Below, piece after piece: positions 1 to 64,000 of a stretch of 64,000 nt of DNA; within the stretch, counting starts at the first letter, position 1, and every line of letters starts with the position of its first letter. This DNA is from Escherichia phage 241. Where the stretch lies: the sequence record OR924452. The stretch is one strand, 5' to 3'. The position numbers and the translations under genes were made by a program. The notes beneath the pieces were generated by a model. It was given only the letters and a program-made list of their open reading frames with translations. It was not told the origin of the DNA and searched no databases.

Positions 1-726
1 GGTGATAGGACAGCCGTTGATCTTTTTCTTTCCGTGCTTGGTCACCCAGTCGTCACGGTTTGACAAGAATGCCGCGCCGTTGCGGTTGGACTCACTACCA
101 TCACGGTCACGCAACATGAACCCAGGGACGTCGATCTGATACATGTTGCCGAATACCATGTTCAGGGCTTCCAGGAAGTTCCAGGCGCTCAGGCGACCGA
201 AGTATTTCCACCCCATAGCCGTGTCCCATAGCTTAACGAATTGATCACTTTGCAGTTTAGTCTCCAACAACGGACGGAAAGCATCCATCTGAGTACGACC
301 AGCCAGCCAATCAATGTAGGACTGAACACACGGGATCATCTTCGATTTGCGATAGCGGCAATCTGTATCGAATCGCATACGATCGAAGTTCAGGTTATAC
401 CAATCACAGAATCGCTTGAACTCTTGTGGTGACTGAGGCGGTACAGGAAACTCACTATAAATCGTCCATGGGCCAATCCCATTATAACAACAGCCCCAAA
501 GGAACGCCATCCAGATCTTGCGCTCGATCTTCTCAAGCTGCGTAATGCCTTCAGTGACTTCAATCGCATAATCCATCAGACGAACTTGTTGGTTGTGTTC
601 TTCCGTATACGACAGCGCCTCCACCCATGCTTTGAGCAGATACATCCGATTCTCTGGCTTACGATAATCGATTGACAAATCAATTGGGTACTTCCATTCA
701 GCCGGAGGCGTATAACCTGTCGGCAT
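1..726 (-). CDS. Hypothetical protein, N-terminal 242 codons only; gene continues past the window start. Possibly a DNA-modification enzyme (speculative).
   Basis: Reverse-strand ATG at 724-726 opens a frame running to position 1 without a stop (translation begins MPTGYTPPAEWKYPIDL). Not in the ORF track because it is truncated. Confidence 0.5.
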   Translation of the reverse strand, partial: MPTGYTPPAEWKYPIDLSIDYRKPENRMYLLKAWVEALSYTEEHNQQVRLMDYAIEVTEGITQLEKIERKIWMAFLWGCCYNGIGPWTIYSEFPVPPQSPQEFKRFCDWYNLNFDRMRFDTDCRYRKSKMIPCVQSYIDWLAGRTQMDAFRPLLETKLQSDQFVKLWDTAMGWKYFGRLSAWNFLEALNMVFGNMYQIDVPGFMLRDRDGSESNRNGAAFLSNRDDWVTKHGKKKINGCPIT

Positions 727-727
727 T

Positions 728-1078
728 TTAGATAGATGCGTCATCCTTCACCTCGGCTTCGAGTTGGATATCTTCAGGGTTTAAAACGGGCTGGCCCAAA
801 GACCAAATTGGAAGGAACCGACGGTCATTGGATACTACCCAGATTTGCTTGGCGGTTTTCGTTTTTTCAGAAATATAATGCTGGGCATTAACCTGAGTCC
901 GTGCCAGCCCAATTTGCCGCCATGCACCGAAATCTTTAGAAGATGGATTGGTGTTCAGCTGGAATTGGGGAATGATTTTATTCTGTTCCGGATAATATCG
1001 GACAGCGTTAATCATATTGGCATCGCCACGATAGTCAACAGCAATAGCAATGGCATTGCGTGGAATAAGAATTTTCAT
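728..1078 (-). CDS. Hypothetical protein
   Basis: Track ORF 728..1102; internal ATG at 1078 is preceded by AAAGGA; tightly packed with neighbours on the same strand. Confidence 0.4.
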   Translation of the reverse strand: MKILIPRNAIAIAVDYRGDANMINAVRYYPEQNKIIPQFQLNTNPSSKDFGAWRQIGLARTQVNAQHYISEKTKTAKQIWVVSNDRRFLPIWSLGQPVLNPEDIQLEAEVKDDASI

Positions 1079-1079
1079 T

Positions 1080-1283
1080 TTAATTCCTTTTGAAACTTTC
1101 AATTATGTTGTAAACGAACGGCGTTAATAAAGCAACACCGCCCGAATAATATAACGCGTAAACATTCAATATTTCGGTTGAGTCTAATTCAACGATGCCC
1201 AAATATTTCATAACACCGACAAGCATAGCTGAAAAGCACATCACCAGACCGACGAACACAAAATATTTAGACATCTTTTTCAT
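1080..1283 (-). CDS. Small hydrophobic (membrane) protein
   Basis: 67-aa ORF with a hydrophobic core (FVFVGLVMCFSAMLVGV) filling the gap between two minus-strand genes. Confidence 0.35.
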   Translation of the reverse strand: MKKMSKYFVFVGLVMCFSAMLVGVMKYLGIVELDSTEILNVYALYYSGGVALLTPFVYNIIESFKRN

Positions 1284-1286
1284 TAT

Positions 1287-2201
1287 CTACACCTTACGCA
1301 TTAGCCCCAGAAGGGACACGGATGAGGTCTTTGGTTCTTCCTTGGCGACGGCCTTGTTTTTAGTTTTGGATGCCTTCTGCGGCTTCTCAGGCACTCTGTG
1401 AGCCAAAGGATCCTGACCGCCGACTTCACGCGTCATCGGATTGGTTTCGCAATAGCCGTAGAAATCTTTCGACATCAGATTGTTAGCGCGGCAAACTGTG
1501 CCAAGCTGATGATAGATAGCATTACCCACCACCCACAACGGGGCGTCGAACGGCAACATAGCCAATTCGCTATCATTCCCAGTCTTGAATTCTTGGGTGT
1601 TCGTAACCGTTTGGTGGTACAAAACGTCTTGCCCACTGTAATCATCCACGGCAACATTCCAGCCCAGCGCCAGCATTTCAGATTTCGACTTCTCGAACTC
1701 CTTGGAGTAAGATTCGTTGCGTGACCAGCCGGAATCCCCCGCTTCTTTACCAGAGCGTCCACGGATGCGGGCATCGTACTGATAGCGATCAGGATATGCA
1801 AAGTACAGCAGCGCCAAAGAATCAATCGGATAGTTCTTGAACATCCATTCAGGACGCCACTTGTCCGACAGCATCAGGGGTTCGCCCTCACACACCAGGG
1901 TATATCCCTGAGCCAGCCAACCCTTGACGAGGTCGCGAGCAATATCCCCAGAGCCTGTGGCAGCATGAATGGCGTCCATAGAGGTCCAAGACGCCAGGCC
2001 GGATTTATTGGACACTGTGTATTGGCCGACGAAGATTAACTTCAGCTCTTCAAATTTCAGGCCGAAGGGGCGCGTCTTATCCCCAACAGTGTACGACAAT
2101 TCAGTCGGCTTCAGCTTAGTGCGGAGCCACTCGATGAACTGTACGACACGAGTGCCTTTACCCGTGCCGCTGGTTCCTTTGATTACAATGATCTTTGCCA
2201 T
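1287..2201 (-). CDS. P-loop kinase; candidate nucleotide or DNA 5-hydroxymethyl-dU kinase (function inferred)
   Basis: N-terminal Walker A IVIKGTSGTGKGT; 304 aa; same-strand cluster with PLP enzyme and polymerase. Confidence 0.7.
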   Translation of the reverse strand: MAKIIVIKGTSGTGKGTRVVQFIEWLRTKLKPTELSYTVGDKTRPFGLKFEELKLIFVGQYTVSNKSGLASWTSMDAIHAATGSGDIARDLVKGWLAQGYTLVCEGEPLMLSDKWRPEWMFKNYPIDSLALLYFAYPDRYQYDARIRGRSGKEAGDSGWSRNESYSKEFEKSKSEMLALGWNVAVDDYSGQDVLYHQTVTNTQEFKTGNDSELAMLPFDAPLWVVGNAIYHQLGTVCRANNLMSKDFYGYCETNPMTREVGGQDPLAHRVPEKPQKASKTKNKAVAKEEPKTSSVSLLGLMRKV

Positions 2202-2506
2202 TATGCAGCATCCTCAATGCGCCAACTCACTCCACCCAACCAAGGTGCCCAAAACACGGCAACTTGCGGATGACCATTCTCAACAAACTTCACTTTATAC
2301 TGGTCATCAAAGTTATAGAAAATTTCGTCGTCATCAGGTGCCATACCGTTTTCGATCAGAACTCGTTTTAATTCCAACGCTGCGCCAACGGAAGTTGGTG
2401 GATTCTGATTACGGATGAAGTTGTTTACATGGATAATGATACCATCCATATCACTGTCACCGGAACGCTTGTCAGGGCTTTCTACAACTTTATTTTGTTC
2501 TTGCAC
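2201..2506 (-). CDS. Hypothetical protein
   Basis: 101-aa ORF, start overlaps the stop of the upstream gene (translational coupling). Confidence 0.45.
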   Translation of the reverse strand: MQEQNKVVESPDKRSGDSDMDGIIIHVNNFIRNQNPPTSVGAALELKRVLIENGMAPDDDEIFYNFDDQYKVKFVENGHPQVAVFWAPWLGGVSWRIEDAA

Positions 2507-2515
2507 GATGTGCTC

Positions 2516-3358
2516 CTATCGGACATATTGATAATGAGAAACCAGGCGATTCACCACTTCATCGAGGTTACGATTCAAGAAGTCAAAGTGGTTTTGGCCT
2601 TCTACATGCTTAATATAAAGCATATCCTCGCAATTCGAAAGATCCAGTTTTTCATAATTGCCCTGAGGGACGAAGATGACGAAGATGTTATTCAGGGCAC
2701 ACGGCTCAACATACTTCGGATTGTCGTCGATCAGGACATCGCCAGCAAGCAGATGCTTTTCATCCGTGCTCACGAACCCATTAATCAACGATTCAAAGTG
2801 ATGGTATATGAACTGACGCTTGCTGCGTTCGTGTTCCGGTTCGCATTTTGTAACTGCCACCATTTCCACTTGCTCAAACTTCTGAAGGAGAGCGGCCTTT
2901 AAATTCGTAAGGAATTCAACAGCCCCTGGCAGTGGTGACATTCTGGAATACAGATCAGGCATACGCCACCAATCCATCGGATCACGTCCTGTTGGCGAAT
3001 CCATCCACTGACCAGCAACGAATACACGGCGCGTTAACCAGGCCGGATGCGCGCGTTCACGCATGAGGATCGCCAGATCACCAGCGTGTGACATATAACA
3101 CTCTTTGGTGATTGGTTGAAATTCAGATGGGTAGTCGTGACATCCCATATTTTCCGCAGCGGCTTTAGAATTAGAAATATTGAACCATTCAACCCACGGC
3201 GATAGGGAATCAACCAGAGTCAAATCCACATCCACCAGAACGCGATATAACCCGCCAATTTTAGAACATGCGTCATACACACCAACGTGATTATTCATCA
3301 GATTTCTCCACATTGTCATAACCCGTTGCGGTGCATTGTTCTTCGGTGCAATCGGCAT
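2516..3358 (-). CDS. Hypothetical protein with HAD-like DxDxT motif (possible phosphatase/nucleotidase); start codon uncertain
   Basis: 280-aa ORF; motif VDVDLTLVD near the N-terminus resembles HAD motif I; alternative starts at about 3319 or 3313. Confidence 0.5.
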   Translation of the reverse strand: MPIAPKNNAPQRVMTMWRNLMNNHVGVYDACSKIGGLYRVLVDVDLTLVDSLSPWVEWFNISNSKAAAENMGCHDYPSEFQPITKECYMSHAGDLAILMRERAHPAWLTRRVFVAGQWMDSPTGRDPMDWWRMPDLYSRMSPLPGAVEFLTNLKAALLQKFEQVEMVAVTKCEPEHERSKRQFIYHHFESLINGFVSTDEKHLLAGDVLIDDNPKYVEPCALNNIFVIFVPQGNYEKLDLSNCEDMLYIKHVEGQNHFDFLNRNLDEVVNRLVSHYQYVR

Positions 3359-3635
3359 ACAGAACCACAGAAGATTCCTTCACGTAAGTGGTGCAGTGAT
3401 AGGTTTCATCTTCCTGGATGGAATCATCATAATTGCAAACAGTTTGCAACGGACCAGGAGTCGTGTTGTCCAAAGCTGCATGTGCCTTGATGGTGTCTTC
3501 CATCTTATTCACCGCTTGCTGATTGGTGAACGTCGGCGCATCGAGGTCAACAGTAGACGCAACGTCCAGAAGGGTAGAGCATGCAGTGGTAGAGAAAGCC
3601 AGAGCACACACCAGAAGAATCTTATTGAGTTTCAT
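3291..3635 (-). CDS. Secreted Cys-rich protein with signal peptide
   Basis: Internal start MKLNKILLVCALAFSTTACS is a signal-peptide-like N-terminus; six Cys in the mature part. Confidence 0.5.
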   Translation of the reverse strand: MKLNKILLVCALAFSTTACSTLLDVASTVDLDAPTFTNQQAVNKMEDTIKAHAALDNTTPGPLQTVCNYDDSIQEDETYHCTTYVKESSVVLYADCTEEQCTATGYDNVEKSDE

Positions 3636-3654
3636 AACAATACCTGTTGTCAAA

Positions 3655-3692
3655 GGGATAACAGGGGGAATTATATCCCCCTTTGTTTTATT
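3655..3692 (-). terminator. Hairpin with T-tract downstream of the polymerase gene
   Basis: GGGGGATATAATTCCCCC stem-loop followed by a T-rich tract when read on the minus strand. Confidence 0.4.
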
Positions 3693-3695
3693 GAA

Positions 3696-6692
3696 TCAAC
3701 CTTTCTTGCCCATCATGGACAACAGATTAACTCGACGTTTGTGAGACCAACCAACCACGTCTAGAATAGACTGAATCGGCTCTATGAAGGTCTTTTCAAA
3801 CGTGGTGTGGTAATCTACCCACTTATCCAGCCCCAACTCCGGAGGGAGGAAGTCAGGGAAGGCTATGCGGTCGTTCCCCACAGGGTTCCCAGGTTTCAGG
3901 TTAATGATTTTAACCTTATCGCCAGATTCTATCGGCGGGAGACCGAGGTCTTCATGCTTGTCTATCAGCTTGTTGTACATAATACAAGCCTTGGCAGCAA
4001 AGTGTGTGCCACTGATATAATTTCCGTTGCCGTCTAACCACTTCTCAATATCACTAACGCCAGAGGCTTGAGCAATATCATCCACGGTTAATTCCATATA
4101 TTCCTTCTTATAACCCGCGATCAATTCCTGAACTTCAGCCTCCGTCCCCAGAAGAACTTTCTCATAGCATTTAACCAGACGCTCACGACACCATTCCGGC
4201 GTTGTAGATTTACGCGCTTCCAGACCTTTGAATTTTATCTTTGGCTTCTCATACTTGATGCCTTCGCTATCGTATACCGCCATGCAATACATCTTCTTGG
4301 CTCGCCATACAGCAGACGATGCGATGACCTCACGTTCCCAGACCATGCGCTGCTCAAACCCGTTCATGGTATTACATAACAACTGCGCCCATTCGCTGGT
4401 TTTTGGCTGGTAATTCTCTTTGATCCATTGGTCAATGTTATCAACGAGTTTGTGATGGTCCTTTTCTTCAGGCCACAATTGCTTGACCAGGCGTTCAATG
4501 CAAATGTAGTTGGAGTCAGTATCACCCGCGATAACAAAATCCTGACCAGTAGTGCCGCAAAGTTTGTTCAGATAATCATCGGTGTGGCGTTTGTTCCATT
4601 TGTTGATCAGCTGGCCGGAAGTGGTGATTGCTTCAGCGATGTTGATGTTGAAGTATTCTTTAAACCAGACGTTGGAGATTGCGCCATAACCTGCGTTCAT
4701 CAAGATCTTCAGACCTTGTTGTAACGTGTCTTGAGCAACCCCCAGATCTTCCCACTTGTGCATGACTTCAGTCAGGTGATCAAGATCGATGTGCTTGTGT
4801 TCTTCATACCATTCAGGATCGTAGAAACGAGACTTCATGGCGGACTCAAGGTGGAAATCACCTTTAGACATTTCCTTACACCAACCAGCCCATTGCTCAT
4901 ACTTCAGGCCAGTTGCTTTCTCTCCTTTACGGTCAGCGTATATGCCTCGCATAATTTCGGAAAGGAAGGACATCTTCTCATTACTGAAGAACTGAACGTT
5001 CGGGGTAAACGAAACGTTATATCGGCGTAGTGTTTCAAAATGGAATTCGCCCAGCGCGACCAATTCATCAACAACTTGTATGCGTTCATCAATAGCACGC
5101 TGCAACTTGTCGTGAAGATTTTTGAGATGACGACGTTTATTCATCGGCGTTGTCATATCATTCATCGCTTTGGTCAATTCCTCACACATAGCCTCAATAA
5201 TATCACGGCGTGTGTGCTTATCAGAAACGATAGTCTCTGGACCAAGGTTGTATTGCTGTATGATGTGGGGATACAGGGAGTTTAAGTCCTCAGAGAAGAC
5301 CCAGAAATATATCCCTGGTGCAACCTCCATGACATATGCGCCTTCAAAATCTGTTGGTCCATCATAGACGCGCTGGATTTTCGGGACAATCCCCTTCTCA
5401 TAAAGACGATAATAGCACATCGCCAGCCACGGTGCTACAGTGCCGAGACCGTCTTCATAGTTGGATTTAGTGCGATAAGCCAATACAAACATCAGCTGTA
5501 TCAAACGCAGTTTTTGTTCTAAGCGCCACACCAGCTTGACGTCTTTGATACCATATCGCGTATGCTTGCAATAATCATTGAAATAAAGGTCATACAATGA
5601 TTTGCTTTCACTATAATCCAACTTCTTCTCACCGAGTTCACAATAAGCGATCCAGTCCAGTGAGTATTTTTCGCGGGTGGTGTAAGTGTGTTTCTTGTAC
5701 ACTTGCATGTAGTCCATCATTGGACAACCCACAAACTGATAAGACGTGACGTCGCCTTTACGGTCTTTGATGAAACGTTTCTTCAGTTTACCCCAAGGAC
5801 TGAGACGCTGGGCTTCGGATTCACCAAGAACCTGCGTAATTCGTTCAACCAAATAGGGACTATCGAACGTTTCAATGTTCCACCCCGTCCAACCGTCAAA
5901 TTGACGCTGCGACCAGTAGTTAAGGAATGAACGCAACAGATCCTGCTCGGTGACGAACTCCATATACTCAACCTGAAGCCCACCGATTTCAGGATCGTTC
6001 TCATCATACCTGAACTTCGCGCGATCCTTGGAACACGGCATGCCCCAGACATAGAATTTATTGGTATTCATATCTTGGAGCTGTATCAGCGTAATAGGGA
6101 ACGCCGCATTCATGTTCTGTGTGATTTTACCGTTACTGTCAATTATAGGGAATTGGTCAGTCACGTTGTTGGAAATAAAGGAACCAGGGAAATGCTCCCG
6201 AACGAAATCATGGTTGGCCAGTACTTGCTTATGGAAACGACGAACCCGCGCCTCGCTGCCTTTAAACGTGTGAGATTCAATCGTTGCGTGCGGGAATGGA
6301 CCTTTAGTCATTTCTCCGTCACGCCAACCAGCCGAGAACACTTCGATATCCACGTTGGCGATGTGGATATTTGAATAATCAGGTGTGATCATCCCAGGAA
6401 AACTATGGGCGATGAATTGATATGCATAATCCGTTTGTCCATACACCGCAGCCCCTTCGACCTCCTTGTACTCCTCAAGATAGTTGTCAGCGTCGCGCAT
6501 TGATGCAAACTTTTTAGACACCAACGGTTCGTTGAGGAGGCCAATCTTTTCAACTTTGGAATAATCAGCTGTGGGTAAATACAAGGTGGGTTCGAATTTC
6601 TTACGCAACATGCGGCGATTGCCGTTGTCGTCTGCGATACGAATCAGAAGGTCGTTACCCTGTCGGGCAACGTTCGTATAGAAAACAGTCAT
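3696..6692 (-). CDS. gp43: Family B DNA polymerase (T4 gp43-like)
   Basis: Exo I motif NVDIEVF, motif A LNSLYPHII, motif C VIAGDTDSNYI; start reset to the ATG at 6692 (MTVFYTNV) which has a GGAGA RBS; 999 aa. Confidence 0.93.
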   Translation of the reverse strand: MTVFYTNVARQGNDLLIRIADDNGNRRMLRKKFEPTLYLPTADYSKVEKIGLLNEPLVSKKFASMRDADNYLEEYKEVEGAAVYGQTDYAYQFIAHSFPGMITPDYSNIHIANVDIEVFSAGWRDGEMTKGPFPHATIESHTFKGSEARVRRFHKQVLANHDFVREHFPGSFISNNVTDQFPIIDSNGKITQNMNAAFPITLIQLQDMNTNKFYVWGMPCSKDRAKFRYDENDPEIGGLQVEYMEFVTEQDLLRSFLNYWSQRQFDGWTGWNIETFDSPYLVERITQVLGESEAQRLSPWGKLKKRFIKDRKGDVTSYQFVGCPMMDYMQVYKKHTYTTREKYSLDWIAYCELGEKKLDYSESKSLYDLYFNDYCKHTRYGIKDVKLVWRLEQKLRLIQLMFVLAYRTKSNYEDGLGTVAPWLAMCYYRLYEKGIVPKIQRVYDGPTDFEGAYVMEVAPGIYFWVFSEDLNSLYPHIIQQYNLGPETIVSDKHTRRDIIEAMCEELTKAMNDMTTPMNKRRHLKNLHDKLQRAIDERIQVVDELVALGEFHFETLRRYNVSFTPNVQFFSNEKMSFLSEIMRGIYADRKGEKATGLKYEQWAGWCKEMSKGDFHLESAMKSRFYDPEWYEEHKHIDLDHLTEVMHKWEDLGVAQDTLQQGLKILMNAGYGAISNVWFKEYFNINIAEAITTSGQLINKWNKRHTDDYLNKLCGTTGQDFVIAGDTDSNYICIERLVKQLWPEEKDHHKLVDNIDQWIKENYQPKTSEWAQLLCNTMNGFEQRMVWEREVIASSAVWRAKKMYCMAVYDSEGIKYEKPKIKFKGLEARKSTTPEWCRERLVKCYEKVLLGTEAEVQELIAGYKKEYMELTVDDIAQASGVSDIEKWLDGNGNYISGTHFAAKACIMYNKLIDKHEDLGLPPIESGDKVKIINLKPGNPVGNDRIAFPDFLPPELGLDKWVDYHTTFEKTFIEPIQSILDVVGWSHKRRVNLLSMMGKKG

Positions 6693-6771
6693 TGTTTGTC
6701 TCCGGTTAACCGTGCCGTCAGCACGTCCCCGTAATTTAACCGAGGAACGTTCAATGACCAAGGAGTTTAAA

Positions 6772-7344
6772 ATGGCAATCCCCTTTGTGAGCATGATTCC
6801 AGGGGCGCTAAAGCAACTCTGGAATCTTGGGACTGATTTGGTGCAATATAAGCGGGAAATTGTTCAGGCTAAACACGATGTTAAACTGGAGGCAATAAAG
6901 TCTTCTTCAGAATGGGAACTTTCTAAGATTACCGAAGTCGGCGGATCTTGGAAAGATGAATTCTGGACAATCGTTTTGGCTGTTCCCGCTATCCTTGTTA
7001 TGATCGCTCCGGTTGTGGAACTTCTAATGTTCCCCACCGAGTATCATAAAGGGGATTTCATCAAAGCAGTAATTGATGGTATGCAAGCCCTTGAAACAGC
7101 GCCTGATTGGTATACTGCTTCGCTATTGACAGCAATTAGTGCATCATTCGGTATCAAGGGGTACAACCATTACAAAAGCAATAGCCGGAAGGCGCAAGCT
7201 GTGGATGCTCTCAAACAGTTTGGGGTCAAAGTGGTTAACAAAGATCCCACTGTTGTTACTCAGTCGGGTTCTCCCGATCTTGAGTCTGCTCCCCCAGCTG
7301 GGTCTACTGCGACCTCTGGTGCGTGGCCTGATCTGAAGAAATAA
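6772..7344 (+). CDS. Membrane protein (single TM segment)
   Basis: AAGGAG RBS 6 nt before the ATG at 6772; hydrophobic segment FWTIVLAVPAILVMIAPVV; terminator follows. Confidence 0.5.
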   Translation: MAIPFVSMIPGALKQLWNLGTDLVQYKREIVQAKHDVKLEAIKSSSEWELSKITEVGGSWKDEFWTIVLAVPAILVMIAPVVELLMFPTEYHKGDFIKAVIDGMQALETAPDWYTASLLTAISASFGIKGYNHYKSNSRKAQAVDALKQFGVKVVNKDPTVVTQSGSPDLESAPPAGSTATSGAWPDLKK

Positions 7345-7348
7345 GTTC

Positions 7349-7376
7349 AAGGGGAGGAAACTCCCCTTTCTTTTGG
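7349..7376 (+). terminator. Rho-independent terminator
   Basis: GGGGAGGAAACTCCCC hairpin followed by TTTCTTTTGG. Confidence 0.7.
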
Positions 7377-7385
7377 TGTTAGGGA

Positions 7386-7598
7386 ATGAAAGTGGTAAAC
7401 AAGAGATTGCTCGTCACCCAAGGCGGGGCGACGATAGTACGTGGACGGATATATGAACAAACCAAGCTGGGTGATCATAAGACTCGTCTGACGGTTAAAG
7501 CACCCGACGGTGGTTGGCCAACAAAGGTGATTGTCCCAGACGGCCTCATAGAACGAGGGACGGCGACGTATAAGGGTGCAGAGTTCAAAATTTATTAA
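7386..7598 (+). CDS. Hypothetical protein
   Basis: 70-aa ORF between a terminator and a promoter. Confidence 0.4.
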   Translation: MKVVNKRLLVTQGGATIVRGRIYEQTKLGDHKTRLTVKAPDGGWPTKVIVPDGLIERGTATYKGAEFKIY

Positions 7599-7604
7599 AA
7601 TATT

Positions 7605-7644
7605 TATTGAATAAAGTTTACTTCTTCAATAACTGGCGTATACT
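7605..7644 (+). promoter_or_regulatory. Sigma70-like early promoter (TTTACT-16 nt-TATACT) with upstream TTATTGAATAA palindrome
   Basis: -35-like TTTACT 7617-7622, -10-like TATACT 7639-7644, 16-nt spacer; the same architecture recurs at 53223-53267. Confidence 0.55.
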
Positions 7645-7693
7645 TCTAATTGTAGTACGAACAAACAACAATCTGAAGAGAAGGAAATACATC

Positions 7694-8251
7694 ATGGCAA
7701 TCGAAATTATCGCTCAATCAAAATCAGGCAAGACTGTAATGTACGGCACTGAAGAAGGCCGCTGCATCATCAACTACGGCACTATCACTGGCGAGTCTCC
7801 AGAGAAAGGTGGTCGCTATCTGGTTGAGTACGGTTCACGCCTCCTGATGGTAAGCAAAGTCGATGGTCGTGAAATCATGATTCCTCGTAAAGAATACTTT
7901 GACTCACGCTCTGCCGCGATGACTTTCTTCCTCTTCCAGAAACGCCACGAACTCTTCGTTGAAGCGAAAGACGCAGGTCTGGACGACGCGACGGCTGAGC
8001 TGATTGCCGAAGGTAAAATGACTCTCGAAGCTGCTCTGGGAGACATGGATTGCGAAGCCGAAGCACATTATATTGAATATTCCGCATATCAGAACGAATG
8101 TGAAGATGATCCGGAAGACGACGGATTCGACCCTGACCTCCACGGCGGCGAAGACGATAACACCCCTTCCTTAGAAGTTCTGATGGCTGGCGGCCAGGCC
8201 GCTTGGGAATGGCAGAACGAGAAGAACGCCTGGCTGGATTCCCGTATCTAA
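7694..8251 (+). CDS. Hypothetical acidic protein
   Basis: AAGGAAA RBS before ATG 7694 (MAIEIIAQ); strongly acidic C-terminus; terminator at 8258-8283. Confidence 0.55.
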   Translation: MAIEIIAQSKSGKTVMYGTEEGRCIINYGTITGESPEKGGRYLVEYGSRLLMVSKVDGREIMIPRKEYFDSRSAAMTFFLFQKRHELFVEAKDAGLDDATAELIAEGKMTLEAALGDMDCEAEAHYIEYSAYQNECEDDPEDDGFDPDLHGGEDDNTPSLEVLMAGGQAAWEWQNEKNAWLDSRI

Positions 8252-8257
8252 TTGACT

Positions 8258-8283
8258 GAAGCCCCTTCGGGGGCTTACTTTGA
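8258..8283 (+). terminator. Rho-independent terminator (moderate)
   Basis: AAGCCCCTTCGGGGGCTT hairpin then T-rich tract. Confidence 0.5.
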
Positions 8284-8299
8284 ACTGAAGGACTATATC

Positions 8300-8452
8300 A
8301 TGATTTTAATCTTATGGTTTGTATTCACATTTCTGGCCATGGCCGACATCGGCAAATATCACGTTCTCCCAAGCGACCTGACCGTCCTACTATACGGCAT
8401 AGTTTCGTTTGTGCTGGGTTCCTTGCGCGCCCATATGAGGACTATATCATGA
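8300..8452 (+). CDS. Small membrane protein (50 aa)
   Basis: GAAGGACTATATCATG initiation region; hydrophobic MILILWFVFTFLAMA; stop overlaps the next start (ATGA). Confidence 0.4.
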   Translation: MILILWFVFTFLAMADIGKYHVLPSDLTVLLYGIVSFVLGSLRAHMRTIS

Positions 8453-8994
8453 GCAACCCAAAAACTCCTGTCCGTATCGCTGTTGAGCCTCTGCTGGTTG
8501 ATGCTGAGAATGCTGCTGAGCAGTACGCGAACAAAGTCATCAAGAACATAATGGACGATCTGGCCTCCAACGGCTGGGACGTCGAGAAGTGCGCTCCGTG
8601 GCCGTCTTCGGTTGGCGTCAAGTTTGGTGATCCAGATTACCAACGAATGAAATCAAAACACGCGCTCTACCGTTCTTTAACCCAGGCAGTGAATCCTTCT
8701 TACACACCTGGGAAGCCGGATATTGTCAAAGCTGATCCTGAGCGCCATGCTCTGTTTGTCAAGGAAGCACGTCGAAACGCCGCGATGCAGTATGAGTCTT
8801 TCATTTGTAAACTGGAAAACAAAATTGGTGGTCACAGCGCGGCTGTACTGAATGGTTCCCATGTATGGGGTTATTCAATCCTGACCGTGACTACACCAGA
8901 GGGTATCGAGCGCTGGAAGACTCAGACGATCATCAATGTGTCCAAGCTGGGCAAACTCTTTAACCAATATCCAACGAGGAAGGTGAAGGAGTAA
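8449..8994 (+). CDS. Hypothetical protein
   Basis: GAGGACTATATCATG initiation region (near-duplicate of the one at 8287); 181 aa; terminator at 9007-9035. Confidence 0.55.
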   Translation: MSNPKTPVRIAVEPLLVDAENAAEQYANKVIKNIMDDLASNGWDVEKCAPWPSSVGVKFGDPDYQRMKSKHALYRSLTQAVNPSYTPGKPDIVKADPERHALFVKEARRNAAMQYESFICKLENKIGGHSAAVLNGSHVWGYSILTVTTPEGIERWKTQTIINVSKLGKLFNQYPTRKVKE

Positions 8995-9006
8995 AATTAG
9001 AACAAC

Positions 9007-9035
9007 AAAGGGGCTTAATGCCCCTTTGTTTATTT
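9007..9035. terminator. Bidirectional terminator hairpin
   Basis: AAAGGGGCTTAATGCCCCTTTG with T-tracts on both sides, between convergent genes. Confidence 0.6.
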
Positions 9036-17011: not shown

Positions 17012-17158
17012 CTACACTGCCCACAGCAGTGCGGACGAACCTTCACTCAAAACCGGATGCGCCGAAGTGGGCAACTGTTTACCGGACTGATCGGGTAGAC
17101 CCAGGAGAGAGCAGGTAATCCCGATCAGGAGGATGAGGAGTAACATCATGTAAAACAT
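17012..17158 (-). CDS. Small hydrophobic peptide (48 aa), not in the ORF track
   Basis: Strong RBS GGGAGGG 6 nt before the ATG; translation MFYMMLLLILLIGITCSLLGLPDQSGKQLPTSAHPVLSEGSSALLWAV. Confidence 0.35.
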   Translation of the reverse strand: MFYMMLLLILLIGITCSLLGLPDQSGKQLPTSAHPVLSEGSSALLWAV

Positions 17159-17215
17159 AGTGTTCCCTCCCTTCCATGCAACTAACTTTACTGCATTTAT
17201 TTATTGAATAAAGCG

Positions 17216-17785
17216 TTATTTTATCAATTCTAACTTCACAACGCGGCGCAGAAGATAAACATATTCATTAGATGCTTCATGCGACATATAATGCGTAGAA
17301 GGGGTGGAATGGTTGTTCTGGGTTTCTTTTAACCCAACGCGTTCAGCCCAACCATTAATGGAGTTCCCATAAAACCCGATAATCGCGCCGAAATAAATGC
17401 GCTGGCTCTCTGGTTCTAAAATATAGTTGACAGTGAAACAGATGTCAGAACGAATAGATTCTAATTTTATACCGACCCGACCTTCAGAGAATTCGTTGCG
17501 AACATACAAATGACGAAAACGATCGCGTCGCGCTTGTGATGACTCTTCCAATTCTTGGCGAAGTGAGGATGTTGCATCGATATTAAATGAAAATGTCGGG
17601 TTTTGCAAATCGGTACGGGCTAACTCTAATGCTGATTCAACAACACGGCGGAAATTAATATTTTTGCCAGTCAGACGTTTCACTTCTTCTGTAATTGTTC
17701 CGAAAGGGATTTTTACAACACGTTCCCCTTCGTATTTTGCTAACAAAGGGATGATGTGTTTCATTATTGCTGTATTAATGTGCAT
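17216..17785 (-). CDS. Hypothetical protein
   Basis: 189-aa ORF flanked by AT-rich intergenic regions carrying the TTATTGAATAA motif. Confidence 0.55.
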   Translation of the reverse strand: MHINTAIMKHIIPLLAKYEGERVVKIPFGTITEEVKRLTGKNINFRRVVESALELARTDLQNPTFSFNIDATSSLRQELEESSQARRDRFRHLYVRNEFSEGRVGIKLESIRSDICFTVNYILEPESQRIYFGAIIGFYGNSINGWAERVGLKETQNNHSTPSTHYMSHEASNEYVYLLRRVVKLELIK

Positions 17786-17939
17786 TTCCTGAGCCTCGTC
17801 AAATTAATTAAATGTCCCCACTATTATATTGGGAATATGTTTATTGAATATAACTCCAAGAAAGGCCAATAAAATAATGACAGCGATTATTAATAGGTAA
17901 AAACTACTTTTCTACAACATCAAGAAACTGTATCTTAAC

Positions 17940-18090
17940 GCGGTGCCCTTCGAGTTGTGAGTGTTAACGAACAACGAGAAGCAGCCTCCATGGCTGCGGA
18001 ATGGGACTGCCTGTCAAGGCGGTGTTACGAGCGAGGGCGTCAGCCCCCTCGCGAGTATATTCGAATAAATTAACGCGCGAGAGCGTTTTG
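17940..18090. repeat. GC-rich CGAG-repeat noncoding element (copy A)
   Basis: Contains CGAGTTGTGAG, AACGAG and ACGAGCGA words shared with a second copy at about 59985-60050. Confidence 0.4.
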
Positions 18091-18101
18091 ATTCCCTTTG
18101 G

Positions 18102-18108
18102 CTAAATA
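18102..18108 (+). promoter_or_regulatory. Late-promoter-like CTAAATA motif upstream of gp6
   Basis: CTAAATATCTTCAA about 45 nt before the start codon; same core as the motifs before gp14, gp18, gp22 and the tailspike genes. Confidence 0.45.
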
Positions 18109-18148
18109 TCTTCAACACCATATTCAAACTCAGGTGATGGAGATTATC

Positions 18149-19930
18149 ATGGCCACGCAAACAGTTCCTTCACTCGACGTCAGAGCCTTTGAGTACATTA
18201 TCAAACAGCGAATGAAAGCTGATCCCACCTTTAAAGATTATGACTTTGAAGGTTCCGGTCTTAGTGCTATTATTCGTTTGTTGGCATCTGATGCGAACGC
18301 CATAGCCTTTATGCAGAACATGCTTAATGGTGAAGGCCATTTAAAAACAGCAAATCAACGTTCTAATGTTGGTTTGTCTGCTGCTTTTCTTTCTTATACC
18401 CCCGACAACTATCGGGCGGCATACATGTATGCCAACATCAAAGTAACGCCGTATGACGCCAGTACAGCTCCTAATGAGATCATTATGGACCGCCGTGTGA
18501 TGTTCGTTGGGGCGAAGGATGGGAGTTCCTACAACTTTACTGTTGAAAAACCCGTGTCTGCCACGTTGACAACAGACGGTTATTACATGTTCAACAACGT
18601 GAAACTGATTCAGGGTAACTGGTTGTACAAGACATATGATGTTGAAGGAAGCGCGATTTCGACTTATACGATACCTTCGGAAAATGTTGATATCAATCAT
18701 CTGGTCGTACAGGTACAGGAATCAGAGTCCTCTGATGTTTCAACGACATACCAGAGATACAACAGTCCGTTCGACCTGAATCAATATGCATATCTCTATT
18801 TTGTGGAATTAGGGATAGATGGCCTGTATGTGTTTGAGTTCGGAGATGGTTATCTGTCTCGCCGAGTAGAAGATGGCAACGTTATTTTCCTCCAGTATTT
18901 AGAAACTTCTGGTGCTGAAGGTAATGACATCACTAGTTTATCTTCCGCATCTTCGATAGGCGGGTTTAACCAGGTTGATATAGAATTGGTTTCCGAACGC
19001 AGTGCGGGTGGGGGAGATCCGGAATCTATTGAAGATACGAAGCGTCTGGCACCTTTGGCTTATCAGGCTGATGGCGCTGCCGTTACGGAAACCGATTACG
19101 GTGTTTTAACTGAACGCTTGTTTTCTAACGTCGCCCGTGCTAAATCATATGGCGGCGATACGCTTTCCCCTCCGGATTCTGGTTACGTTTATATCGCTGT
19201 GATACCATCTGTTGGAGAGACTCTTTCAGACGCAGAGAAGGCTGATATCGTTGCCGCGTTGGACAAATACAACGTTGGGTCCATCACCCCCAAAGTGGTA
19301 GATTCTGAGATCACATATATCCAAGTCGCCACGACTATATTTTGGGATCCGACTTCAACGGTTTATGTTGAAGAACAAATGAAAGTGGTGGTGGGCAATA
19401 GTATCACCAAATGGGGTGAAAACAATCTCGGTGGTTTTGATCAGTTATTCGACAAAGAGATATTGCAGGAAGCAATTACGAAAATGGAACGTTCCATTAA
19501 CTCAAATATCACGTCTGTCGGTTATAAACGTCATTTCAAACCTGATTATGGTGTGTTGGATAGCTTTACTTTCAGTTATGGGAGAAGCATTAAACCTGGT
19601 TCTGTGAAAATAACAGGGTTTAAACCGCTTCCGGCCGAAGTTGATTTCACTTATTATATGCGCGATGACAATGGCGATTTGAACATGTATAAAGTGAACA
19701 ACAACGACACCACTAAAGAATTTTTGGTTCAAAAGACTGGTGTTGTGGATTACGCCAACGGCGTCGTAGATCTTCAGCAGATTACGGTTTCAAACTATAA
19801 TACTGAAGGAGTAACGATCGTTGTGCTACCAGATGGCCTGAATCAGAATATACAGGCTTCACAAAACCAGGTATTCAAAATCGGTGATGTGGTTGTTACG
19901 CCAGAGGTGCGCTATGTCCAAAGATCTTAA
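18149..19930 (+). CDS. gp6: Baseplate wedge protein (T4 gp6-like)
   Basis: Conserved DYDFEGS segment and overall N-terminal similarity to T4 gp6; start reset from the track's TTG at 18098 to the ATG at 18149 with a GGAG RBS. Confidence 0.75.
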   Translation: MATQTVPSLDVRAFEYIIKQRMKADPTFKDYDFEGSGLSAIIRLLASDANAIAFMQNMLNGEGHLKTANQRSNVGLSAAFLSYTPDNYRAAYMYANIKVTPYDASTAPNEIIMDRRVMFVGAKDGSSYNFTVEKPVSATLTTDGYYMFNNVKLIQGNWLYKTYDVEGSAISTYTIPSENVDINHLVVQVQESESSDVSTTYQRYNSPFDLNQYAYLYFVELGIDGLYVFEFGDGYLSRRVEDGNVIFLQYLETSGAEGNDITSLSSASSIGGFNQVDIELVSERSAGGGDPESIEDTKRLAPLAYQADGAAVTETDYGVLTERLFSNVARAKSYGGDTLSPPDSGYVYIAVIPSVGETLSDAEKADIVAALDKYNVGSITPKVVDSEITYIQVATTIFWDPTSTVYVEEQMKVVVGNSITKWGENNLGGFDQLFDKEILQEAITKMERSINSNITSVGYKRHFKPDYGVLDSFTFSYGRSIKPGSVKITGFKPLPAEVDFTYYMRDDNGDLNMYKVNNNDTTKEFLVQKTGVVDYANGVVDLQQITVSNYNTEGVTIVVLPDGLNQNIQASQNQVFKIGDVVVTPEVRYVQRS

Positions 19931-20768
19931 TAATGGTCACAATGGGGTTAAGTATGAAACCCCGTTGTTTTACCAAAACGATTTTCCTCTGTTCATCGAG
20001 TTCATGGACACGTTCTTTAATTGGCTGTATCGGCAGCAGGGCTTCACTCAAGAAGAAATTTTGGCATATCTGGCAGACACTTCGAGTTGGATGAATCCTG
20101 AGAGTGAAGATTCTCCTGTTAAACAACTCATAGATTTAAAGGCCGACAAAACGCCAGGCTCTGAAGCCAAAGATTATTTGTCAGATAAATTTTTGGTCAG
20201 AACATTTGAGAACATGATGGCTCTTGATGCCGAGACGCTGCTAGACGCTGATGGAAGGCCGTTGCTTTCTATTGAAGACAAGAACAAGCAGATAGACGAC
20301 TGGTATAATGATTTTGGGTTTCAACGAACTGTCGATAAATCATTTCAAGAATTTGGACATTTTATCCCAGTCGGTTCGGATTCTTTATTGACGGCCACGG
20401 GCGATACGTTCTCTGTTTATATTGAAGGAACTAAACGAAGAACTCTGGATCATCCGCGTTGGCTGAAATTGTTGAAACACATCTATAAAATACGTGGAAC
20501 AAAGAAAGCGATTGAATTGTTCTTTTGGATATATTTCGGTTGTCCAGTCAGCGTCTATTTTACGAAAGAAGACATAGGCGGTCTGGACGGAAATTTTGAA
20601 TGTGACGGCACGACAGGGATGCGTGATGATTACTATTATGATGAATACACTTATGTTATAGGAGTCCCAGGCGACGTATCTGATTTTGAAGGTGTGTTTG
20701 AGCGCGTCTTCCGTCAGCATTTCCATCCTGCTGGATTTACTGTATTCCTAGAAAGCACAAGGAGCTAA
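19911..20768 (+). CDS. Putative baseplate/structural protein
   Basis: Overlaps the gp6 stop (coupled); sits inside the structural operon. Confidence 0.5.
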   Translation, partial: AMSKDLNNGHNGVKYETPLFYQNDFPLFIEFMDTFFNWLYRQQGFTQEEILAYLADTSSWMNPESEDSPVKQLIDLKADKTPGSEAKDYLSDKFLVRTFENMMALDAETLLDADGRPLLSIEDKNKQIDDWYNDFGFQRTVDKSFQEFGHFIPVGSDSLLTATGDTFSVYIEGTKRRTLDHPRWLKLLKHIYKIRGTKKAIELFFWIYFGCPVSVYFTKEDIGGLDGNFECDGTTGMRDDYYYDEYTYVIGVPGDVSDFEGVFERVFRQHFHPAGFTVFLESTRS

Positions 20769-20770
20769 AA

Positions 20771-21961
20771 ATGGCCGATTTCCTGAGTCAATATACAGGT
20801 CAGCAGATAGATCAGATATTGGGTTCTGTTGACGACAAAGTAAGTAAAAACGACGTCATTGATGATTTTGAAGTCAGTGACCCATTGTTTCCGCCTTCTG
20901 CTCGCCTGACTTATGAGTTGAAAAGGTCTGTGGATACGATTAATGACACTCTGACCAACAAAGTTATAAGAACGGATAGTGGTGAACAGACAATCAACGG
21001 TAAGAAGACATTTAATGCGCTGTTGGTTACTAACGGGGGAATCCAAGTCCCCACTGGGAAATCTGTTTCAATCGCGGACGAACCAACCAACTCAACAGAC
21101 GGTGTCAACCTGAGTATGTTGAGGAAACATGGTGTCAGTGAAGACACCGCGCCAGATGGGTCTGGTTTGGCTGGGGAATTATTGACTTCCGGATATTACA
21201 AATTCAAACTGGATTTTAACAGATTGGCTGCGTATACGGAATTAACTCTCCCAACATCAGTTCCCGTGCAAACAGATTCTGGAGTTCGCACATGGTCAAT
21301 GACTGCATTTTTTAATGCGTTATTTGCCGACAACCGTTTTAACGGTTATGTAACGACGACCACGTATGATGCCGACATGTTGAGTCTGGAGTCTCAGCTT
21401 AACAATATCAACACGACGTTGAACGGAAAAGTCAACACGTCAACTTACAACACAAAAATGGCTTCGTTGGATTTGAGTATATCCAACATTAACACATCTT
21501 TGAGCAACAAGGTTGAGGTCAGCACATATAATACGAAGATGACTTCCTTGGACGGCAGTATCAGTTCTCTCACGACTGGTAAGGTCGATGTATCAACGTA
21601 TAATGCCAAAATGACCACAATTGATAACAGTTTGGGGAACGCTGTTTATCGCACCAAAACAAACTTGTCATCACTGACGGTATCGGCTTCTGGAACAACA
21701 GCTCTGCCAGACTTTGATTTGGTGAAACTTTGCCAGATATTGGTAACAGCACAATGGGGTACAGGAGATGTCGTAGACACATATCGAGTCACCATAACTC
21801 GAGATGGGACGATTAAGTCTGAGCTGCTGATCCAGAAAAGTACGAGCGGAACTGTGACGTTTACGGGTTCTGTAGTTGGTGGGAAACTGAGGATTTCTGT
21901 TGTCAATGCCAATACGACAACACCTTGCTCAGTCGATTATTCTATTACAGCATCTTTCTAA
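20771..21961 (+). CDS. Fiber-like structural protein with internal tandem repeats
   Basis: Four imperfect 24-27-aa repeats (VSTYNTKMxSLDxSIS...) in the middle of the protein. Confidence 0.6.
   Translation: MADFLSQYTGQQIDQILGSVDDKVSKNDVIDDFEVSDPLFPPSARLTYELKRSVDTINDTLTNKVIRTDSGEQTINGKKTFNALLVTNGGIQVPTGKSVSIADEPTNSTDGVNLSMLRKHGVSEDTAPDGSGLAGELLTSGYYKFKLDFNRLAAYTELTLPTSVPVQTDSGVRTWSMTAFFNALFADNRFNGYVTTTTYDADMLSLESQLNNINTTLNGKVNTSTYNTKMASLDLSISNINTSLSNKVEVSTYNTKMTSLDGSISSLTTGKVDVSTYNAKMTTIDNSLGNAVYRTKTNLSSLTVSASGTTALPDFDLVKLCQILVTAQWGTGDVVDTYRVTITRDGTIKSELLIQKSTSGTVTFTGSVVGGKLRISVVNANTTTPCSVDYSITASF
21355..21650 (+). repeat. In-frame tandem repeats (about 75 nt unit, 4 copies) inside the fiber gene
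   Basis: Repeated STYN(T/A)KM codon blocks visible at DNA and protein level. Confidence 0.6.
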
Positions 21962-21963
21962 AA

Positions 21964-22003
21964 CTAAATACCCCTAGATGACATGAATACATTTAGGGGT
22001 ATT
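21964..22003 (+). promoter_or_regulatory. Late-promoter-like motif plus hairpin (CTAAATACCCCT ... AGGGGTATT) before the tailspike start codon
   Basis: CTAAATACCCCT at 21964-21975 pairs with AGGGGTATT at 21995-22003; ATG at 22008. Confidence 0.5.
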
Positions 22004-22007
22004 ACAA

Positions 22008-25000
22008 ATGGCCAACAAACCAACACAGCCTCTTTTCCCTTTGGGTTTAGAAACTTCGGAGTCTTCTAACATAAAAGGCTTCAACAACTCCGGCACCATA
22101 GAGCATTCCCCTGGTGCAATATTGACGTTCCCTGAAGATACTGATGTTGCGGGTCTTCCATCTTCTGTGCGTTACAATCCTGTTAGTGATGAATTCGAAG
22201 GTTATTACGAAAATGGCGGGTGGCTGTCTTTGGGCGGCGGTGGAATACGCTGGGAAACGCTCCCATACGCTCCCTCTAGCAATTTGTTAGAAGGGCGCGG
22301 CTATCTCATTAATAACTCCACTGGGACTTCTACGGTGGTTCTTCCTTCCCCTACGCGCGTTGGTGACTCGGTTACAATTTGTGATGCCTATGGTAAATTC
22401 GCGACGTACCCATTGACTGTATCTCCAGCGGGAAATAACCTGTACGGCTCCACCGAAGATATGACGATATCCACCGATAACGTGTCGGCGACTTTCACTT
22501 GGTCTGGTGCTGAGCAGGGTTGGGTTGTTACATCTGGTGTTGGCCTAGGTCAAGGTCGTGTGTACAGTCGAGAGATTTTCACTCAAATTTTAGCATCTGA
22601 TACAAATGAAGTGACTCTCAACATCCCTCCGACAATTGTGGACGTGTACACTGATGGGAAACGCCTTACAGAATCCAAATATTCTTTAAATGGAAACGTA
22701 ATCACTTTCGACCCTTCTTTACCTGCTGGCACTGAATTGCAGGTAATAGAATATACTCCGATTCAGTTAGGTACTGGCGGCGGGGGTTCGGGCGCTTCTG
22801 CAATCACCTGGATTTACAATGGCGGATCCGCTATCGGCGGCGAAACCGAAATAACGCTAGACATCGTTGTAGATGATGTTCCGGCTATTGATATAAACGG
22901 GTCTCGTCAGTACAAAAATCTTGGATTCACGTTCGACCCATTGACGAGTAAAATCACTCTGACGCAAGAACTGGAACCAGAAGATGAAGTTGTTGTGGTT
23001 ATAAATGGGACACCAAACATTTATAACCAGATCGATCGTTCTTTACAGGAAGTTGCTCGCGCCTACAATTTTACAAATGCTCAAGTTATTTTGAGCAACG
23101 ATTATACTTCTGCGCTGGATAATAAAGTCGTTATTTATGATACAACATCCCAACGTTCTTGGGGGATTCCATCTGGAATTCCAGCAGGTTCTACAGTGGT
23201 TTCCGTCAATGGGGATCAACTGAAATACAAAAATGGATCAACTGAAACCACTGTTACATTGGTGAGTGTACCAGGTAGTGCAGAGAAGTTGAAGAACGAT
23301 CTGGCGTCGAACTCTGGCGCGGGCATGTTGAAAACTTCTAGAGGTGATACCGTAGAAGAAGAATTGACTTTTATTAATCAGAATATGGTCGTTCAAATTT
23401 CAGATTTCGCGAGCCTTAGAACTTTAGTGCCAGCCACAGCGGGCATCCGAGTCAAATTGAAAGGTTATTATTCTGGTTCTGAAATTGGTGGCGGAGAATT
23501 CATTTCCGTCGCTGGTGATGCTGTTGATGATGCTGGGATGATTGCTCGAGTGTCAAGCAGCTTCTATTGGAAGAGAATTATCGACAAACATATTACTCCT
23601 GGTATGTATGGCATCAAAGGGAATCTTCCAGAAGATCCGGCAGTGAAACTGAACGCTATGTTTACGGCTGCGGCTGCGGCTAACGCTTATGTCTTACTGA
23701 ACGATGTCGATACTCTGGTCTGTAAAAGCCCTGTCGTGATCCCAGCACATTCATTAGTGTACGGCAACAAGCGGACCATATTGAAACGTGATGCATCGTT
23801 GTCATATGCTAATGATTTCTTGACAATTATGAATGATTCATATGTCAAGGGGATCTATGTTGATGGTAGCCGTTTAGATTCTCAGACTCCGCTAGAAGCA
23901 GTTTTGGTGCGCATCGCTGGGAATGTGACTATCCATAAGAGCGAGATCCGAAACAATGCTGGCTATGGCGTTGTTGGTAACGCAGTCCCTGGCATTCGTA
24001 TCACCAAGAACATTTTTTCCAACTTCGCCAAAGGTTGTGTGGCTATGTTTGGCGACGGAACGGCGACGAGTGATGATCTGCAAATTAATGATAACAGATT
24101 CTTTAACCTGGGCGCGGGAACCATTTATGTTGGCGGTTACTCAAACTTCCTTGTCGACAAAAACGTCGGAAGAGGCACTTACGTGGGTTCTCCAGGAAAC
24201 CGTCTGTATGTTGTGACCAATACCAACGGGACTATCACCCAAAGCGCTGGGCCAGATTTTGGGGCGCTGAAAACGGGTATGTTCTTTGTATTGCCTGGTG
24301 GTTCTGAACATATGATAACGGCAGTCAACAGCCTTACAAGTGTGACAGTAACCCCAGCGCCTCCGTCGAATGCAACGGTTCGTGCAATTGCTGGGACAGG
24401 GGATCTTCTGGGCATCCAATCATGCTCCTACGGCACCATCAGCCGTAACAACCTGACCGATTGTGTGACTTACGGAACTGGTGGAGGCACGATGGAGGGG
24501 AGCACTCTGGGGTGCAATTATGTCACTTGGGAAGACAACTTCATCCGCAACACAGGTAAGAACGGAATCAACGTCGGGCAATCAGGCGCTGGGGTCGCCA
24601 CGTGTTCAATCCTGAGGAACACTCTGATACAGGTTGGTAACGGCGGTCAGGGCGTCGGCCCAGCGTATCTTCTGCCTTGGTTCGATACGGTAGGTATTGC
24701 TCTGTATCAGGGAAATCCAGGTTATATGGCGAATATGGACGTCAGTGATAACAACGTCTCTACATGGTCTGGCGATCTGAATGACGGCGCTGCTTGGTTT
24801 GGTATGAGCGGTTGTACGGAAGCCACTGTGACTTGTACAGGCAACAAATCTTCTGGTTATTCCGACGGCTATGTTCGTGGAGATATATTAGAAGTCACGT
24901 TGACAGGTTATGGTACAGGGGCGGCTGCGACTTCATTCGTTAGTGATGGTGAGTCTATACAGATAACCGTTCAAACAGGTACTTCACCAACAGCTTCTCC

Positions 25001-25181
25001 TTATTTTTCAGTGCGGAAGGCGATCCGCACCCGCCATCAACCGATGATAACGGCGCAGATCGTCACCACAACTGGGAACATGTCTCATTGTTGGGGCATG
25101 CAATCTAGTACAGCAGGAAACTGGATGGTGGGACAGAATACAACTCCTTCAGGGGTCACGACGTATTACGCAAAAGGGTAA
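22008..25181 (+). CDS. Tailspike protein (long form, multi-domain N-terminus, beta-helix-like C-terminal region)
   Basis: 1057 aa; N-terminal region shares a module with the 747-aa tailspike (RSLQEVARAYNF... versus RSIQEIARSANV...); Gly/Asn-rich repetitive C-terminal region. Confidence 0.75.
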   Translation: MANKPTQPLFPLGLETSESSNIKGFNNSGTIEHSPGAILTFPEDTDVAGLPSSVRYNPVSDEFEGYYENGGWLSLGGGGIRWETLPYAPSSNLLEGRGYLINNSTGTSTVVLPSPTRVGDSVTICDAYGKFATYPLTVSPAGNNLYGSTEDMTISTDNVSATFTWSGAEQGWVVTSGVGLGQGRVYSREIFTQILASDTNEVTLNIPPTIVDVYTDGKRLTESKYSLNGNVITFDPSLPAGTELQVIEYTPIQLGTGGGGSGASAITWIYNGGSAIGGETEITLDIVVDDVPAIDINGSRQYKNLGFTFDPLTSKITLTQELEPEDEVVVVINGTPNIYNQIDRSLQEVARAYNFTNAQVILSNDYTSALDNKVVIYDTTSQRSWGIPSGIPAGSTVVSVNGDQLKYKNGSTETTVTLVSVPGSAEKLKNDLASNSGAGMLKTSRGDTVEEELTFINQNMVVQISDFASLRTLVPATAGIRVKLKGYYSGSEIGGGEFISVAGDAVDDAGMIARVSSSFYWKRIIDKHITPGMYGIKGNLPEDPAVKLNAMFTAAAAANAYVLLNDVDTLVCKSPVVIPAHSLVYGNKRTILKRDASLSYANDFLTIMNDSYVKGIYVDGSRLDSQTPLEAVLVRIAGNVTIHKSEIRNNAGYGVVGNAVPGIRITKNIFSNFAKGCVAMFGDGTATSDDLQINDNRFFNLGAGTIYVGGYSNFLVDKNVGRGTYVGSPGNRLYVVTNTNGTITQSAGPDFGALKTGMFFVLPGGSEHMITAVNSLTSVTVTPAPPSNATVRAIAGTGDLLGIQSCSYGTISRNNLTDCVTYGTGGGTMEGSTLGCNYVTWEDNFIRNTGKNGINVGQSGAGVATCSILRNTLIQVGNGGQGVGPAYLLPWFDTVGIALYQGNPGYMANMDVSDNNVSTWSGDLNDGAAWFGMSGCTEATVTCTGNKSSGYSDGYVRGDILEVTLTGYGTGAAATSFVSDGESIQITVQTGTSPTASPYFSVRKAIRTRHQPMITAQIVTTTGNMSHCWGMQSSTAGNWMVGQNTTPSGVTTYYAKG

Positions 25182-25190
25182 TATTGAATG

Positions 25191-25228
25191 CCTAAATACC
25201 CCATATTGGACATCCTTTATGGGGTATT
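25191..25228 (+). promoter_or_regulatory. Late-promoter-like motif plus hairpin (TAAATACCCCAT ... ATGGGGTATT)
   Basis: 10-bp perfect stem AATACCCCAT/ATGGGGTATT with a 14-nt loop, 3 nt before the ATG at 25232. Confidence 0.5.
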
Positions 25229-25231
25229 ATC

Positions 25232-27235
25232 ATGATTTCTCAATTCAATCAGCCACACGGCTCCACTTCAATATTTGTTAACAAACAATCTATCGCTCTG
25301 AATTTCGGTGTCACCAAAGACGAAGTTGTTTATTTCGCTGCTGGCATTGACCTTAGCGGATACAAAGTAATCTATGATGAATCGACTCAACGGGCTTATT
25401 CTCTTCCAGCTGGGATTGTTTCAGGAACTACTGCCATCAGTCTGGACGAAAAAGCCATTTTGACCCATTCGGCTGGCTCTGTTGATCTTGGAGAACTGGC
25501 TGTGCAACGCGGAGAGTTTGTTACTGTACCTGGTTCTTTTAATTTCGGCCATACCATTAATGTGAAAAATGAACTTCTTGTTCACGATGATGAAAAATAT
25601 CGATGGGATGGTTCTTTGCCAAAGGTAGTTGCCGCTGGTTCTACACCCGATAACTCAGGCGGTGTTGGCACAGGCGCGTGGGTTAGCGTTGGGGATGCGT
25701 CATTAAGGAATGAGTTAGCAAGTCCTTCAGGATCATCACTTTCAGGTCATTCAAATGGCCTTTCGGTAGCTGAAAACCTGAATAACCTCTTAGCAAAAGC
25801 ACAATTCATCACACCAGAGCAATTTTACAGCAATCATCCTGGTGAAACTGACTGGGCTGTGATGATTAACGAGGCATATTCCTATGCTCGCGATCATAAT
25901 AGTTCTGTGTTGCTTGCTAATGACTACCACACTGCGTCAACAATTGTTCACTTAGACGGTGTTACTGTTATTTGTACCGGGCGTATTATTGCATCGCCAA
26001 CAGGAACATATTCATACACCACCGCATTAGGTAATGAAGAGGAGGCTGCTTATGTAATTACTACTGAAAATGGTGTGTTTAACAATGCAAAATCTTCATC
26101 TCTTTACGGTCTAACATTGACATATACAGACAATAGAGAACCATCAGGATATACCGACCCTCACATACTAGCTAAAGGCGTTGTCATTACTGATACGGCT
26201 AATGTTTACATAAACAACCTGCAAACATTTGGGTTCTTAAATGGCGGTGTCGATGTTGGTGGAATTTCTGGTAATGGGTTTGAGATTGTAATAAATAAAT
26301 GTTTAGCCTGGATTTACGCATGGACGGATTCGGAGAAGATAGGATTCCGATGCAACGTTACAGACTCTACATTCTATGATGTCGTAACTGTAGCATATGG
26401 AATTGGAATTCATAATGTTAAAGGTGGTGGAAACGTCTATTTTAACGCGCACCCATGGGGGTATCCTTTAACCGCCGCTAATCTATACCCAAACAGACAG
26501 TGTAAAATTCAATTTCTGTTAACAGGGGGTGGCACAACTTTCTTCAGGCCGTATGCCGATACAATCACAAAATTAGACAGCAGTCAAAACGCTAGTCGGG
26601 CCAATGGTGGTGTTGGGTTTTACATCGACAACTGGAGAAATAAAATTATCGCAGCAGAGGTGGCGATACATAATGATGAGATTAGCACTGGAATGTCATT
26701 AGCTTACCTGGTAGGCGATGCCTCGCGTAATGAAATTGAATTCACAAACATAAACAACACATCGAAACTTGGGAATGAAAGAGTTTCATATGATTCAGGA
26801 TATCAAACCGCTTTATTTACAAACATTGTCAGAATTCCTGAGTATAACGCAGGTAATTTAAGCAACCTTACAGGAAGCATATCATTCAATGGTACAGGAG
26901 TTACTTCTTCTGGCACGTACAGTTTACGCAGAAGTGGTGAGTATATAGACATTCTTTTAACTATAGGAGTGACTTCAATATCAAGCCCATCCGGACCATT
27001 ATCAATCACGCTACCACGTGGTCTTGTGTGTAGATTTGGGCCATCAGCAGAGCCTGAGCAGACTTCGTGCTTTGGTAACATCAGTTCAATCAATATAGGT
27101 GTAATTGCAGTTCTAAACGGAAGCTCTATAGAGTTCTATTACAAGACAGCAAATGGGGCAAGGGTCCTTATTAATGCAGCTGGAGTATCAGTCGGGACTC
27201 TTGAGTTATTTTTAAGAGGTAAAATTTCGAATTAA
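25232..27235 (+). CDS. Tailspike protein (short N-terminal anchor type)
   Basis: 667 aa; first 160 aa are homologous to the N-terminus of the 826-aa tailspike; divergent C-terminal domain. Confidence 0.75.
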   Translation: MISQFNQPHGSTSIFVNKQSIALNFGVTKDEVVYFAAGIDLSGYKVIYDESTQRAYSLPAGIVSGTTAISLDEKAILTHSAGSVDLGELAVQRGEFVTVPGSFNFGHTINVKNELLVHDDEKYRWDGSLPKVVAAGSTPDNSGGVGTGAWVSVGDASLRNELASPSGSSLSGHSNGLSVAENLNNLLAKAQFITPEQFYSNHPGETDWAVMINEAYSYARDHNSSVLLANDYHTASTIVHLDGVTVICTGRIIASPTGTYSYTTALGNEEEAAYVITTENGVFNNAKSSSLYGLTLTYTDNREPSGYTDPHILAKGVVITDTANVYINNLQTFGFLNGGVDVGGISGNGFEIVINKCLAWIYAWTDSEKIGFRCNVTDSTFYDVVTVAYGIGIHNVKGGGNVYFNAHPWGYPLTAANLYPNRQCKIQFLLTGGGTTFFRPYADTITKLDSSQNASRANGGVGFYIDNWRNKIIAAEVAIHNDEISTGMSLAYLVGDASRNEIEFTNINNTSKLGNERVSYDSGYQTALFTNIVRIPEYNAGNLSNLTGSISFNGTGVTSSGTYSLRRSGEYIDILLTIGVTSISSPSGPLSITLPRGLVCRFGPSAEPEQTSCFGNISSINIGVIAVLNGSSIEFYYKTANGARVLINAAGVSVGTLELFLRGKISN

Positions 27236-27237
27236 AA

Positions 27238-27270
27238 TAACCCCGCTTCGGCGGGGTTTTGTTATTTTCT
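27238..27270 (+). terminator. Rho-independent terminator
   Basis: CCCCGCTTCGGCGGGG hairpin plus TTTTGTTATTTT. Confidence 0.8.
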
Positions 27271-27403
27271 CTTATCGTGGCATATAATTTGTTTATTCAA
27301 AGATTCTTCTAATTCAGGATGAAACCCATTTCATAAATTTTGTTGTGTAGACTATGTTAAGAGGAAGAGTATAAACATAGATAAACTCAACATATTGATA
27401 CTC

Positions 27404-27441
27404 ACTAAATACCCCATATTGGCAAATCCTTTATGGGGTAT
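27404..27441 (+). promoter_or_regulatory. Late-promoter-like motif plus hairpin (CTAAATACCCCAT ... ATGGGGTATT)
   Basis: Same element as at 25191; the track's start at 27433 lies inside the 3' arm of the hairpin. Confidence 0.5.
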
Positions 27442-27447
27442 TTTCAA

Positions 27448-29676
27448 ATGACCAGAAATGTAGAAGAATTATTCGGCGGCGTAGTCACAGCTCCCCACCA
27501 GATTCCTTTCACTTATAAATCAAGTGTCGGTGGAGAAACTTTCATTTCTCTACCTTTCTATCCTGTCACTGGTGTTGTCACAATTAACGGCGGCATGCAA
27601 GTTCCGTTAGACAACTTCGAGATAGACGGGAATACGTTAAACCTCGGGCGCGCATTGTCTAAAGATGACGTGGTTTATTGCCTGTTCGACAAAATCCTTT
27701 CACCAGAAGATACTTCTAAAGGCATTCGAATATACAAATTTCAAGCCGTGGGTGGGGAAACTGAATTCACGCCTGACTTTACTTCTTATGGTGTACAGTC
27801 TCTTTATATCGGTGGCGAGTACAAAACCCCAGATATAGAATATTCATACAACAGTACGACTGGGAAAGTTTCCCTACAAACTGCTCTGACTGCAGGGGTG
27901 TGGGTTGTTGCGGAGATGTCTGTTAAACAACCGAATATCAGTCCGGCGTTCGATCGCAGTATCCAAGAAATTGCCCGTTCGGCTAACGTAAAAGACTCTG
28001 AAGTCATTGTCAGCACTGATACCATATCTTTACTCGACGACAAGAAAGTTGTTTATGATTCAGCAGCGCAGGTTATTTATGGTTTACCAACTATTCCTGA
28101 TGGTTCAGTGATTTCTTCTGTATCTGATGGAAAATTGACTTATAATCCAGGTGATGTGCAGGTTGATCTGTTACCATTACCAGATTCTGCCCAGGCAGTT
28201 AAATTATTCTATTTGCAACCAAGTGGCGCAGAAAATATTAAAGTTTCCAGTGGCGACACAGTACAAGATATTCTGAATAATATCAATAAACACCGTGTTG
28301 TAAGCAGCATTTCAGAACTTTTGAATATATCTCCAACAGAAACGTCAGTTGTATTCGTGGCATCTTTCCATCCATCAACCAATTACGGGGGTGGATTCTT
28401 CCGTTGGGATCCGTCTGGAAACAAGGCAACCCACAATGGTGGTACGATTATTGATCCTGATAAAACGTTTCCGACTTGGGACAGCGCAGGTAAAACTTCT
28501 TGGTTTACCGCAAGCGGGACGGGTACTGGTGTTTGGCGTCGGCAAGACGTGATGGGTCATTACCGTGCTGAAGATTTCGGTGCACTCCCTTGGAACGTCG
28601 GGGACGCGCATGACAGTACCAAAGAATTCCAACAAGTGGCTAATGTGGCTTATCGGGGCGGTTGCTGGAGATGGACAGGTCGCCATCGCATTACGAGTTA
28701 TATCGATATCCCCAATAAACAGACTTTTGGTTCATACGCCCAAATGACTTCTGTTTATTCTGAATTATTCCAGCCTAGCAATTTCCAGGGGGTGCACGTT
28801 ATTTCTGATCCTTCTTTAGCGCGTTCTGTGCAAAATGCAGTCTTCTTTGATGCTGCGACCGGAGAAGCATTCCGTTGTGGGGAAGGTGCATCCCCGACCG
28901 ATTTTTTGGTGTACGGAAGAGGGTTTACAACTACTGGGATGGATTTGGCAACATCATTACCTTCGGCGGCGTCGTATTGTGACACCCAAGCATTCCGTCA
29001 TGGGAAGGCTATTAACGTGCGAAATGTTACTGTTGCGCTTATGAAGTACGCATTGGATTCTAATCCATGGGATGCCAGCAAAGGTGATTATTATTCCACA
29101 ACGGATCATATGACGATTTTGTATTGTTATTGCATTAGTCGTGTACCAACTGGCCAGGATATAACATTTAACACCAAGCATATCAATATGCGTGCATATG
29201 TAAACCAGATTGGCGATTATGGATTGGCAGTCCGAAATGTGGTGTTTATCGGTGGATCCATAGAAGGATATAACACTTCAACATTCTTACGATCCAGTAC
29301 TCAACTTTCTTTCAAAGGCACATATTTTGAAACGGGTGACACGTCATTCAATGGTACAGTATTCAGCCTTGTTGGTTGGTGTACTCTTAACTTTGAAGAA
29401 TGTCTTGTTTATTTGAACAACACCACAAACTTCGTGTCTTCTGGTGGTTCTGGGCAATCTGCTGGCGTCTTGGGTCTAACGATTAAATCTCAAGGTAACG
29501 TGTGGCGTAAAACTGACGCGGGGACAACCACAGTGTTTGCAGTTGACCCAGTCACTAATAAACAAGCCTTAGTTGGATCCGAAATATTGAATGCTGCGAG
29601 TGGGGCAACTATCGCATATTGGGCTGGTGCCGTCCCACCTGGCACATACACGGCTCCAATCAGTGTTGCATTTTAA
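27448..29676 (+). CDS. Tailspike protein (long form)
   Basis: Start moved to the ATG at 27448 (MTRNVEEL) by analogy with the 25232 gene; N-terminal modules shared with the 1057-aa tailspike. Confidence 0.7.
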   Translation: MTRNVEELFGGVVTAPHQIPFTYKSSVGGETFISLPFYPVTGVVTINGGMQVPLDNFEIDGNTLNLGRALSKDDVVYCLFDKILSPEDTSKGIRIYKFQAVGGETEFTPDFTSYGVQSLYIGGEYKTPDIEYSYNSTTGKVSLQTALTAGVWVVAEMSVKQPNISPAFDRSIQEIARSANVKDSEVIVSTDTISLLDDKKVVYDSAAQVIYGLPTIPDGSVISSVSDGKLTYNPGDVQVDLLPLPDSAQAVKLFYLQPSGAENIKVSSGDTVQDILNNINKHRVVSSISELLNISPTETSVVFVASFHPSTNYGGGFFRWDPSGNKATHNGGTIIDPDKTFPTWDSAGKTSWFTASGTGTGVWRRQDVMGHYRAEDFGALPWNVGDAHDSTKEFQQVANVAYRGGCWRWTGRHRITSYIDIPNKQTFGSYAQMTSVYSELFQPSNFQGVHVISDPSLARSVQNAVFFDAATGEAFRCGEGASPTDFLVYGRGFTTTGMDLATSLPSAASYCDTQAFRHGKAINVRNVTVALMKYALDSNPWDASKGDYYSTTDHMTILYCYCISRVPTGQDITFNTKHINMRAYVNQIGDYGLAVRNVVFIGGSIEGYNTSTFLRSSTQLSFKGTYFETGDTSFNGTVFSLVGWCTLNFEECLVYLNNTTNFVSSGGSGQSAGVLGLTIKSQGNVWRKTDAGTTTVFAVDPVTNKQALVGSEILNAASGATIAYWAGAVPPGTYTAPISVAF

Positions 29677-29679
29677 TTT

Positions 29680-29703
29680 CCCCCTCCTTCGGGAGGGTTT
29701 ATT
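29680..29703 (+). terminator. Rho-independent terminator
   Basis: CCCCCTCCTTCGGGAGGG hairpin plus TTTATT. Confidence 0.7.
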
Positions 29704-29723
29704 AGAAAAACAGGAGATTCATC

Positions 29724-32204
29724 ATGAATCCGCAATTTGCTCAACCGAAAGGTTCTACTTCAAAAGAAACGAACAAAGATAGCATCGCCCGTAAATTTGG
29801 GTGCAAAAAGTCGGAAGTCGTTTATGCCAAAGCGGGACAGTCTTTGTCTGGTTATAAAGTGATCTACGATAAGGTGTCTCAACGTGCCTACGCTCTCCCT
29901 TCTAACATTGGTGCTGTAACGGTCACCAGTTTAGTTGACGGCATCCTCACGCACTCTGGAGGCACTGTAGATTTGGGTGCGCTGGCGGTGTTGCGTGAGG
30001 AATACGTCATTCTGATAGAAAATTTCACTTCCGGATTTACGATTCGTGTCAAGAACGAAGTCGTGAGCGATGGAGTGAATTTATACCGCTGGGGTGGTGG
30101 TTTACCAAAGACTGTCAATGCTGGTGAAGATCTAGACTCCACTGGAGGGATTAGCGTGGGGGCGTGGATTAGCGCGGGCGTTGCTTCATTGAGGAACGAT
30201 CTTGCTGCTAATGATGGGTTTAAATTTATTGGGCAATGTCCAGATATAGCAACATTAAGGACAATTGAACCTGGCGTCAATGGTCAAAGAATTATATTAC
30301 GGCAACATACGGCTGGAACTGGTCTTGGCGGCGGTTCATTTAGGGCTGTAGTTGATGGCACCGGATATGAAGACGATAACGGAGTGGTTATTAAAACAAC
30401 TGGCGGTGCCGCCTGGCTACGCCTCAACGCAGATAGAGTTAATCCGTTTATGTTTGGGGCAACAGGTGGTGTGGACGACACTGTGGCTGTTCAGGCCAGC
30501 GTAGATAGTGGTCGAGCCACCGAACTAACTGCGCCATTCAACGTCACTTCCATTAAGCTGAAGAAAAAATCTGCAAGTATCTACGGGTCAGGTATGCACA
30601 TCTCAAGGCTAGTGCAAAAACCAGGGGTGGCTGGTGACTGTGTGGTTATTGAAGATACCTGCTCGCTTATTAAATTGGATAATTTCGGTATTTACGGAAC
30701 TGGTGCACAGCAAGATACTGCATTCACTGCGGGAACGCGTGGATTAGTTGTTCCAACCCCCACCGGACTTTCTACAAACTACCCATTTAACACATCAGCA
30801 GACCCACGAAGGGATTTGTGTATCAACAACGTGCATATTGCTGGGTTTGATGAGTATGGACTTAAAATCGAAAATGGAAACTTTTCAGTATCAACGACAA
30901 ACCTTCTTATTAACCACATTAATCAAGTTGGTGCGTATTGCGCAACAACAGACTGGACTTGGACAAATATCCAGATAAATACCTGTGGTAAGGAGTGTCT
31001 TGTCTTAGATGGCGCTGGCAACGCCCGTATTATTGGTGCTAAACTTATTTGGGCTAACTGGCAACCATATGCTGCTTCAGGTAGTTACCCTGGATTGAAG
31101 ATAAACAATTGTCAAAACATTACTATGAGTGCTACAGAGGTTCAGGACTGCGGTTCTGATGGCATAATCTTTAAAGACAGTTATTCTATTTCAATTTCAG
31201 GACTAAACACGAACAGAAACAGCATAAACAGCAACTACTCATATAACAACTGCGTATTTGATAGTTGCGACGTTACAATTGATGGGTTCGTTGGTCTTAA
31301 CTATTCTTCAAACTCAGGTTCGGGGATACCTTCCAGTGCCGCTAATTTTAGATTCCTGTCTTCAGATTGTACCGTAGTCGTAAACGGAAATGTAGAGTCA
31401 GAGTATCTCGGTATCTTGTTCCGTGGTGATAACAATATTATTCAGCCAACGAATTCAGACCTTAAAATAAATGGATTGATTAATTACGATAAAACAAGCA
31501 TTACATTTCAAAATGTAATGCCTTCATTCGATGGTGTTAGTACCACTCCTGTATTCGTTCCCGCCCCATCAATTATAGGCCAGGCAAACGGACTTCGTTT
31601 GTCACAAGGAAATAAAGACAAAATCAGGTATACAACATCCAGAGTTCCAGCTGGTGGCGTGTCACTATCTGCAATTCTAATACCAACAATAACTGGCGCT
31701 GAAACGTTTAATATTATTGTTCTGGGTACTGGATTTGGCTCTACCAACAATAGCCTCTACTTTCAGTTAAATGTCGACTCATCAGGAAATCAAAGCGTTG
31801 CATTACTTATCAGTGGCGATGGTCAAACACAAGTTCTTTCTGGGGTGATTCCGGATGAATTTAAGATACAAAGTGGAGTTCCGTACCATTTTGCATTGGG
31901 TGCTGCTCCTGGGAGATTCTGGTGGAGTATATTAAATATTCAAACAGGTTCACGTATAAGAAGGGCATTTAGACGTGATTACTTAAGCGCTCCATTTAAC
32001 AGCTTATTTGGTAATGATGTTTCTATAAATTTCTTCTCAGGTGAAGGTTCATCAGATGAAGCATGCTCTGGGATTGGGGCAAAAGTTTATGCTGGAGCAT
32101 TCAGTTCTGAATCTGATTATTGCGCAAGCAGATACTACAGTTTGTACAATCCTATAGACCCATCTAAAATGTTTAGCTATAGAACACTTGATGGCTCCAT
32201 ATAA
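29724..32204 (+). CDS. Tailspike protein (short N-terminal anchor type)
   Basis: 826 aa; AGGAG RBS; N-terminal 160 aa paralogous to the 667-aa tailspike; beta-helix-like repeats. Confidence 0.75.
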   Translation: MNPQFAQPKGSTSKETNKDSIARKFGCKKSEVVYAKAGQSLSGYKVIYDKVSQRAYALPSNIGAVTVTSLVDGILTHSGGTVDLGALAVLREEYVILIENFTSGFTIRVKNEVVSDGVNLYRWGGGLPKTVNAGEDLDSTGGISVGAWISAGVASLRNDLAANDGFKFIGQCPDIATLRTIEPGVNGQRIILRQHTAGTGLGGGSFRAVVDGTGYEDDNGVVIKTTGGAAWLRLNADRVNPFMFGATGGVDDTVAVQASVDSGRATELTAPFNVTSIKLKKKSASIYGSGMHISRLVQKPGVAGDCVVIEDTCSLIKLDNFGIYGTGAQQDTAFTAGTRGLVVPTPTGLSTNYPFNTSADPRRDLCINNVHIAGFDEYGLKIENGNFSVSTTNLLINHINQVGAYCATTDWTWTNIQINTCGKECLVLDGAGNARIIGAKLIWANWQPYAASGSYPGLKINNCQNITMSATEVQDCGSDGIIFKDSYSISISGLNTNRNSINSNYSYNNCVFDSCDVTIDGFVGLNYSSNSGSGIPSSAANFRFLSSDCTVVVNGNVESEYLGILFRGDNNIIQPTNSDLKINGLINYDKTSITFQNVMPSFDGVSTTPVFVPAPSIIGQANGLRLSQGNKDKIRYTTSRVPAGGVSLSAILIPTITGAETFNIIVLGTGFGSTNNSLYFQLNVDSSGNQSVALLISGDGQTQVLSGVIPDEFKIQSGVPYHFALGAAPGRFWWSILNIQTGSRIRRAFRRDYLSAPFNSLFGNDVSINFFSGEGSSDEACSGIGAKVYAGAFSSESDYCASRYYSLYNPIDPSKMFSYRTLDGSI

Positions 32205-32207
32205 CAA

Positions 32208-32236
32208 AAACCCCGCTTCAGCGGGGTTTTTATTTC
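32208..32236 (+). terminator. Rho-independent terminator
   Basis: CCCCGCTTCAGCGGGG hairpin plus TTTTTATTTCT. Confidence 0.8.
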
Positions 32237-32296
32237 TATCTGTCTGTTGGCTGTATACTAAATATCTCTATAAATGGCACTCGATGGAGCATCAAA

Positions 32297-35200
32297 ATGC
32301 AATCTACAAATCTAAACCGTCGCCCGTATTGGGACGACTGGAATCCTGGAAAACGGTTTTCACGGATTCTTTTTCGCCCGATGCCTATTAAAGTTCAGAC
32401 TCGTGAACTAAACCAGATGCAGACTATTCTGCAAGATCAGATTGAAAAGCTGGGAAACCATTTGTTCAAAGATGGATCTATGGTTATCCCTGGTGGTCTG
32501 ACGATTACCAACGCCGCTGTATCTATGAAATTCACTCTGGCTGGCGGTACTGAGTTTACTGATCTGGAAGGGATTACTGAACTTTATGTTCTGGGAAAAG
32601 ACAATAATGCCAAAGCGCGTGTGCTATCTCTTGAACGTGATCTGTCTGCTCCGGATACGATGTTGGCCATCCTTGAAATGACAGAAGTGGGTAATGCAGA
32701 TGGCTTCCACGTCAACGACAATCTGTATTTCCAAACCTATGACGTCAATGACAACTTCATTCGTATTGGTTATGGTATCGCAGCTGCGGTGACTGGTTCT
32801 ATCGTCGCTCGTATGACGAAGGGCGTTTACTTCATTCGTGGGATGTTCCTTGATGTTGATGACGCGACTCTCATCGTCGATAAAACTTCAAACACTTCTT
32901 CCCATCGCGTCGGGTTTAAAGTCACTGAAACCATCGTGACTGAATCTGAAGACGAATCCCTTTATTCAAACGCTCAGGGAACGATTAACTCCAAAGCCCC
33001 AGGCGCTCATCGTCTTCGAATAGATCTGGTCTTATCTCGATTTGATTATGATGCTGTGGTTGAAGACTTTGTTGAACTGGCCAAAGTTCGTGATGGTAAA
33101 ATCCAGTCTATGGTGACTCAGTCCACCTATAATATTCTGGAAGACACGTTGGCTCAACGGACGTATGAAACCAACGGCGATTACAACGTTTCAACGCATC
33201 AGATCGACATCCGCGAACACCTGAAAGTCAATAACAATGGTGGTGTATTCAATGCTGCTGATGGCGGCGACGAAAGTAAATTCGTGTCTGTAATGAAACC
33301 AGGTATTTCCTATGTTCGCGGTCGTCGTATCGAAAACGTCGGGGAAGAGTTGGTGATCGTTGACAAGGCACGGGATACCGATGTCCTGAATAACACGCCT
33401 GTCGCAGTTGCTACAGGGAATTATCTGGTCACCAAGAACTCCAAAGGTGTTCCAGTAATATCTCGCACTGTGCGATACAAGTTATTGAACGCATCTGGCG
33501 CTGCTCAAGCCACGGCGTTGTGTATATCCGCTGAACGCAATTCAACTGAATTCCGTCTGTACATGCGTGATTTGGTTGTGACTGGGGACGCGTCCACTAT
33601 CACCAAAGTGTCTTATGAAGAAAGTGGTATCACCATGTTCTCTGCTGAACTGGAATCCAACCAGTTTAACCAGAGTTCTATGGTAGACTTGATCTTCTCT
33701 CTTCCGGTCTTCGGTGTTAAAACATTAGCGCCAACAGGTTCCGTGGATATCAACTACACAGTCCTCAGAACTTATAAGGTGACGCTAGACAGCAGCGGTT
33801 CTGGTTCTATTTCAGCTCCGCTGGGATATAGTTTCTCTCCTGAATTTTCGTTGTATTCTTCTGCGAAATCCGATGGTTCAGAAGCGCAATTTGATATCTC
33901 TGGCTCTTTGTCACTGACTGGTTCTCCGGTGGGTTCGGCTTTGCAGATTTCCCTGGGTAGCGGTAATGCTAACCAGTCAATCAATTTGCTGGCACTGATG
34001 ATCCGCACTACGGCCACGATCAAAACGAAGACGATAACTGAAACCACAGAGTCTGTGACTTTTACTTCCCAAACCAGTAGACCTCTGGCAAATCACGACG
34101 GCTGGAAATTGGTATCTGTCAAAAATGATACTGGCGCGGACGTGACTTCGAGCTTCACCCTCGACGGTGGCCAACGCGATGCGGGATATTACAAGGCTAA
34201 TCTGTTATCCACCGCTGGAGCCATTTCAGGGACGTATACGGTGGTGTATCAATACTTCGCGCATAGTTCGGGGGATTTCTTCTCAGCGGATTCGTATACT
34301 TCAATGGATTACAAAGATATCCCGAATTATACATCCTCCACATCAGGGGCGGTGTATGGTTTGGCCGATAGCCTTGATTTCCGTCCGAAAATTACCAACG
34401 GGACATCCGACACTGATATGGTTCGCCCGAATACGGCTGTCATCCTGGACACAGAGTATTATTTGCCTCGTATCGACGCGATTTATCTGGCAGATAATGG
34501 CGTGTTTGGTGTAGCCCGTGGCATCAGTTCCAACAACCTGGCGTCCCCAGCAATACCTGCAAACTCCATGCGTTTGTATGAACTGTTGATTCCCCCATAC
34601 ACGCCGAATATCGATGATATACAAATTCGCACCATCGATAACCGTCGTTATACGATGCGTGATATCGGTAAACTGGAAACGCGTATTTCCAACGTTGAAT
34701 ACTACACCTCTCTGTCGCAGCTGGAATCTTCGGCGATGACACAACAGGTATTTGATCCAATCACGGGTAATCCGCGATTCAAAAACGGTATCGCCGCCGA
34801 TCCATTCAAAGACTTCCGTCTTATTGATGATCTGTCTGAAGATTGGATGGGATCTATCGATACGGAAAATGGACGTTTGCGTCCGTTTGTTCAACAGAAC
34901 GCCGTTGACATGACTCCAGTAGGCTGGAACAAAGTGATGGATGGTATGGTGGTTTGTAACTACACGCCTGAAATCTCCGTGAACCAAGAATACGCGACGA
35001 CGACGATCAACGTTAACCCGTATGCTGTATTCAACTGGGAAGGTTTCTTGAAGATTAACCCGACCACGGATTACTGGTTTGAAAACTACTATGTCGCCCC
35101 GCGTGTTATCAATGAAACGATCAACACTCGTGGTACTGTACAAGAAGGTTCGGTGTACGGGACGTGGCGTACTGTTTCTGTTTCTGATCGTGTTTGGGAG

Positions 35201-37135
35201 CCGCATGGCGCTGGTGGTGTGTGGTGGGGATACCGCTATCGCACGACTGTTTCTGCCCGTGATGTCACCACATACACATACACGGACAAAACAACCACGA
35301 CCATGACTGGCGAACAGATTGTGGAAACGCAGGTTATCCCATACATGCGCGAAATTGATATTTCTTTCGACGCTTCTGGGTTGCGACCTTTCACTCGCAT
35401 GTATGCATTCTTCTCAGGTCGTGATGTGAATCTGTATTGCAAGCCGAATGGTGGTAATTTTGGTGACCCAATCACCACTGATGCCAATGGCGCAGTCAAA
35501 GGCGTGTTCCGCGTTCCTCAGAACGATACGATCAAGTTCAACACAGGTGACAACGTGTTCCGCTTGACGGATAGCCCCGTTGACAGTAAATCTGCGGATG
35601 ATACGCTGACTAATGCTGAAATTGTTCACAAATCTTTCGGTAAGAAACAAGGGATTCAAAAGACCTTTGTCAATACTCGAGTTCTGGGTTATACCGCAAG
35701 CACCAGCACCGAAACCAGCACTTCTGAAGTTGTGGTCGACCAATGGCGTGATCCAATTGCCCAATCGTTTATGGTGGCAACTAAGATCGGTGGTGAATAT
35801 ATCGAAGGCGTGGAAGTATTCTTCTCCACCAAGTCACGTGATGTTCCGATCACCCTGGAAATTCGCGAGATGGAGAATGGCTTACCATCCCATACCGTCA
35901 TAACTCGTAAAACTTTGAACCCATCTGAGGTGACGATCTCTACAGACTCGTCTGGCGGTACGAAGTTCACCTTCGATTATCCGGTATACTTGCAAGCATC
36001 GACTGAGTTTGCTATTGTTCTGTTGGCGAATACTCAGGATTACAACGCGTATATCGCGGAAATGGGCAAGAAAAACCTTCTGTCCAACGAATATATCGCC
36101 AAACAACCGTATACAGGGGTGTTCTTCACTTCTTCAAACGGTTCTACATGGTCTCCCAACCAGATGGCAGATATGAAGTTCCGTGTTTATCGTTGTAACT
36201 TTGCTGCTGGTCAGAACGTTGTAACATTTGATCCGAAACTTGGACCGAAACAACGTCCGCTGGGGTTGAACACTCTCAACTGTGTGAGCGGGTCTTCTGT
36301 CGTGACCGTGTTTGCACCTGGTCATGGTTTGGTTGCTGGGAACAATGTCACTCTGTCTGAATTGACAGGCGGTTGTGGCTTTACTCCTGAACAACTTAAC
36401 AAAACGTTTACTGTGACAGATGCGAGCTATACTTCATTCAAGATTGACGTCGGTTCAGCAGCAGACAGCAACGGGCAAATCGGCGGGGATAATGCTTCGT
36501 TCTTGGGCAATTATCTGGTTGATATGTTCTATGCGAGTGTTACAAATTCAGCTCTGGAAGGTTCGATTCTGAAATTGGAATACCGTTATCGCGATGCCAC
36601 TTCAAATTCTATGTCTGATTGGGCTGAGTTTGAAACTGACACTGACGTGGCGTTGCCGACTGAAGGGATCTATCGTCAGGTTGGGGATTTCCAGATCCGA
36701 GCCACCATGACGCGCAGTGAAAACAACGTGTACACCGCTCCAATGATTGATGGCGATGACCTGAGCGTAATCTTCAACTCATACGGCGTGGATCCATTTG
36801 AAGATGTCTTCAAATATGTGACAAAAGACATCGGATTTGATAACCCATGTTCGACTGTGAAGTTGTTCTTTGGTGCAATGCTCCCATCTCAGTCTTCTAT
36901 GAAGGTGCAGGTGAAACTTCTTAGAGCAGGTCAGGAGATGGATAGTGTGGCTTGGGAAGATGTTACTCCAACGTCGCCTCTGGTCAACGACGGTTCTACA
37001 TTCTTTGAATATGAATACGACAAGACTGTGGCGAGCAATAACCCGTTTGTTGGCCTGAAAGTCCGAGCGCTTGTACGGGGGAACCGCGTTGCTCCTCCAT
37101 CATTCAAAGACTTCCGTCTTATTGCTCTGGCATAA
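32297..37135 (+). CDS. Giant virion structural protein (1612 aa), probably baseplate or tail associated
   Basis: Single uninterrupted 4.8-kb ORF in the structural operon, between the tailspikes and the neck genes. Confidence 0.8.
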   Translation: MQSTNLNRRPYWDDWNPGKRFSRILFRPMPIKVQTRELNQMQTILQDQIEKLGNHLFKDGSMVIPGGLTITNAAVSMKFTLAGGTEFTDLEGITELYVLGKDNNAKARVLSLERDLSAPDTMLAILEMTEVGNADGFHVNDNLYFQTYDVNDNFIRIGYGIAAAVTGSIVARMTKGVYFIRGMFLDVDDATLIVDKTSNTSSHRVGFKVTETIVTESEDESLYSNAQGTINSKAPGAHRLRIDLVLSRFDYDAVVEDFVELAKVRDGKIQSMVTQSTYNILEDTLAQRTYETNGDYNVSTHQIDIREHLKVNNNGGVFNAADGGDESKFVSVMKPGISYVRGRRIENVGEELVIVDKARDTDVLNNTPVAVATGNYLVTKNSKGVPVISRTVRYKLLNASGAAQATALCISAERNSTEFRLYMRDLVVTGDASTITKVSYEESGITMFSAELESNQFNQSSMVDLIFSLPVFGVKTLAPTGSVDINYTVLRTYKVTLDSSGSGSISAPLGYSFSPEFSLYSSAKSDGSEAQFDISGSLSLTGSPVGSALQISLGSGNANQSINLLALMIRTTATIKTKTITETTESVTFTSQTSRPLANHDGWKLVSVKNDTGADVTSSFTLDGGQRDAGYYKANLLSTAGAISGTYTVVYQYFAHSSGDFFSADSYTSMDYKDIPNYTSSTSGAVYGLADSLDFRPKITNGTSDTDMVRPNTAVILDTEYYLPRIDAIYLADNGVFGVARGISSNNLASPAIPANSMRLYELLIPPYTPNIDDIQIRTIDNRRYTMRDIGKLETRISNVEYYTSLSQLESSAMTQQVFDPITGNPRFKNGIAADPFKDFRLIDDLSEDWMGSIDTENGRLRPFVQQNAVDMTPVGWNKVMDGMVVCNYTPEISVNQEYATTTINVNPYAVFNWEGFLKINPTTDYWFENYYVAPRVINETINTRGTVQEGSVYGTWRTVSVSDRVWEPHGAGGVWWGYRYRTTVSARDVTTYTYTDKTTTTMTGEQIVETQVIPYMREIDISFDASGLRPFTRMYAFFSGRDVNLYCKPNGGNFGDPITTDANGAVKGVFRVPQNDTIKFNTGDNVFRLTDSPVDSKSADDTLTNAEIVHKSFGKKQGIQKTFVNTRVLGYTASTSTETSTSEVVVDQWRDPIAQSFMVATKIGGEYIEGVEVFFSTKSRDVPITLEIREMENGLPSHTVITRKTLNPSEVTISTDSSGGTKFTFDYPVYLQASTEFAIVLLANTQDYNAYIAEMGKKNLLSNEYIAKQPYTGVFFTSSNGSTWSPNQMADMKFRVYRCNFAAGQNVVTFDPKLGPKQRPLGLNTLNCVSGSSVVTVFAPGHGLVAGNNVTLSELTGGCGFTPEQLNKTFTVTDASYTSFKIDVGSAADSNGQIGGDNASFLGNYLVDMFYASVTNSALEGSILKLEYRYRDATSNSMSDWAEFETDTDVALPTEGIYRQVGDFQIRATMTRSENNVYTAPMIDGDDLSVIFNSYGVDPFEDVFKYVTKDIGFDNPCSTVKLFFGAMLPSQSSMKVQVKLLRAGQEMDSVAWEDVTPTSPLVNDGSTFFEYEYDKTVASNNPFVGLKVRALVRGNRVAPPSFKDFRLIALA

Positions 37136-37187
37136 ATAATGTTGAAAGGTGGGCGTAAAGCCCACCAAACCAATAGAGGATAAAGAT

Positions 37188-37436
37188 ATGCGTGGAATGA
37201 AAGTACAGGGGCACGCATCCATGTTGAGAAGCAGTTCTTGTCCAGGCGCGATCATTTGTACTGATCATGCTGCAGGTATGGCTGCATTGCAAGCCCGTCA
37301 ACGCAACGAAACCCGTGAAGCCACCATTGTTGAACAATCAAACCAGATATCGAATCTGGAGGCGACGATCAAAATGATGGCTGAAAAGTTGGGGATAGAA
37401 ATCCCCGAAGGAGGTCAGAATGGCGACGCAAGCTGA
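37188..37436 (+). CDS. Small coiled-coil protein (position equivalent to T4 wac)
   Basis: AGAGGA RBS before the ATG at 37188; heptad-like sequence. Confidence 0.4.
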   Translation: MRGMKVQGHASMLRSSSCPGAIICTDHAAGMAALQARQRNETREATIVEQSNQISNLEATIKMMAEKLGIEIPEGGQNGDAS

Positions 37437-37761
37437 AAGATCTGGGCTTGATATCCGTGGTATCTTGACTGCTGTCGTGGCTTCTGCATTGGTCTCGGCG
37501 GCGTCGTTCCTTTGGTTTATGGGTGGGATGGAAACACGCGTGAATGTATTGGAGCGAGATTCTAATAAAATGGATCAGGTCCTTCAAAAGGTGAATGACA
37601 TGAGTGAGCGCATGGCGATCATGAATACAGACCTCGCATATGTCAAACAAAATATGGCTGAGTTAAAACTCAATAGCAGCAGCCTATCAGACGATGTCCG
37701 CACATTGCGGATTACTGTATCTGATTTGCAGCAACGAGGGAATAACAATGGCCGTCAATAA
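37420..37761 (+). CDS. Small coiled-coil protein with N-terminal TM segment
   Basis: GGAGG RBS; hydrophobic ILTAVVASALVSAASFLWF then coiled-coil-like region. Confidence 0.45.
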   Translation: MATQAERSGLDIRGILTAVVASALVSAASFLWFMGGMETRVNVLERDSNKMDQVLQKVNDMSERMAIMNTDLAYVKQNMAELKLNSSSLSDDVRTLRITVSDLQQRGNNNGRQ

Positions 37762-38500
37762 AATTCGCGACAAGAAATCTTTTATGAACTATGTCTTGCG
37801 TAAATTGGGCGCTCCGGTCATCCAAATTAACCTTGACAGTTCACAAGTAGAAGATGCTGTTGATGATGCTCTACAGAAGTTTTGGGAATATCATCGCGAC
37901 GGTAGCCAAGATGCGTTCTTCCTGTACCAAGTTAAGCAAGAAGATATCGACAAGGGTTATATTGAATTCCCAGAAGATATTGACGATGTGATTGAAGTTA
38001 TCCCTGGACCTCCTATTGAGTCAATTGGAAACTGGGCAACTCCTCAATGGCAAATGGCCCAAGCCATGCTTGTACCAAAAGCGGCGCTTGTGTCTATTCG
38101 TCTCATTGATTACGTTTCCATGCAACAGCGCCTGTCTGATATCACAAGCGTCTTGAATGTTCGTCGTAATTTTGTGTACAAGAAGTTCCAGCGACGCCTT
38201 TACCCGCAATTTGCTGCCACCATTGATGAAACTCTGGCTTTCCGTTGTTATCAGAATATCGACCCCGAATCGGAAGAAAACGCTGAAGCATGGAATGACA
38301 TGTGGTTGAAAGCGTATGCGACTGCATTGGTTAAGCGCCGTTGGGCTGAGGTGCTTAAGAAGGCAAGAGGCATCCGTCTCCCAGGTGGTATCGAACTGGA
38401 TGGTGATAGTATGTTCAGTGAGGCCGAGACCGAGATAGAGCGGTTGGAGGAAGAATTGCGTACTGGTCAGCAATACCCTATCGATTTTATGATGGGATAA
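37748..38500 (+). CDS. gp13: Neck protein (T4 gp13-like)
   Basis: LRKLGAPVIQINLDSSQVEDAVDDALQKFWEYHRDG aligns with the T4 gp13 N-terminus; start at the ATG at 37748. Confidence 0.8.
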   Translation: MAVNKIRDKKSFMNYVLRKLGAPVIQINLDSSQVEDAVDDALQKFWEYHRDGSQDAFFLYQVKQEDIDKGYIEFPEDIDDVIEVIPGPPIESIGNWATPQWQMAQAMLVPKAALVSIRLIDYVSMQQRLSDITSVLNVRRNFVYKKFQRRLYPQFAATIDETLAFRCYQNIDPESEENAEAWNDMWLKAYATALVKRRWAEVLKKARGIRLPGGIELDGDSMFSEAETEIERLEEELRTGQQYPIDFMMG

Positions 38501-38503
38501 GAG

Positions 38504-38531
38504 AAGGCGGGTTATCCCGCCTTTCTTTTTA
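38504..38531. terminator. Terminator hairpin (probably bidirectional)
   Basis: GGCGGGTTATCCCGCC plus TTTCTTTTT; lies between convergent genes. Confidence 0.7.
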
Positions 38532-38741
38532 TAACTTGATGTCGCGGTCGGAAGGATTTGAATTTGCTAGAATATAACCATCAACCAAGTTCTTTTCATC
38601 CCACCATTCAATAAAATCATTTCCCTTTTCGTCTTTGATAAGACCCACAATGTTATATGAACCATCGGCGATTTTAGCGTCTACACAGATAATTCTCACA
38701 CGCCTTCCGTCACGAGTTTCTTTAATATCTTCAACCTTCAT
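38529..38741 (-). CDS. Hypothetical protein on the opposite strand
   Basis: 70-aa ORF convergent with gp13. Confidence 0.4.
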   Translation of the reverse strand: MKVEDIKETRDGRRVRIICVDAKIADGSYNIVGLIKDEKGNDFIEWWDEKNLVDGYILANSNPSDRDIKL

Positions 38742-38772
38742 TTATCAATTCCTCAAAAGAATTAATGATTGA

Positions 38773-38780
38773 CTAAATAC
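38773..38780 (+). promoter_or_regulatory. Late-promoter-like CTAAATAC motif upstream of gp14
   Basis: CTAAATACCTTCAAAATTGAG; near-identical downstream sequence to the motif before gp18. Confidence 0.45.
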
Positions 38781-38802
38781 CTTCAAAATTGAGGGTAAAG
38801 TC

Positions 38803-39444
38803 ATGGCTACTTCGAAATATTTCAATTATACAGCACACCAAGGTACTCAGAAATTAATTGACGACTTGGTGGTCGAGATGATACAACTACGTGGGATTGA
38901 CGTCAAGTATATTCCACGTTCCATCGTTGAAAAATACCCAATTTTAAACGAGGCTGAACATAAATTCGACCAGGCGTTCGATATCGAAGTATACATGCAA
39001 GATTACCAAGGCTTTAACACCCAAATGTGGGAGAAGTTTGGCGGTATTCAATTACAAGATGAAGTGACGTTCACCATTGCTCGTCGCCGTTTTTCAGAAG
39101 TGATTGGTAATGGGCCAGGACTTGAGCAGATGCCTCAAGAAGGTGATTTGATATACCTCCCAATGGCGAACAAGATATTCAAAGTGAATAACCCGAATAA
39201 CGACGAAGAATTTATGCAATTCGGTAAATGGTACACATATTCCTTACCGTGCACGTTGTTCCAATATGGTAATGAAGATTTTGATACTGGTGTATCTGAA
39301 ATTGACGACATCGATAAACGTTTACAAGATCTAGACGGCGATGGTGTCTACAAAGATGCCAGTCTACAGACAGATAACCAATTTGCGGACGAAATAGAGA
39401 AAGATCTTTCGCCCAATAAAATGAAGATAGACTTCGGGGAATAA
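38803..39444 (+). CDS. gp14: Neck protein (T4 gp14-like, by synteny)
   Basis: 213-aa ORF between the gp13-like and gp15-like genes. Confidence 0.6.
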   Translation: MATSKYFNYTAHQGTQKLIDDLVVEMIQLRGIDVKYIPRSIVEKYPILNEAEHKFDQAFDIEVYMQDYQGFNTQMWEKFGGIQLQDEVTFTIARRRFSEVIGNGPGLEQMPQEGDLIYLPMANKIFKVNNPNNDEEFMQFGKWYTYSLPCTLFQYGNEDFDTGVSEIDDIDKRLQDLDGDGVYKDASLQTDNQFADEIEKDLSPNKMKIDFGE

Positions 39445-39446
39445 TC

Positions 39447-40145
39447 ATGGCCAGACCATTTGAAAAATATTTCTACCATGAATCGTTGTTGAAATACATT
39501 CATGTCTTCAACGCTATCATGTCAGATTTAAAAGTCAAAACCGAACGTGGCTTGATGGAAATCCCGCTGCATATGGCTATTGGCCGTCGCAATGACCTCA
39601 ACAGGAACGTGCCAGCCAATATGCTGCCATTTGCGACTATGTCCTTCGGTCAATTTGAAATTAATAAACAAGTGACCAAGTCGTATCATAATCAGATATC
39701 GACTGCAACTGCGCGGTCCAAACAACGAATTCCGATCATTATAGATTTTGAATATAACATCAGAACGAAGAAACTGGTCGAAATGCTACAGGTGTTGGAA
39801 CAAATTTATTCTGTGTTCACTCCTTCTATTGATTGTCAGATAAAAGACAACGATACGTTATCTCAAGATCAAAACGTGAAGATTATGTTGACGTCCCATA
39901 CCATTTCCGATAACTGGGAAGGGGATGCCGCTGAATCACCCCATATAGATTGCACCTTTAATTTTCAATTACATGGGCACATTTATGGCGAAGATTATTG
40001 GGTCGATGACGGCTCTGGCGGTGGTGATCCGAACGTTATCAAAGAGATAATTATTGAAATGTCTAATGATTTGAACACGCCATGGTCGGAACTGCCTGAG
40101 TGGTTCCGAGTTGACAAAGATGGCATACATCATCCGGAGGATTGA
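39447..40145 (+). CDS. gp15: Tail sheath stabiliser / tail completion protein (T4 gp15-like, by synteny)
   Basis: 232-aa ORF coupled to its neighbours in T4 order. Confidence 0.6.
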   Translation: MARPFEKYFYHESLLKYIHVFNAIMSDLKVKTERGLMEIPLHMAIGRRNDLNRNVPANMLPFATMSFGQFEINKQVTKSYHNQISTATARSKQRIPIIIDFEYNIRTKKLVEMLQVLEQIYSVFTPSIDCQIKDNDTLSQDQNVKIMLTSHTISDNWEGDAAESPHIDCTFNFQLHGHIYGEDYWVDDGSGGGDPNVIKEIIIEMSNDLNTPWSELPEWFRVDKDGIHHPED

Positions 40146-40828
40146 TCATGAGCAATATGTCAGAAAGGTTACTTGCGACGCTAGACGCGGTGACTGCCAG
40201 AGATGAAGTTGGTAAGGAGGCGATGGAAGCCGTCTCTCCACGTCCAGGTATTGACTTCGATGAAAAAACGGGCGAGTGGTTTGGTGAACGCCCAGAAGGT
40301 TATCAGCCGATTCCAGAACCTCCATCATTGGAAGATATCGCGTCCAAAGAATCCAAGGTTCCGGAGTTTGCGGATACTGATGCCACAACAGATTACAAGC
40401 GAATACGCGATACGACATACGCCATGCAGGAAGCCACGATGTTCATGATGGGGCAAGCTGCTAAATTAGCTGCATCTACCGAAGCCCCAAGAGCGTTTTC
40501 TGTGTTTCGTGAATTGGGCGAACTCATGCGCGGCCTGAACAAAGACCTGATGGAAAACCAAAAAACCATCAAAGCTGTGACAGGGGATAAAGAACCGCCG
40601 ACTGATGACACAACCGTGGATGTTACCACTTCACCCGACGGGACCACAACAGTATCTGTTGGGAAGAAAGCGAGATCTTCGCGCGATTTATTGAAAACGA
40701 TCGAAGATGCACGCCGCCGCGCTGAAGAACGCGCTCAGGCAAAAGCCACCCAACAAACCGAAGATGAAATTATCGACGGTGAAACGGTTGACGTGAAGGA
40801 AAAAGACGATGGCGTATCAGAAGCGTGA
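40142..40828 (+). CDS. gp16: Terminase small subunit (T4 gp16-like)
   Basis: Position directly before the large terminase; central segment similar to T4 gp16. Confidence 0.65.
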   Translation: MIMSNMSERLLATLDAVTARDEVGKEAMEAVSPRPGIDFDEKTGEWFGERPEGYQPIPEPPSLEDIASKESKVPEFADTDATTDYKRIRDTTYAMQEATMFMMGQAAKLAASTEAPRAFSVFRELGELMRGLNKDLMENQKTIKAVTGDKEPPTDDTTVDVTTSPDGTTTVSVGKKARSSRDLLKTIEDARRRAEERAQAKATQQTEDEIIDGETVDVKEKDDGVSEA

Positions 40829-43019
40829 TATAGAATATGCTCCGATAAAAACGGGGTTTAAAATCGACGACGTGAAATTGCGTATGGACCAGACGTTCAT
40901 GCGCAAGCCTTCTGTGCGCGCTCCACGAGTCGAGTTGATGCTAACAGATGAACAAGAAGACGAATTTGTTGAATGTTCAATGGACGCACATTACTTCGCT
41001 GCCAATTACTACAAGATAACGACAATCGATAAAGGCTTTATCCTTTTCGATATGCATGATTATCAGAAACAATTATTTCACGATTTTCAAGATTATCGTT
41101 TCAATGCCGTTGTCCAGGCGCGTCAGTCCGGTAAATGCGTCCGTGGTGATACTCTTGTTTATGTCTATGATACAGTCAGTCAACAAGAGTTGCATCTCAC
41201 CATAGAAGAGCTTCACAAGCGCTTCGAAGGACCGAACCATGCTGTGCCACTGAATACCATTGGCAACCACAATAAGTTTGTAGACAGCCGTTTCGGGAAA
41301 CGATATTTTGTTGAGTCCGACACTGGCTGGGTTCCGGTTATTGCCGCTCATAAAACGAAAGAATACGCTGAATACGTGGTCAGGACTGAAACCGGACGCA
41401 CAATTCATGTCGCAGATGAGCACATGTTCTTCAATGAATATGGGCGCGAAGTATTTGCTAAAGACATGGAGGCCGGAGATGCCATAATGACCCAGGAGGG
41501 AATAGAATTCATCTCTGAGATCTGGGAGACTGGTGAGTACCACCACATGTATGACTTGCAAGTCAAGTCCAGCGATCAACGTTATTACACGAATGGGTTC
41601 CTCAGCCATAATACCACGGTCGTGGCTGCGTTTCTTCTTTGGTATGCGATGTTCCACTCAGACAAAGAAATCGCGGTACTGGCAAACAAAGAGAAACAAG
41701 CGATTGAAATTCTTGACCGTATCAGGAAGGCGTATCAGGACCTCCCATTCTTCCTTCAGCAGGGTTGTGAGAAGTTTGGTTCTACACTGATAGAGTTTGA
41801 GAACGGCTCTAAGATATATGCTTATGCAACGTCTTCGGACTCTATTCGTGGTCGTTCTGTATCTCTCTTGTACGTGGACGAAGTCGCGTTCATCGAAAAT
41901 GACTTTGAATTTTGGGAATCAACATTCCCAGCGATCGCATCTGCTGATACTTCACGTTGTATTCTTACCAGTACTCCGAAAGGCCAGCGAGGGTTGTTCT
42001 ATGATATCGTCACCAAAGCAGACCCGCGCCATCCACAATACAACGATTTCCATCTTACCGAAGTCCCTTGGTACAAGGTTCCGGCGTACACCAAAGACCC
42101 TGATTGGGAAACCAAACAACGCGCTCGTCTGGGGGATGCCCGTTTTGACCAGGAATTTGGAATCAAGTTCCGTGGTTCTGTAGGTTCATTGATACCAGCC
42201 AAATGCTTGGATAAAATGACATCCAAGTTATATCGAGAGCCTAATGAGTTCACCAAAATTTACAAGGAATATGACCCGCAACGCATCTACTTCGGGATTG
42301 CAGATACGGGGAAAGGTGTTGAAGGAGATTATTCGGTTCTGACAATTCTGGATATAACGGAATACCCGCATGTCATAGCGGCCAAGTACAGGAACAATAC
42401 AATACCTCCGATGATGTATGCATACACGATAGCTGATATGTGTACTGAATACGGGGAGTGTCCAGTCCTTGTAGAAACCAACAACGACGTTGGTGGACAG
42501 GTTATTACAATCTTGTATCAAGAAATTGAGTATCCAGAGATTATATTCACGTCGACGGATAACAAAGGGACAGGGAAACGGATTGGTGGTCGTAAACCAG
42601 AGCCAGGCATTAACACCAACAGGAAAGTGCGATCTATTGGTTGTGCTAACCTGAAAGCGCTTATTGAGAAAGAAATGTTGGTGATCGAAGACCAAGACAC
42701 GATAGATGAACTCAGCACATTCGTGTTCCGTGGTGCGCGTTATGAAGCAGATGATGGATGTCACGACGACTGCGTTATGCCGTTGGTATTATATTCTTGG
42801 GCAGTTAAACAAGAATGGTTCAGTGATCTGACTTCTACCAGTATTTCTCAAGACATGAGAAATAGAATGTCTTCGACTGAGTCACAACAAGTATTCCCAT
42901 TTGGTGGTTTAGTCGTGGGAGACACTCCATCTGGAACTGAGCATCTCCCTGGGTTCGGTGGTGTTCAAGTCTTCGACGAACGTTCAGGGATGACAATGGA
43001 CGAGTGGTTTAAGAATTGA
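40809..43019 (+). CDS. gp17: Terminase large subunit (T4 gp17-like), interrupted by a mini-intein in the Walker A P-loop
   Basis: Extein sequence ARQSGK then TTVVAAFLLWYA matches T4 gp17 SRQLGKTTVVAIFLAHF; 736 aa including a 159-aa insertion. Confidence 0.9.
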   Translation: MAYQKRDIEYAPIKTGFKIDDVKLRMDQTFMRKPSVRAPRVELMLTDEQEDEFVECSMDAHYFAANYYKITTIDKGFILFDMHDYQKQLFHDFQDYRFNAVVQARQSGKCVRGDTLVYVYDTVSQQELHLTIEELHKRFEGPNHAVPLNTIGNHNKFVDSRFGKRYFVESDTGWVPVIAAHKTKEYAEYVVRTETGRTIHVADEHMFFNEYGREVFAKDMEAGDAIMTQEGIEFISEIWETGEYHHMYDLQVKSSDQRYYTNGFLSHNTTVVAAFLLWYAMFHSDKEIAVLANKEKQAIEILDRIRKAYQDLPFFLQQGCEKFGSTLIEFENGSKIYAYATSSDSIRGRSVSLLYVDEVAFIENDFEFWESTFPAIASADTSRCILTSTPKGQRGLFYDIVTKADPRHPQYNDFHLTEVPWYKVPAYTKDPDWETKQRARLGDARFDQEFGIKFRGSVGSLIPAKCLDKMTSKLYREPNEFTKIYKEYDPQRIYFGIADTGKGVEGDYSVLTILDITEYPHVIAAKYRNNTIPPMMYAYTIADMCTEYGECPVLVETNNDVGGQVITILYQEIEYPEIIFTSTDNKGTGKRIGGRKPEPGINTNRKVRSIGCANLKALIEKEMLVIEDQDTIDELSTFVFRGARYEADDGCHDDCVMPLVLYSWAVKQEWFSDLTSTSISQDMRNRMSSTESQQVFPFGGLVVGDTPSGTEHLPGFGGVQVFDERSGMTMDEWFKN
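41136..41612 (+). mobile_element. Mini-intein (159 aa, Hint domain only) in the terminase ATPase P-loop
   Basis: Begins with Cys (CVRGDTLVYV), ends with His-Asn, next extein residue Thr; inserted between the Lys and Thr of the GK[T] Walker A motif; too short for a homing endonuclease domain. Confidence 0.8.
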
Positions 43020-43022
43020 TCA

Positions 43023-43030
43023 CTAAATAT
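43023..43030 (+). promoter_or_regulatory. Late-promoter-like CTAAATAT motif upstream of gp18
   Basis: CTAAATATCTTTCAAATTGAG, paralleling the gp14 upstream element. Confidence 0.45.
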
Positions 43031-43071
43031 CTTTCAAATTGAGCGAAACTCTACCGAGAAGGAATAACATT

Positions 43072-44967
43072 ATGGCAACTCAAAGCTTCAGCGTTGCGCC
43101 GTCCGTACAGTGGACTGAGCGTGATGCCACGCTTCAGACTTCTCCGTCCGTGGTTGTTCAGGGCGCGACAGTCGGCAAATTTCAATGGGGTGAAGTCGAA
43201 CTCCCAGTGCTGGTGACTGGTGGTGAGACGGGTTTGGTGAAGAAATTCTTCAAACCTAATGACAGCACTGCGACAGATTTCCTTGTGATTGCAGACTTTT
43301 TGTCTTACAGCTCTATGGCATGGGTGACTCGTGTTGTTGGTCCTCTGGCCAAGAACTCTGTCACCAAAGGCCAGACAGCCATCACGATCAAAAACAAGCT
43401 GGATTTTGAAACAGCAAGTCCGTCAGCGTCTATCACTTGGGCTGGTCGTTATCCAGGATCTCTGGGAAATGACATCGCCATCAATGTTTGTGACTCCGCT
43501 GGATTTCCGACCTGGGAATTCCGTAACAACTTTGCGTACGCACCTCAATCTGGTGAATTCCATGTTGTGGTTGTAGACAAAGTTGGGCGCATTACTGACT
43601 CTGCAGGCGCAGTCGGTCAGGTTGATCGTATATCTGTTTCTGGCACGGCAACTGCAGCTGGCACCATCAGTGTGGCAGGTGAAGATATTGCATATCTGGA
43701 TACTGATACTCCGGCCACTTTGGCGACCAAAATCGGCGCGGCGCTGACGGCGCTGACAGATGTTTATTCTTCTGTCGTTGTTAAGTCTAACACTGTCATC
43801 GTGACCCATAAAGCTATTGGTCCCCAGACAGTTACTGCTATTGTTCCAGATGATAAGGGGCTGACTGCAACCGCCGTGATTACCACTGTTGGCGCATCTG
43901 GTTCTATTATCGAAAAATACGAACTCATGCAGAACACACAGGGTTCCAAAAAGTCCGATGGCGCGAATGCGTACTTCAAAGATGTCATCAATGATACATC
44001 AAATTGGGTGTACACCTTCGCTACCGCTCTGGCCGCAGGTGTTGTTGAATTAGAAGGCGGCGTAGACGACTACAATATCAACCGTGTCGCGGCTATCCAA
44101 GTTCTGAACAACGCCGAAGCATATGATGCGAAGCCAGTATTTGCATACTGTGAAGAGTTGATTGAACAACAGGCATTAATCGACTTGTCTACCGAGCGAA
44201 AAGACACCGTTTCCTTCGTGTCGCCTTTGCGTGATACTGTGGTCGGCAACCGTGGCCGTGAGATGGACGATGTGGTCGCTTGGCGTGAAAGTCTGGTGCG
44301 CGACTCCTCCTATTTCTTCATGGACGACAACTGGGCATACGTGTACGATAAATACAACGATAAGATGCGCTGGATCCCTGCTTGCGGCGGTACAGCGGGT
44401 GTTTGGGCACGTAGTATTGAAATCGCGGGTATCTACAAATCTCCTGCGTTCCACAACCGTGGCAAATACAACAACTACAATCGAATGGCGTGGTCTGCGT
44501 CTTCCGATGAACGTGCCGTGTTGTACCGCAACCAGATTAACAGCATCGTGACCTTCTCCAATGAAGGTATCGTGTTGTATGGTGACAAAACTGGTCTGAC
44601 TCGTCCGTCTGCTTTCGATCGTATCAATGTTCGCGGTCTGTTTATTATGGCAGAACAGAACATCGCTGCAATCGCCAAATATTACCTTGGTGAGAACAAT
44701 GATGCGTTCACTCGCAGTCTGTTCAGCAACGCTGTTCGTCCTTATATTCGCCAGCTGGCAAATATGGGTGCGATCTACGATGGTAAAGTCAAGTGTGACG
44801 AAGATAACAACACTGCTGACGTCATCGCGGCAAATCAGATGGTCGCTGGTATCTGGCTGAAACCGGAATACAGCATCAATTGGGTGTATCTTGACTTTGC
44901 TGCAGTTCGTCCGGATATGGAGTTCTCTGAAATTGAATCCGGCGGCGGCATCGTTGCTGCTTCTTAA
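43072..44967 (+). CDS. gp18: Tail sheath protein (T4 gp18-like)
   Basis: GKFQWGEVELPV matches the T4 gp18 N-terminus; AAGGAA RBS; start at the ATG at 43072. Confidence 0.85.
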   Translation: MATQSFSVAPSVQWTERDATLQTSPSVVVQGATVGKFQWGEVELPVLVTGGETGLVKKFFKPNDSTATDFLVIADFLSYSSMAWVTRVVGPLAKNSVTKGQTAITIKNKLDFETASPSASITWAGRYPGSLGNDIAINVCDSAGFPTWEFRNNFAYAPQSGEFHVVVVDKVGRITDSAGAVGQVDRISVSGTATAAGTISVAGEDIAYLDTDTPATLATKIGAALTALTDVYSSVVVKSNTVIVTHKAIGPQTVTAIVPDDKGLTATAVITTVGASGSIIEKYELMQNTQGSKKSDGANAYFKDVINDTSNWVYTFATALAAGVVELEGGVDDYNINRVAAIQVLNNAEAYDAKPVFAYCEELIEQQALIDLSTERKDTVSFVSPLRDTVVGNRGREMDDVVAWRESLVRDSSYFFMDDNWAYVYDKYNDKMRWIPACGGTAGVWARSIEIAGIYKSPAFHNRGKYNNYNRMAWSASSDERAVLYRNQINSIVTFSNEGIVLYGDKTGLTRPSAFDRINVRGLFIMAEQNIAAIAKYYLGENNDAFTRSLFSNAVRPYIRQLANMGAIYDGKVKCDEDNNTADVIAANQMVAGIWLKPEYSINWVYLDFAAVRPDMEFSEIESGGGIVAAS

Positions 44968-44973
44968 AAGATC

Positions 44974-45000
44974 AACCCCGCTTCGGCGGGGTTTTCCTTT
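44974..45000 (+). terminator. Rho-independent terminator
   Basis: AACCCCGCTTCGGCGGGGTT hairpin plus TTTCCTTT. Confidence 0.8.
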
Positions 45001-45023
45001 ATCCCACATATTTGAGTTATTGA

Positions 45024-45482
45024 ATGATATACGCATACAAAATTGAAATGGTTTGTAATGGAAAGGTCTACATCGGTGTGACCAATGACCCACAACGAAG
45101 ATATGATCAGCATTTTGCGAATGCCTTTCATCATGGAGTCCAAAGTGAATTGTATGACGCCATGCGTAAGTATGGAACATCTGGATTTACTTTCGTTGTA
45201 ATTGCTCAGACCGATGAAGTCCATAAATGGGAATTAGAGAAGCAACTCATCGCTCAATATAATTCTTATGAGATGGGTTACAACATGAATAAAGGCGGTA
45301 ATGATGGAAGTCATATGCTGGGTAAAACTGCAGCAAAATTGACATCCACAGGTGAACACATTGGTCTTGTTTCTCTCATAGATCCCCGTTGGGAATTGTG
45401 TGAAATCGAACCTGTTTCAAGTAATGTTCACCATGGTTTCGATCTTTCTTCTATGAAGATTAAAAGATTGACGACTAATTAG
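45024..45482 (+). CDS. GIY-YIG homing endonuclease (Seg-like), free-standing
   Basis: N-terminal MIYAYKIEMVCNGKVYIGVTNDPQRRYDQH carries the GIY...YIG...R signature; inserted between the tail sheath and tail tube genes. Confidence 0.8.
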   Translation: MIYAYKIEMVCNGKVYIGVTNDPQRRYDQHFANAFHHGVQSELYDAMRKYGTSGFTFVVIAQTDEVHKWELEKQLIAQYNSYEMGYNMNKGGNDGSHMLGKTAAKLTSTGEHIGLVSLIDPRWELCEIEPVSSNVHHGFDLSSMKIKRLTTN

Positions 45483-45512
45483 AATTGTGTACTCTTATTT
45501 GGAGATATAAAA

Positions 45513-46046
45513 ATGGCGACAGTCAATGAGTTTCGCGCAGCCATGTCACGAGGGGGCGGCGTACAACGCCAACACCGCTGGCGTGTGACTGTAAACTTTC
45601 CTTCTTTTGTTGCTGGTTCCGACACAATTCGCGACGTGTCCTTGCTGGCTGTAACTACCAACACCCCGACAGGTCAGCTGGGTGAAATTCTGGTGCCCTG
45701 GGGTGGTCGTGAACTTCCATTCCCAGGCGACCGTCGTTTCGAAGCACTGCCTGTAACATTCATTAACGTTGTGAACAACGCGCCGTACAACGCATTTGAA
45801 GTGTGGCAGCAATTCATCAATGGTAGTGAAAACAACCGCGCCAGCGCGAATCCAGATGATTATTTCCGTGATATCATCATGGAGCTTCTGGATGCGAATG
45901 ACAATGTCACCAAGACATGGACTTTGCAGGGTGGCTGGCCTCAAAACCTCGGCCAATTGGAACTCGATATGTCTGCGATGGACTCTTATACACAGTTCAC
46001 CGTCGATCTGCGTTATTTCCAAGCCGTGTCAGACAAATCTTTATAA
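45513..46046 (+). CDS. gp19: Tail tube protein (T4 gp19-like)
   Basis: C-terminus GGWPQNLGQLELDMSAMDSYTQFTVDLRYFQ matches T4 gp19 GLWPTNVGELQLDWDSNNEIQTFEVTLALDYWE. Confidence 0.85.
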   Translation: MATVNEFRAAMSRGGGVQRQHRWRVTVNFPSFVAGSDTIRDVSLLAVTTNTPTGQLGEILVPWGGRELPFPGDRRFEALPVTFINVVNNAPYNAFEVWQQFINGSENNRASANPDDYFRDIIMELLDANDNVTKTWTLQGGWPQNLGQLELDMSAMDSYTQFTVDLRYFQAVSDKSL

Positions 46047-46113
46047 TGTCCTCGGTGCTGGGGGAATCATATTCCCCCTCACTAATTACAAGAAAATGTT
46101 GAGGACTTAGATC

Positions 46114-47796
46114 ATGGCTGGATACGGCAGAGGGTTCTTCGGTTTGTTTGGCGGCGGCGGTTTGGTGAACGCTAAAGTCGACACCGATAAGTTAGCCCAA
46201 AAACAAGATGAACGGTTGCTAACCAAAGCGACAGTTGTTGCTCTGGACGACGCTCAAGACGGTTCTATAATCCTTCAGGGTGGTGCGAACACCTACAACT
46301 ATGTTGGCGTTGAAAGTGAACTTCTCAGCGTTAAAACAGTTGTGGAAGAATATCAGTCCATGGCTCAACAGCCTGAAATTCGCAAAGCGGTGGACATTAT
46401 TGTCAATGATGTTGTCACCTGTGAGGAAGATGAAACTCCAGTGACAGTAAACCTTGACAAAGTTGAAGGGATATCTGATACTGTTAAAGAATCTATCACT
46501 GAATGCTTCAAAGAAGTTATGCACTTGATGGACTTTGACAATACGGCATATCAGAAGATCCGGAAATGGTATGTTGACGGTCGACAAGCATATCATGTCA
46601 TCGTTGATCCCACGAATAAAAAAGGCGGGATCAAGAAATTGGTTATGCTTGATTCTCGTTGCATTCGTCCTGTCTATATCGTTGAGAAGGCGATGCGTGA
46701 AGGTGGTATCGAAGCAATAGAATCTGTAACGCTGAAATATTATTACAACCCGAATTACAACCGGAACCAATTCACTGGTCAGTCAGGGACTTCTCAAAAC
46801 TTCCAGCCTTCACAACAAGAACTCGTATTCGATGACGAAAGCATTGTTTACATCGATAGTGGTGAAGAGCCATTGGCCAATGGTATTGTCCCAGGCCTTT
46901 TAAATCCTGCTATCCGTCCGTTGAACAACCTGGTTACGACTGAAGATGCGACTGTAATTTATGCCATCACTCGCGCCCCTGAGAAACGCGCATTCTATCT
47001 TGACGTCGGTACTCTCGGTAAGAAATCTGCTGAAGAATACATGACCATGATGATGGGTAAATTCAAAAACCGCAACGCATATGACCGCACCACTGGTAAG
47101 ATAACAGGTAATGCCCATCTTATGGGTATTGCAGAGGATTATTGGTTGCCGCGCCGCGAAGGTCAGAATGCTACAGAGATCGCGACTGTTGGTGGTGGGA
47201 ATCAATTGGGCGAAATGGATCACGTGAACTATTTCCGTGAAAAACTCTATGATGCTCTAATGATCCCTAAGAGCCGCCTCCAAGAGGAAGGATCTATTAA
47301 CATTGGGGGTTCTAACCTTGCGGAGATTACACAGGAAGAGCTGCGTTTCAGCAAGTTCTGTGCTGGGTTACGTCGTCGTTACTCCCATTTCTTTATGGAG
47401 TTTTTACGTCGCCAATTAATTTTGAAAGGCGTGACTGACGAAAAAGATTGGAATGAAAAAATCAAGCCGTTTATTAAGTTTGAATTCACTTCTGATAGCT
47501 ATATTCGTGAGCAACAAGAAAACGCCATATTAAATGATCGCCTGGCTTCTCTGAACACTGTTGAGCCTTTTGTTGGTTCTATATTCTCCATCGATTATGT
47601 CATGCGGAATGTTCTGCGTATGTCAGACGAAGAAGTTAAAGAACAACAGGCTAAGATCGCGGAAGAGAAGAAGAAAGGTCTCTATCCGAAGGTTCAAGCA
47701 GATGAAACTGGCAATTATAGTGGTTCAGATGTTAGTCCGTTGAAGTTTAAACCTGAGACTATCCCATTCTCCGGTTCAACAGACGATAGTATTTAA
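46114..47796 (+). CDS. gp20: Portal protein (T4 gp20-like)
   Basis: Segments RKWYVDGRQAYHVIVDP, IYAITRAPEKRAFYLDVGTL and EDYWLPRREGQNATEIATV align with T4 gp20. Confidence 0.9.
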   Translation: MAGYGRGFFGLFGGGGLVNAKVDTDKLAQKQDERLLTKATVVALDDAQDGSIILQGGANTYNYVGVESELLSVKTVVEEYQSMAQQPEIRKAVDIIVNDVVTCEEDETPVTVNLDKVEGISDTVKESITECFKEVMHLMDFDNTAYQKIRKWYVDGRQAYHVIVDPTNKKGGIKKLVMLDSRCIRPVYIVEKAMREGGIEAIESVTLKYYYNPNYNRNQFTGQSGTSQNFQPSQQELVFDDESIVYIDSGEEPLANGIVPGLLNPAIRPLNNLVTTEDATVIYAITRAPEKRAFYLDVGTLGKKSAEEYMTMMMGKFKNRNAYDRTTGKITGNAHLMGIAEDYWLPRREGQNATEIATVGGGNQLGEMDHVNYFREKLYDALMIPKSRLQEEGSINIGGSNLAEITQEELRFSKFCAGLRRRYSHFFMEFLRRQLILKGVTDEKDWNEKIKPFIKFEFTSDSYIREQQENAILNDRLASLNTVEPFVGSIFSIDYVMRNVLRMSDEEVKEQQAKIAEEKKKGLYPKVQADETGNYSGSDVSPLKFKPETIPFSGSTDDSI

Positions 47797-47837
47797 AGTT
47801 CAACTAAATATAGAAAATTAATTCGGAGATCAAAATC

Positions 47838-48008
47838 ATGAGCGCAATTGATATCGTTCGTGCAGTAATTGACGGTGACACTGAAACTGCTGTTGCAGAA
47901 TGCAACATGGAACTTGATGCACGTAGTCAAGAACTATTGAACCAAGGCACAGCATATGTTCTGGATTCTATCGCAGCCGATATGAATTCAAACAACAACG
48001 GCCAGTAA
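47838..48008 (+). CDS. gp67: Prohead core protein (T4 gp67-like, by synteny)
   Basis: 56-aa ORF (below the track's length cutoff) between the portal and gp68-like genes. Confidence 0.5.
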   Translation: MSAIDIVRAVIDGDTETAVAECNMELDARSQELLNQGTAYVLDSIAADMNSNNNGQ

Positions 48009-48016
48009 GGAGATGC

Positions 48017-48334
48017 ATGATGGAAATCACAGAGATCGCCACGTTCGCTGATTTCCTGGCCTCTCGTATGGACGAGCAGCGAGTCATCGATAAAGTGAAC
48101 GCTCGTGGTAAACGCCGCCGCCGCTTGAAATGTGCCCCTGGGTTCAAATTGTCGGCTGATGGTTCACGTTGTGAAGTTATGGACGCCAGCGAACGTCGTG
48201 TTCGCAAGATCGGCAACCGCAAAGCCCTCCGCTCTAAAAAGCGTATGGGAATGGGCTATCAACGTAAAATCGAGCGCCGCAAGAAAAAGGCTATGAAGTT
48301 CCGCAAAATGATGGGACTGAGTAAGAACAAGTAA
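48017..48334 (+). CDS. gp68: Prohead core protein (T4 gp68-like, by synteny)
   Basis: 105-aa basic protein; AAGGAG RBS. Confidence 0.55.
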   Translation: MMEITEIATFADFLASRMDEQRVIDKVNARGKRRRRLKCAPGFKLSADGSRCEVMDASERRVRKIGNRKALRSKKRMGMGYQRKIERRKKKAMKFRKMMGLSKNK

Positions 48335-48341
48335 GGAGTTT

Positions 48342-49010
48342 ATGATGAAACTGTTGCGTGAGATCACAGCGATAGGGAAGGATCTTCAAATCGGTGAGGC
48401 CACAACCTCAACTGGTGGGAAGGCCATGTTCATCGAAGGTCCGTTTGTGATGTGTAACCAAGTCAACCGTAACGGGCGTAACTATGATCTACAGAAAGTG
48501 GGTATTCCTGCTGTCGAAGCATACGACAAAGAGTATATCCAAGATCGTCGCGCAATCGGTGAAGTCACACATCCTGACTATCCTTTCCCTAATTTAGTGG
48601 AAGCTGCGCTCAAAACCGAATCCCTTCGCTGGGAAGGCACTAATGCCATCGGTCGGGCGAGAATTTTAAACACACCAAAAGGCCAAATCATTCGTGCATT
48701 GGCCGAAGCAGACTTCAATCTGGCCGTATCTACTCGTGGCCTGGGTGAGACTAAGTCGGTAAGCGGTTATGATGATGTTCAGCCTGGCTTTATGCTTACC
48801 GCCGTTGACGCAGTTGACCGTCCTTCTGGACAAGTTTGTTATGTTAAGGCTGTGAGTGAATCTGTTGAATGGCAGCTGGACGAGGCTTCGGGTATTTGGA
48901 TGCCTCGTGATGTTAAAGGGAAAGTTGTAGACCAGTTGGTGAAAGCCAATATCCAGGTTGAAGACGATTTCCTGCGCCGCCTTGATGCAGCATTGAATCA
49001 TCTGGGCTGA
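48342..49010 (+). CDS. gp21: Prohead protease (T4 gp21-like)
   Basis: FIEGPFVMCNQVNRNGRNYDL and GEVTHP align with T4 gp21. Confidence 0.85.
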   Translation: MMKLLREITAIGKDLQIGEATTSTGGKAMFIEGPFVMCNQVNRNGRNYDLQKVGIPAVEAYDKEYIQDRRAIGEVTHPDYPFPNLVEAALKTESLRWEGTNAIGRARILNTPKGQIIRALAEADFNLAVSTRGLGETKSVSGYDDVQPGFMLTAVDAVDRPSGQVCYVKAVSESVEWQLDEASGIWMPRDVKGKVVDQLVKANIQVEDDFLRRLDAALNHLG

Positions 49011-49056
49011 ATTTCAGCTCACTAAATACTGAAAAATCGTTCAGAAGGAAACTATC

Positions 49057-49896
49057 ATGAAACCTGAATTGCAAAATCTGTTTGAAGGCGTTAACGGCAT
49101 CAGCCCAGATTTCCTGGATAAAGTATCCAATTTGCTGGAATCGAAAGTTGAAGCGGCTCGTCTGAAAGCTATCCAAGAAACCGAAGCAGCTGGCAACGTC
49201 GAGCGCCTGAATCTGGTAGAATCTCACCAGAAAGAAATCGCCGACCTGAAAGAAAATTTCATTCTGCAATTGGCTGGGAAAGTTGACTCATTCCTCAACG
49301 CGGTGGTTGAAGAATGGGCTAACAAAAATGCCCCAGCTATTGACGCTCAGATCAAAACTGAAGCTGCTGAACGCTTCCTCACTGGTTTCTCCAACGTGCT
49401 GAAAGAAGCAGGTGTGAGTTTCGCTACTGACCCAGACGGTCAGATTGCCGCCCTCACCAGTCGCCTTGCTGAAGCAGAACAACGCGCCAACATGGCTAAT
49501 ACAGAGTTGAGCCAACTCAAAGAAAGCGAGACTAAACGCCAGCGCACCGACGTAATTGATCGCATTTGTGAAGGTATGGTTGACACCAAGAAAGACACTG
49601 TTGTCAACCTGCTGGAAGGTATTGAATTCCAGACCGAGTCTGAATTCGAATCGCGTGTTCGCACCTTCCGTAATCTGGTAGAAGGTAAAGATGACTTCTC
49701 TGACAAAGTCGGTAAAGACAATGAAAAGGGTAAGCCAGATGGCGACAAGGCTGAAAAAGACATCAAAGAAGGTAAGAAACAGAAAAAAGAAGGTGATGTT
49801 GTTGACGACGATAAAGACGACGACGACAGAGACGAAGTTGGCAAAGAAGTCAACGAAGCCGTCCGTCGCCAGATCAGCGCCATTCTGAACGGCTAA
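49057..49896 (+). CDS. gp22: Prohead scaffold protein (T4 gp22-like)
   Basis: Highly charged, coiled-coil-like 279-aa protein between the protease and major capsid genes; CTAAATACT motif upstream. Confidence 0.7.
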   Translation: MKPELQNLFEGVNGISPDFLDKVSNLLESKVEAARLKAIQETEAAGNVERLNLVESHQKEIADLKENFILQLAGKVDSFLNAVVEEWANKNAPAIDAQIKTEAAERFLTGFSNVLKEAGVSFATDPDGQIAALTSRLAEAEQRANMANTELSQLKESETKRQRTDVIDRICEGMVDTKKDTVVNLLEGIEFQTESEFESRVRTFRNLVEGKDDFSDKVGKDNEKGKPDGDKAEKDIKEGKKQKKEGDVVDDDKDDDDRDEVGKEVNEAVRRQISAILNG

Positions 49897-49908
49897 TTTT
49901 AGCAGCCA

Positions 49909-49935
49909 CAGCCCTCGAAAGGGGGCTTGATTTTG
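49909..49935 (+). terminator. Possible attenuating terminator before the capsid gene
   Basis: GCCCTCGAAAGGGGGC hairpin plus TTGATTTTG. Confidence 0.4.
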
Positions 49936-49987
49936 AACTACTAAGTAATTTCAACTTAACTGAATATCAATGTAAGGAACGAGCATC

Positions 49988-51310
49988 ATGACTAAGAAAC
50001 TTGTAACCGAAGAAATGCGCAAACAGTGGCTGCCAGTTCTCCAAAAAGAATCTGAAGCCATCCAACCTCTGTCTGCCGAAAACGTAACCATCCGTCTGAT
50101 GCAAAACCAGGCCGAGTGGAACGCTAAAAACCTGGGCGAATCCGACGCTCCTGGTTCTGTAAACAGCACTGTCGGTAAATGGCAGCCAGTCCTGATCGAC
50201 ATGGCAAAACGTCTGGCGCCGATCAACATCGCAATGGACTTCTTCGGCGTTCAGCCGCTGTCTGGTCCTGATGGTCAGATCTTCGCACTGCGTGCTCGCC
50301 AAGGCGTTGGTGACGGTTCTACTACCGCTCAGGCGCGTAAAGAACTGTTCATGAACGAAGCCGATTCCGGCTACTCTGGTGATGGCACTGTACAGGCTGG
50401 TGACCCGTCAGGCTTCAGTCAGGCTGAGATCGAAGGTTCCGGCTCTGTCGTGACCACTATCGGTAAAGGTATGCCGTCAACCGACGCGGAACTGCTGGGT
50501 ACTACCACCAATCCGTGGGCGCGTGTTGGTATCACCGTTCAGAAAGCGACCGTTACTGCCAAGTCTCGCGGCCTGTATGCTGATTACAGCCATGAACTGC
50601 GTCAGGATATGATGGCAATTCACGGCGAAGACGTGGACAATATCCTGTCTGACGTGATGGTAACTGAAATTCAGGCGGAAATGAACCGTGAATTCATCCG
50701 CACCATGAACTTCAGTGCTGTTCGTTTCAAAAAATTCGGCACCAACGGTGTTGTTGATATCGCGCAGGACATCTCCGGTCGTTGGGCGCTGGAAAAATGG
50801 AAATTCCTGACTTTCATGCTGGAAGTCGAAGCGAATGGTATCGGCGTTGACACCCGTCGTGGTAAAGGCAACCGTGTTCTGTGTTCTCCGAACGTGGCGT
50901 CTGCTCTGGCGATGTCCGGCATGCTGGACTATGCTCCGGTTCTGCAGGAAAACACCAAACTGGCTGTTGACCCGACTGGTCAGACCTTCGCGGGTGTTCT
51001 GTCCAACGGTATGCGCGTCTATGTTGACCCGTATGCTGTAGCAGAATATATCACCCTGGCGTACAAAGGCGCGACTGCGCTGGATGCTGGTATCTTCTTC
51101 GCACCGTATGTGCCGCTGGAAATGTACCGCACCCAGGGTGAAACCACCTTCGCTCCGCGTATGGCGTTCAAAACCCGTTACGGCATCTGTGCTAACCCGT
51201 TCGTTCAGATTCCGGCTAACCAAGACCCGCAGGTTTACGTGACTGCTGACGGTATTGCTCAAGACAGCAACCCATACTTCCGTAAAGGTCTCATCAAATC
51301 TCTGTTCTAA
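49988..51310 (+). CDS. gp23: Major capsid protein (T4 gp23-like)
   Basis: GVQPLSGPDGQIFALRARQG, YVDPYAVAEYITLAYKG and MAFKTRYGICANPF align with T4 gp23. Confidence 0.9.
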   Translation: MTKKLVTEEMRKQWLPVLQKESEAIQPLSAENVTIRLMQNQAEWNAKNLGESDAPGSVNSTVGKWQPVLIDMAKRLAPINIAMDFFGVQPLSGPDGQIFALRARQGVGDGSTTAQARKELFMNEADSGYSGDGTVQAGDPSGFSQAEIEGSGSVVTTIGKGMPSTDAELLGTTTNPWARVGITVQKATVTAKSRGLYADYSHELRQDMMAIHGEDVDNILSDVMVTEIQAEMNREFIRTMNFSAVRFKKFGTNGVVDIAQDISGRWALEKWKFLTFMLEVEANGIGVDTRRGKGNRVLCSPNVASALAMSGMLDYAPVLQENTKLAVDPTGQTFAGVLSNGMRVYVDPYAVAEYITLAYKGATALDAGIFFAPYVPLEMYRTQGETTFAPRMAFKTRYGICANPFVQIPANQDPQVYVTADGIAQDSNPYFRKGLIKSLF

Positions 51311-51330
51311 TCAACAGGTTTTGATAAACA

Positions 51331-51358
51331 AACCCCGCCATGTGCGGGGTTTTTCTTT
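51331..51358 (+). terminator. Rho-independent terminator
   Basis: CCCCGCCATGTGCGGGG hairpin plus TTTTTCTTT. Confidence 0.8.
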
Positions 51359-51406
51359 ATAGGGATATGTAAGATAATAAAGCCTCATTTATCAAAGGAG
51401 GTTAAA

Positions 51407-51643
51407 ATGTCTCATCAATTATCCGGCGGTGCCATCGATACTCTATTCGTTCTTTTCTGGTTTGGACCTCGTGAAGCTGGGGAAATACCTGCTAAATCTG
51501 GAGAAGCCGAATTGGCATCCCTGGGGTTTTGTAAACGAGTTGATGTTAAAAACGTACCAAAAGGTCGAGATACACATCTGTGTGTACTCACCGAGGAAGG
51601 TTACAAATACGCATATCTGAAATATGTTTCTCAAAATACGTGA
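51407..51643 (+). CDS. Hypothetical small protein
   Basis: 78-aa ORF with AGGAGG RBS. Confidence 0.5.
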   Translation: MSHQLSGGAIDTLFVLFWFGPREAGEIPAKSGEAELASLGFCKRVDVKNVPKGRDTHLCVLTEEGYKYAYLKYVSQNT

Positions 51644-51730
51644 TTGTTTATCGTAACGATTTAATACGCGAATAGTTCAATAACAATTCCTGTTGTACGA
51701 TATAACTTTCTTACAACAGGAGTATCAGTC

Positions 51731-52045
51731 ATGACAACCCGAAATATTACCTCTGAACAATCCGTGTCACAAATCCTCATTAATTCCCGCACCCAAAAAG
51801 AACGTCTTTTTGACATCCTCACTAATGTGATCAATATTCGTCGACAATTAGATGGTGAATTTCCCGAATCTGATTCTGAAGAAAAATCAACATACAATCC
51901 AGGTCTTGTTGGTGCTATCCTTAACATACAAGGAGAGCAGGACGATATCATCGATAGAATCAATGCCCACATGGACGTCATCCATACTAAACTGGGAACG
52001 TTTTATCACCCAAATTGTGAAGACGAGTCTAAAGATAATTGTTAA
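51731..52045 (+). CDS. Hypothetical protein
   Basis: 104-aa ORF with AGGAG RBS. Confidence 0.5.
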   Translation: MTTRNITSEQSVSQILINSRTQKERLFDILTNVINIRRQLDGEFPESDSEEKSTYNPGLVGAILNIQGEQDDIIDRINAHMDVIHTKLGTFYHPNCEDESKDNC

Positions 52046-52106
52046 TGTTTTCAATAAATGGGTAATGAACCATCATTACCCAACTTTCACAATAGGAATA
52101 CAACTC

Positions 52107-52301
52107 ATGGCAAAAGAAACTCTTAACAATGAAAACTCCAACTTTGCAGAATGGCATACCGAATTAGAGCGCGTTGCCCGTTCTCAACATGGTTCTGCCG
52201 CTGATGCAGATGCTTGGCGTGAAGATTATGAATCTGGCAAAACTCCACGTCAGGCTTGGGAAGACGAATGGGGGTGGGATGATGCCGACTCTAATCCGTA
52301 A
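52107..52301 (+). CDS. Hypothetical small acidic protein
   Basis: Internal ATG (MAKETLNN) with AGGAAT RBS inside track ORF 51852..52301. Confidence 0.35.
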   Translation: MAKETLNNENSNFAEWHTELERVARSQHGSAADADAWREDYESGKTPRQAWEDEWGWDDADSNP

Positions 52302-52512
52302 GATATATCTGGATAAGAACTATTTGGAATCTAAAATCGAAATTTTCACGGCTCAAAAAATATTTGAAGACGGTGAAACGAGATATTATCTGAAGCCAGA
52401 TCTTTATCTACCAGGAAGTAATTTGAATTGCGACATAACCCAAATGGACGGCACGATCATTCGTTGGGAGTTGGCAAGTCAAGAAGACTCATGCAACCAT
52501 TTATCACTTTGA
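52279..52512 (+). CDS. Hypothetical small protein
   Basis: ATG-ATG start overlapping the end of the previous gene; 77 aa. Confidence 0.35.
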   Translation: MMPTLIRKIYLDKNYLESKIEIFTAQKIFEDGETRYYLKPDLYLPGSNLNCDITQMDGTIIRWELASQEDSCNHLSL

Positions 52513-52527
52513 AGAGAGAACTACATC

Positions 52528-52968
52528 ATGTCAAAAGGAAAATACATATTCATCAGCCCCGCCACGAAAGAGTTCTTCATCTCCGACGTGAAAGATCGTG
52601 TTGAGAAGTTCCGCTACATGCGCAGCTATGGTTTGCCATCTGGTGATATTGATTATCAGTCACTGGACAATGATCGCCAGGATCTGATTGATGACGGCTG
52701 GCGTTTAGTCCCCTCCCCTCAGTACATCCACATCAAGCTGTACTACATGAAGGACAGCGGGAAGTATTATTCTGAAGGCGAACTTGTCCTCAATCGCGGC
52801 GAGGCCGAGGCCGAACCTGCTAAGAACTGGATGATGGCAATGGATCAAATCCGTGGACTGCTAGATTCCGGCAATCTGCCTGGCCTGATCAAGGGTTCTA
52901 AATTCGACGTGTTCGTTACTGGCCAGGGTCATCCTGGTGGTTATCCGCATTTGTTCCGTATTAACTGA
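52528..52968 (+). CDS. Hypothetical protein
   Basis: 146-aa ORF with GAGAGA RBS-like sequence. Confidence 0.5.
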   Translation: MSKGKYIFISPATKEFFISDVKDRVEKFRYMRSYGLPSGDIDYQSLDNDRQDLIDDGWRLVPSPQYIHIKLYYMKDSGKYYSEGELVLNRGEAEAEPAKNWMMAMDQIRGLLDSGNLPGLIKGSKFDVFVTGQGHPGGYPHLFRIN

Positions 52969-52976
52969 GGTCCGAT

Positions 52977-53213
52977 ATGAGAATCAAAAAGATTGGAGCA
53001 AGCCCGTTGACGGGCACTATCTTCCAAGGTACATTGAATACCAAAACCAGTATGTGGGTAGGTGAGAAGACCGACGTGACTAACGACTGTGTAGCGGCTA
53101 CGGCTGAACACATGCGCCACATCAAGAAAGACTACTGCTTCCCTACTAAAGACGGCAAGTTCCTGGTGCTGAGCGCTGAGGTTCACGACACTCTTCCTGA
53201 TCGCTTCAAATAA
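52977..53213 (+). CDS. Hypothetical small protein
   Basis: 78-aa ORF closely following the previous gene. Confidence 0.45.
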   Translation: MRIKKIGASPLTGTIFQGTLNTKTSMWVGEKTDVTNDCVAATAEHMRHIKKDYCFPTKDGKFLVLSAEVHDTLPDRFK

Positions 53214-53222
53214 ATTTAAAAT

Positions 53223-53267
53223 TTATTCAATAAACGGGGTTTACTTCTTCAATAAACCCCGTATACT
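53223..53267 (+). promoter_or_regulatory. Sigma70-like early promoter (TTTACT-16 nt-TATACT) with upstream TTATTCAATAA palindrome
   Basis: -35-like TTTACT 53240-53245 and -10-like TATACT 53262-53267; near-identical to the 7605-7644 element. Confidence 0.55.
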
Positions 53268-53316
53268 TCATTCCATAAGCAGCACAACACTGACTCTGAA
53301 ATGAAGGAACTACATC

Positions 53317-53781
53317 ATGACAACCGTAAAAATCTCCGTCTGGGCATTCAACAATTTCACCAAATTTGACGCGTTTGTTAAAAACGCTCTGGGCATCACC
53401 AACATAGAATCTTTCACTTCTTATGACCGCGAAGATCAGGTCAAAATGCTTCGTCCTGAAATCGACCTTGACGCAATGCTGAACGCCATCAAGAATCACG
53501 ATGACAATCTGGCTGAATTCGAAAACCTCCGCACCTCTATCTTCAAAAAGAATGGCGGCATCCGTAAGCTGAGCAACAAAACCATCAAATATGTCACCGA
53601 AGGGTTCTTTGTGGTGTTCGACTTCATAGAAACCAAGCCGAACGAACTTCGTAAAGATTTAGACGGCAACGTTATCACCCTGAAAATGTTTGGCGAAGCC
53701 AAGGCCGATATGATGCGTGATGGCCTGTGTGATGAGACATTCACATACGACGAATATTGCGATCAGTGCCAAGATCTGTAA
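53317..53781 (+). CDS. Hypothetical protein
   Basis: 154-aa ORF with AAGGAA RBS downstream of the promoter. Confidence 0.5.
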   Translation: MTTVKISVWAFNNFTKFDAFVKNALGITNIESFTSYDREDQVKMLRPEIDLDAMLNAIKNHDDNLAEFENLRTSIFKKNGGIRKLSNKTIKYVTEGFFVVFDFIETKPNELRKDLDGNVITLKMFGEAKADMMRDGLCDETFTYDEYCDQCQDL

Positions 53782-53849
53782 TTTGTTCTAAACCATTTGA
53801 ACGGGTATGTTAAAATCATACCCAACCCCTACAAATAGAGGACTATAAC

Positions 53850-54167
53850 ATGGCTTGTAAAACACCAGAAATGAAATTAGTTGTTTCTTCAAAGGGGCGT
53901 CGCAGCCGCAGTCGAAATCTCATCACCCGTTTAGATATTCTACGTCAAAAATATCAAGCCCACAGCGTATTCACACGCATCCGTAACGCATTAAAGGAAG
54001 GGCGAACCGAGTTGGAGCTATATCGTCCAAACGGTTCGACTCGTGCGTATCAGACCACCGACGGCTTGCTGGAACTGATCCGCCTGAGTGGGATGACAAT
54101 CGAACCCCGCTCGTCAGGGACTCCCCTGTGCTCCCTTTATGTCATCGGCAATCTTGGGGCGCTGTGA
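53850..54167 (+). CDS. Hypothetical basic protein
   Basis: 105-aa ORF with GAGGA RBS; Arg/Lys-rich N-terminus. Confidence 0.45.
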   Translation: MACKTPEMKLVVSSKGRRSRSRNLITRLDILRQKYQAHSVFTRIRNALKEGRTELELYRPNGSTRAYQTTDGLLELIRLSGMTIEPRSSGTPLCSLYVIGNLGAL

Positions 54168-54172
54168 GTTCT

Positions 54173-54595
54173 ATGAAGAAATATGTCGTGCTCATTACAG
54201 GTTCCCGCTCAATAACCGAGCGGGATAAAATCTTCGCCAAACTGGATGAACTGTTAGATCCCCACGAGATCGAAACTTTTATAGAAGGTGAAGCGGTTGG
54301 TGTGGACTTGATATCTCGTGATTGGTGTGAAATCAATTATGTCCATGTTACGCCAATGGGGATCCCTAAGGATTATCACACGATATATGGGAAAGGCGCA
54401 GGAAACCAACGTAACAAAGATATGTTAGACAAAGCTACAACCCTGGCCAAACAAAAAGGTCTTGAGGTCTTTGGAATTGCGTTATGGGATGGTTCGTCTA
54501 CTGGGACGCAAGACATGATTACCCGCATGAAAAAAGCAGGAGTCAATGTCAATATCACTCTCATGGGCAAACCCAAAACCAAACGATTGTTATAA
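54173..54595 (+). CDS. Hypothetical protein; weak resemblance to DUF2493/SLOG-type Rossmann proteins
   Basis: N-terminal KKYVVLITGSRS, a Rossmann-like glycine motif (weak). Confidence 0.5.
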   Translation: MKKYVVLITGSRSITERDKIFAKLDELLDPHEIETFIEGEAVGVDLISRDWCEINYVHVTPMGIPKDYHTIYGKGAGNQRNKDMLDKATTLAKQKGLEVFGIALWDGSSTGTQDMITRMKKAGVNVNITLMGKPKTKRLL

Positions 54596-54617
54596 ATATG
54601 TTTGCCTTCACACCCAT

Positions 54618-54800
54618 ATGGAGTTAGCTATGCTGCAATTAATTTTGATTCTTTGCGTCGCTTTTACCATGTACTTTCTGGCGCGAATCAGTTATATCAC
54701 ACTAAATGATCTGAAAAATACACCACGCGAACCTAAATTTATATTTCTAAAGAAATACACCAAAAAGTTCTGCGAGAATTTTATCTATCATCTTCCATGA
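54618..54800 (+). CDS. Small membrane protein
   Basis: Hydrophobic MELAMLQLILILCVAFTMYF. Confidence 0.35.
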   Translation: MELAMLQLILILCVAFTMYFLARISYITLNDLKNTPREPKFIFLKKYTKKFCENFIYHLP

Positions 54801-54802
54801 TT

Positions 54803-54829
54803 ATAAATACCCCCAAAATTGGGGGTATT
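54803..54829 (+). promoter_or_regulatory. Late-promoter-like TATAAATACCCCC plus hairpin (AATACCCCC ... GGGGGTATT)
   Basis: Contains the T4 late-promoter core TATAAATA; 9-bp stem with a 6-nt loop, 2 nt before the ATG at 54832. Confidence 0.5.
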
Positions 54830-54831
54830 TT

Positions 54832-55560
54832 ATGAACGCACAAATCTACGATGTCCTTTCCTCTGGTAACGCATTTAGCAACCCGCTTCCGTCCCTCTCC
54901 GGTCCCTCACAGGATTTAATCACCAGTGGTAGTACCAATATACCATTGATAACTGCCAACGCGACTCCGGAAATGCAGTTGGCTATGTCAGCAGGTGGAT
55001 TAACACCAGATAAACTTACAGCAGCCACAAACATGTATAGCTCTGCCAACACGGGGATAACGACACTGAACACATATGGCGACCAGAGCATAAATGAAGC
55101 GTATTCAAGAATTGGGACTTCCGTTTCATATAAATCAGGTTTGAAAAGTATATCACGGGAACCAAACAATTGTGACCTGATCAACAAAGCATTCGGTGTT
55201 GTTCAGGATCTAGGCCGCCAATGGTTAAACGCTATGGAAGGCGCTCTCCAGACTGTGACTAACAAGATATCGGAATTGTATGACATGATTATGGAAGGTG
55301 CCTCAGAAGGTATGGCAAAACTACAGCAATTGGCTGCTGAAGTAACAGGACATATCAATGAGGCAATAACCGCCGTCAATGGAGTTATAAACGATATCAC
55401 CGATGGGATAGCTGCAGAACTTGCTCATATTGAAAGTATGATCAAAGAATGTCTAAACTTCTCTTTTGCGAATGTTCTTGGAGAATGGGCCAAAGATCTC
55501 TGTGCTGGAGGCGTTATTGATAAAATAGGGACTCCAGAATTAAAAGAGTCCCTGAAATAA
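54832..55560 (+). CDS. Hypothetical protein
   Basis: 242-aa ORF directly after the promoter-hairpin element. Confidence 0.55.
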   Translation: MNAQIYDVLSSGNAFSNPLPSLSGPSQDLITSGSTNIPLITANATPEMQLAMSAGGLTPDKLTAATNMYSSANTGITTLNTYGDQSINEAYSRIGTSVSYKSGLKSISREPNNCDLINKAFGVVQDLGRQWLNAMEGALQTVTNKISELYDMIMEGASEGMAKLQQLAAEVTGHINEAITAVNGVINDITDGIAAELAHIESMIKECLNFSFANVLGEWAKDLCAGGVIDKIGTPELKESLK

Positions 55561-56181
55561 TCAATGTCTAGCGGGGAGAACTCCCACTGGTTCGATACCT
55601 TCCATCACCAGGGAGTTCACCCCAACATCACTCATTCGAATCCATACTTTACCGCCTGGTCTTATTTCATAGATGTTCATTTCATTACCCACAGCAGATC
55701 CATTAACGAAAACACCCTGAGTGGCAATTCGGATCGGAGATTTGGTGTTATTAACTATCTGAAATGATATTGCAACGTCTCTGGTGATTTCTACGTCCCT
55801 TGCTTGAGTATTCCTTCTAAGTTTGTCAAAGAAAGAAGGATTGAAAGTCGCTATGATGCTATTATTCTGAGAGTAATAAATACTTGCGGATAGATATGGG
55901 ATCTTTCCTTCGTCACCTTTCCTCAATAGGGGAATCGTGGTTTTCCAGTATGGTCTCAGTGACTGGTTGTTATCATCAAAACAACCAACAGCTTGAAGAG
56001 TCTGGAAGTTCTGAAAATCAGATACTACTTGATTCAGAATATTTTTATTGCATTTATCAATGTCGGCTGAGATGTTAACAGGTATGGTTCTGATTTCAGG
56101 ATCCCAGAGGTCGGTTACAGAAATGACGGACGTGACAAAGATACGGCAACTTGTGAGTGCAAGCACCATTATCATCGTCAT
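55561..56181 (-). CDS. Lipoprotein (candidate superinfection-exclusion or envelope protein), antisense to neighbouring genes
   Basis: Signal peptide with lipobox MIMVLALTSC; about 200 aa mature protein; only minus-strand gene in this block. Confidence 0.5.
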   Translation of the reverse strand: MTMIMVLALTSCRIFVTSVISVTDLWDPEIRTIPVNISADIDKCNKNILNQVVSDFQNFQTLQAVGCFDDNNQSLRPYWKTTIPLLRKGDEGKIPYLSASIYYSQNNSIIATFNPSFFDKLRRNTQARDVEITRDVAISFQIVNNTKSPIRIATQGVFVNGSAVGNEMNIYEIRPGGKVWIRMSDVGVNSLVMEGIEPVGVLPARH

Positions 56182-56244
56182 GATCCATTTTCTGAATCCG
56201 CGTATCAGGAACACTAAAACGTTCTCCACAGCAAAGGTGCTAAC

Positions 56245-56742
56245 ATGACAGGTGTACAATTCAAAAACGAAAATCCTAATTTCGCGGCTTCCGATAAATG
56301 GCGCTTAACTATCGGAGACCTGATATTGCTTACTCGTTCAATACATGACTTCAGTATTCCTGGAGTGTATTCTGAAGGTATCGAGGGACCATCCCCTGGC
56401 GATGTGCTCAACTCCATACCTTCAGAACGTCTCACGTATGACCCCATCGTATTTACGTTCGTTATCGATGAGAGTTGGTACAACTGGGAACAGATTTACA
56501 ATTGGATTGCGTCTAATGCTGGATCTGATTTAGCTGTCAGCCGCGACATCACCATCGACCTTCTTGATAACATGAATCGACCTGTTGGTCTACAATTGTT
56601 GTTGGAAGAAGCCCGTCCCACAGCTTTGGATAACGTATTGGTGGATGTGGATGCTGCGGTTCCCCAACTGGTCACGACTGTCACGTTCAAATATTTGAAA
56701 CTGACTCCGACTCGCGTCACCCGCGAAATTGATAAACAATAA
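56245..56742 (+). CDS. Hypothetical protein
   Basis: 165-aa ORF with AAAGGTG RBS. Confidence 0.5.
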   Translation: MTGVQFKNENPNFAASDKWRLTIGDLILLTRSIHDFSIPGVYSEGIEGPSPGDVLNSIPSERLTYDPIVFTFVIDESWYNWEQIYNWIASNAGSDLAVSRDITIDLLDNMNRPVGLQLLLEEARPTALDNVLVDVDAAVPQLVTTVTFKYLKLTPTRVTREIDKQ

Positions 56743-56780
56743 GTTATAATACAGAGAGTTGAAACAGCAGGGAATAAATC

Positions 56781-57236
56781 ATGAGCGAAACAAAACTTGA
56801 AACGATGAAAACCGAAGATATAATGGCAGAATTGGAACCTCTTATTTCGGTAAATCCTGAAGACATGAACTTAGACCAAATGTCATTGAAAATTGGTCGT
56901 TCGTGGATGACTGTGCAACGCCATTATATTCGTGAAGGAAGATATCTGGAGTATCTAACTGGCAAATTCCGCCAAATAGATCTCTATTTACGCCGATTTT
57001 ATGCAGGGGAATTGCCGCCCAACGTTTATGTTGAACGCCCATTAAAAGTTCGACCCCTGAAATCTGATATAGACGTATGGGTAAAAGCAGATGATGATTA
57101 TATCGAATTGTCTAGCATGCTTCAAGAGCAGAAAGCCAAAGTCAAGTTCATCGAAAGTTGCTTAGATCGTTTGAACAAACTCGGATATGAAGTGAAGAAT
57201 GCTATTGATTGGCGAAAATATTTGGATGGGATGTAA
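56781..57236 (+). CDS. Hypothetical protein
   Basis: 151-aa ORF with AGGGAA RBS. Confidence 0.5.
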   Translation: MSETKLETMKTEDIMAELEPLISVNPEDMNLDQMSLKIGRSWMTVQRHYIREGRYLEYLTGKFRQIDLYLRRFYAGELPPNVYVERPLKVRPLKSDIDVWVKADDDYIELSSMLQEQKAKVKFIESCLDRLNKLGYEVKNAIDWRKYLDGM

Positions 57237-57982
57237 TGGTTTCTCTACAGGCTTTGCGCAAACTTAATGACTTTGAAAATCGTCATCATACATTTCAGCA
57301 ATATTCCTTGCCGTTTAAGGAACTGACTTGCGTAACTACCGAAAATGGTCGTCACTATGTTTCTCCCACTGGAGTCAAACTAACTTCAGTGACGACCATG
57401 TTAGGGCGTACTGGTGACCACACATGGTTAGAAGCCTGGCGGGACAAGTTGGGGCATGAAGCTGCTGATATAGAAACACATCGTTGCGCAGACCGTGGGG
57501 AAAAACTTCATTTGGCTTGTGAGTTGTATCTCAAAAACAGACCAATGAAGGAAGTTCTGGAAGCTGCAGGGGAATACGTGTTTATGTTCAAACAGGTTTT
57601 CCCCTACCTTAACAAAATGAGCAAGATATATGCACAAGAGATTCCATTATATAGCGAAGTCCTGGGTCTTGCTGGTCGTGTTGACCTTATCGGGGTTTAC
57701 GAAGGAATTCCAAGCATAATCGATTTCAAAACATCCAACACCCTGAAAACTCGGAGCATGATAGAAGATTACAGCATTCAACTATGCCTGTACTCAGTCA
57801 TGTTTCAACAGATGTTTAATGTTAAGATCGAACGTTTGGTCAATATTATATCTAATGAAAATTCTCTTGTCCCGACTATAATCGAATTTAATCGAAAAGA
57901 CGTTATTTCTAAAATGTTTGATCGTGTTCGCCTGTATCATAAAATGGATAAAGAACAGAACGGGATCTGGGCGGATCGCTAA
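57236..57982 (+). CDS. PD-(D/E)XK family nuclease (RecB / lambda-exonuclease-like)
   Basis: Motifs GRVDLIGV and IIDFKTS fit the D...(D/E)xK catalytic core; start overlaps the previous stop (TAATG). Confidence 0.55.
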   Translation: MVSLQALRKLNDFENRHHTFQQYSLPFKELTCVTTENGRHYVSPTGVKLTSVTTMLGRTGDHTWLEAWRDKLGHEAADIETHRCADRGEKLHLACELYLKNRPMKEVLEAAGEYVFMFKQVFPYLNKMSKIYAQEIPLYSEVLGLAGRVDLIGVYEGIPSIIDFKTSNTLKTRSMIEDYSIQLCLYSVMFQQMFNVKIERLVNIISNENSLVPTIIEFNRKDVISKMFDRVRLYHKMDKEQNGIWADR

Positions 57983-57985
57983 ATA
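57979..57985 (+). promoter_or_regulatory. Late-promoter-like CTAAATA motif upstream of uvsW
   Basis: GCTAAATACTCCAT about 25 nt before the start codon. Confidence 0.4.
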
Positions 57986-58010
57986 CTCCATAATATTGGG
58001 GGAATTAGTG

Positions 58011-59516
58011 ATGTCAGAAATTCAAATAATCAAAGTTAACGAAGTGCGCATGCGAATCTTGGCGGAGGACTATATCCGCGAAGAACTCAATGATTACTTC
58101 AAATTTGAAGATCCTAATTTCCAACCGAATCCCTTCAGTAAATGGGATGGCGTGGTACGCTTGTTCACAAAGAGTTCTGGTCTTATAGACATCGGTCTGT
58201 TGTTTGAGGTGTTTAAGTTCTGTAAGATGAATGGTTACACCATCAAATTAGATCCCGCCTTAAAATATATCCAAGATATACCAGACGAAGAGATACATAC
58301 ATTTATCAATTCCCTGAACGCTGTTTACCGTGATGAAAACAAGCAATACCAAATCGCAACAGTGCGGGACTATCAATTCGACTCAGTGGCCACAGCAATA
58401 CGCCAATCCAGATGCGTGCTAGAAGCGGCTACGAGCGCGGGTAAATCGTTTATTTTGTACATCATGGCGCGTTACTACAGGCAACGCAGAGAGGCACTGG
58501 AAAGCAATCTCAAGACGTTGATCGTTGTACCTTCCATTCACTTGGTGACTCAGTTGTATGACAACTTTGAGGAATACAGCCATGGCACAAATTGGAATAC
58601 CATGATGAATGTCCAGATGATATGTGAAGGCGCAACAAAGGACATATTCAAGCCCATAGTCATTTCTACATGGCAGGGTATTCAGAATCAGCCCAAAGAA
58701 TGGTTCCATCAATTTGGGGATATTGTTGTCGACGAAGTACACACATCTAAATCTGAAAAGCTATCTTATATCCTGAACAACTGCATTAATGCTGACCAAA
58801 GATTGGGAGTAACCGGAACCCTCGCGAATACAAAGGTTGCAGGGTTGCAGGTCGTTGCCCATTTTGGAGCATACCATAAAATTATTACAGCACGTGATTT
58901 AATAAATCTTGGTTATGCCACAGATATCCATGTCAACATGATTGAAGTCATACATCCCATGGCGGATTGTATAGAAATGCATGGTGCTGAGTATCAAAAG
59001 GAAATAGAATTCCTCATAGCGAATGAACGTCGAAACGAGTTAATAGCCAGAATGGCATTGTCTTTGAAAGGTAACGTGGCCGTTATGTTCGAACGCATTG
59101 ACGCCCATATGATGATTGTTTATGAAATGCTTTCAGCCGTTAAGAAAAACGTATTTGTCATTAACGGCGAAGTTAAGACAGAAGTTCGTAAACAAATTCA
59201 GGCAGCGATGGAAGAGGGTGAAGATATAACACTGCTGGCATCTTATGGGACCATGCAACAGGGAGTGTCGATCAAAAAACTTCATCATTTGATATTGGCA
59301 CACCCGAGTAAATCCTATATCCGTGTCATACAGACTTTAGGGCGTCTCATGCGCCAGCACTCTTCAAAGGATGTCGCCAAGATCTGGGATTTAGTAGACA
59401 ACTTGCGTTACAATGGATTCTCGTACAACCATGCTCTCAGACATTCGCATGAGAGATATAAATTTTATCTTATGGAGCGACACCCTGTACAAATGAAGAA
59501 AGTGTCGCTCCAGTAA
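58011..59516 (+). CDS. uvsW: UvsW-like SF2 DNA helicase
   Basis: Walker A TSAGKS, DExH box VVDEVH, and C-terminal NLHHLILAHP matching T4 UvsW; start at the ATG at 58011 with GGGGGAA RBS. Confidence 0.85.
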   Translation: MSEIQIIKVNEVRMRILAEDYIREELNDYFKFEDPNFQPNPFSKWDGVVRLFTKSSGLIDIGLLFEVFKFCKMNGYTIKLDPALKYIQDIPDEEIHTFINSLNAVYRDENKQYQIATVRDYQFDSVATAIRQSRCVLEAATSAGKSFILYIMARYYRQRREALESNLKTLIVVPSIHLVTQLYDNFEEYSHGTNWNTMMNVQMICEGATKDIFKPIVISTWQGIQNQPKEWFHQFGDIVVDEVHTSKSEKLSYILNNCINADQRLGVTGTLANTKVAGLQVVAHFGAYHKIITARDLINLGYATDIHVNMIEVIHPMADCIEMHGAEYQKEIEFLIANERRNELIARMALSLKGNVAVMFERIDAHMMIVYEMLSAVKKNVFVINGEVKTEVRKQIQAAMEEGEDITLLASYGTMQQGVSIKKLHHLILAHPSKSYIRVIQTLGRLMRQHSSKDVAKIWDLVDNLRYNGFSYNHALRHSHERYKFYLMERHPVQMKKVSLQ

Positions 59517-59517
59517 T

Positions 59518-59862
59518 TCATTTGTCTTGGTTCACATAGGCGGGGGTCGCCTCGCCTTCTTTGTCAGAACCGAATAAACAACCCATCGTGCTGATGCATT
59601 GTTGTAGAACTTCTGGATCCAGAATCTGACACAACAGTTGTTCATTACATTCCAGCAATGGGACAACTTTCACTTCCCGCGCCTGTCCTTGTTGAATAAT
59701 GCCGACATATAGACCTTTGGTGTCTGGCAGTAACGGGATCACCATCATTGGTGTCACAACAAACTTAGAAGTGCAATAGAGGCTGTGTAGGTAAACACCT
59801 TTCAATGCCGGACATGCTTCTTGTTCTTCCCCCACTGCATATAAACCCACGAATTGTTTCAT
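59518..59862 (-). CDS. Hypothetical Cys-containing protein
   Basis: 114-aa ORF convergent with uvsW. Confidence 0.45.
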   Translation of the reverse strand: MKQFVGLYAVGEEQEACPALKGVYLHSLYCTSKFVVTPMMVIPLLPDTKGLYVGIIQQGQAREVKVVPLLECNEQLLCQILDPEVLQQCISTMGCLFGSDKEGEATPAYVNQDK

Positions 59863-59979
59863 ATATTACTCTCTTGTTAGTAAACATGACTACATAATAA
59901 TTTCATGCTGTGTTTAGACCAAATAAATTATTTTGCTAGTTGAATAAAAATCGCTTTCTTGTTGAACAAACCGTGCGTA

Positions 59980-60060
59980 ATATACGAGTTGTGAGCTTTG
60001 CGAGCAACGAGTATTATCACGAGCGAAGCGAGTAGACTAATAAAGAAAGGTTTATTAAAA
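59980..60060. repeat. CGAG-repeat noncoding element (copy B) in the divergent region before gp45
   Basis: ACGAGTTGTGAG, CAACGAG and CACGAGCGAAGCGAG words shared with the element at 17940-18090. Confidence 0.4.
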
Positions 60061-60197
60061 CAGAATACTATAAATGCCGTCAGGCATTTATTTATCGCGC
60101 GTAGGGCATTTTAACACTTGTTCTATAACTGCAAACACGCGATACTAATTTGCGTCAAACATGACTTGAACCCCACTATATTTTGAGGATATAAACA

Positions 60198-60866
60198 ATG
60201 CAAGAGATCACTCTCTCTGAACGTACTTTACAACTGCTGGCCAACTTTGAAACCATTTGCCCTTCTATCGTTCTGGCACCTGGTAAAAAGCTGCGCACTG
60301 TTAACGACTCCAGCACCGTCATCGCTATCGCTGACATCGACGAAGACTTCCCGTTTGAATTCCCTATTTTGGATCTGACCAAACTTCTGGCCATTCAGCG
60401 TCTGCCTAGTTTCAAAGGCGGTAAAATCGAAATGTCGGAAGATCATATTTTACTGAAAGGTGAAAACTCGCAGCTGCAATTCTGGCGCTCAGCAAAAGAA
60501 TTGACTGTCGTTCCTGCCGACAGCATTGATCTCCCGTCCGTTGAATTCGAAGCGACGGTCACTCCTGAAAAAATGAAAGAGCTGACCCGCGCCTGTTCTA
60601 CTCTGGGACACAAAACTGTTCGTCTGGTTGCCAGCGGCGGTAAAACCCGTCTGGTCGGTACGACTACGACTATCGATAATTCCAACGATTACACCGTTGA
60701 ATTGGGTGAAACTGCTCTGGCTGATTTCGCTATGCCTGTCGACGTTGTTAACCTGAAAATGATCGAAGGCAACTATGTGATCCGCGCCTGTGCTGAAATG
60801 CAGCTTGTTAACTTCCAGTCGGCTGACGGCACCATCAACTACTACGTTGGCATGCAGCTGGATTAA
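60198..60866 (+). CDS. gp45: Sliding clamp (T4 gp45-like)
   Basis: LLANFETICPSIVL and NLKMIEGNYVI align with T4 gp45; 222 aa. Confidence 0.85.
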   Translation: MQEITLSERTLQLLANFETICPSIVLAPGKKLRTVNDSSTVIAIADIDEDFPFEFPILDLTKLLAIQRLPSFKGGKIEMSEDHILLKGENSQLQFWRSAKELTVVPADSIDLPSVEFEATVTPEKMKELTRACSTLGHKTVRLVASGGKTRLVGTTTTIDNSNDYTVELGETALADFAMPVDVVNLKMIEGNYVIRACAEMQLVNFQSADGTINYYVGMQLD

Positions 60867-60946
60867 TCAATATCGCTTCGGCGCTTTATTATCGGTGGCG
60901 GGGTTATTATCCCGCCCTTTGAAATGTTTTATCTAAAGAGGCTGCA

Positions 60947-61936
60947 ATGTCCAACATTACTATCGTTACAGACCAATACGCGTGGGAAAACAAATATCGT
61001 CCTGATAATTTAGATGAGATCGTTCTCCCCTCAGACGTCCGTGCCAAGATCCATGGTTATGTTACCTCTGGCAACGGAAACATCCCCTCTATGCTGTTCT
61101 ACTCCCCTCAGCCTGGTACGGGTAAAACTACTTCTGCTCTGGCCGTGTGCAATGAAATCGGTTGTGTGAAACCTCTGATGATCAACGCATCGCTTGACAA
61201 CAGCATTGATGTGATTCGCGATCGTGTTATTCAATATGCTACTGGCGTCAGCGTTTTCGGTGGTCGGAAAGTCGTCATCCTCGACGAAGTTGAGCGTCTT
61301 TCTATGGCGGCTCAGGAATCATTGAAAGGTATCGTGGAAAAGGTTTCCAAGAACTGCTCGTTTATCCTGACCACCAACGCCAAACAGCGTGTCAATGAGC
61401 CTCTGCGTTCTCGTTGCCGTGAAATTGATTTCATCTGGTCCGAAAAAGAAGCCGACGAAGTTAAACTTCAATTTATGCGTCGTTGTGCCGCTATCCTGAC
61501 AGAAGAAGGCATTCCATACGAAGCTGGTGTTATTGCGTCGATTGTCAAGTCGTATTTCCCCGACAACCGTAAGATTATGGGCACCCTTCAGGATAATGCC
61601 ACCACGTTTGGTAAAATCGATGAACGTGCTTTAGCTCAGGTGAAAGCGGGTGAATTCCAGGCGCTGGTCGATTTCTTAAAGGCCAATGATTGGGCTGGTA
61701 TGAAGCAATGGGTGACCGACAACCAAAACTACATTACAGAGGACTTCTACTCTCGGTTTTTCCATTTCTGTGTCCCACAGAACAAAGAGAAGACTCCTTT
61801 GATTCAGAACGAATCTATCCCAGATTTGGTCTGCGTTTGTGGTCAGTCACAGATTGAACATCGTTCAGTTGGAGACGTCTGGTTACACGGCGTTTACTTC
61901 CTGACCAACGTCATGCTCAACATCAAGTGGAAGTGA
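60947..61936 (+). CDS. gp44: Clamp loader large subunit (T4 gp44-like AAA+ ATPase)
   Basis: Walker A PQPGTGKTT, Walker B ILDEVERL, SRC motif RSRC. Confidence 0.9.
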   Translation: MSNITIVTDQYAWENKYRPDNLDEIVLPSDVRAKIHGYVTSGNGNIPSMLFYSPQPGTGKTTSALAVCNEIGCVKPLMINASLDNSIDVIRDRVIQYATGVSVFGGRKVVILDEVERLSMAAQESLKGIVEKVSKNCSFILTTNAKQRVNEPLRSRCREIDFIWSEKEADEVKLQFMRRCAAILTEEGIPYEAGVIASIVKSYFPDNRKIMGTLQDNATTFGKIDERALAQVKAGEFQALVDFLKANDWAGMKQWVTDNQNYITEDFYSRFFHFCVPQNKEKTPLIQNESIPDLVCVCGQSQIEHRSVGDVWLHGVYFLTNVMLNIKWK

Positions 61937-61940
61937 TATT

Positions 61941-62363
61941 ATGGCCGCTCCGTCACTGTTCGATTACCTGGGTGCTCTGAACAGCACCAAAGAGAATCTG
62001 TTGTTGACCGAAGACCCCGAAATCAGAAAGGCATTTGATCCTTTCATGACTCGGCGCGGCCTTGCCCAGAGTAAAGACACGTTGGTGGTTGCAGAACGAA
62101 TGAACCACTTTCATGCCATTACTCCTTGGATGCAATGGAACCTTGCGTTTCATAGCATTCCGGCGAAACGCCGTTATGGCAAATGGTCTAAGAAAGGAGC
62201 CATGGACCCTGATGTAAAATTGATTTCTGAGTATTACTACATCAGTCCTGAAAAGGCTTCTGAGTATGTTCGATTCCTGCCGAAAGAAGTCCTGGCTGAA
62301 ATCAAGGCGAAGGTCGAACGTTCCAACAGCAACGAAAAAGCTAAACCGCGCAAGGCTAAGTAA
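61941..62363 (+). CDS. gp62: Clamp loader small subunit (T4 gp62-like, by synteny)
   Basis: 140-aa ORF coupled to the gp44 stop, in the T4-conserved 45-44-62-regA order. Confidence 0.65.
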   Translation: MAAPSLFDYLGALNSTKENLLLTEDPEIRKAFDPFMTRRGLAQSKDTLVVAERMNHFHAITPWMQWNLAFHSIPAKRRYGKWSKKGAMDPDVKLISEYYYISPEKASEYVRFLPKEVLAEIKAKVERSNSNEKAKPRKAK

Positions 62364-62392
62364 TTCAAATTATTGTTAAAGGGGTACGAGTC

Positions 62393-62857
62393 ATGGCGCG
62401 TAATACGCTGGACATCTTGAAACTTTCAGCTGTTAACGATGAGGCCAGCATCGTTGATTGTATGGTTGAAGTTCAATTGAACCAAGATAAACCAGGAATT
62501 TTCCTGGGTATCAAGGAAACGCTGAGCCGCATCGGGGTGAACACTCGTCAAGAGCCGAATACCCTGTACCAAACATGTCATATTCTGCATAAATTTGGCA
62601 GATATCACATCGTGCACTTCAAGCATCTTTTCATGCTGGATGGGCATTACAACGGCTTTACGCGTGAAGATGTCCTGCGTATGAATCGGATTATTCGGCT
62701 TTTGGAGCAGTGGAATATGGTTAAAATACTGCATCCGGAACAGATTACCGAAGTTGCTGATATGTCTCGAATCAAAGTTGTAAAACATGACCAAGTTTCT
62801 GATTGGAAACTGGTTCCAAAATATACCATCCGCCCGAGTCGGGCGAAAAGCGAATAA
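62393..62857 (+). CDS. regA: Translational repressor RegA
   Basis: LYQTCHILHKFGRYHIVHFKHLFMLDG and WKLVPKYTI align with T4 RegA. Confidence 0.85.
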   Translation: MARNTLDILKLSAVNDEASIVDCMVEVQLNQDKPGIFLGIKETLSRIGVNTRQEPNTLYQTCHILHKFGRYHIVHFKHLFMLDGHYNGFTREDVLRMNRIIRLLEQWNMVKILHPEQITEVADMSRIKVVKHDQVSDWKLVPKYTIRPSRAKSE

Positions 62858-62873
62858 CTGGAGTCGCTATATT

Positions 62874-64000: not shown

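Follow-up and report, generated by a model that had tools for sequence, protein, structure and literature searches.

An antisense lipoprotein gene conserved across the Ackermannviridae: revised start codon, predicted outer-membrane location and a tentative role in superinfection exclusion

Introduction

Spackle of phage T4 inhibits the incoming tail lysozyme gp5 in the periplasm, and Ltp of phage TP-J34 is a lipoprotein that blocks the tape-measure protein. Spanins, such as the o-spanin Rz1 and the unimolecular spanin gp11 of phage T1, are likewise phage lipoproteins of the outer membrane. The precedent for periplasmic outer-membrane lipoproteins as exclusion factors is set by Llp of phage T5, Cor of the T1/phi80 group and Rtp45 of phage Rtp, which are proteins of approximately 6–7 kDa made up of single small domains (PMC9586334, PMC12685063). 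Their genes adjoin the gene for the receptor-binding protein, and the proteins are specific to a lineage and to its receptor (FhuA, LptD) (PMC9586334, PMC12685063).

The gene described here was found in Escherichia phage 241 (sequence record OR924452) and was analysed within a stretch of 64,000 nucleotides, which is referred to below as the window. It is already catalogued as a member of a Pfam domain of unknown function, and its homologues in Salmonella phages Mansal, D5lw, pertopsoe and rabagast carry the label “putative lipoprotein” in their records. Pfam DUF7424 and PHROG 3832 are the gene's own families, which it matches over its full length and from which no difference was found. A literature search on DUF7424 returned no paper on the family, hence no experiment or transcript report for any of its members, and the search likewise returned neither transcriptomes nor anything that deals specifically with a lipoprotein of the Ackermannviridae. 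Cocktails for biocontrol and phage therapy that are directed at Salmonella, E. coli O157, Klebsiella and Dickeya make wide use of the Vi01/CBA120-like Ackermannviridae, and an exported lipoprotein encoded by a core gene could control superinfection, the timing of lysis or the physiology of the envelope across the whole family. What the present analysis adds to the existing records is a corrected start codon, proof of core rather than accessory status, and a confident structural model that has no known relative. The remaining interest of the gene is that a phage family in therapeutic use keeps an exported lipoprotein with no recognisable structural relative or assigned function.

Results and discussion

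Genomic context of the lipoprotein gene

Over the 3 kb around the lipoprotein gene, the sequence shares 99.5% identity with Salmonella phage vB_SalM_SJ3 (SJ3), and at least 95% identity with 130 deposited phage records, most of which belong to Kuttervirus (Ackermannviridae). The lipoprotein gene itself is 95.9–99.5% identical to the deposited Kuttervirus copies. The phage is of the Vi01/CBA120 type (Kuttervirus, Ackermannviridae) and not of the T4 type; the T4-like modules that it has in common with T4 comprise a gp23-like capsid protein, UvsY and UvsW. Two records that are approximately 99% identical to this Kuttervirus region, OR844942.1 (“Enterococcus phage Efm 3-10”) and MN871475.1 (“Pseudomonas phage Pa-sanjiao”), bear host names that are probably mislabelled or contaminant assignments. 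The gene and its immediate surroundings comprise the following features:

54832..55560, plus strand: DUF7217 virion protein gene, the convergent neighbour (Pfam DUF7217, E 2e-102)
55561..56214, minus strand: coding sequence of the predicted DUF7424 prolipoprotein, 217 aa, most likely with a GTG start, stop codon at 55561-55563 (same span in the SJ3 RefSeq record)
56224..56227, minus strand: Shine-Dalgarno sequence GGAG, 9 nt upstream of the GTG start, as read from the sequence
56245..56742, plus strand: tail-completion or tail-tube-like gene, the divergent neighbour (phrog_45 “tail tube”, E 2e-33; annotations of SJ3 and Mansal)

The stop codon of the DUF7217 gene abuts that of the lipoprotein gene, with 0 bp between them, and the start of the lipoprotein gene lies 30 bp from the ATG of the divergent tail-completion gene. 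The latter is the first gene of a block that consists of the tail-completion gene, uvsY, a PD-(D/E)XK nuclease gene and uvsW. A first-pass annotation of the region had described the lipoprotein gene as the only one on the minus strand from the capsid gene to uvsW, and the annotations of SJ3 and Mansal confirm that it is the sole minus-strand coding sequence between the major capsid gene and uvsW. The same annotation had placed it inside an early gene block, a description that does not suit the flanking genes, since these encode virion proteins: CsCl-purified virions of phage Sajous1 contain gp166 (DUF7217) and gp168 (tail completion), the orthologues of both neighbours (PMC10892097). The intervening gp167, which is the Sajous1 orthologue of the lipoprotein, is absent from the published virion list, an absence that comes from one proteome and is weak negative evidence (PMC10892097).

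Gene boundaries and start codon

The minus-strand open reading frame (ORF) matches Pfam DUF7424 with a score of 204.8 bits (E 1.4e-60) over profile positions 2–195 of 196, the curated gathering threshold of this family being 27 bits, and all 40 aligned relatives match DUF7424 as well. Its match to phrog_3832 has an E value of 4e-113. In comparison with the Sajous1 orthologue, the dN/dS ratio of the gene is 0.04, and the corresponding values for the flanking structural genes are 0.023 and 0.043. The low dN/dS ratio and the Pfam and PHROG matches together indicate that the ORF is a real and strongly constrained gene. A spurious antisense ORF is ruled out by the same evidence, and the initial proposal of a minus-strand gene ending at 55561, where the stop codon of the ORF is found, is upheld.

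The deposited records disagree on the start of the gene: the product has 217 aa in SJ3 and 202 aa in Mansal, and 204 aa according to some gene calls from metagenomes. The first-pass annotation had chosen an ATG at 56181, which gives 206 aa. The GTG at 56214 is most likely the true start. It is preceded at 9 nt by GGAG, and the same GGAG-N8-9-GTG arrangement recurs in Sajous1, Dickeya phage Coodle and Serratia phage Kevin. The N-termini of the homologues also align from this codon, and it is the only start that gives a charged n-region (R5, R8 and K9) together with a cysteine at position 23; from the ATG at 56181, the cysteine would be residue 12 and the n-region would carry no charge. A TTG at 56259 was rejected as a start because it would overlap the start codon of the divergent neighbour. 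The Shine-Dalgarno sequence, the conserved GTG arrangement, the N-termini of the homologues and a proper signal peptide thus all point to a gene that spans 55561-56214.

Lipoprotein signal and conserved residues

With the GTG start, the lipobox signal peptide that had been noticed from the shorter frame is borne out and reads MFLIRGFRKWIMTMIMVLA-LTS-C23, followed by R24. The features of the predicted protein that are discussed below map to the following positions:

56149..56214, minus strand: signal peptide, residues 1–22, with the n-region MFLIRGFRK, the h-region WIMTMIMVLA, and then L-T-S (read from the sequence)
56146..56157, minus strand: lipobox L20-T21-S22-C23, with C23 predicted to be acylated and to begin the mature protein, and with Arg24 as the +2 residue
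55981..56052, minus strand: stretch between conserved C55 (56050-56052) and C78 (55981-55983), a presumed periplasmic disulfide
55744..55752, minus strand: N155-N-T157 motif (N-[DN]-T), located where the first strand of the C-terminal beta-sandwich ends

The PROSITE rule PS51257 calls for a charged n-region, an uncharged hydrophobic h-region, the sequence [LVI][ASTVI][GAS]-C and a cysteine at position 15–35. When the rule is applied to the sequence, the product of the GTG start conforms to it, with R5 among the first seven residues and no D, E, R or K in the ten residues before the cysteine, and the products of the ATG at 56181 and of the ATG at 56169 that was used for Mansal do not. In 24 homologues, with identities down to 50%, neither C23 nor R24 varies, and C23 also reaches at least 90% conservation among 40 diverse members of the family. 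Of 102 family sequences, 88 have a strict lipobox preceded by an h-region that is hydrophobic and uncharged; the remainder consists of gene calls truncated at the N-terminus and of sequences with LNSC or STSC in the lipobox column. Every full-length homologue keeps the lipobox cysteine, including the Vibrio phage copies at approximately 22% identity. When 1.84 billion cluster representatives were searched exhaustively with phmmer, only 31 clusters were retrieved, and nearly all of these have a lipobox at the aligned position. On this evidence, the DUF7424 protein is a predicted prolipoprotein with a Sec-type lipoprotein signal peptide and acylation at C23.

The +2 residue differs between groups of homologues. 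Among the copies read from phage loci, it is Arg in phages of enterobacteria and Lys in Vibrio phages, and it is Asp in the alphaproteobacterial homologues. According to the Lol-avoidance rule, which is applied to the +2 residue for outer-membrane sorting, the presence of Arg or Lys rather than Asp at this position predicts transport of the phage proteins to the outer membrane.

Two further cysteines, C55 and C78, are invariant in the alignment of 24 homologues and at least 90% conserved in that of 40 sequences, and the pair is presumed to form a disulfide in the periplasm. The most conserved motif of the family is N-[DN]-T, in which N155 is the sole invariant column in 40 sequences and T157 is at least 90% conserved. 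N155-N-T157 also has the form of an N-x-T sequon.

Predicted structure

AlphaFold2 (AF2) gave a poor model from a shallow alignment (pLDDT 65.5), and a pLDDT of 90.7 with a pTM of 0.83 after distant family members had been added. The resulting model consists of a signal helix (residues 4–19), an alpha/beta N-terminal domain (approximately 25–137) and a beta-sandwich C-terminal domain (approximately 147–212). The mature protein, of approximately 195 aa and 21 kDa, is thus modelled with two domains, the C-terminal one being an Ig-like beta-sandwich. Foldseek searches against predicted viral structures retrieved DUF7424 proteins only, and no solved or annotated structural relative of the model was found in the structure searches. 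A profile search of the PDB gave nothing below E 0.1, and searches with NCBIfam and PADLOC models gave no match. Weak sequence signals were seen between individual members of the family and CARDB, Transglut_C and Peptidase_C25_C, as well as between the family profile and a collagen adhesin; these agree with an Ig-like sandwich in the C-terminal half as predicted, and are uninformative on function.

Distribution within and beyond the Ackermannviridae

The lipoprotein gene, antisense and diverging from the tail-completion gene, is found in Mansal, SJ3, Sajous1, Serratia phage Kevin (38% identity) and Dickeya phage Coodle, and likewise in two unclassified Vibrio Ackermannviridae (approximately 22% identity) and in three environmental contigs. 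Position and orientation are conserved in Kuttervirus, Limestonevirus (Dickeya), Miltonvirus (Serratia), the unclassified Vibrio Ackermannviridae and the environmental relatives, and the gene always lies between capsid-side genes (DUF7217 in the enterobacterial members) and the tail-completion/uvsY/nuclease/uvsW block. In tblastn searches of phage records, the lipoprotein gene was detected in 345 and the neighbouring tail-completion gene in 358. The counts for the two genes are equal for Salmonella, Klebsiella, Escherichia, Dickeya, Serratia, Shigella, Erwinia, Enterobacter and Aeromonas, and for Vibrio they are 61 and 70, respectively, at the limit of sensitivity. The GC content of the gene is 41.4%, compared with 45.3% for the window and 39–53% for neighbouring genes. 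Judged from these sequence comparisons, the DUF7424 lipoprotein gene is a vertically inherited core gene of the Ackermannviridae. A moron-like acquisition, which the first-pass annotation had read from the orientation of the gene, is contradicted by its presence throughout the family in one position and orientation, by the near-equal record counts and by its ordinary GC content. Neither a patchy distribution nor a deviant composition was found, and the flanks of 0 bp and 30 bp show no footprint of an insertion.

Homologues outside the family occur in other settings. A prophage of Haemophilus haemolyticus (GCA_013401795.1, locus L014, 6001-6651) carries a DUF7424 lipoprotein gene between a tape-measure gene and a Dit-like gene, in a contractile-tail module of the E217/PhiTE type that also hosts an antisense HTH/Gp49 pair. 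Other homologues, with Asp at +2, are found in metagenome-assembled genomes on resolvase-bearing islands (L008, 4099-7251; L015, 3727-5994), and a related cluster (P0070) is labelled as Alphaproteobacteria. On these islands, the DUF7424 gene is preceded by genes for SHOCT or Zn-ribbon membrane proteins and followed by a gene for a second signal-peptide protein or lipoprotein, and a RelB/YafQ pair and a DUF3768 gene are found nearby. Scans of viral contigs with the prophage and alphaproteobacterial homologues as queries yielded nothing useful. The contexts outside the Ackermannviridae agree with an envelope function and loosely tie the family to tail modules.

Transcription signals

Two copies of a T4-type late-promoter motif lie on the capsid side of the lipoprotein gene:

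54591-54598, plus strand: TATAAATA, T4-type late-promoter motif, 20 nt upstream of the ATG of a 60-aa ORF
54802-54809, plus strand: TATAAATA, T4-type late-promoter motif, 23 nt upstream of the DUF7217 gene

These are the only two copies in the 64-kb window, a number that represents no enrichment over shuffled sequences (mean 1.8). The copy at 54802-54809 suggests that the genes situated just upstream of the lipoprotein gene are transcribed late. No copy of the motif with one mismatch or fewer is placed so as to drive the lipoprotein gene itself. In the 250 bp that precede the gene, a scan for sigma-70 promoters found no site with at least 8 of 12 matches, and a generic promoter scan found 9/12 sites only, all of which lie inside coding sequence. 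The intergenic regions of distant relatives contain AT-rich motifs that are better read as the promoter and ribosome-binding site of the neighbouring gene. The only terminator-like hairpins, at 55919-55934 (plus strand) and 55324-55339 (minus strand), each lie inside the coding sequence of the opposite gene, and both are weak, with six pairs of which three are G-C.

Comparison with known phage lipoproteins

None of the testable hallmarks of Llp, Cor and Rtp45, namely size, gene position, lineage specificity and similarity, is shared by the DUF7424 protein. With approximately 21 kDa and two domains, the mature protein is far from the 6–7 kDa of the three exclusion lipoproteins. Its gene lies between the DUF7217 and tail-completion genes and not beside a receptor-binding gene, and the gene numbers in the published tailspike table are far from gp167, the Sajous1 orthologue, for every phage listed (PMC10892097). 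Whereas Llp, Cor and Rtp45 track a receptor, DUF7424 is kept by phages that infect Salmonella, Klebsiella, Dickeya, Serratia, Aeromonas and Vibrio. Family and structure searches detected no similarity in sequence or fold to any of the three.

Compared with the spanins, the DUF7424 protein is much larger, is folded, and has no paired i-spanin gene. A spanin was rejected as an identification on the grounds that no i-spanin-like gene is adjacent, that the C-terminus (...EGIEPVGVLPARH) is not hydrophobic, and that the model has two folded domains. The likeness to Spackle and Ltp is conceptual only, in that an exported exclusion factor would act against the phage's own penetration machinery; no relation in sequence or structure to either was detected. 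A similar aim at the conserved penetration machinery of the phage itself would explain why the gene is conserved throughout the family.

Possible functions

If the established Lgt/LspA/Lnt and Lol pathways process the protein as predicted, it would become an outer-membrane, periplasm-facing lipoprotein of the infected cell. Since exported proteins cannot enter virions that are assembled in the cytoplasm, the DUF7424 lipoprotein probably acts on the host envelope. The reading of the protein as a virion component was rejected. The protein may guard the infected cell or its progeny at the envelope, either through superinfection exclusion or by neutralising sites of adsorption or penetration. Protection of this kind is our best guess and is ranked first, with a probability of roughly 35%, and it is also the weakest inferred step of the argument. 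The missing gp167, with both of its neighbours present in the virion, was counted in its favour as weak negative evidence. The Haemophilus homologue was also counted in favour of protection, since exclusion lipoproteins are typically found at such tail-module sites. As the gene is kept from Vibrio phages to Salmonella phages, whose tailspikes and primary receptors differ, the target of exclusion would be a conserved one, be it a component found in every host envelope or the penetration apparatus of the phage family itself; a receptor specific to one host, of the kind tracked by Llp and Cor, is less likely. A bolder version of the proposal, which we consider quite unlikely as a whole, is that DUF7424 represents a new class of envelope factor, namely an outer-membrane lipoprotein of two domains that is present in the whole family, whose fold is without a solved relative, and that would block a conserved post-adsorption step through the penetration apparatus (tail lysozyme, needle or tape measure) or a universal envelope machine. 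If this were so, exclusion would be independent of the O-antigen or capsule receptor that the tailspikes use. Superinfection exclusion in either form would affect the mutual interference of cocktail members, and would offer a receptor-independent exclusion mechanism for study.

Two other explanations share the predicted location in the envelope, and each is unlikely. In one, the lipoprotein would be made with the late virion genes and would help or time the disruption of the envelope as an accessory of lysis and egress, for example by modulating spanins or endolysin, or by weakening the links between outer membrane and peptidoglycan. Phage outer-membrane lipoproteins of known function include the o-spanins, lysis functions are usually core genes as this one is, and the gene is hemmed in by virion genes and has a T4-type late motif close by; late co-expression with these neighbours would fit a role in egress better than early exclusion. 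However, Kuttervirus relatives have an annotated pair of Rz-like spanin and i-spanin elsewhere in the genome (PMC10892097), and the lipoprotein gene lies outside any lysis cassette. The protein has no C-terminal transmembrane segment and is thus not a u-spanin, and its 195 aa in two folded domains are unlike the short, proline-rich o-spanins. In the other explanation, which we hold to be equally doubtful, the protein would bind a conserved periplasmic or outer-membrane component of the host, such as a protease, a stress sensor, an outer-membrane biogenesis machine or an envelope-based defence, and would keep the cell productive by takeover or counter-defence, leaving incoming phages unaffected. 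That the gene is conserved in phages of very different hosts speaks for a target that is conserved too, and the alphaproteobacterial homologues, on mobile islands among membrane proteins and a second lipoprotein, point to an envelope function that is not tied to tails. Against this, no PADLOC or NCBIfam match, no structural relative and no partner was identified.

The suggestion that the gene is a recently acquired, moron-like accessory that masks the receptor of the phage draws on its antisense orientation, on its lipoprotein nature, and on the Haemophilus homologue, which looks like an accessory gene inserted into a tail module. It is nevertheless very improbable, because essentially every Ackermannviridae record has the gene in the same position and orientation, purifying selection on it is strong, its GC content is unremarkable, and the short flanks leave no room for an independent insertion. 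Masking in particular is at odds with tailspike genes that are not adjacent, and with family-wide conservation in the face of varied O-antigen and capsule receptors.

Other genes of the region

A second conserved antisense gene, on the minus strand at 59518-59862 and perhaps starting from 59882, directly follows uvsW and encodes a protein of 114–121 aa that belongs to phrog_4255. A counterpart of similar size is found in the same place and orientation in Sajous1, Serratia phage Kevin and three environmental relatives. With a conserved antisense gene at each end, the tail-completion/uvsY/nuclease/uvsW block is thus bracketed by two genes on the opposite strand. On the capsid side, the 60-aa ORF at 54618-54800 (plus strand) is without annotation in the SJ3 RefSeq record and in Mansal; its product begins with a hydrophobic N-terminal stretch (MELAMLQLILILCVAFTMYFLA...) and matches phrog_4845 (E 8e-33).

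Follow-up and report, generated by a model that had tools for sequence, protein, structure and literature searches.

An MGME1-like nuclease encoded between uvsY and uvsW in Escherichia phage 241 and other Ackermannviridae

The DNA analysed here (the window, 64,000 nucleotides of Escherichia phage 241, sequence record OR924452) is about 94-96% identical to that of the Vi01-like phages (Ackermannviridae, Kuttervirus). At the locus under study we found a block of co-oriented genes in which a nuclease gene has the same orientation as the flanking uvsY and uvsW genes:

56245..56742, + strand: gp3-like gene (tail completion / tail tube-like), the first of the co-oriented genes
56781..57236, + strand: uvsY, recombination mediator gene (151 aa), stop codon TAA at 57234-57236
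57234..57238, + strand: TAATG stop/start overlap of the uvsY TAA and the nuclease ATG, with base 57236 common to both
57236..57982, + strand: nuclease gene (248 aa), ATG at 57236-57238, stop codon TAA at 57980-57982
57983..58010, + strand: spacer of 28 nt between the nuclease gene and uvsW, with GGGGGA as the predicted uvsW ribosome-binding site
58011..59516, + strand: uvsW, SF2 helicase gene (501 aa), ATG at 58011

Identical gene boundaries have been annotated in phage Vi01 (Vi01_139c, Vi01_138c and Vi01_137c). Upstream of the nuclease ATG a Shine-Dalgarno-like stretch, GGATGGGA, is present. The nuclease gene had been predicted to overlap the preceding stop codon and to lie immediately before uvsW, and both descriptions agree with the junctions, a TAATG with one base in common and a gap of 28 nt, respectively; the preceding gene, not named in the original prediction, is uvsY. 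The translational coupling that had also been proposed is consistent with the start/stop overlap with uvsY on the upstream side, but the overlap does not couple the nuclease to uvsW on the downstream side, where uvsW has a spacer and a ribosome-binding site of its own. Start/stop overlaps occur frequently in phage genomes, and an overlap alone is no proof of a functional partnership. Scans of positions 55400-60300 yielded 20 sigma-70-like promoter sites (13.3 +/- 3.6 expected) and 4 terminator-like sites (3.5 +/- 2.0 expected). In that region no terminator-like site was found across the uvsY, nuclease and uvsW junctions, and the terminator scan detected no terminator-like hairpin in the 28-nt spacer. 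The T4 late-promoter motif TATAAATA occurs twice in the window, equal to chance expectation, and was not found upstream of the gp3-like/uvsY/nuclease/uvsW block.

The identity of the neighbouring genes was clear from profile searches. The gp3-like gene matched PHROG 45 ('tail tube', 2.3e-33) and its counterpart in Vi01 is labelled 'Gp3-tail completion'. The uvsY gene matched Pfam UvsY (PF11056, 5e-12, 46.8 bits against a cut-off of 22.8) and PHROG 231 ('UvsY-like recombination mediator', 4.9e-45), and a sequence search with the UvsY protein against solved structures gave no match. In the uvsW product the Pfam domains UvsW_N (PF21241, 34 bits against a cut-off of 25.3), ResIII (3.8e-17) and Helicase_C (4.9e-7) were identified; the protein aligned over residues 14-483 with the crystal structure of T4 UvsW (2OCA, E 2e-78) and was over its full length 31-35% identical to UvsW from T4-like phages and cyanophages. 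Judged by their sequences, uvsY, the nuclease gene and uvsW are real genes and not chance open reading frames.

The assignment of the 248-aa product to the PD-(D/E)XK nucleases, made in the original prediction, was borne out by a match with Pfam PDDEXK_1 (PF12705; 29.9 bits against a gathering score of 22, E 6.6e-7) and by the fold described below. The product also matched PHROG 298 ('exonuclease') at 2.3e-86. The database contained 2203 homologues and matches were found in 995 phage records; the 120 homologues listed are 170-316 aa long, and most homologues carry a precomputed PF12705 match. A profile built from 37 homologues (identity down to 35%), which were also used for the conservation counts given below, found human MGME1 with an E-value of 7.3e-18 over nearly the full length, with the next PDB match at 0.23, and in the reverse search the MGME1 core found PHROG 298 at 1.7e-23, with the next PHROG only at 1.8e-4. 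The AlphaFold model of the nuclease (pLDDT 94.6) gave a similar picture: in a Foldseek comparison with the PDB the best nine matches were all human MGME1 (E 5.6e-12 to 1.8e-10), the very best being 5zyu_A (E 5.6e-12, rmsd 2.0 Å, 204 columns, target-normalised TM-score 0.76), and the target-normalised TM-scores were 0.69-0.84 for MGME1 and 0.49 for the next best, RecE. By sequence profile and predicted fold, MGME1 is the closest characterised relative of the phage nuclease. The description 'RecB/lambda-exo-like' in the original prediction is right as to the RecB family, but the type is that of MGME1 and not that of lambda Exo/YqaJ: no Pfam YqaJ match was obtained at E <=0.01, and lambda Exo was absent among the 50 PDB fold matches listed.

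The putative active site was located as follows:

57509..57793, + strand: span of the catalytic codons of the nuclease gene, H92 to Y186
57509-57511, + strand: codon of H92
57638-57640, + strand: codon of E135
57683-57685, + strand: codon of D150
57722-57724, + strand: codon of D163
57728-57730, + strand: codon of K165
57779-57781, + strand: codon of Q182
57791-57793, + strand: codon of Y186

Conservation of the catalytic D/E/K residues, on which the original prediction was to be judged, held throughout: the H/E/D/DxK/QxxxY set (H92, E135, D150, D163, K165, Q182 and Y186) was invariant in 37/37 homologues, as were the motifs GRVD150, IID163-F-K165 and Q182-LCL-Y186. H92, E135, D150, D163 and K165 align with His180, Glu223, Asp238, Asp251 and Lys253 of MGME1, respectively, and W68, likewise invariant in the 37 homologues, aligns with the MGME1 arch residue Trp152 (for the catalytic and arch roles of the aligned MGME1 residues see PMC6237815).

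Human MGME1 (mitochondrial genome maintenance exonuclease 1, or Ddk1/C20orf72; PDB 5ZYU, 5ZYT, 5ZYV, 5ZYW and 8XA9) has the RecB-type PD-(D/E)XK fold in common with the phage nuclease, and the set of His, Glu, Asp, Asp-x-Lys and QxxxY is identical in the two. Both are single-domain proteins without an Fe-S cluster and with a core of similar size; the identity is about 30% over 133 positions in a local alignment with the MGME1 core and 17-21% across full structural alignments. The N-terminal region of about 100 residues of MGME1 (described in PMC3597694) is absent from the phage nuclease, as the alignment spans only the MGME1 core (residues 128-335), and in its place the phage protein begins with a short extension that MGME1 does not have. 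Extensions specific to the Ackermannviridae occupy residues 1-25 at the N-terminus and 236-248 at the C-terminus. The phage nuclease is a homologue and not an orthologue of MGME1 and falls outside the Opisthokonta Ddk1 group with its mitochondrial targeting; Ddk1-like proteins proper are reported to be restricted to Opisthokonta, next to a group formed by the phage exonucleases (PMC3597694). That MGME1 resembles exonucleases of phages was published in 2013, and in the same paper MGME1 was described as a monomer that prefers single-stranded DNA and was predicted to lack the RecE features for tetramer formation and binding of double strands (PMC3597694). A single-strand preference and degradation in two directions, as in MGME1, were assumed by analogy for the phage nuclease. 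RecE and lambda Exo (YqaJ-type), nucleases of phages and prophages that are tied to recombination, belong to the same superfamily and have the same two-metal chemistry. RecE was the second-best solved fold, but with a TM-score of only 0.44-0.49, and both enzymes assemble into multimeric rings that admit double-stranded DNA, features that MGME1 is predicted to lack (PMC3597694).

The genomic context proved to be highly conserved. The whole gp3/uvsY/nuclease/uvsW block was found in 215 of the 224 matching phage records, and the order gp3-like/uvsY/exonuclease/uvsW is kept across the Ackermannviridae, including Vibrio and Aeromonas phages whose proteins are only about 45% identical. The nuclease is 98-99% identical to the proteins of Vi01, Det7 and ISTP3 and 30-36% identical to those of cyanophages. 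The overlap between the uvsY stop and the nuclease start is kept as well (TAATG in Vi01, ATGA in Vibrio phage D506 and GTGA in Aeromonas phage TSW001). The 28-nt spacer between the nuclease gene and uvsW is identical in Vi01; in D506 the nuclease gene is separated from the helicase gene by about 100 nt and a hairpin resembling a terminator. The PHROG 298 or 'T4-GC 325' exonuclease of T4-like cyanophages, pelagiphages and rhizobiophages belongs to the same protein family, but in cyanophages and pelagiphages its gene adjoins phoH, with gp33 close by, and uvsY directly abuts uvsW (the order gp3-uvsY-uvsW is seen for instance in cyanophage P-HM1). In T4, uvsW and uvsY point towards each other and are separated by no more than uvsY.-1 and uvsY.-2, which agrees with the original statement that the arrangement is absent from T4, as checked for the uvsW-uvsY region, where no nuclease gene intervenes. 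A nuclease gene between uvsY and uvsW is found in the Ackermannviridae only, T4 and the cyanophages having none at that place.

Elsewhere, homologues were found with phoH and td (Syn1 and HTVC008M), with a dCMP deaminase gene (phiM9), with nrdA (jumbo phages) and with dcd and thy1 (siphophage S-CBS4, in which the homologue is also close to a gene for a Sak-like single-strand annealing protein). The homologue did not adjoin uvsW or an annotated helicase gene in the Sinorhizobium phages phiM7 and phiM9, in Syn1 and HTVC008M, or in HTVC027P, S-CBS4, phAPEC6 and phiKp_21, and nuclease-helicase pairing as a family-wide feature was therefore rejected. Since homologues lie beside phoH/gp33, nrdA or a dCMP deaminase gene in other phages, the nuclease family has no obligatory link with recombination genes. 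The recombination or repair module that the original prediction had read from the pairing is reasonable in view of the probable co-expression, but because the adjacency to the helicase gene is specific for the Ackermannviridae and the tight coupling is with uvsY, such a module would follow from co-expression and not from a demonstrated functional pairing of nuclease and helicase.

The GenBank records of Vi01, PhaxI, Maynard and over 200 relatives already contain the nuclease gene, its label ('exonuclease' or 'PD-(D/E)XK nuclease') and its location between uvsY and uvsW, all of which also appear in a published list of genes conserved among Vi01-like phages (PMC10892097). As the same gene has been annotated at the same place in hundreds of relatives, the finding as such is an ordinary one. 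We add the MGME1-type label, backed by a complete catalytic set and a model of high confidence, and the observation that a T4-type FEN RNase H is not detectable in Vi01-like phages. In the literature searched we found no biochemical or genetic study of a phage MGME1 homologue or of the Ackermannviridae exonuclease, only the bioinformatic remark of 2013 (PMC3597694). Enzymology and a knock-out would fill a real, though modest, gap and could inform work on MGME1.

The most likely role for the nuclease, by analogy with MGME1, would be the metal-dependent cutting of single-stranded DNA ends and flaps by an enzyme that is made together with UvsY, in support of recombination-dependent replication and repair. 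Following the solved MGME1 structures, two divalent metal ions would be held by H92, E135, D150 and D163, K165 would position the attacking water, and free single-stranded ends or flaps would thread under a helical arch. The nuclease would be translated in step with UvsY, and is probably encoded on a common transcript with the branch-migration helicase UvsW. The single-stranded tails and flaps produced by strand invasion, branch migration or strand-displacement synthesis would then be its substrates, and their trimming would enable a ligase to seal the intermediates. The substrate preference, the metal dependence, the monomeric state and the biological role we infer from the comparison with MGME1. 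The gene itself, its family and fold, the conservation of its active site and the conserved synteny are established by the data above. Taken jointly, a stand-alone MGME1-type enzyme of the RecB family (PD-(D/E)XK) that lacks an iron-sulfur cluster, its proposed mechanism and its trimming role form the best account of the data, an account in which as a whole we have slightly more than even confidence. A link with recombination is favoured by the conserved uvsY overlap, by the intact block in 215 of the 224 matching records and by the Sak-like gene near the S-CBS4 homologue. Against the proposed role, gp46/47, DexA and a RuvC-like resolvase are likewise encoded by Vi01, so that the processing of ends and junctions could proceed without the nuclease.

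Other roles for the nuclease were considered. In double-strand-break resection it would, with a helicase (UvsW or Dda), degrade the 5' strand to leave 3' tails on which UvsY loads UvsX, as a split helicase-nuclease machine like RecBCD, AddAB or Dna2, and this would be the strongest form of a nuclease-helicase module. The location of the gene between uvsY and uvsW, all in one orientation, fits such a role, as do the RecB-family nuclease domains that work with helicases in AddA, AdnA, RecB and Dna2 (all weaker fold matches), the second place of RecE among the folds and the exonuclease-plus-annealase layout suggested by the Sak-like gene near the S-CBS4 homologue. Nevertheless we consider resection unlikely, as the T4-type resection complex gp46/47 is already present in the phage, the fold is far nearer to MGME1 (TM-score 0.69-0.84) than to RecE (0.49), MGME1 is reported to be monomeric and single-strand-preferring and is predicted to lack the tetramer and double-strand features of RecE (PMC3597694), no nuclease-helicase fusions occur among the 120 homologues listed, the hairpin and about 100 nt in Vibrio phage D506 split the nuclease gene from the helicase gene, and the nuclease gene is not beside uvsW outside the Ackermannviridae. 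Somewhat less probable again is that the nuclease is mainly a scavenger that turns host DNA and linear fragments into nucleotides for phage DNA synthesis, its placement between uvsY and uvsW being incidental. Homologues elsewhere do lie among genes of nucleotide metabolism and phosphate stress (phoH, td, dCMP deaminase, nrdA, dcd and thy1), and two papers relate MGME1 to linear mitochondrial DNA, describing its part in the degradation of linear fragments (PMC6584726) and a linear fragment seen upon its loss (PMC4222359). An incidental placement would hardly account for a position and a uvsY overlap that are kept even among Ackermannviridae with proteins only about 45% identical, and a nuclease that needs single-stranded ends cannot by itself begin to degrade an intact host chromosome.

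For Cas4-like genes in some phages, roles in CRISPR or anti-defence have been proposed, and a Cas4-like function of this kind (e.g. spacer processing or decoy activity) was suggested by weak matches with PHROG 1706 ('CRISPR/Cas system associated', 4.6e-10) and TIGR00372 (cas4, 1e-8) and by Cas4 structures among the low-TM fold matches. The TIGR00372 score of 35.3 bits is, however, below the cut-off of 65, the four-cysteine Fe-S motif is lacking (a single column is mostly Cys, position 84, in 31/37 homologues, and no Cys is invariant), the TM-scores are 0.29-0.41 against 0.69-0.84 for MGME1, and the neighbouring genes belong to recombination and replication, with no cas genes among them. The sub-cut-off score, the missing motif and the low TM-scores effectively refute the Cas4 assignment, which we regard as highly improbable.

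The trimming of ends and flaps by an MGME1-type enzyme would have a parallel in mitochondria, which are reported to use RNase H1 with MGME1 for the removal of primers and flaps. In T4 the same step, removal of 5' flaps and primers before ligation, would be filled by RNase H (rnh, a FEN-family 5' nuclease), whose FEN/PIN-like fold is unrelated to the PD-(D/E)XK fold of the phage nuclease, so that it may be a functional analogue at most and the equivalence is hypothetical. A T4-type FEN RNase H was not found in the complete Vi01 genome or in the window by tblastn, phmmer --max or a 61-sequence profile (best E-values 0.27-0.85; the sensitivity of these searches is limited for very remote FENs). 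A speculative and on balance doubtful extension is that in the Ackermannviridae an RNase HI-type enzyme and the MGME1-like nuclease, the latter delivered through co-synthesis with UvsY, together replace the T4 FEN-type RNase H in a mitochondria-like manner. Cyanophage Syn1 carries a nuclease homologue as well as a gene annotated as 'Rnh RNaseH'; should the latter belong to the T4-type FENs, the nuclease would be more than a mere substitute for a FEN. If the proposal were true, the phage nuclease would offer a tractable bacterial-virus model for MGME1, and would lend functional weight to the suggestion of 2013 that MGME1 came from the replication/recombination toolkit of phages, like POLRMT, Twinkle and POLG. 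A possible role in flap removal would fit the gene content of Vi01, which includes a polymerase of family B and an enzyme of the RNase HI type (PF00075).

The nuclease gene is part of a block of four ORFs in the same orientation (56245-59516, + strand):

56245-56742, + strand, gp3-like tail completion / tail tube-like protein (PHROG 45 at 2.3e-33)
56781-57236, + strand, uvsY, 151 aa (Pfam PF11056 and PHROG 231)
57236-57982, + strand, nuclease, 248 aa (Pfam PDDEXK_1 and PHROG 298 'exonuclease')
58011-59516, + strand, uvsW helicase, 501 aa (Pfam UvsW_N, ResIII and Helicase_C)

The original prediction of a nuclease coupled upstream of the UvsW helicase covered 57236-59516, a stretch whose ends coincide exactly with the start codon of the nuclease and the stop codon of the helicase. 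The predicted overlap with the preceding stop can be read from the DNA: the uvsY stop codon TAA (57234-57236) and the nuclease start codon ATG (57236-57238) have one base in common (TAATG), with a GGATGGGA stretch directly 5' of the ATG. Translation could also begin at an in-frame TTG (57209), but the homologues in our alignment of the nuclease (A1) start at the ATG position and the annotation of the related Salmonella phage Vi01 uses the same ATG. The nuclease stop codon TAA (57980-57982) is followed by a 28-nt spacer with GGGGGA and the uvsW ATG at 58011. Coupling thus holds for the nuclease start and uvsY, and not for uvsW, which has a spacer and its own ribosome-binding site. A terminator scan of 55400-60300 found no terminator-like site between uvsY, the nuclease gene and uvsW. 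The nuclease would be synthesised in concert with UvsY, its gene probably sharing a transcript with uvsW.

The preceding gene, not named originally, is uvsY (PF11056 at 46.8 bits vs a cut-off of 22.8; PHROG 231 at 4.9e-45). The downstream helicase matches the crystal structure of T4 UvsW (2OCA, E 2e-78, residues 14-483) and is 31-35% identical over its full length to UvsW of RB49, JS10 and cyanophages; judged by these matches and its Pfam domains it is a genuine uvsW, as had been proposed. A conserved 114-aa ORF with unassigned function (59518-59862, - strand; PHROG 4255 at 3.7e-54) converges on uvsW, the two stop codons being separated by one base. A terminator-like hairpin (AGGCGGGGGTCGCCTCGCCT, 59538-59557) lies inside the 3' end of this ORF, and a non-coding stretch of about 335 nt (59863-60197) lies between the ORF and the clamp gene.

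The nuclease scored above the gathering score of Pfam PDDEXK_1 (29.9 bits vs 22) and matched PHROG 298 at 2.3e-86. The first PDB match in a single-sequence search was the human mitochondrial exonuclease MGME1 (E 0.022). With the profile of A1, which holds 37 homologues with identities from 84% down to 35%, MGME1 came up with an E-value of 7.3e-18, aligned over positions 31-224 of the 225 in the profile, and the next PDB entry was a Cas4-like protein (E 0.23). In the reverse search the MGME1 core (residues 128-335, as recovered from the profile-vs-MGME1 alignment) matched PHROG 298 at 1.7e-23 and a second phage family at 1.8e-4. An AlphaFold2 model built on A1 (mean pLDDT 94.6, pTM 0.90) had MGME1 chains as its top nine Foldseek matches in the PDB (E 5.6e-12 to 1.8e-10; target-normalised TM-scores 0.69-0.84; best rmsd 2.0 A over 204 columns), followed by RecE (TM 0.44-0.49) and, lower, by Cas4, ExoV, AddA, AdnA, Dna2 and RecB.

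The active site is conserved as well. In MGME1 the metals are coordinated by His180, Asp238, Asp251 and the backbone of Trp252, with Glu223 in a supporting role, Lys253 positioning the nucleophilic water (PMC6237815) and Trp152 stabilising the helical arch (PMC6237815). Counting through the HMMER alignments paired H92 of the nuclease with His180, E135 with Glu223, D150 with Asp238, D163 with Asp251, K165 with Lys253 and W68 with Trp152; Q182 and Y186 form the RecB-family QxxxY motif. All eight residues are invariant in the 37 sequences of A1. The nuclease thus has the MGME1 fold with a complete, invariant two-metal active site. Neither outcome named originally as refuting the prediction, a missing nuclease fold or unconserved catalytic D/E/K residues, was observed.

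Of the original label 'RecB/lambda-exo-like', the RecB-family part stands, given PDDEXK_1 and the MGME1 fold. A lambda-Exo/YqaJ identity was rejected, as no YqaJ/lambda-Exo Pfam hit appeared at E 0.01 or better. A Cas4 identity was rejected too: TIGR00372 gave 35.3 bits vs a cut-off of 65, and A1 has a single mostly-Cys column (position 84, 31/37) and therefore no four-cysteine Fe-S site. A more precise label is MGME1-type RecB-family nuclease. The protein is of the stand-alone kind, with a mass of about 25-29 kDa and no Fe-S cluster, and its gene is single-copy in the genome. The enterobacterial Ackermannviridae nucleases carry N-terminal (residues 1-25, 57236-57310) and C-terminal (236-248, 57941-57979, reading ...KMDKEQNGIWADR) extensions that are absent from most metagenomic and cyanophage homologues. 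The terminal 10-residue blocks were modelled with lower confidence (pLDDT 75 and 78), and the extensions could be partner-binding tails.

The kinship between MGME1 and phage exonucleases is not new: relatives among phages, mostly Caudovirales of cyanobacteria and proteobacteria, were described before, and a phage origin was suggested for MGME1 as for POLRMT, POLG and Twinkle (PMC3597694). JGI names some homologues 'genome maintenance exonuclease 1' and MGME1 has also given its name to a UniProt viral entry. The literature searched yielded no functional study on a phage member of this large family.

The gene block, too, is already known. A 3.66-kb block matched 224 phage records, 215 of which cover at least 80% of it; the 25 records listed, with identities of about 93-96%, are all Salmonella or Escherichia Vi01-like phages (e.g. 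BRM 13313, PhaxI, SJ2, Vi01, Maynard and Det7), which belong to the genus Kuttervirus of the Ackermannviridae. The nuclease is 98-99% identical to its counterparts in Vi01, ISTP3 and Det7. Existing records label the genes 'UvsY-like recombination mediator', 'exonuclease' (or PD-(D/E)XK nuclease) and 'DNA helicase' (or UvsW helicase), and in a published table of genes conserved among Vi01-like phages, DNA helicase, Exonuclease, UvsY-like recombination mediator and tail completion protein follow one another (PMC10892097). It is thus a standard, previously annotated core gene block of these phages. In Salmonella phage vB_Sen_ST2 (OR710291.1, 117452-121819) it holds about 700 extra bases annotated as a homing endonuclease, and so tolerates insertion of a mobile element.

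The order uvsY-nuclease-helicase is kept in Vibrio phage D506 and Aeromonas phage TSW001 (nucleases 45% and 47% identical, respectively). The uvsY/nuclease overlap takes the form TAATG in the window and Vi01, ATGA in D506 and GTGA in TSW001. In the window, Vi01 and TSW001 the nuclease-helicase spacer measures about 25-28 nt and contains a separate ribosome-binding site. In D506 (locus L001, 4735-4765) a hairpin rich in GC (GACGCC-TAAT-TGGGCGTC) with a run of T behind it encloses the nuclease stop codon, and the helicase start lies about 100 nt further on; in this phage uvsW may have a transcript of its own, apart from that of uvsY and the nuclease. The D506 helicase is annotated as two ORFs. 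The link of the nuclease with the helicase is looser than that with uvsY.

In T4, uvsW (+) and uvsY (-) are convergent with only uvsY.-1 and uvsY.-2 between them and no nuclease gene, and therefore the original remark that the arrangement is not that of T4 is correct. Cyanophage P-HM1 has the order gp3, uvsY, uvsW, with uvsY abutting uvsW; from this, gp3-uvsY-uvsW would be the ancestral block, into which the nuclease gene was apparently inserted, to become fixed in the Ackermannviridae lineage. The nuclease family is widespread (995 phage records, 2203 database homologues and many fold matches in BFVD), and its neighbours differ: phoH and gp33 in Syn1 and, with other ORFs between, in pelagiphage HTVC008M; an HNH endonuclease gene in phiM7, with a phoH-like gene about 2 kb upstream; dCMP deaminase in phiM9; nrdA in jumbo phages; and a Sak-like annealing protein, dcd and thy1 in siphophage S-CBS4. 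Helicase adjacency, real in the window and in Ackermannviridae, is therefore lineage-specific and not a property of the nuclease family. In S-CBS4 (locus L007, 3201-5714) about 0.8 kb separate the gene of the Sak-like single-strand annealing protein from that of the MGME1-like exonuclease downstream of it, a layout that recalls lambda Red and RecET, with another nuclease type.

By analogy with MGME1, the nuclease would degrade or trim single-stranded DNA from free ends and cut flaps, and would act on intermediates of recombination-dependent replication and repair. The original reading as a recombination or repair module is supported, refined to an MGME1-type nuclease coupled to uvsY with a lineage-specific helicase neighbour. 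The strongest form of that module, helicase-assisted end resection, is possible but weaker, considering the presence of gp46/47, a fold much closer to MGME1 than to RecE, the lack of nuclease-helicase fusions among the homologues listed and the loose link to uvsW. A scavenging role fits the neighbours in other phages but not the conserved coupling to uvsY, and a Cas4-like role is excluded by the TIGR00372 score and the missing four-cysteine site.

RNase H1 and MGME1 are a pairing described for primer/flap removal in mitochondria. Vi01 has an RNase HI-type enzyme (Vi01_104c, PF00075, 7e-25) and a family-B polymerase without a 5' nuclease domain, and no T4-type FEN RNase H was detectable in the Vi01 genome and the window by tblastn or phmmer (best E-values 0.85 and 0.27) or with a 61-sequence FEN profile (0.58), searches that a very remote FEN may escape. 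Points against a simple replacement of FEN are Syn1, which has both the nuclease and a gene annotated 'Rnh RNaseH' (a label only), and the presence of gp46/47, DexA, a RuvC-like resolvase and ligase in Vi01. Mitochondria-like flap processing by RNase HI and the MGME1-like nuclease is a possible, though not the likeliest, reading for these phages.

Elsewhere in the window, the T4-late-promoter-like TATAAATA occurs in only two exact copies in 64 kb (54591-54598 and 54802-54809), as many as chance would give, and both precede + strand ORFs. The first copy overlaps the stop codon of the 54128-54595 ORF, before a small ORF annotated in Vi01 (Vi01_143c), and the second lies 22 nt ahead of a DUF7217 gene (54832-55560, 2e-102). 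This gene and a YspA/SLOG-like gene (54173-54595, Pfam YAcAr 1.1e-8) match the C- and N-terminal parts, respectively, of phrog_289 ('GTP-binding domain'), pointing to one fused protein of other phages that is split in this one.
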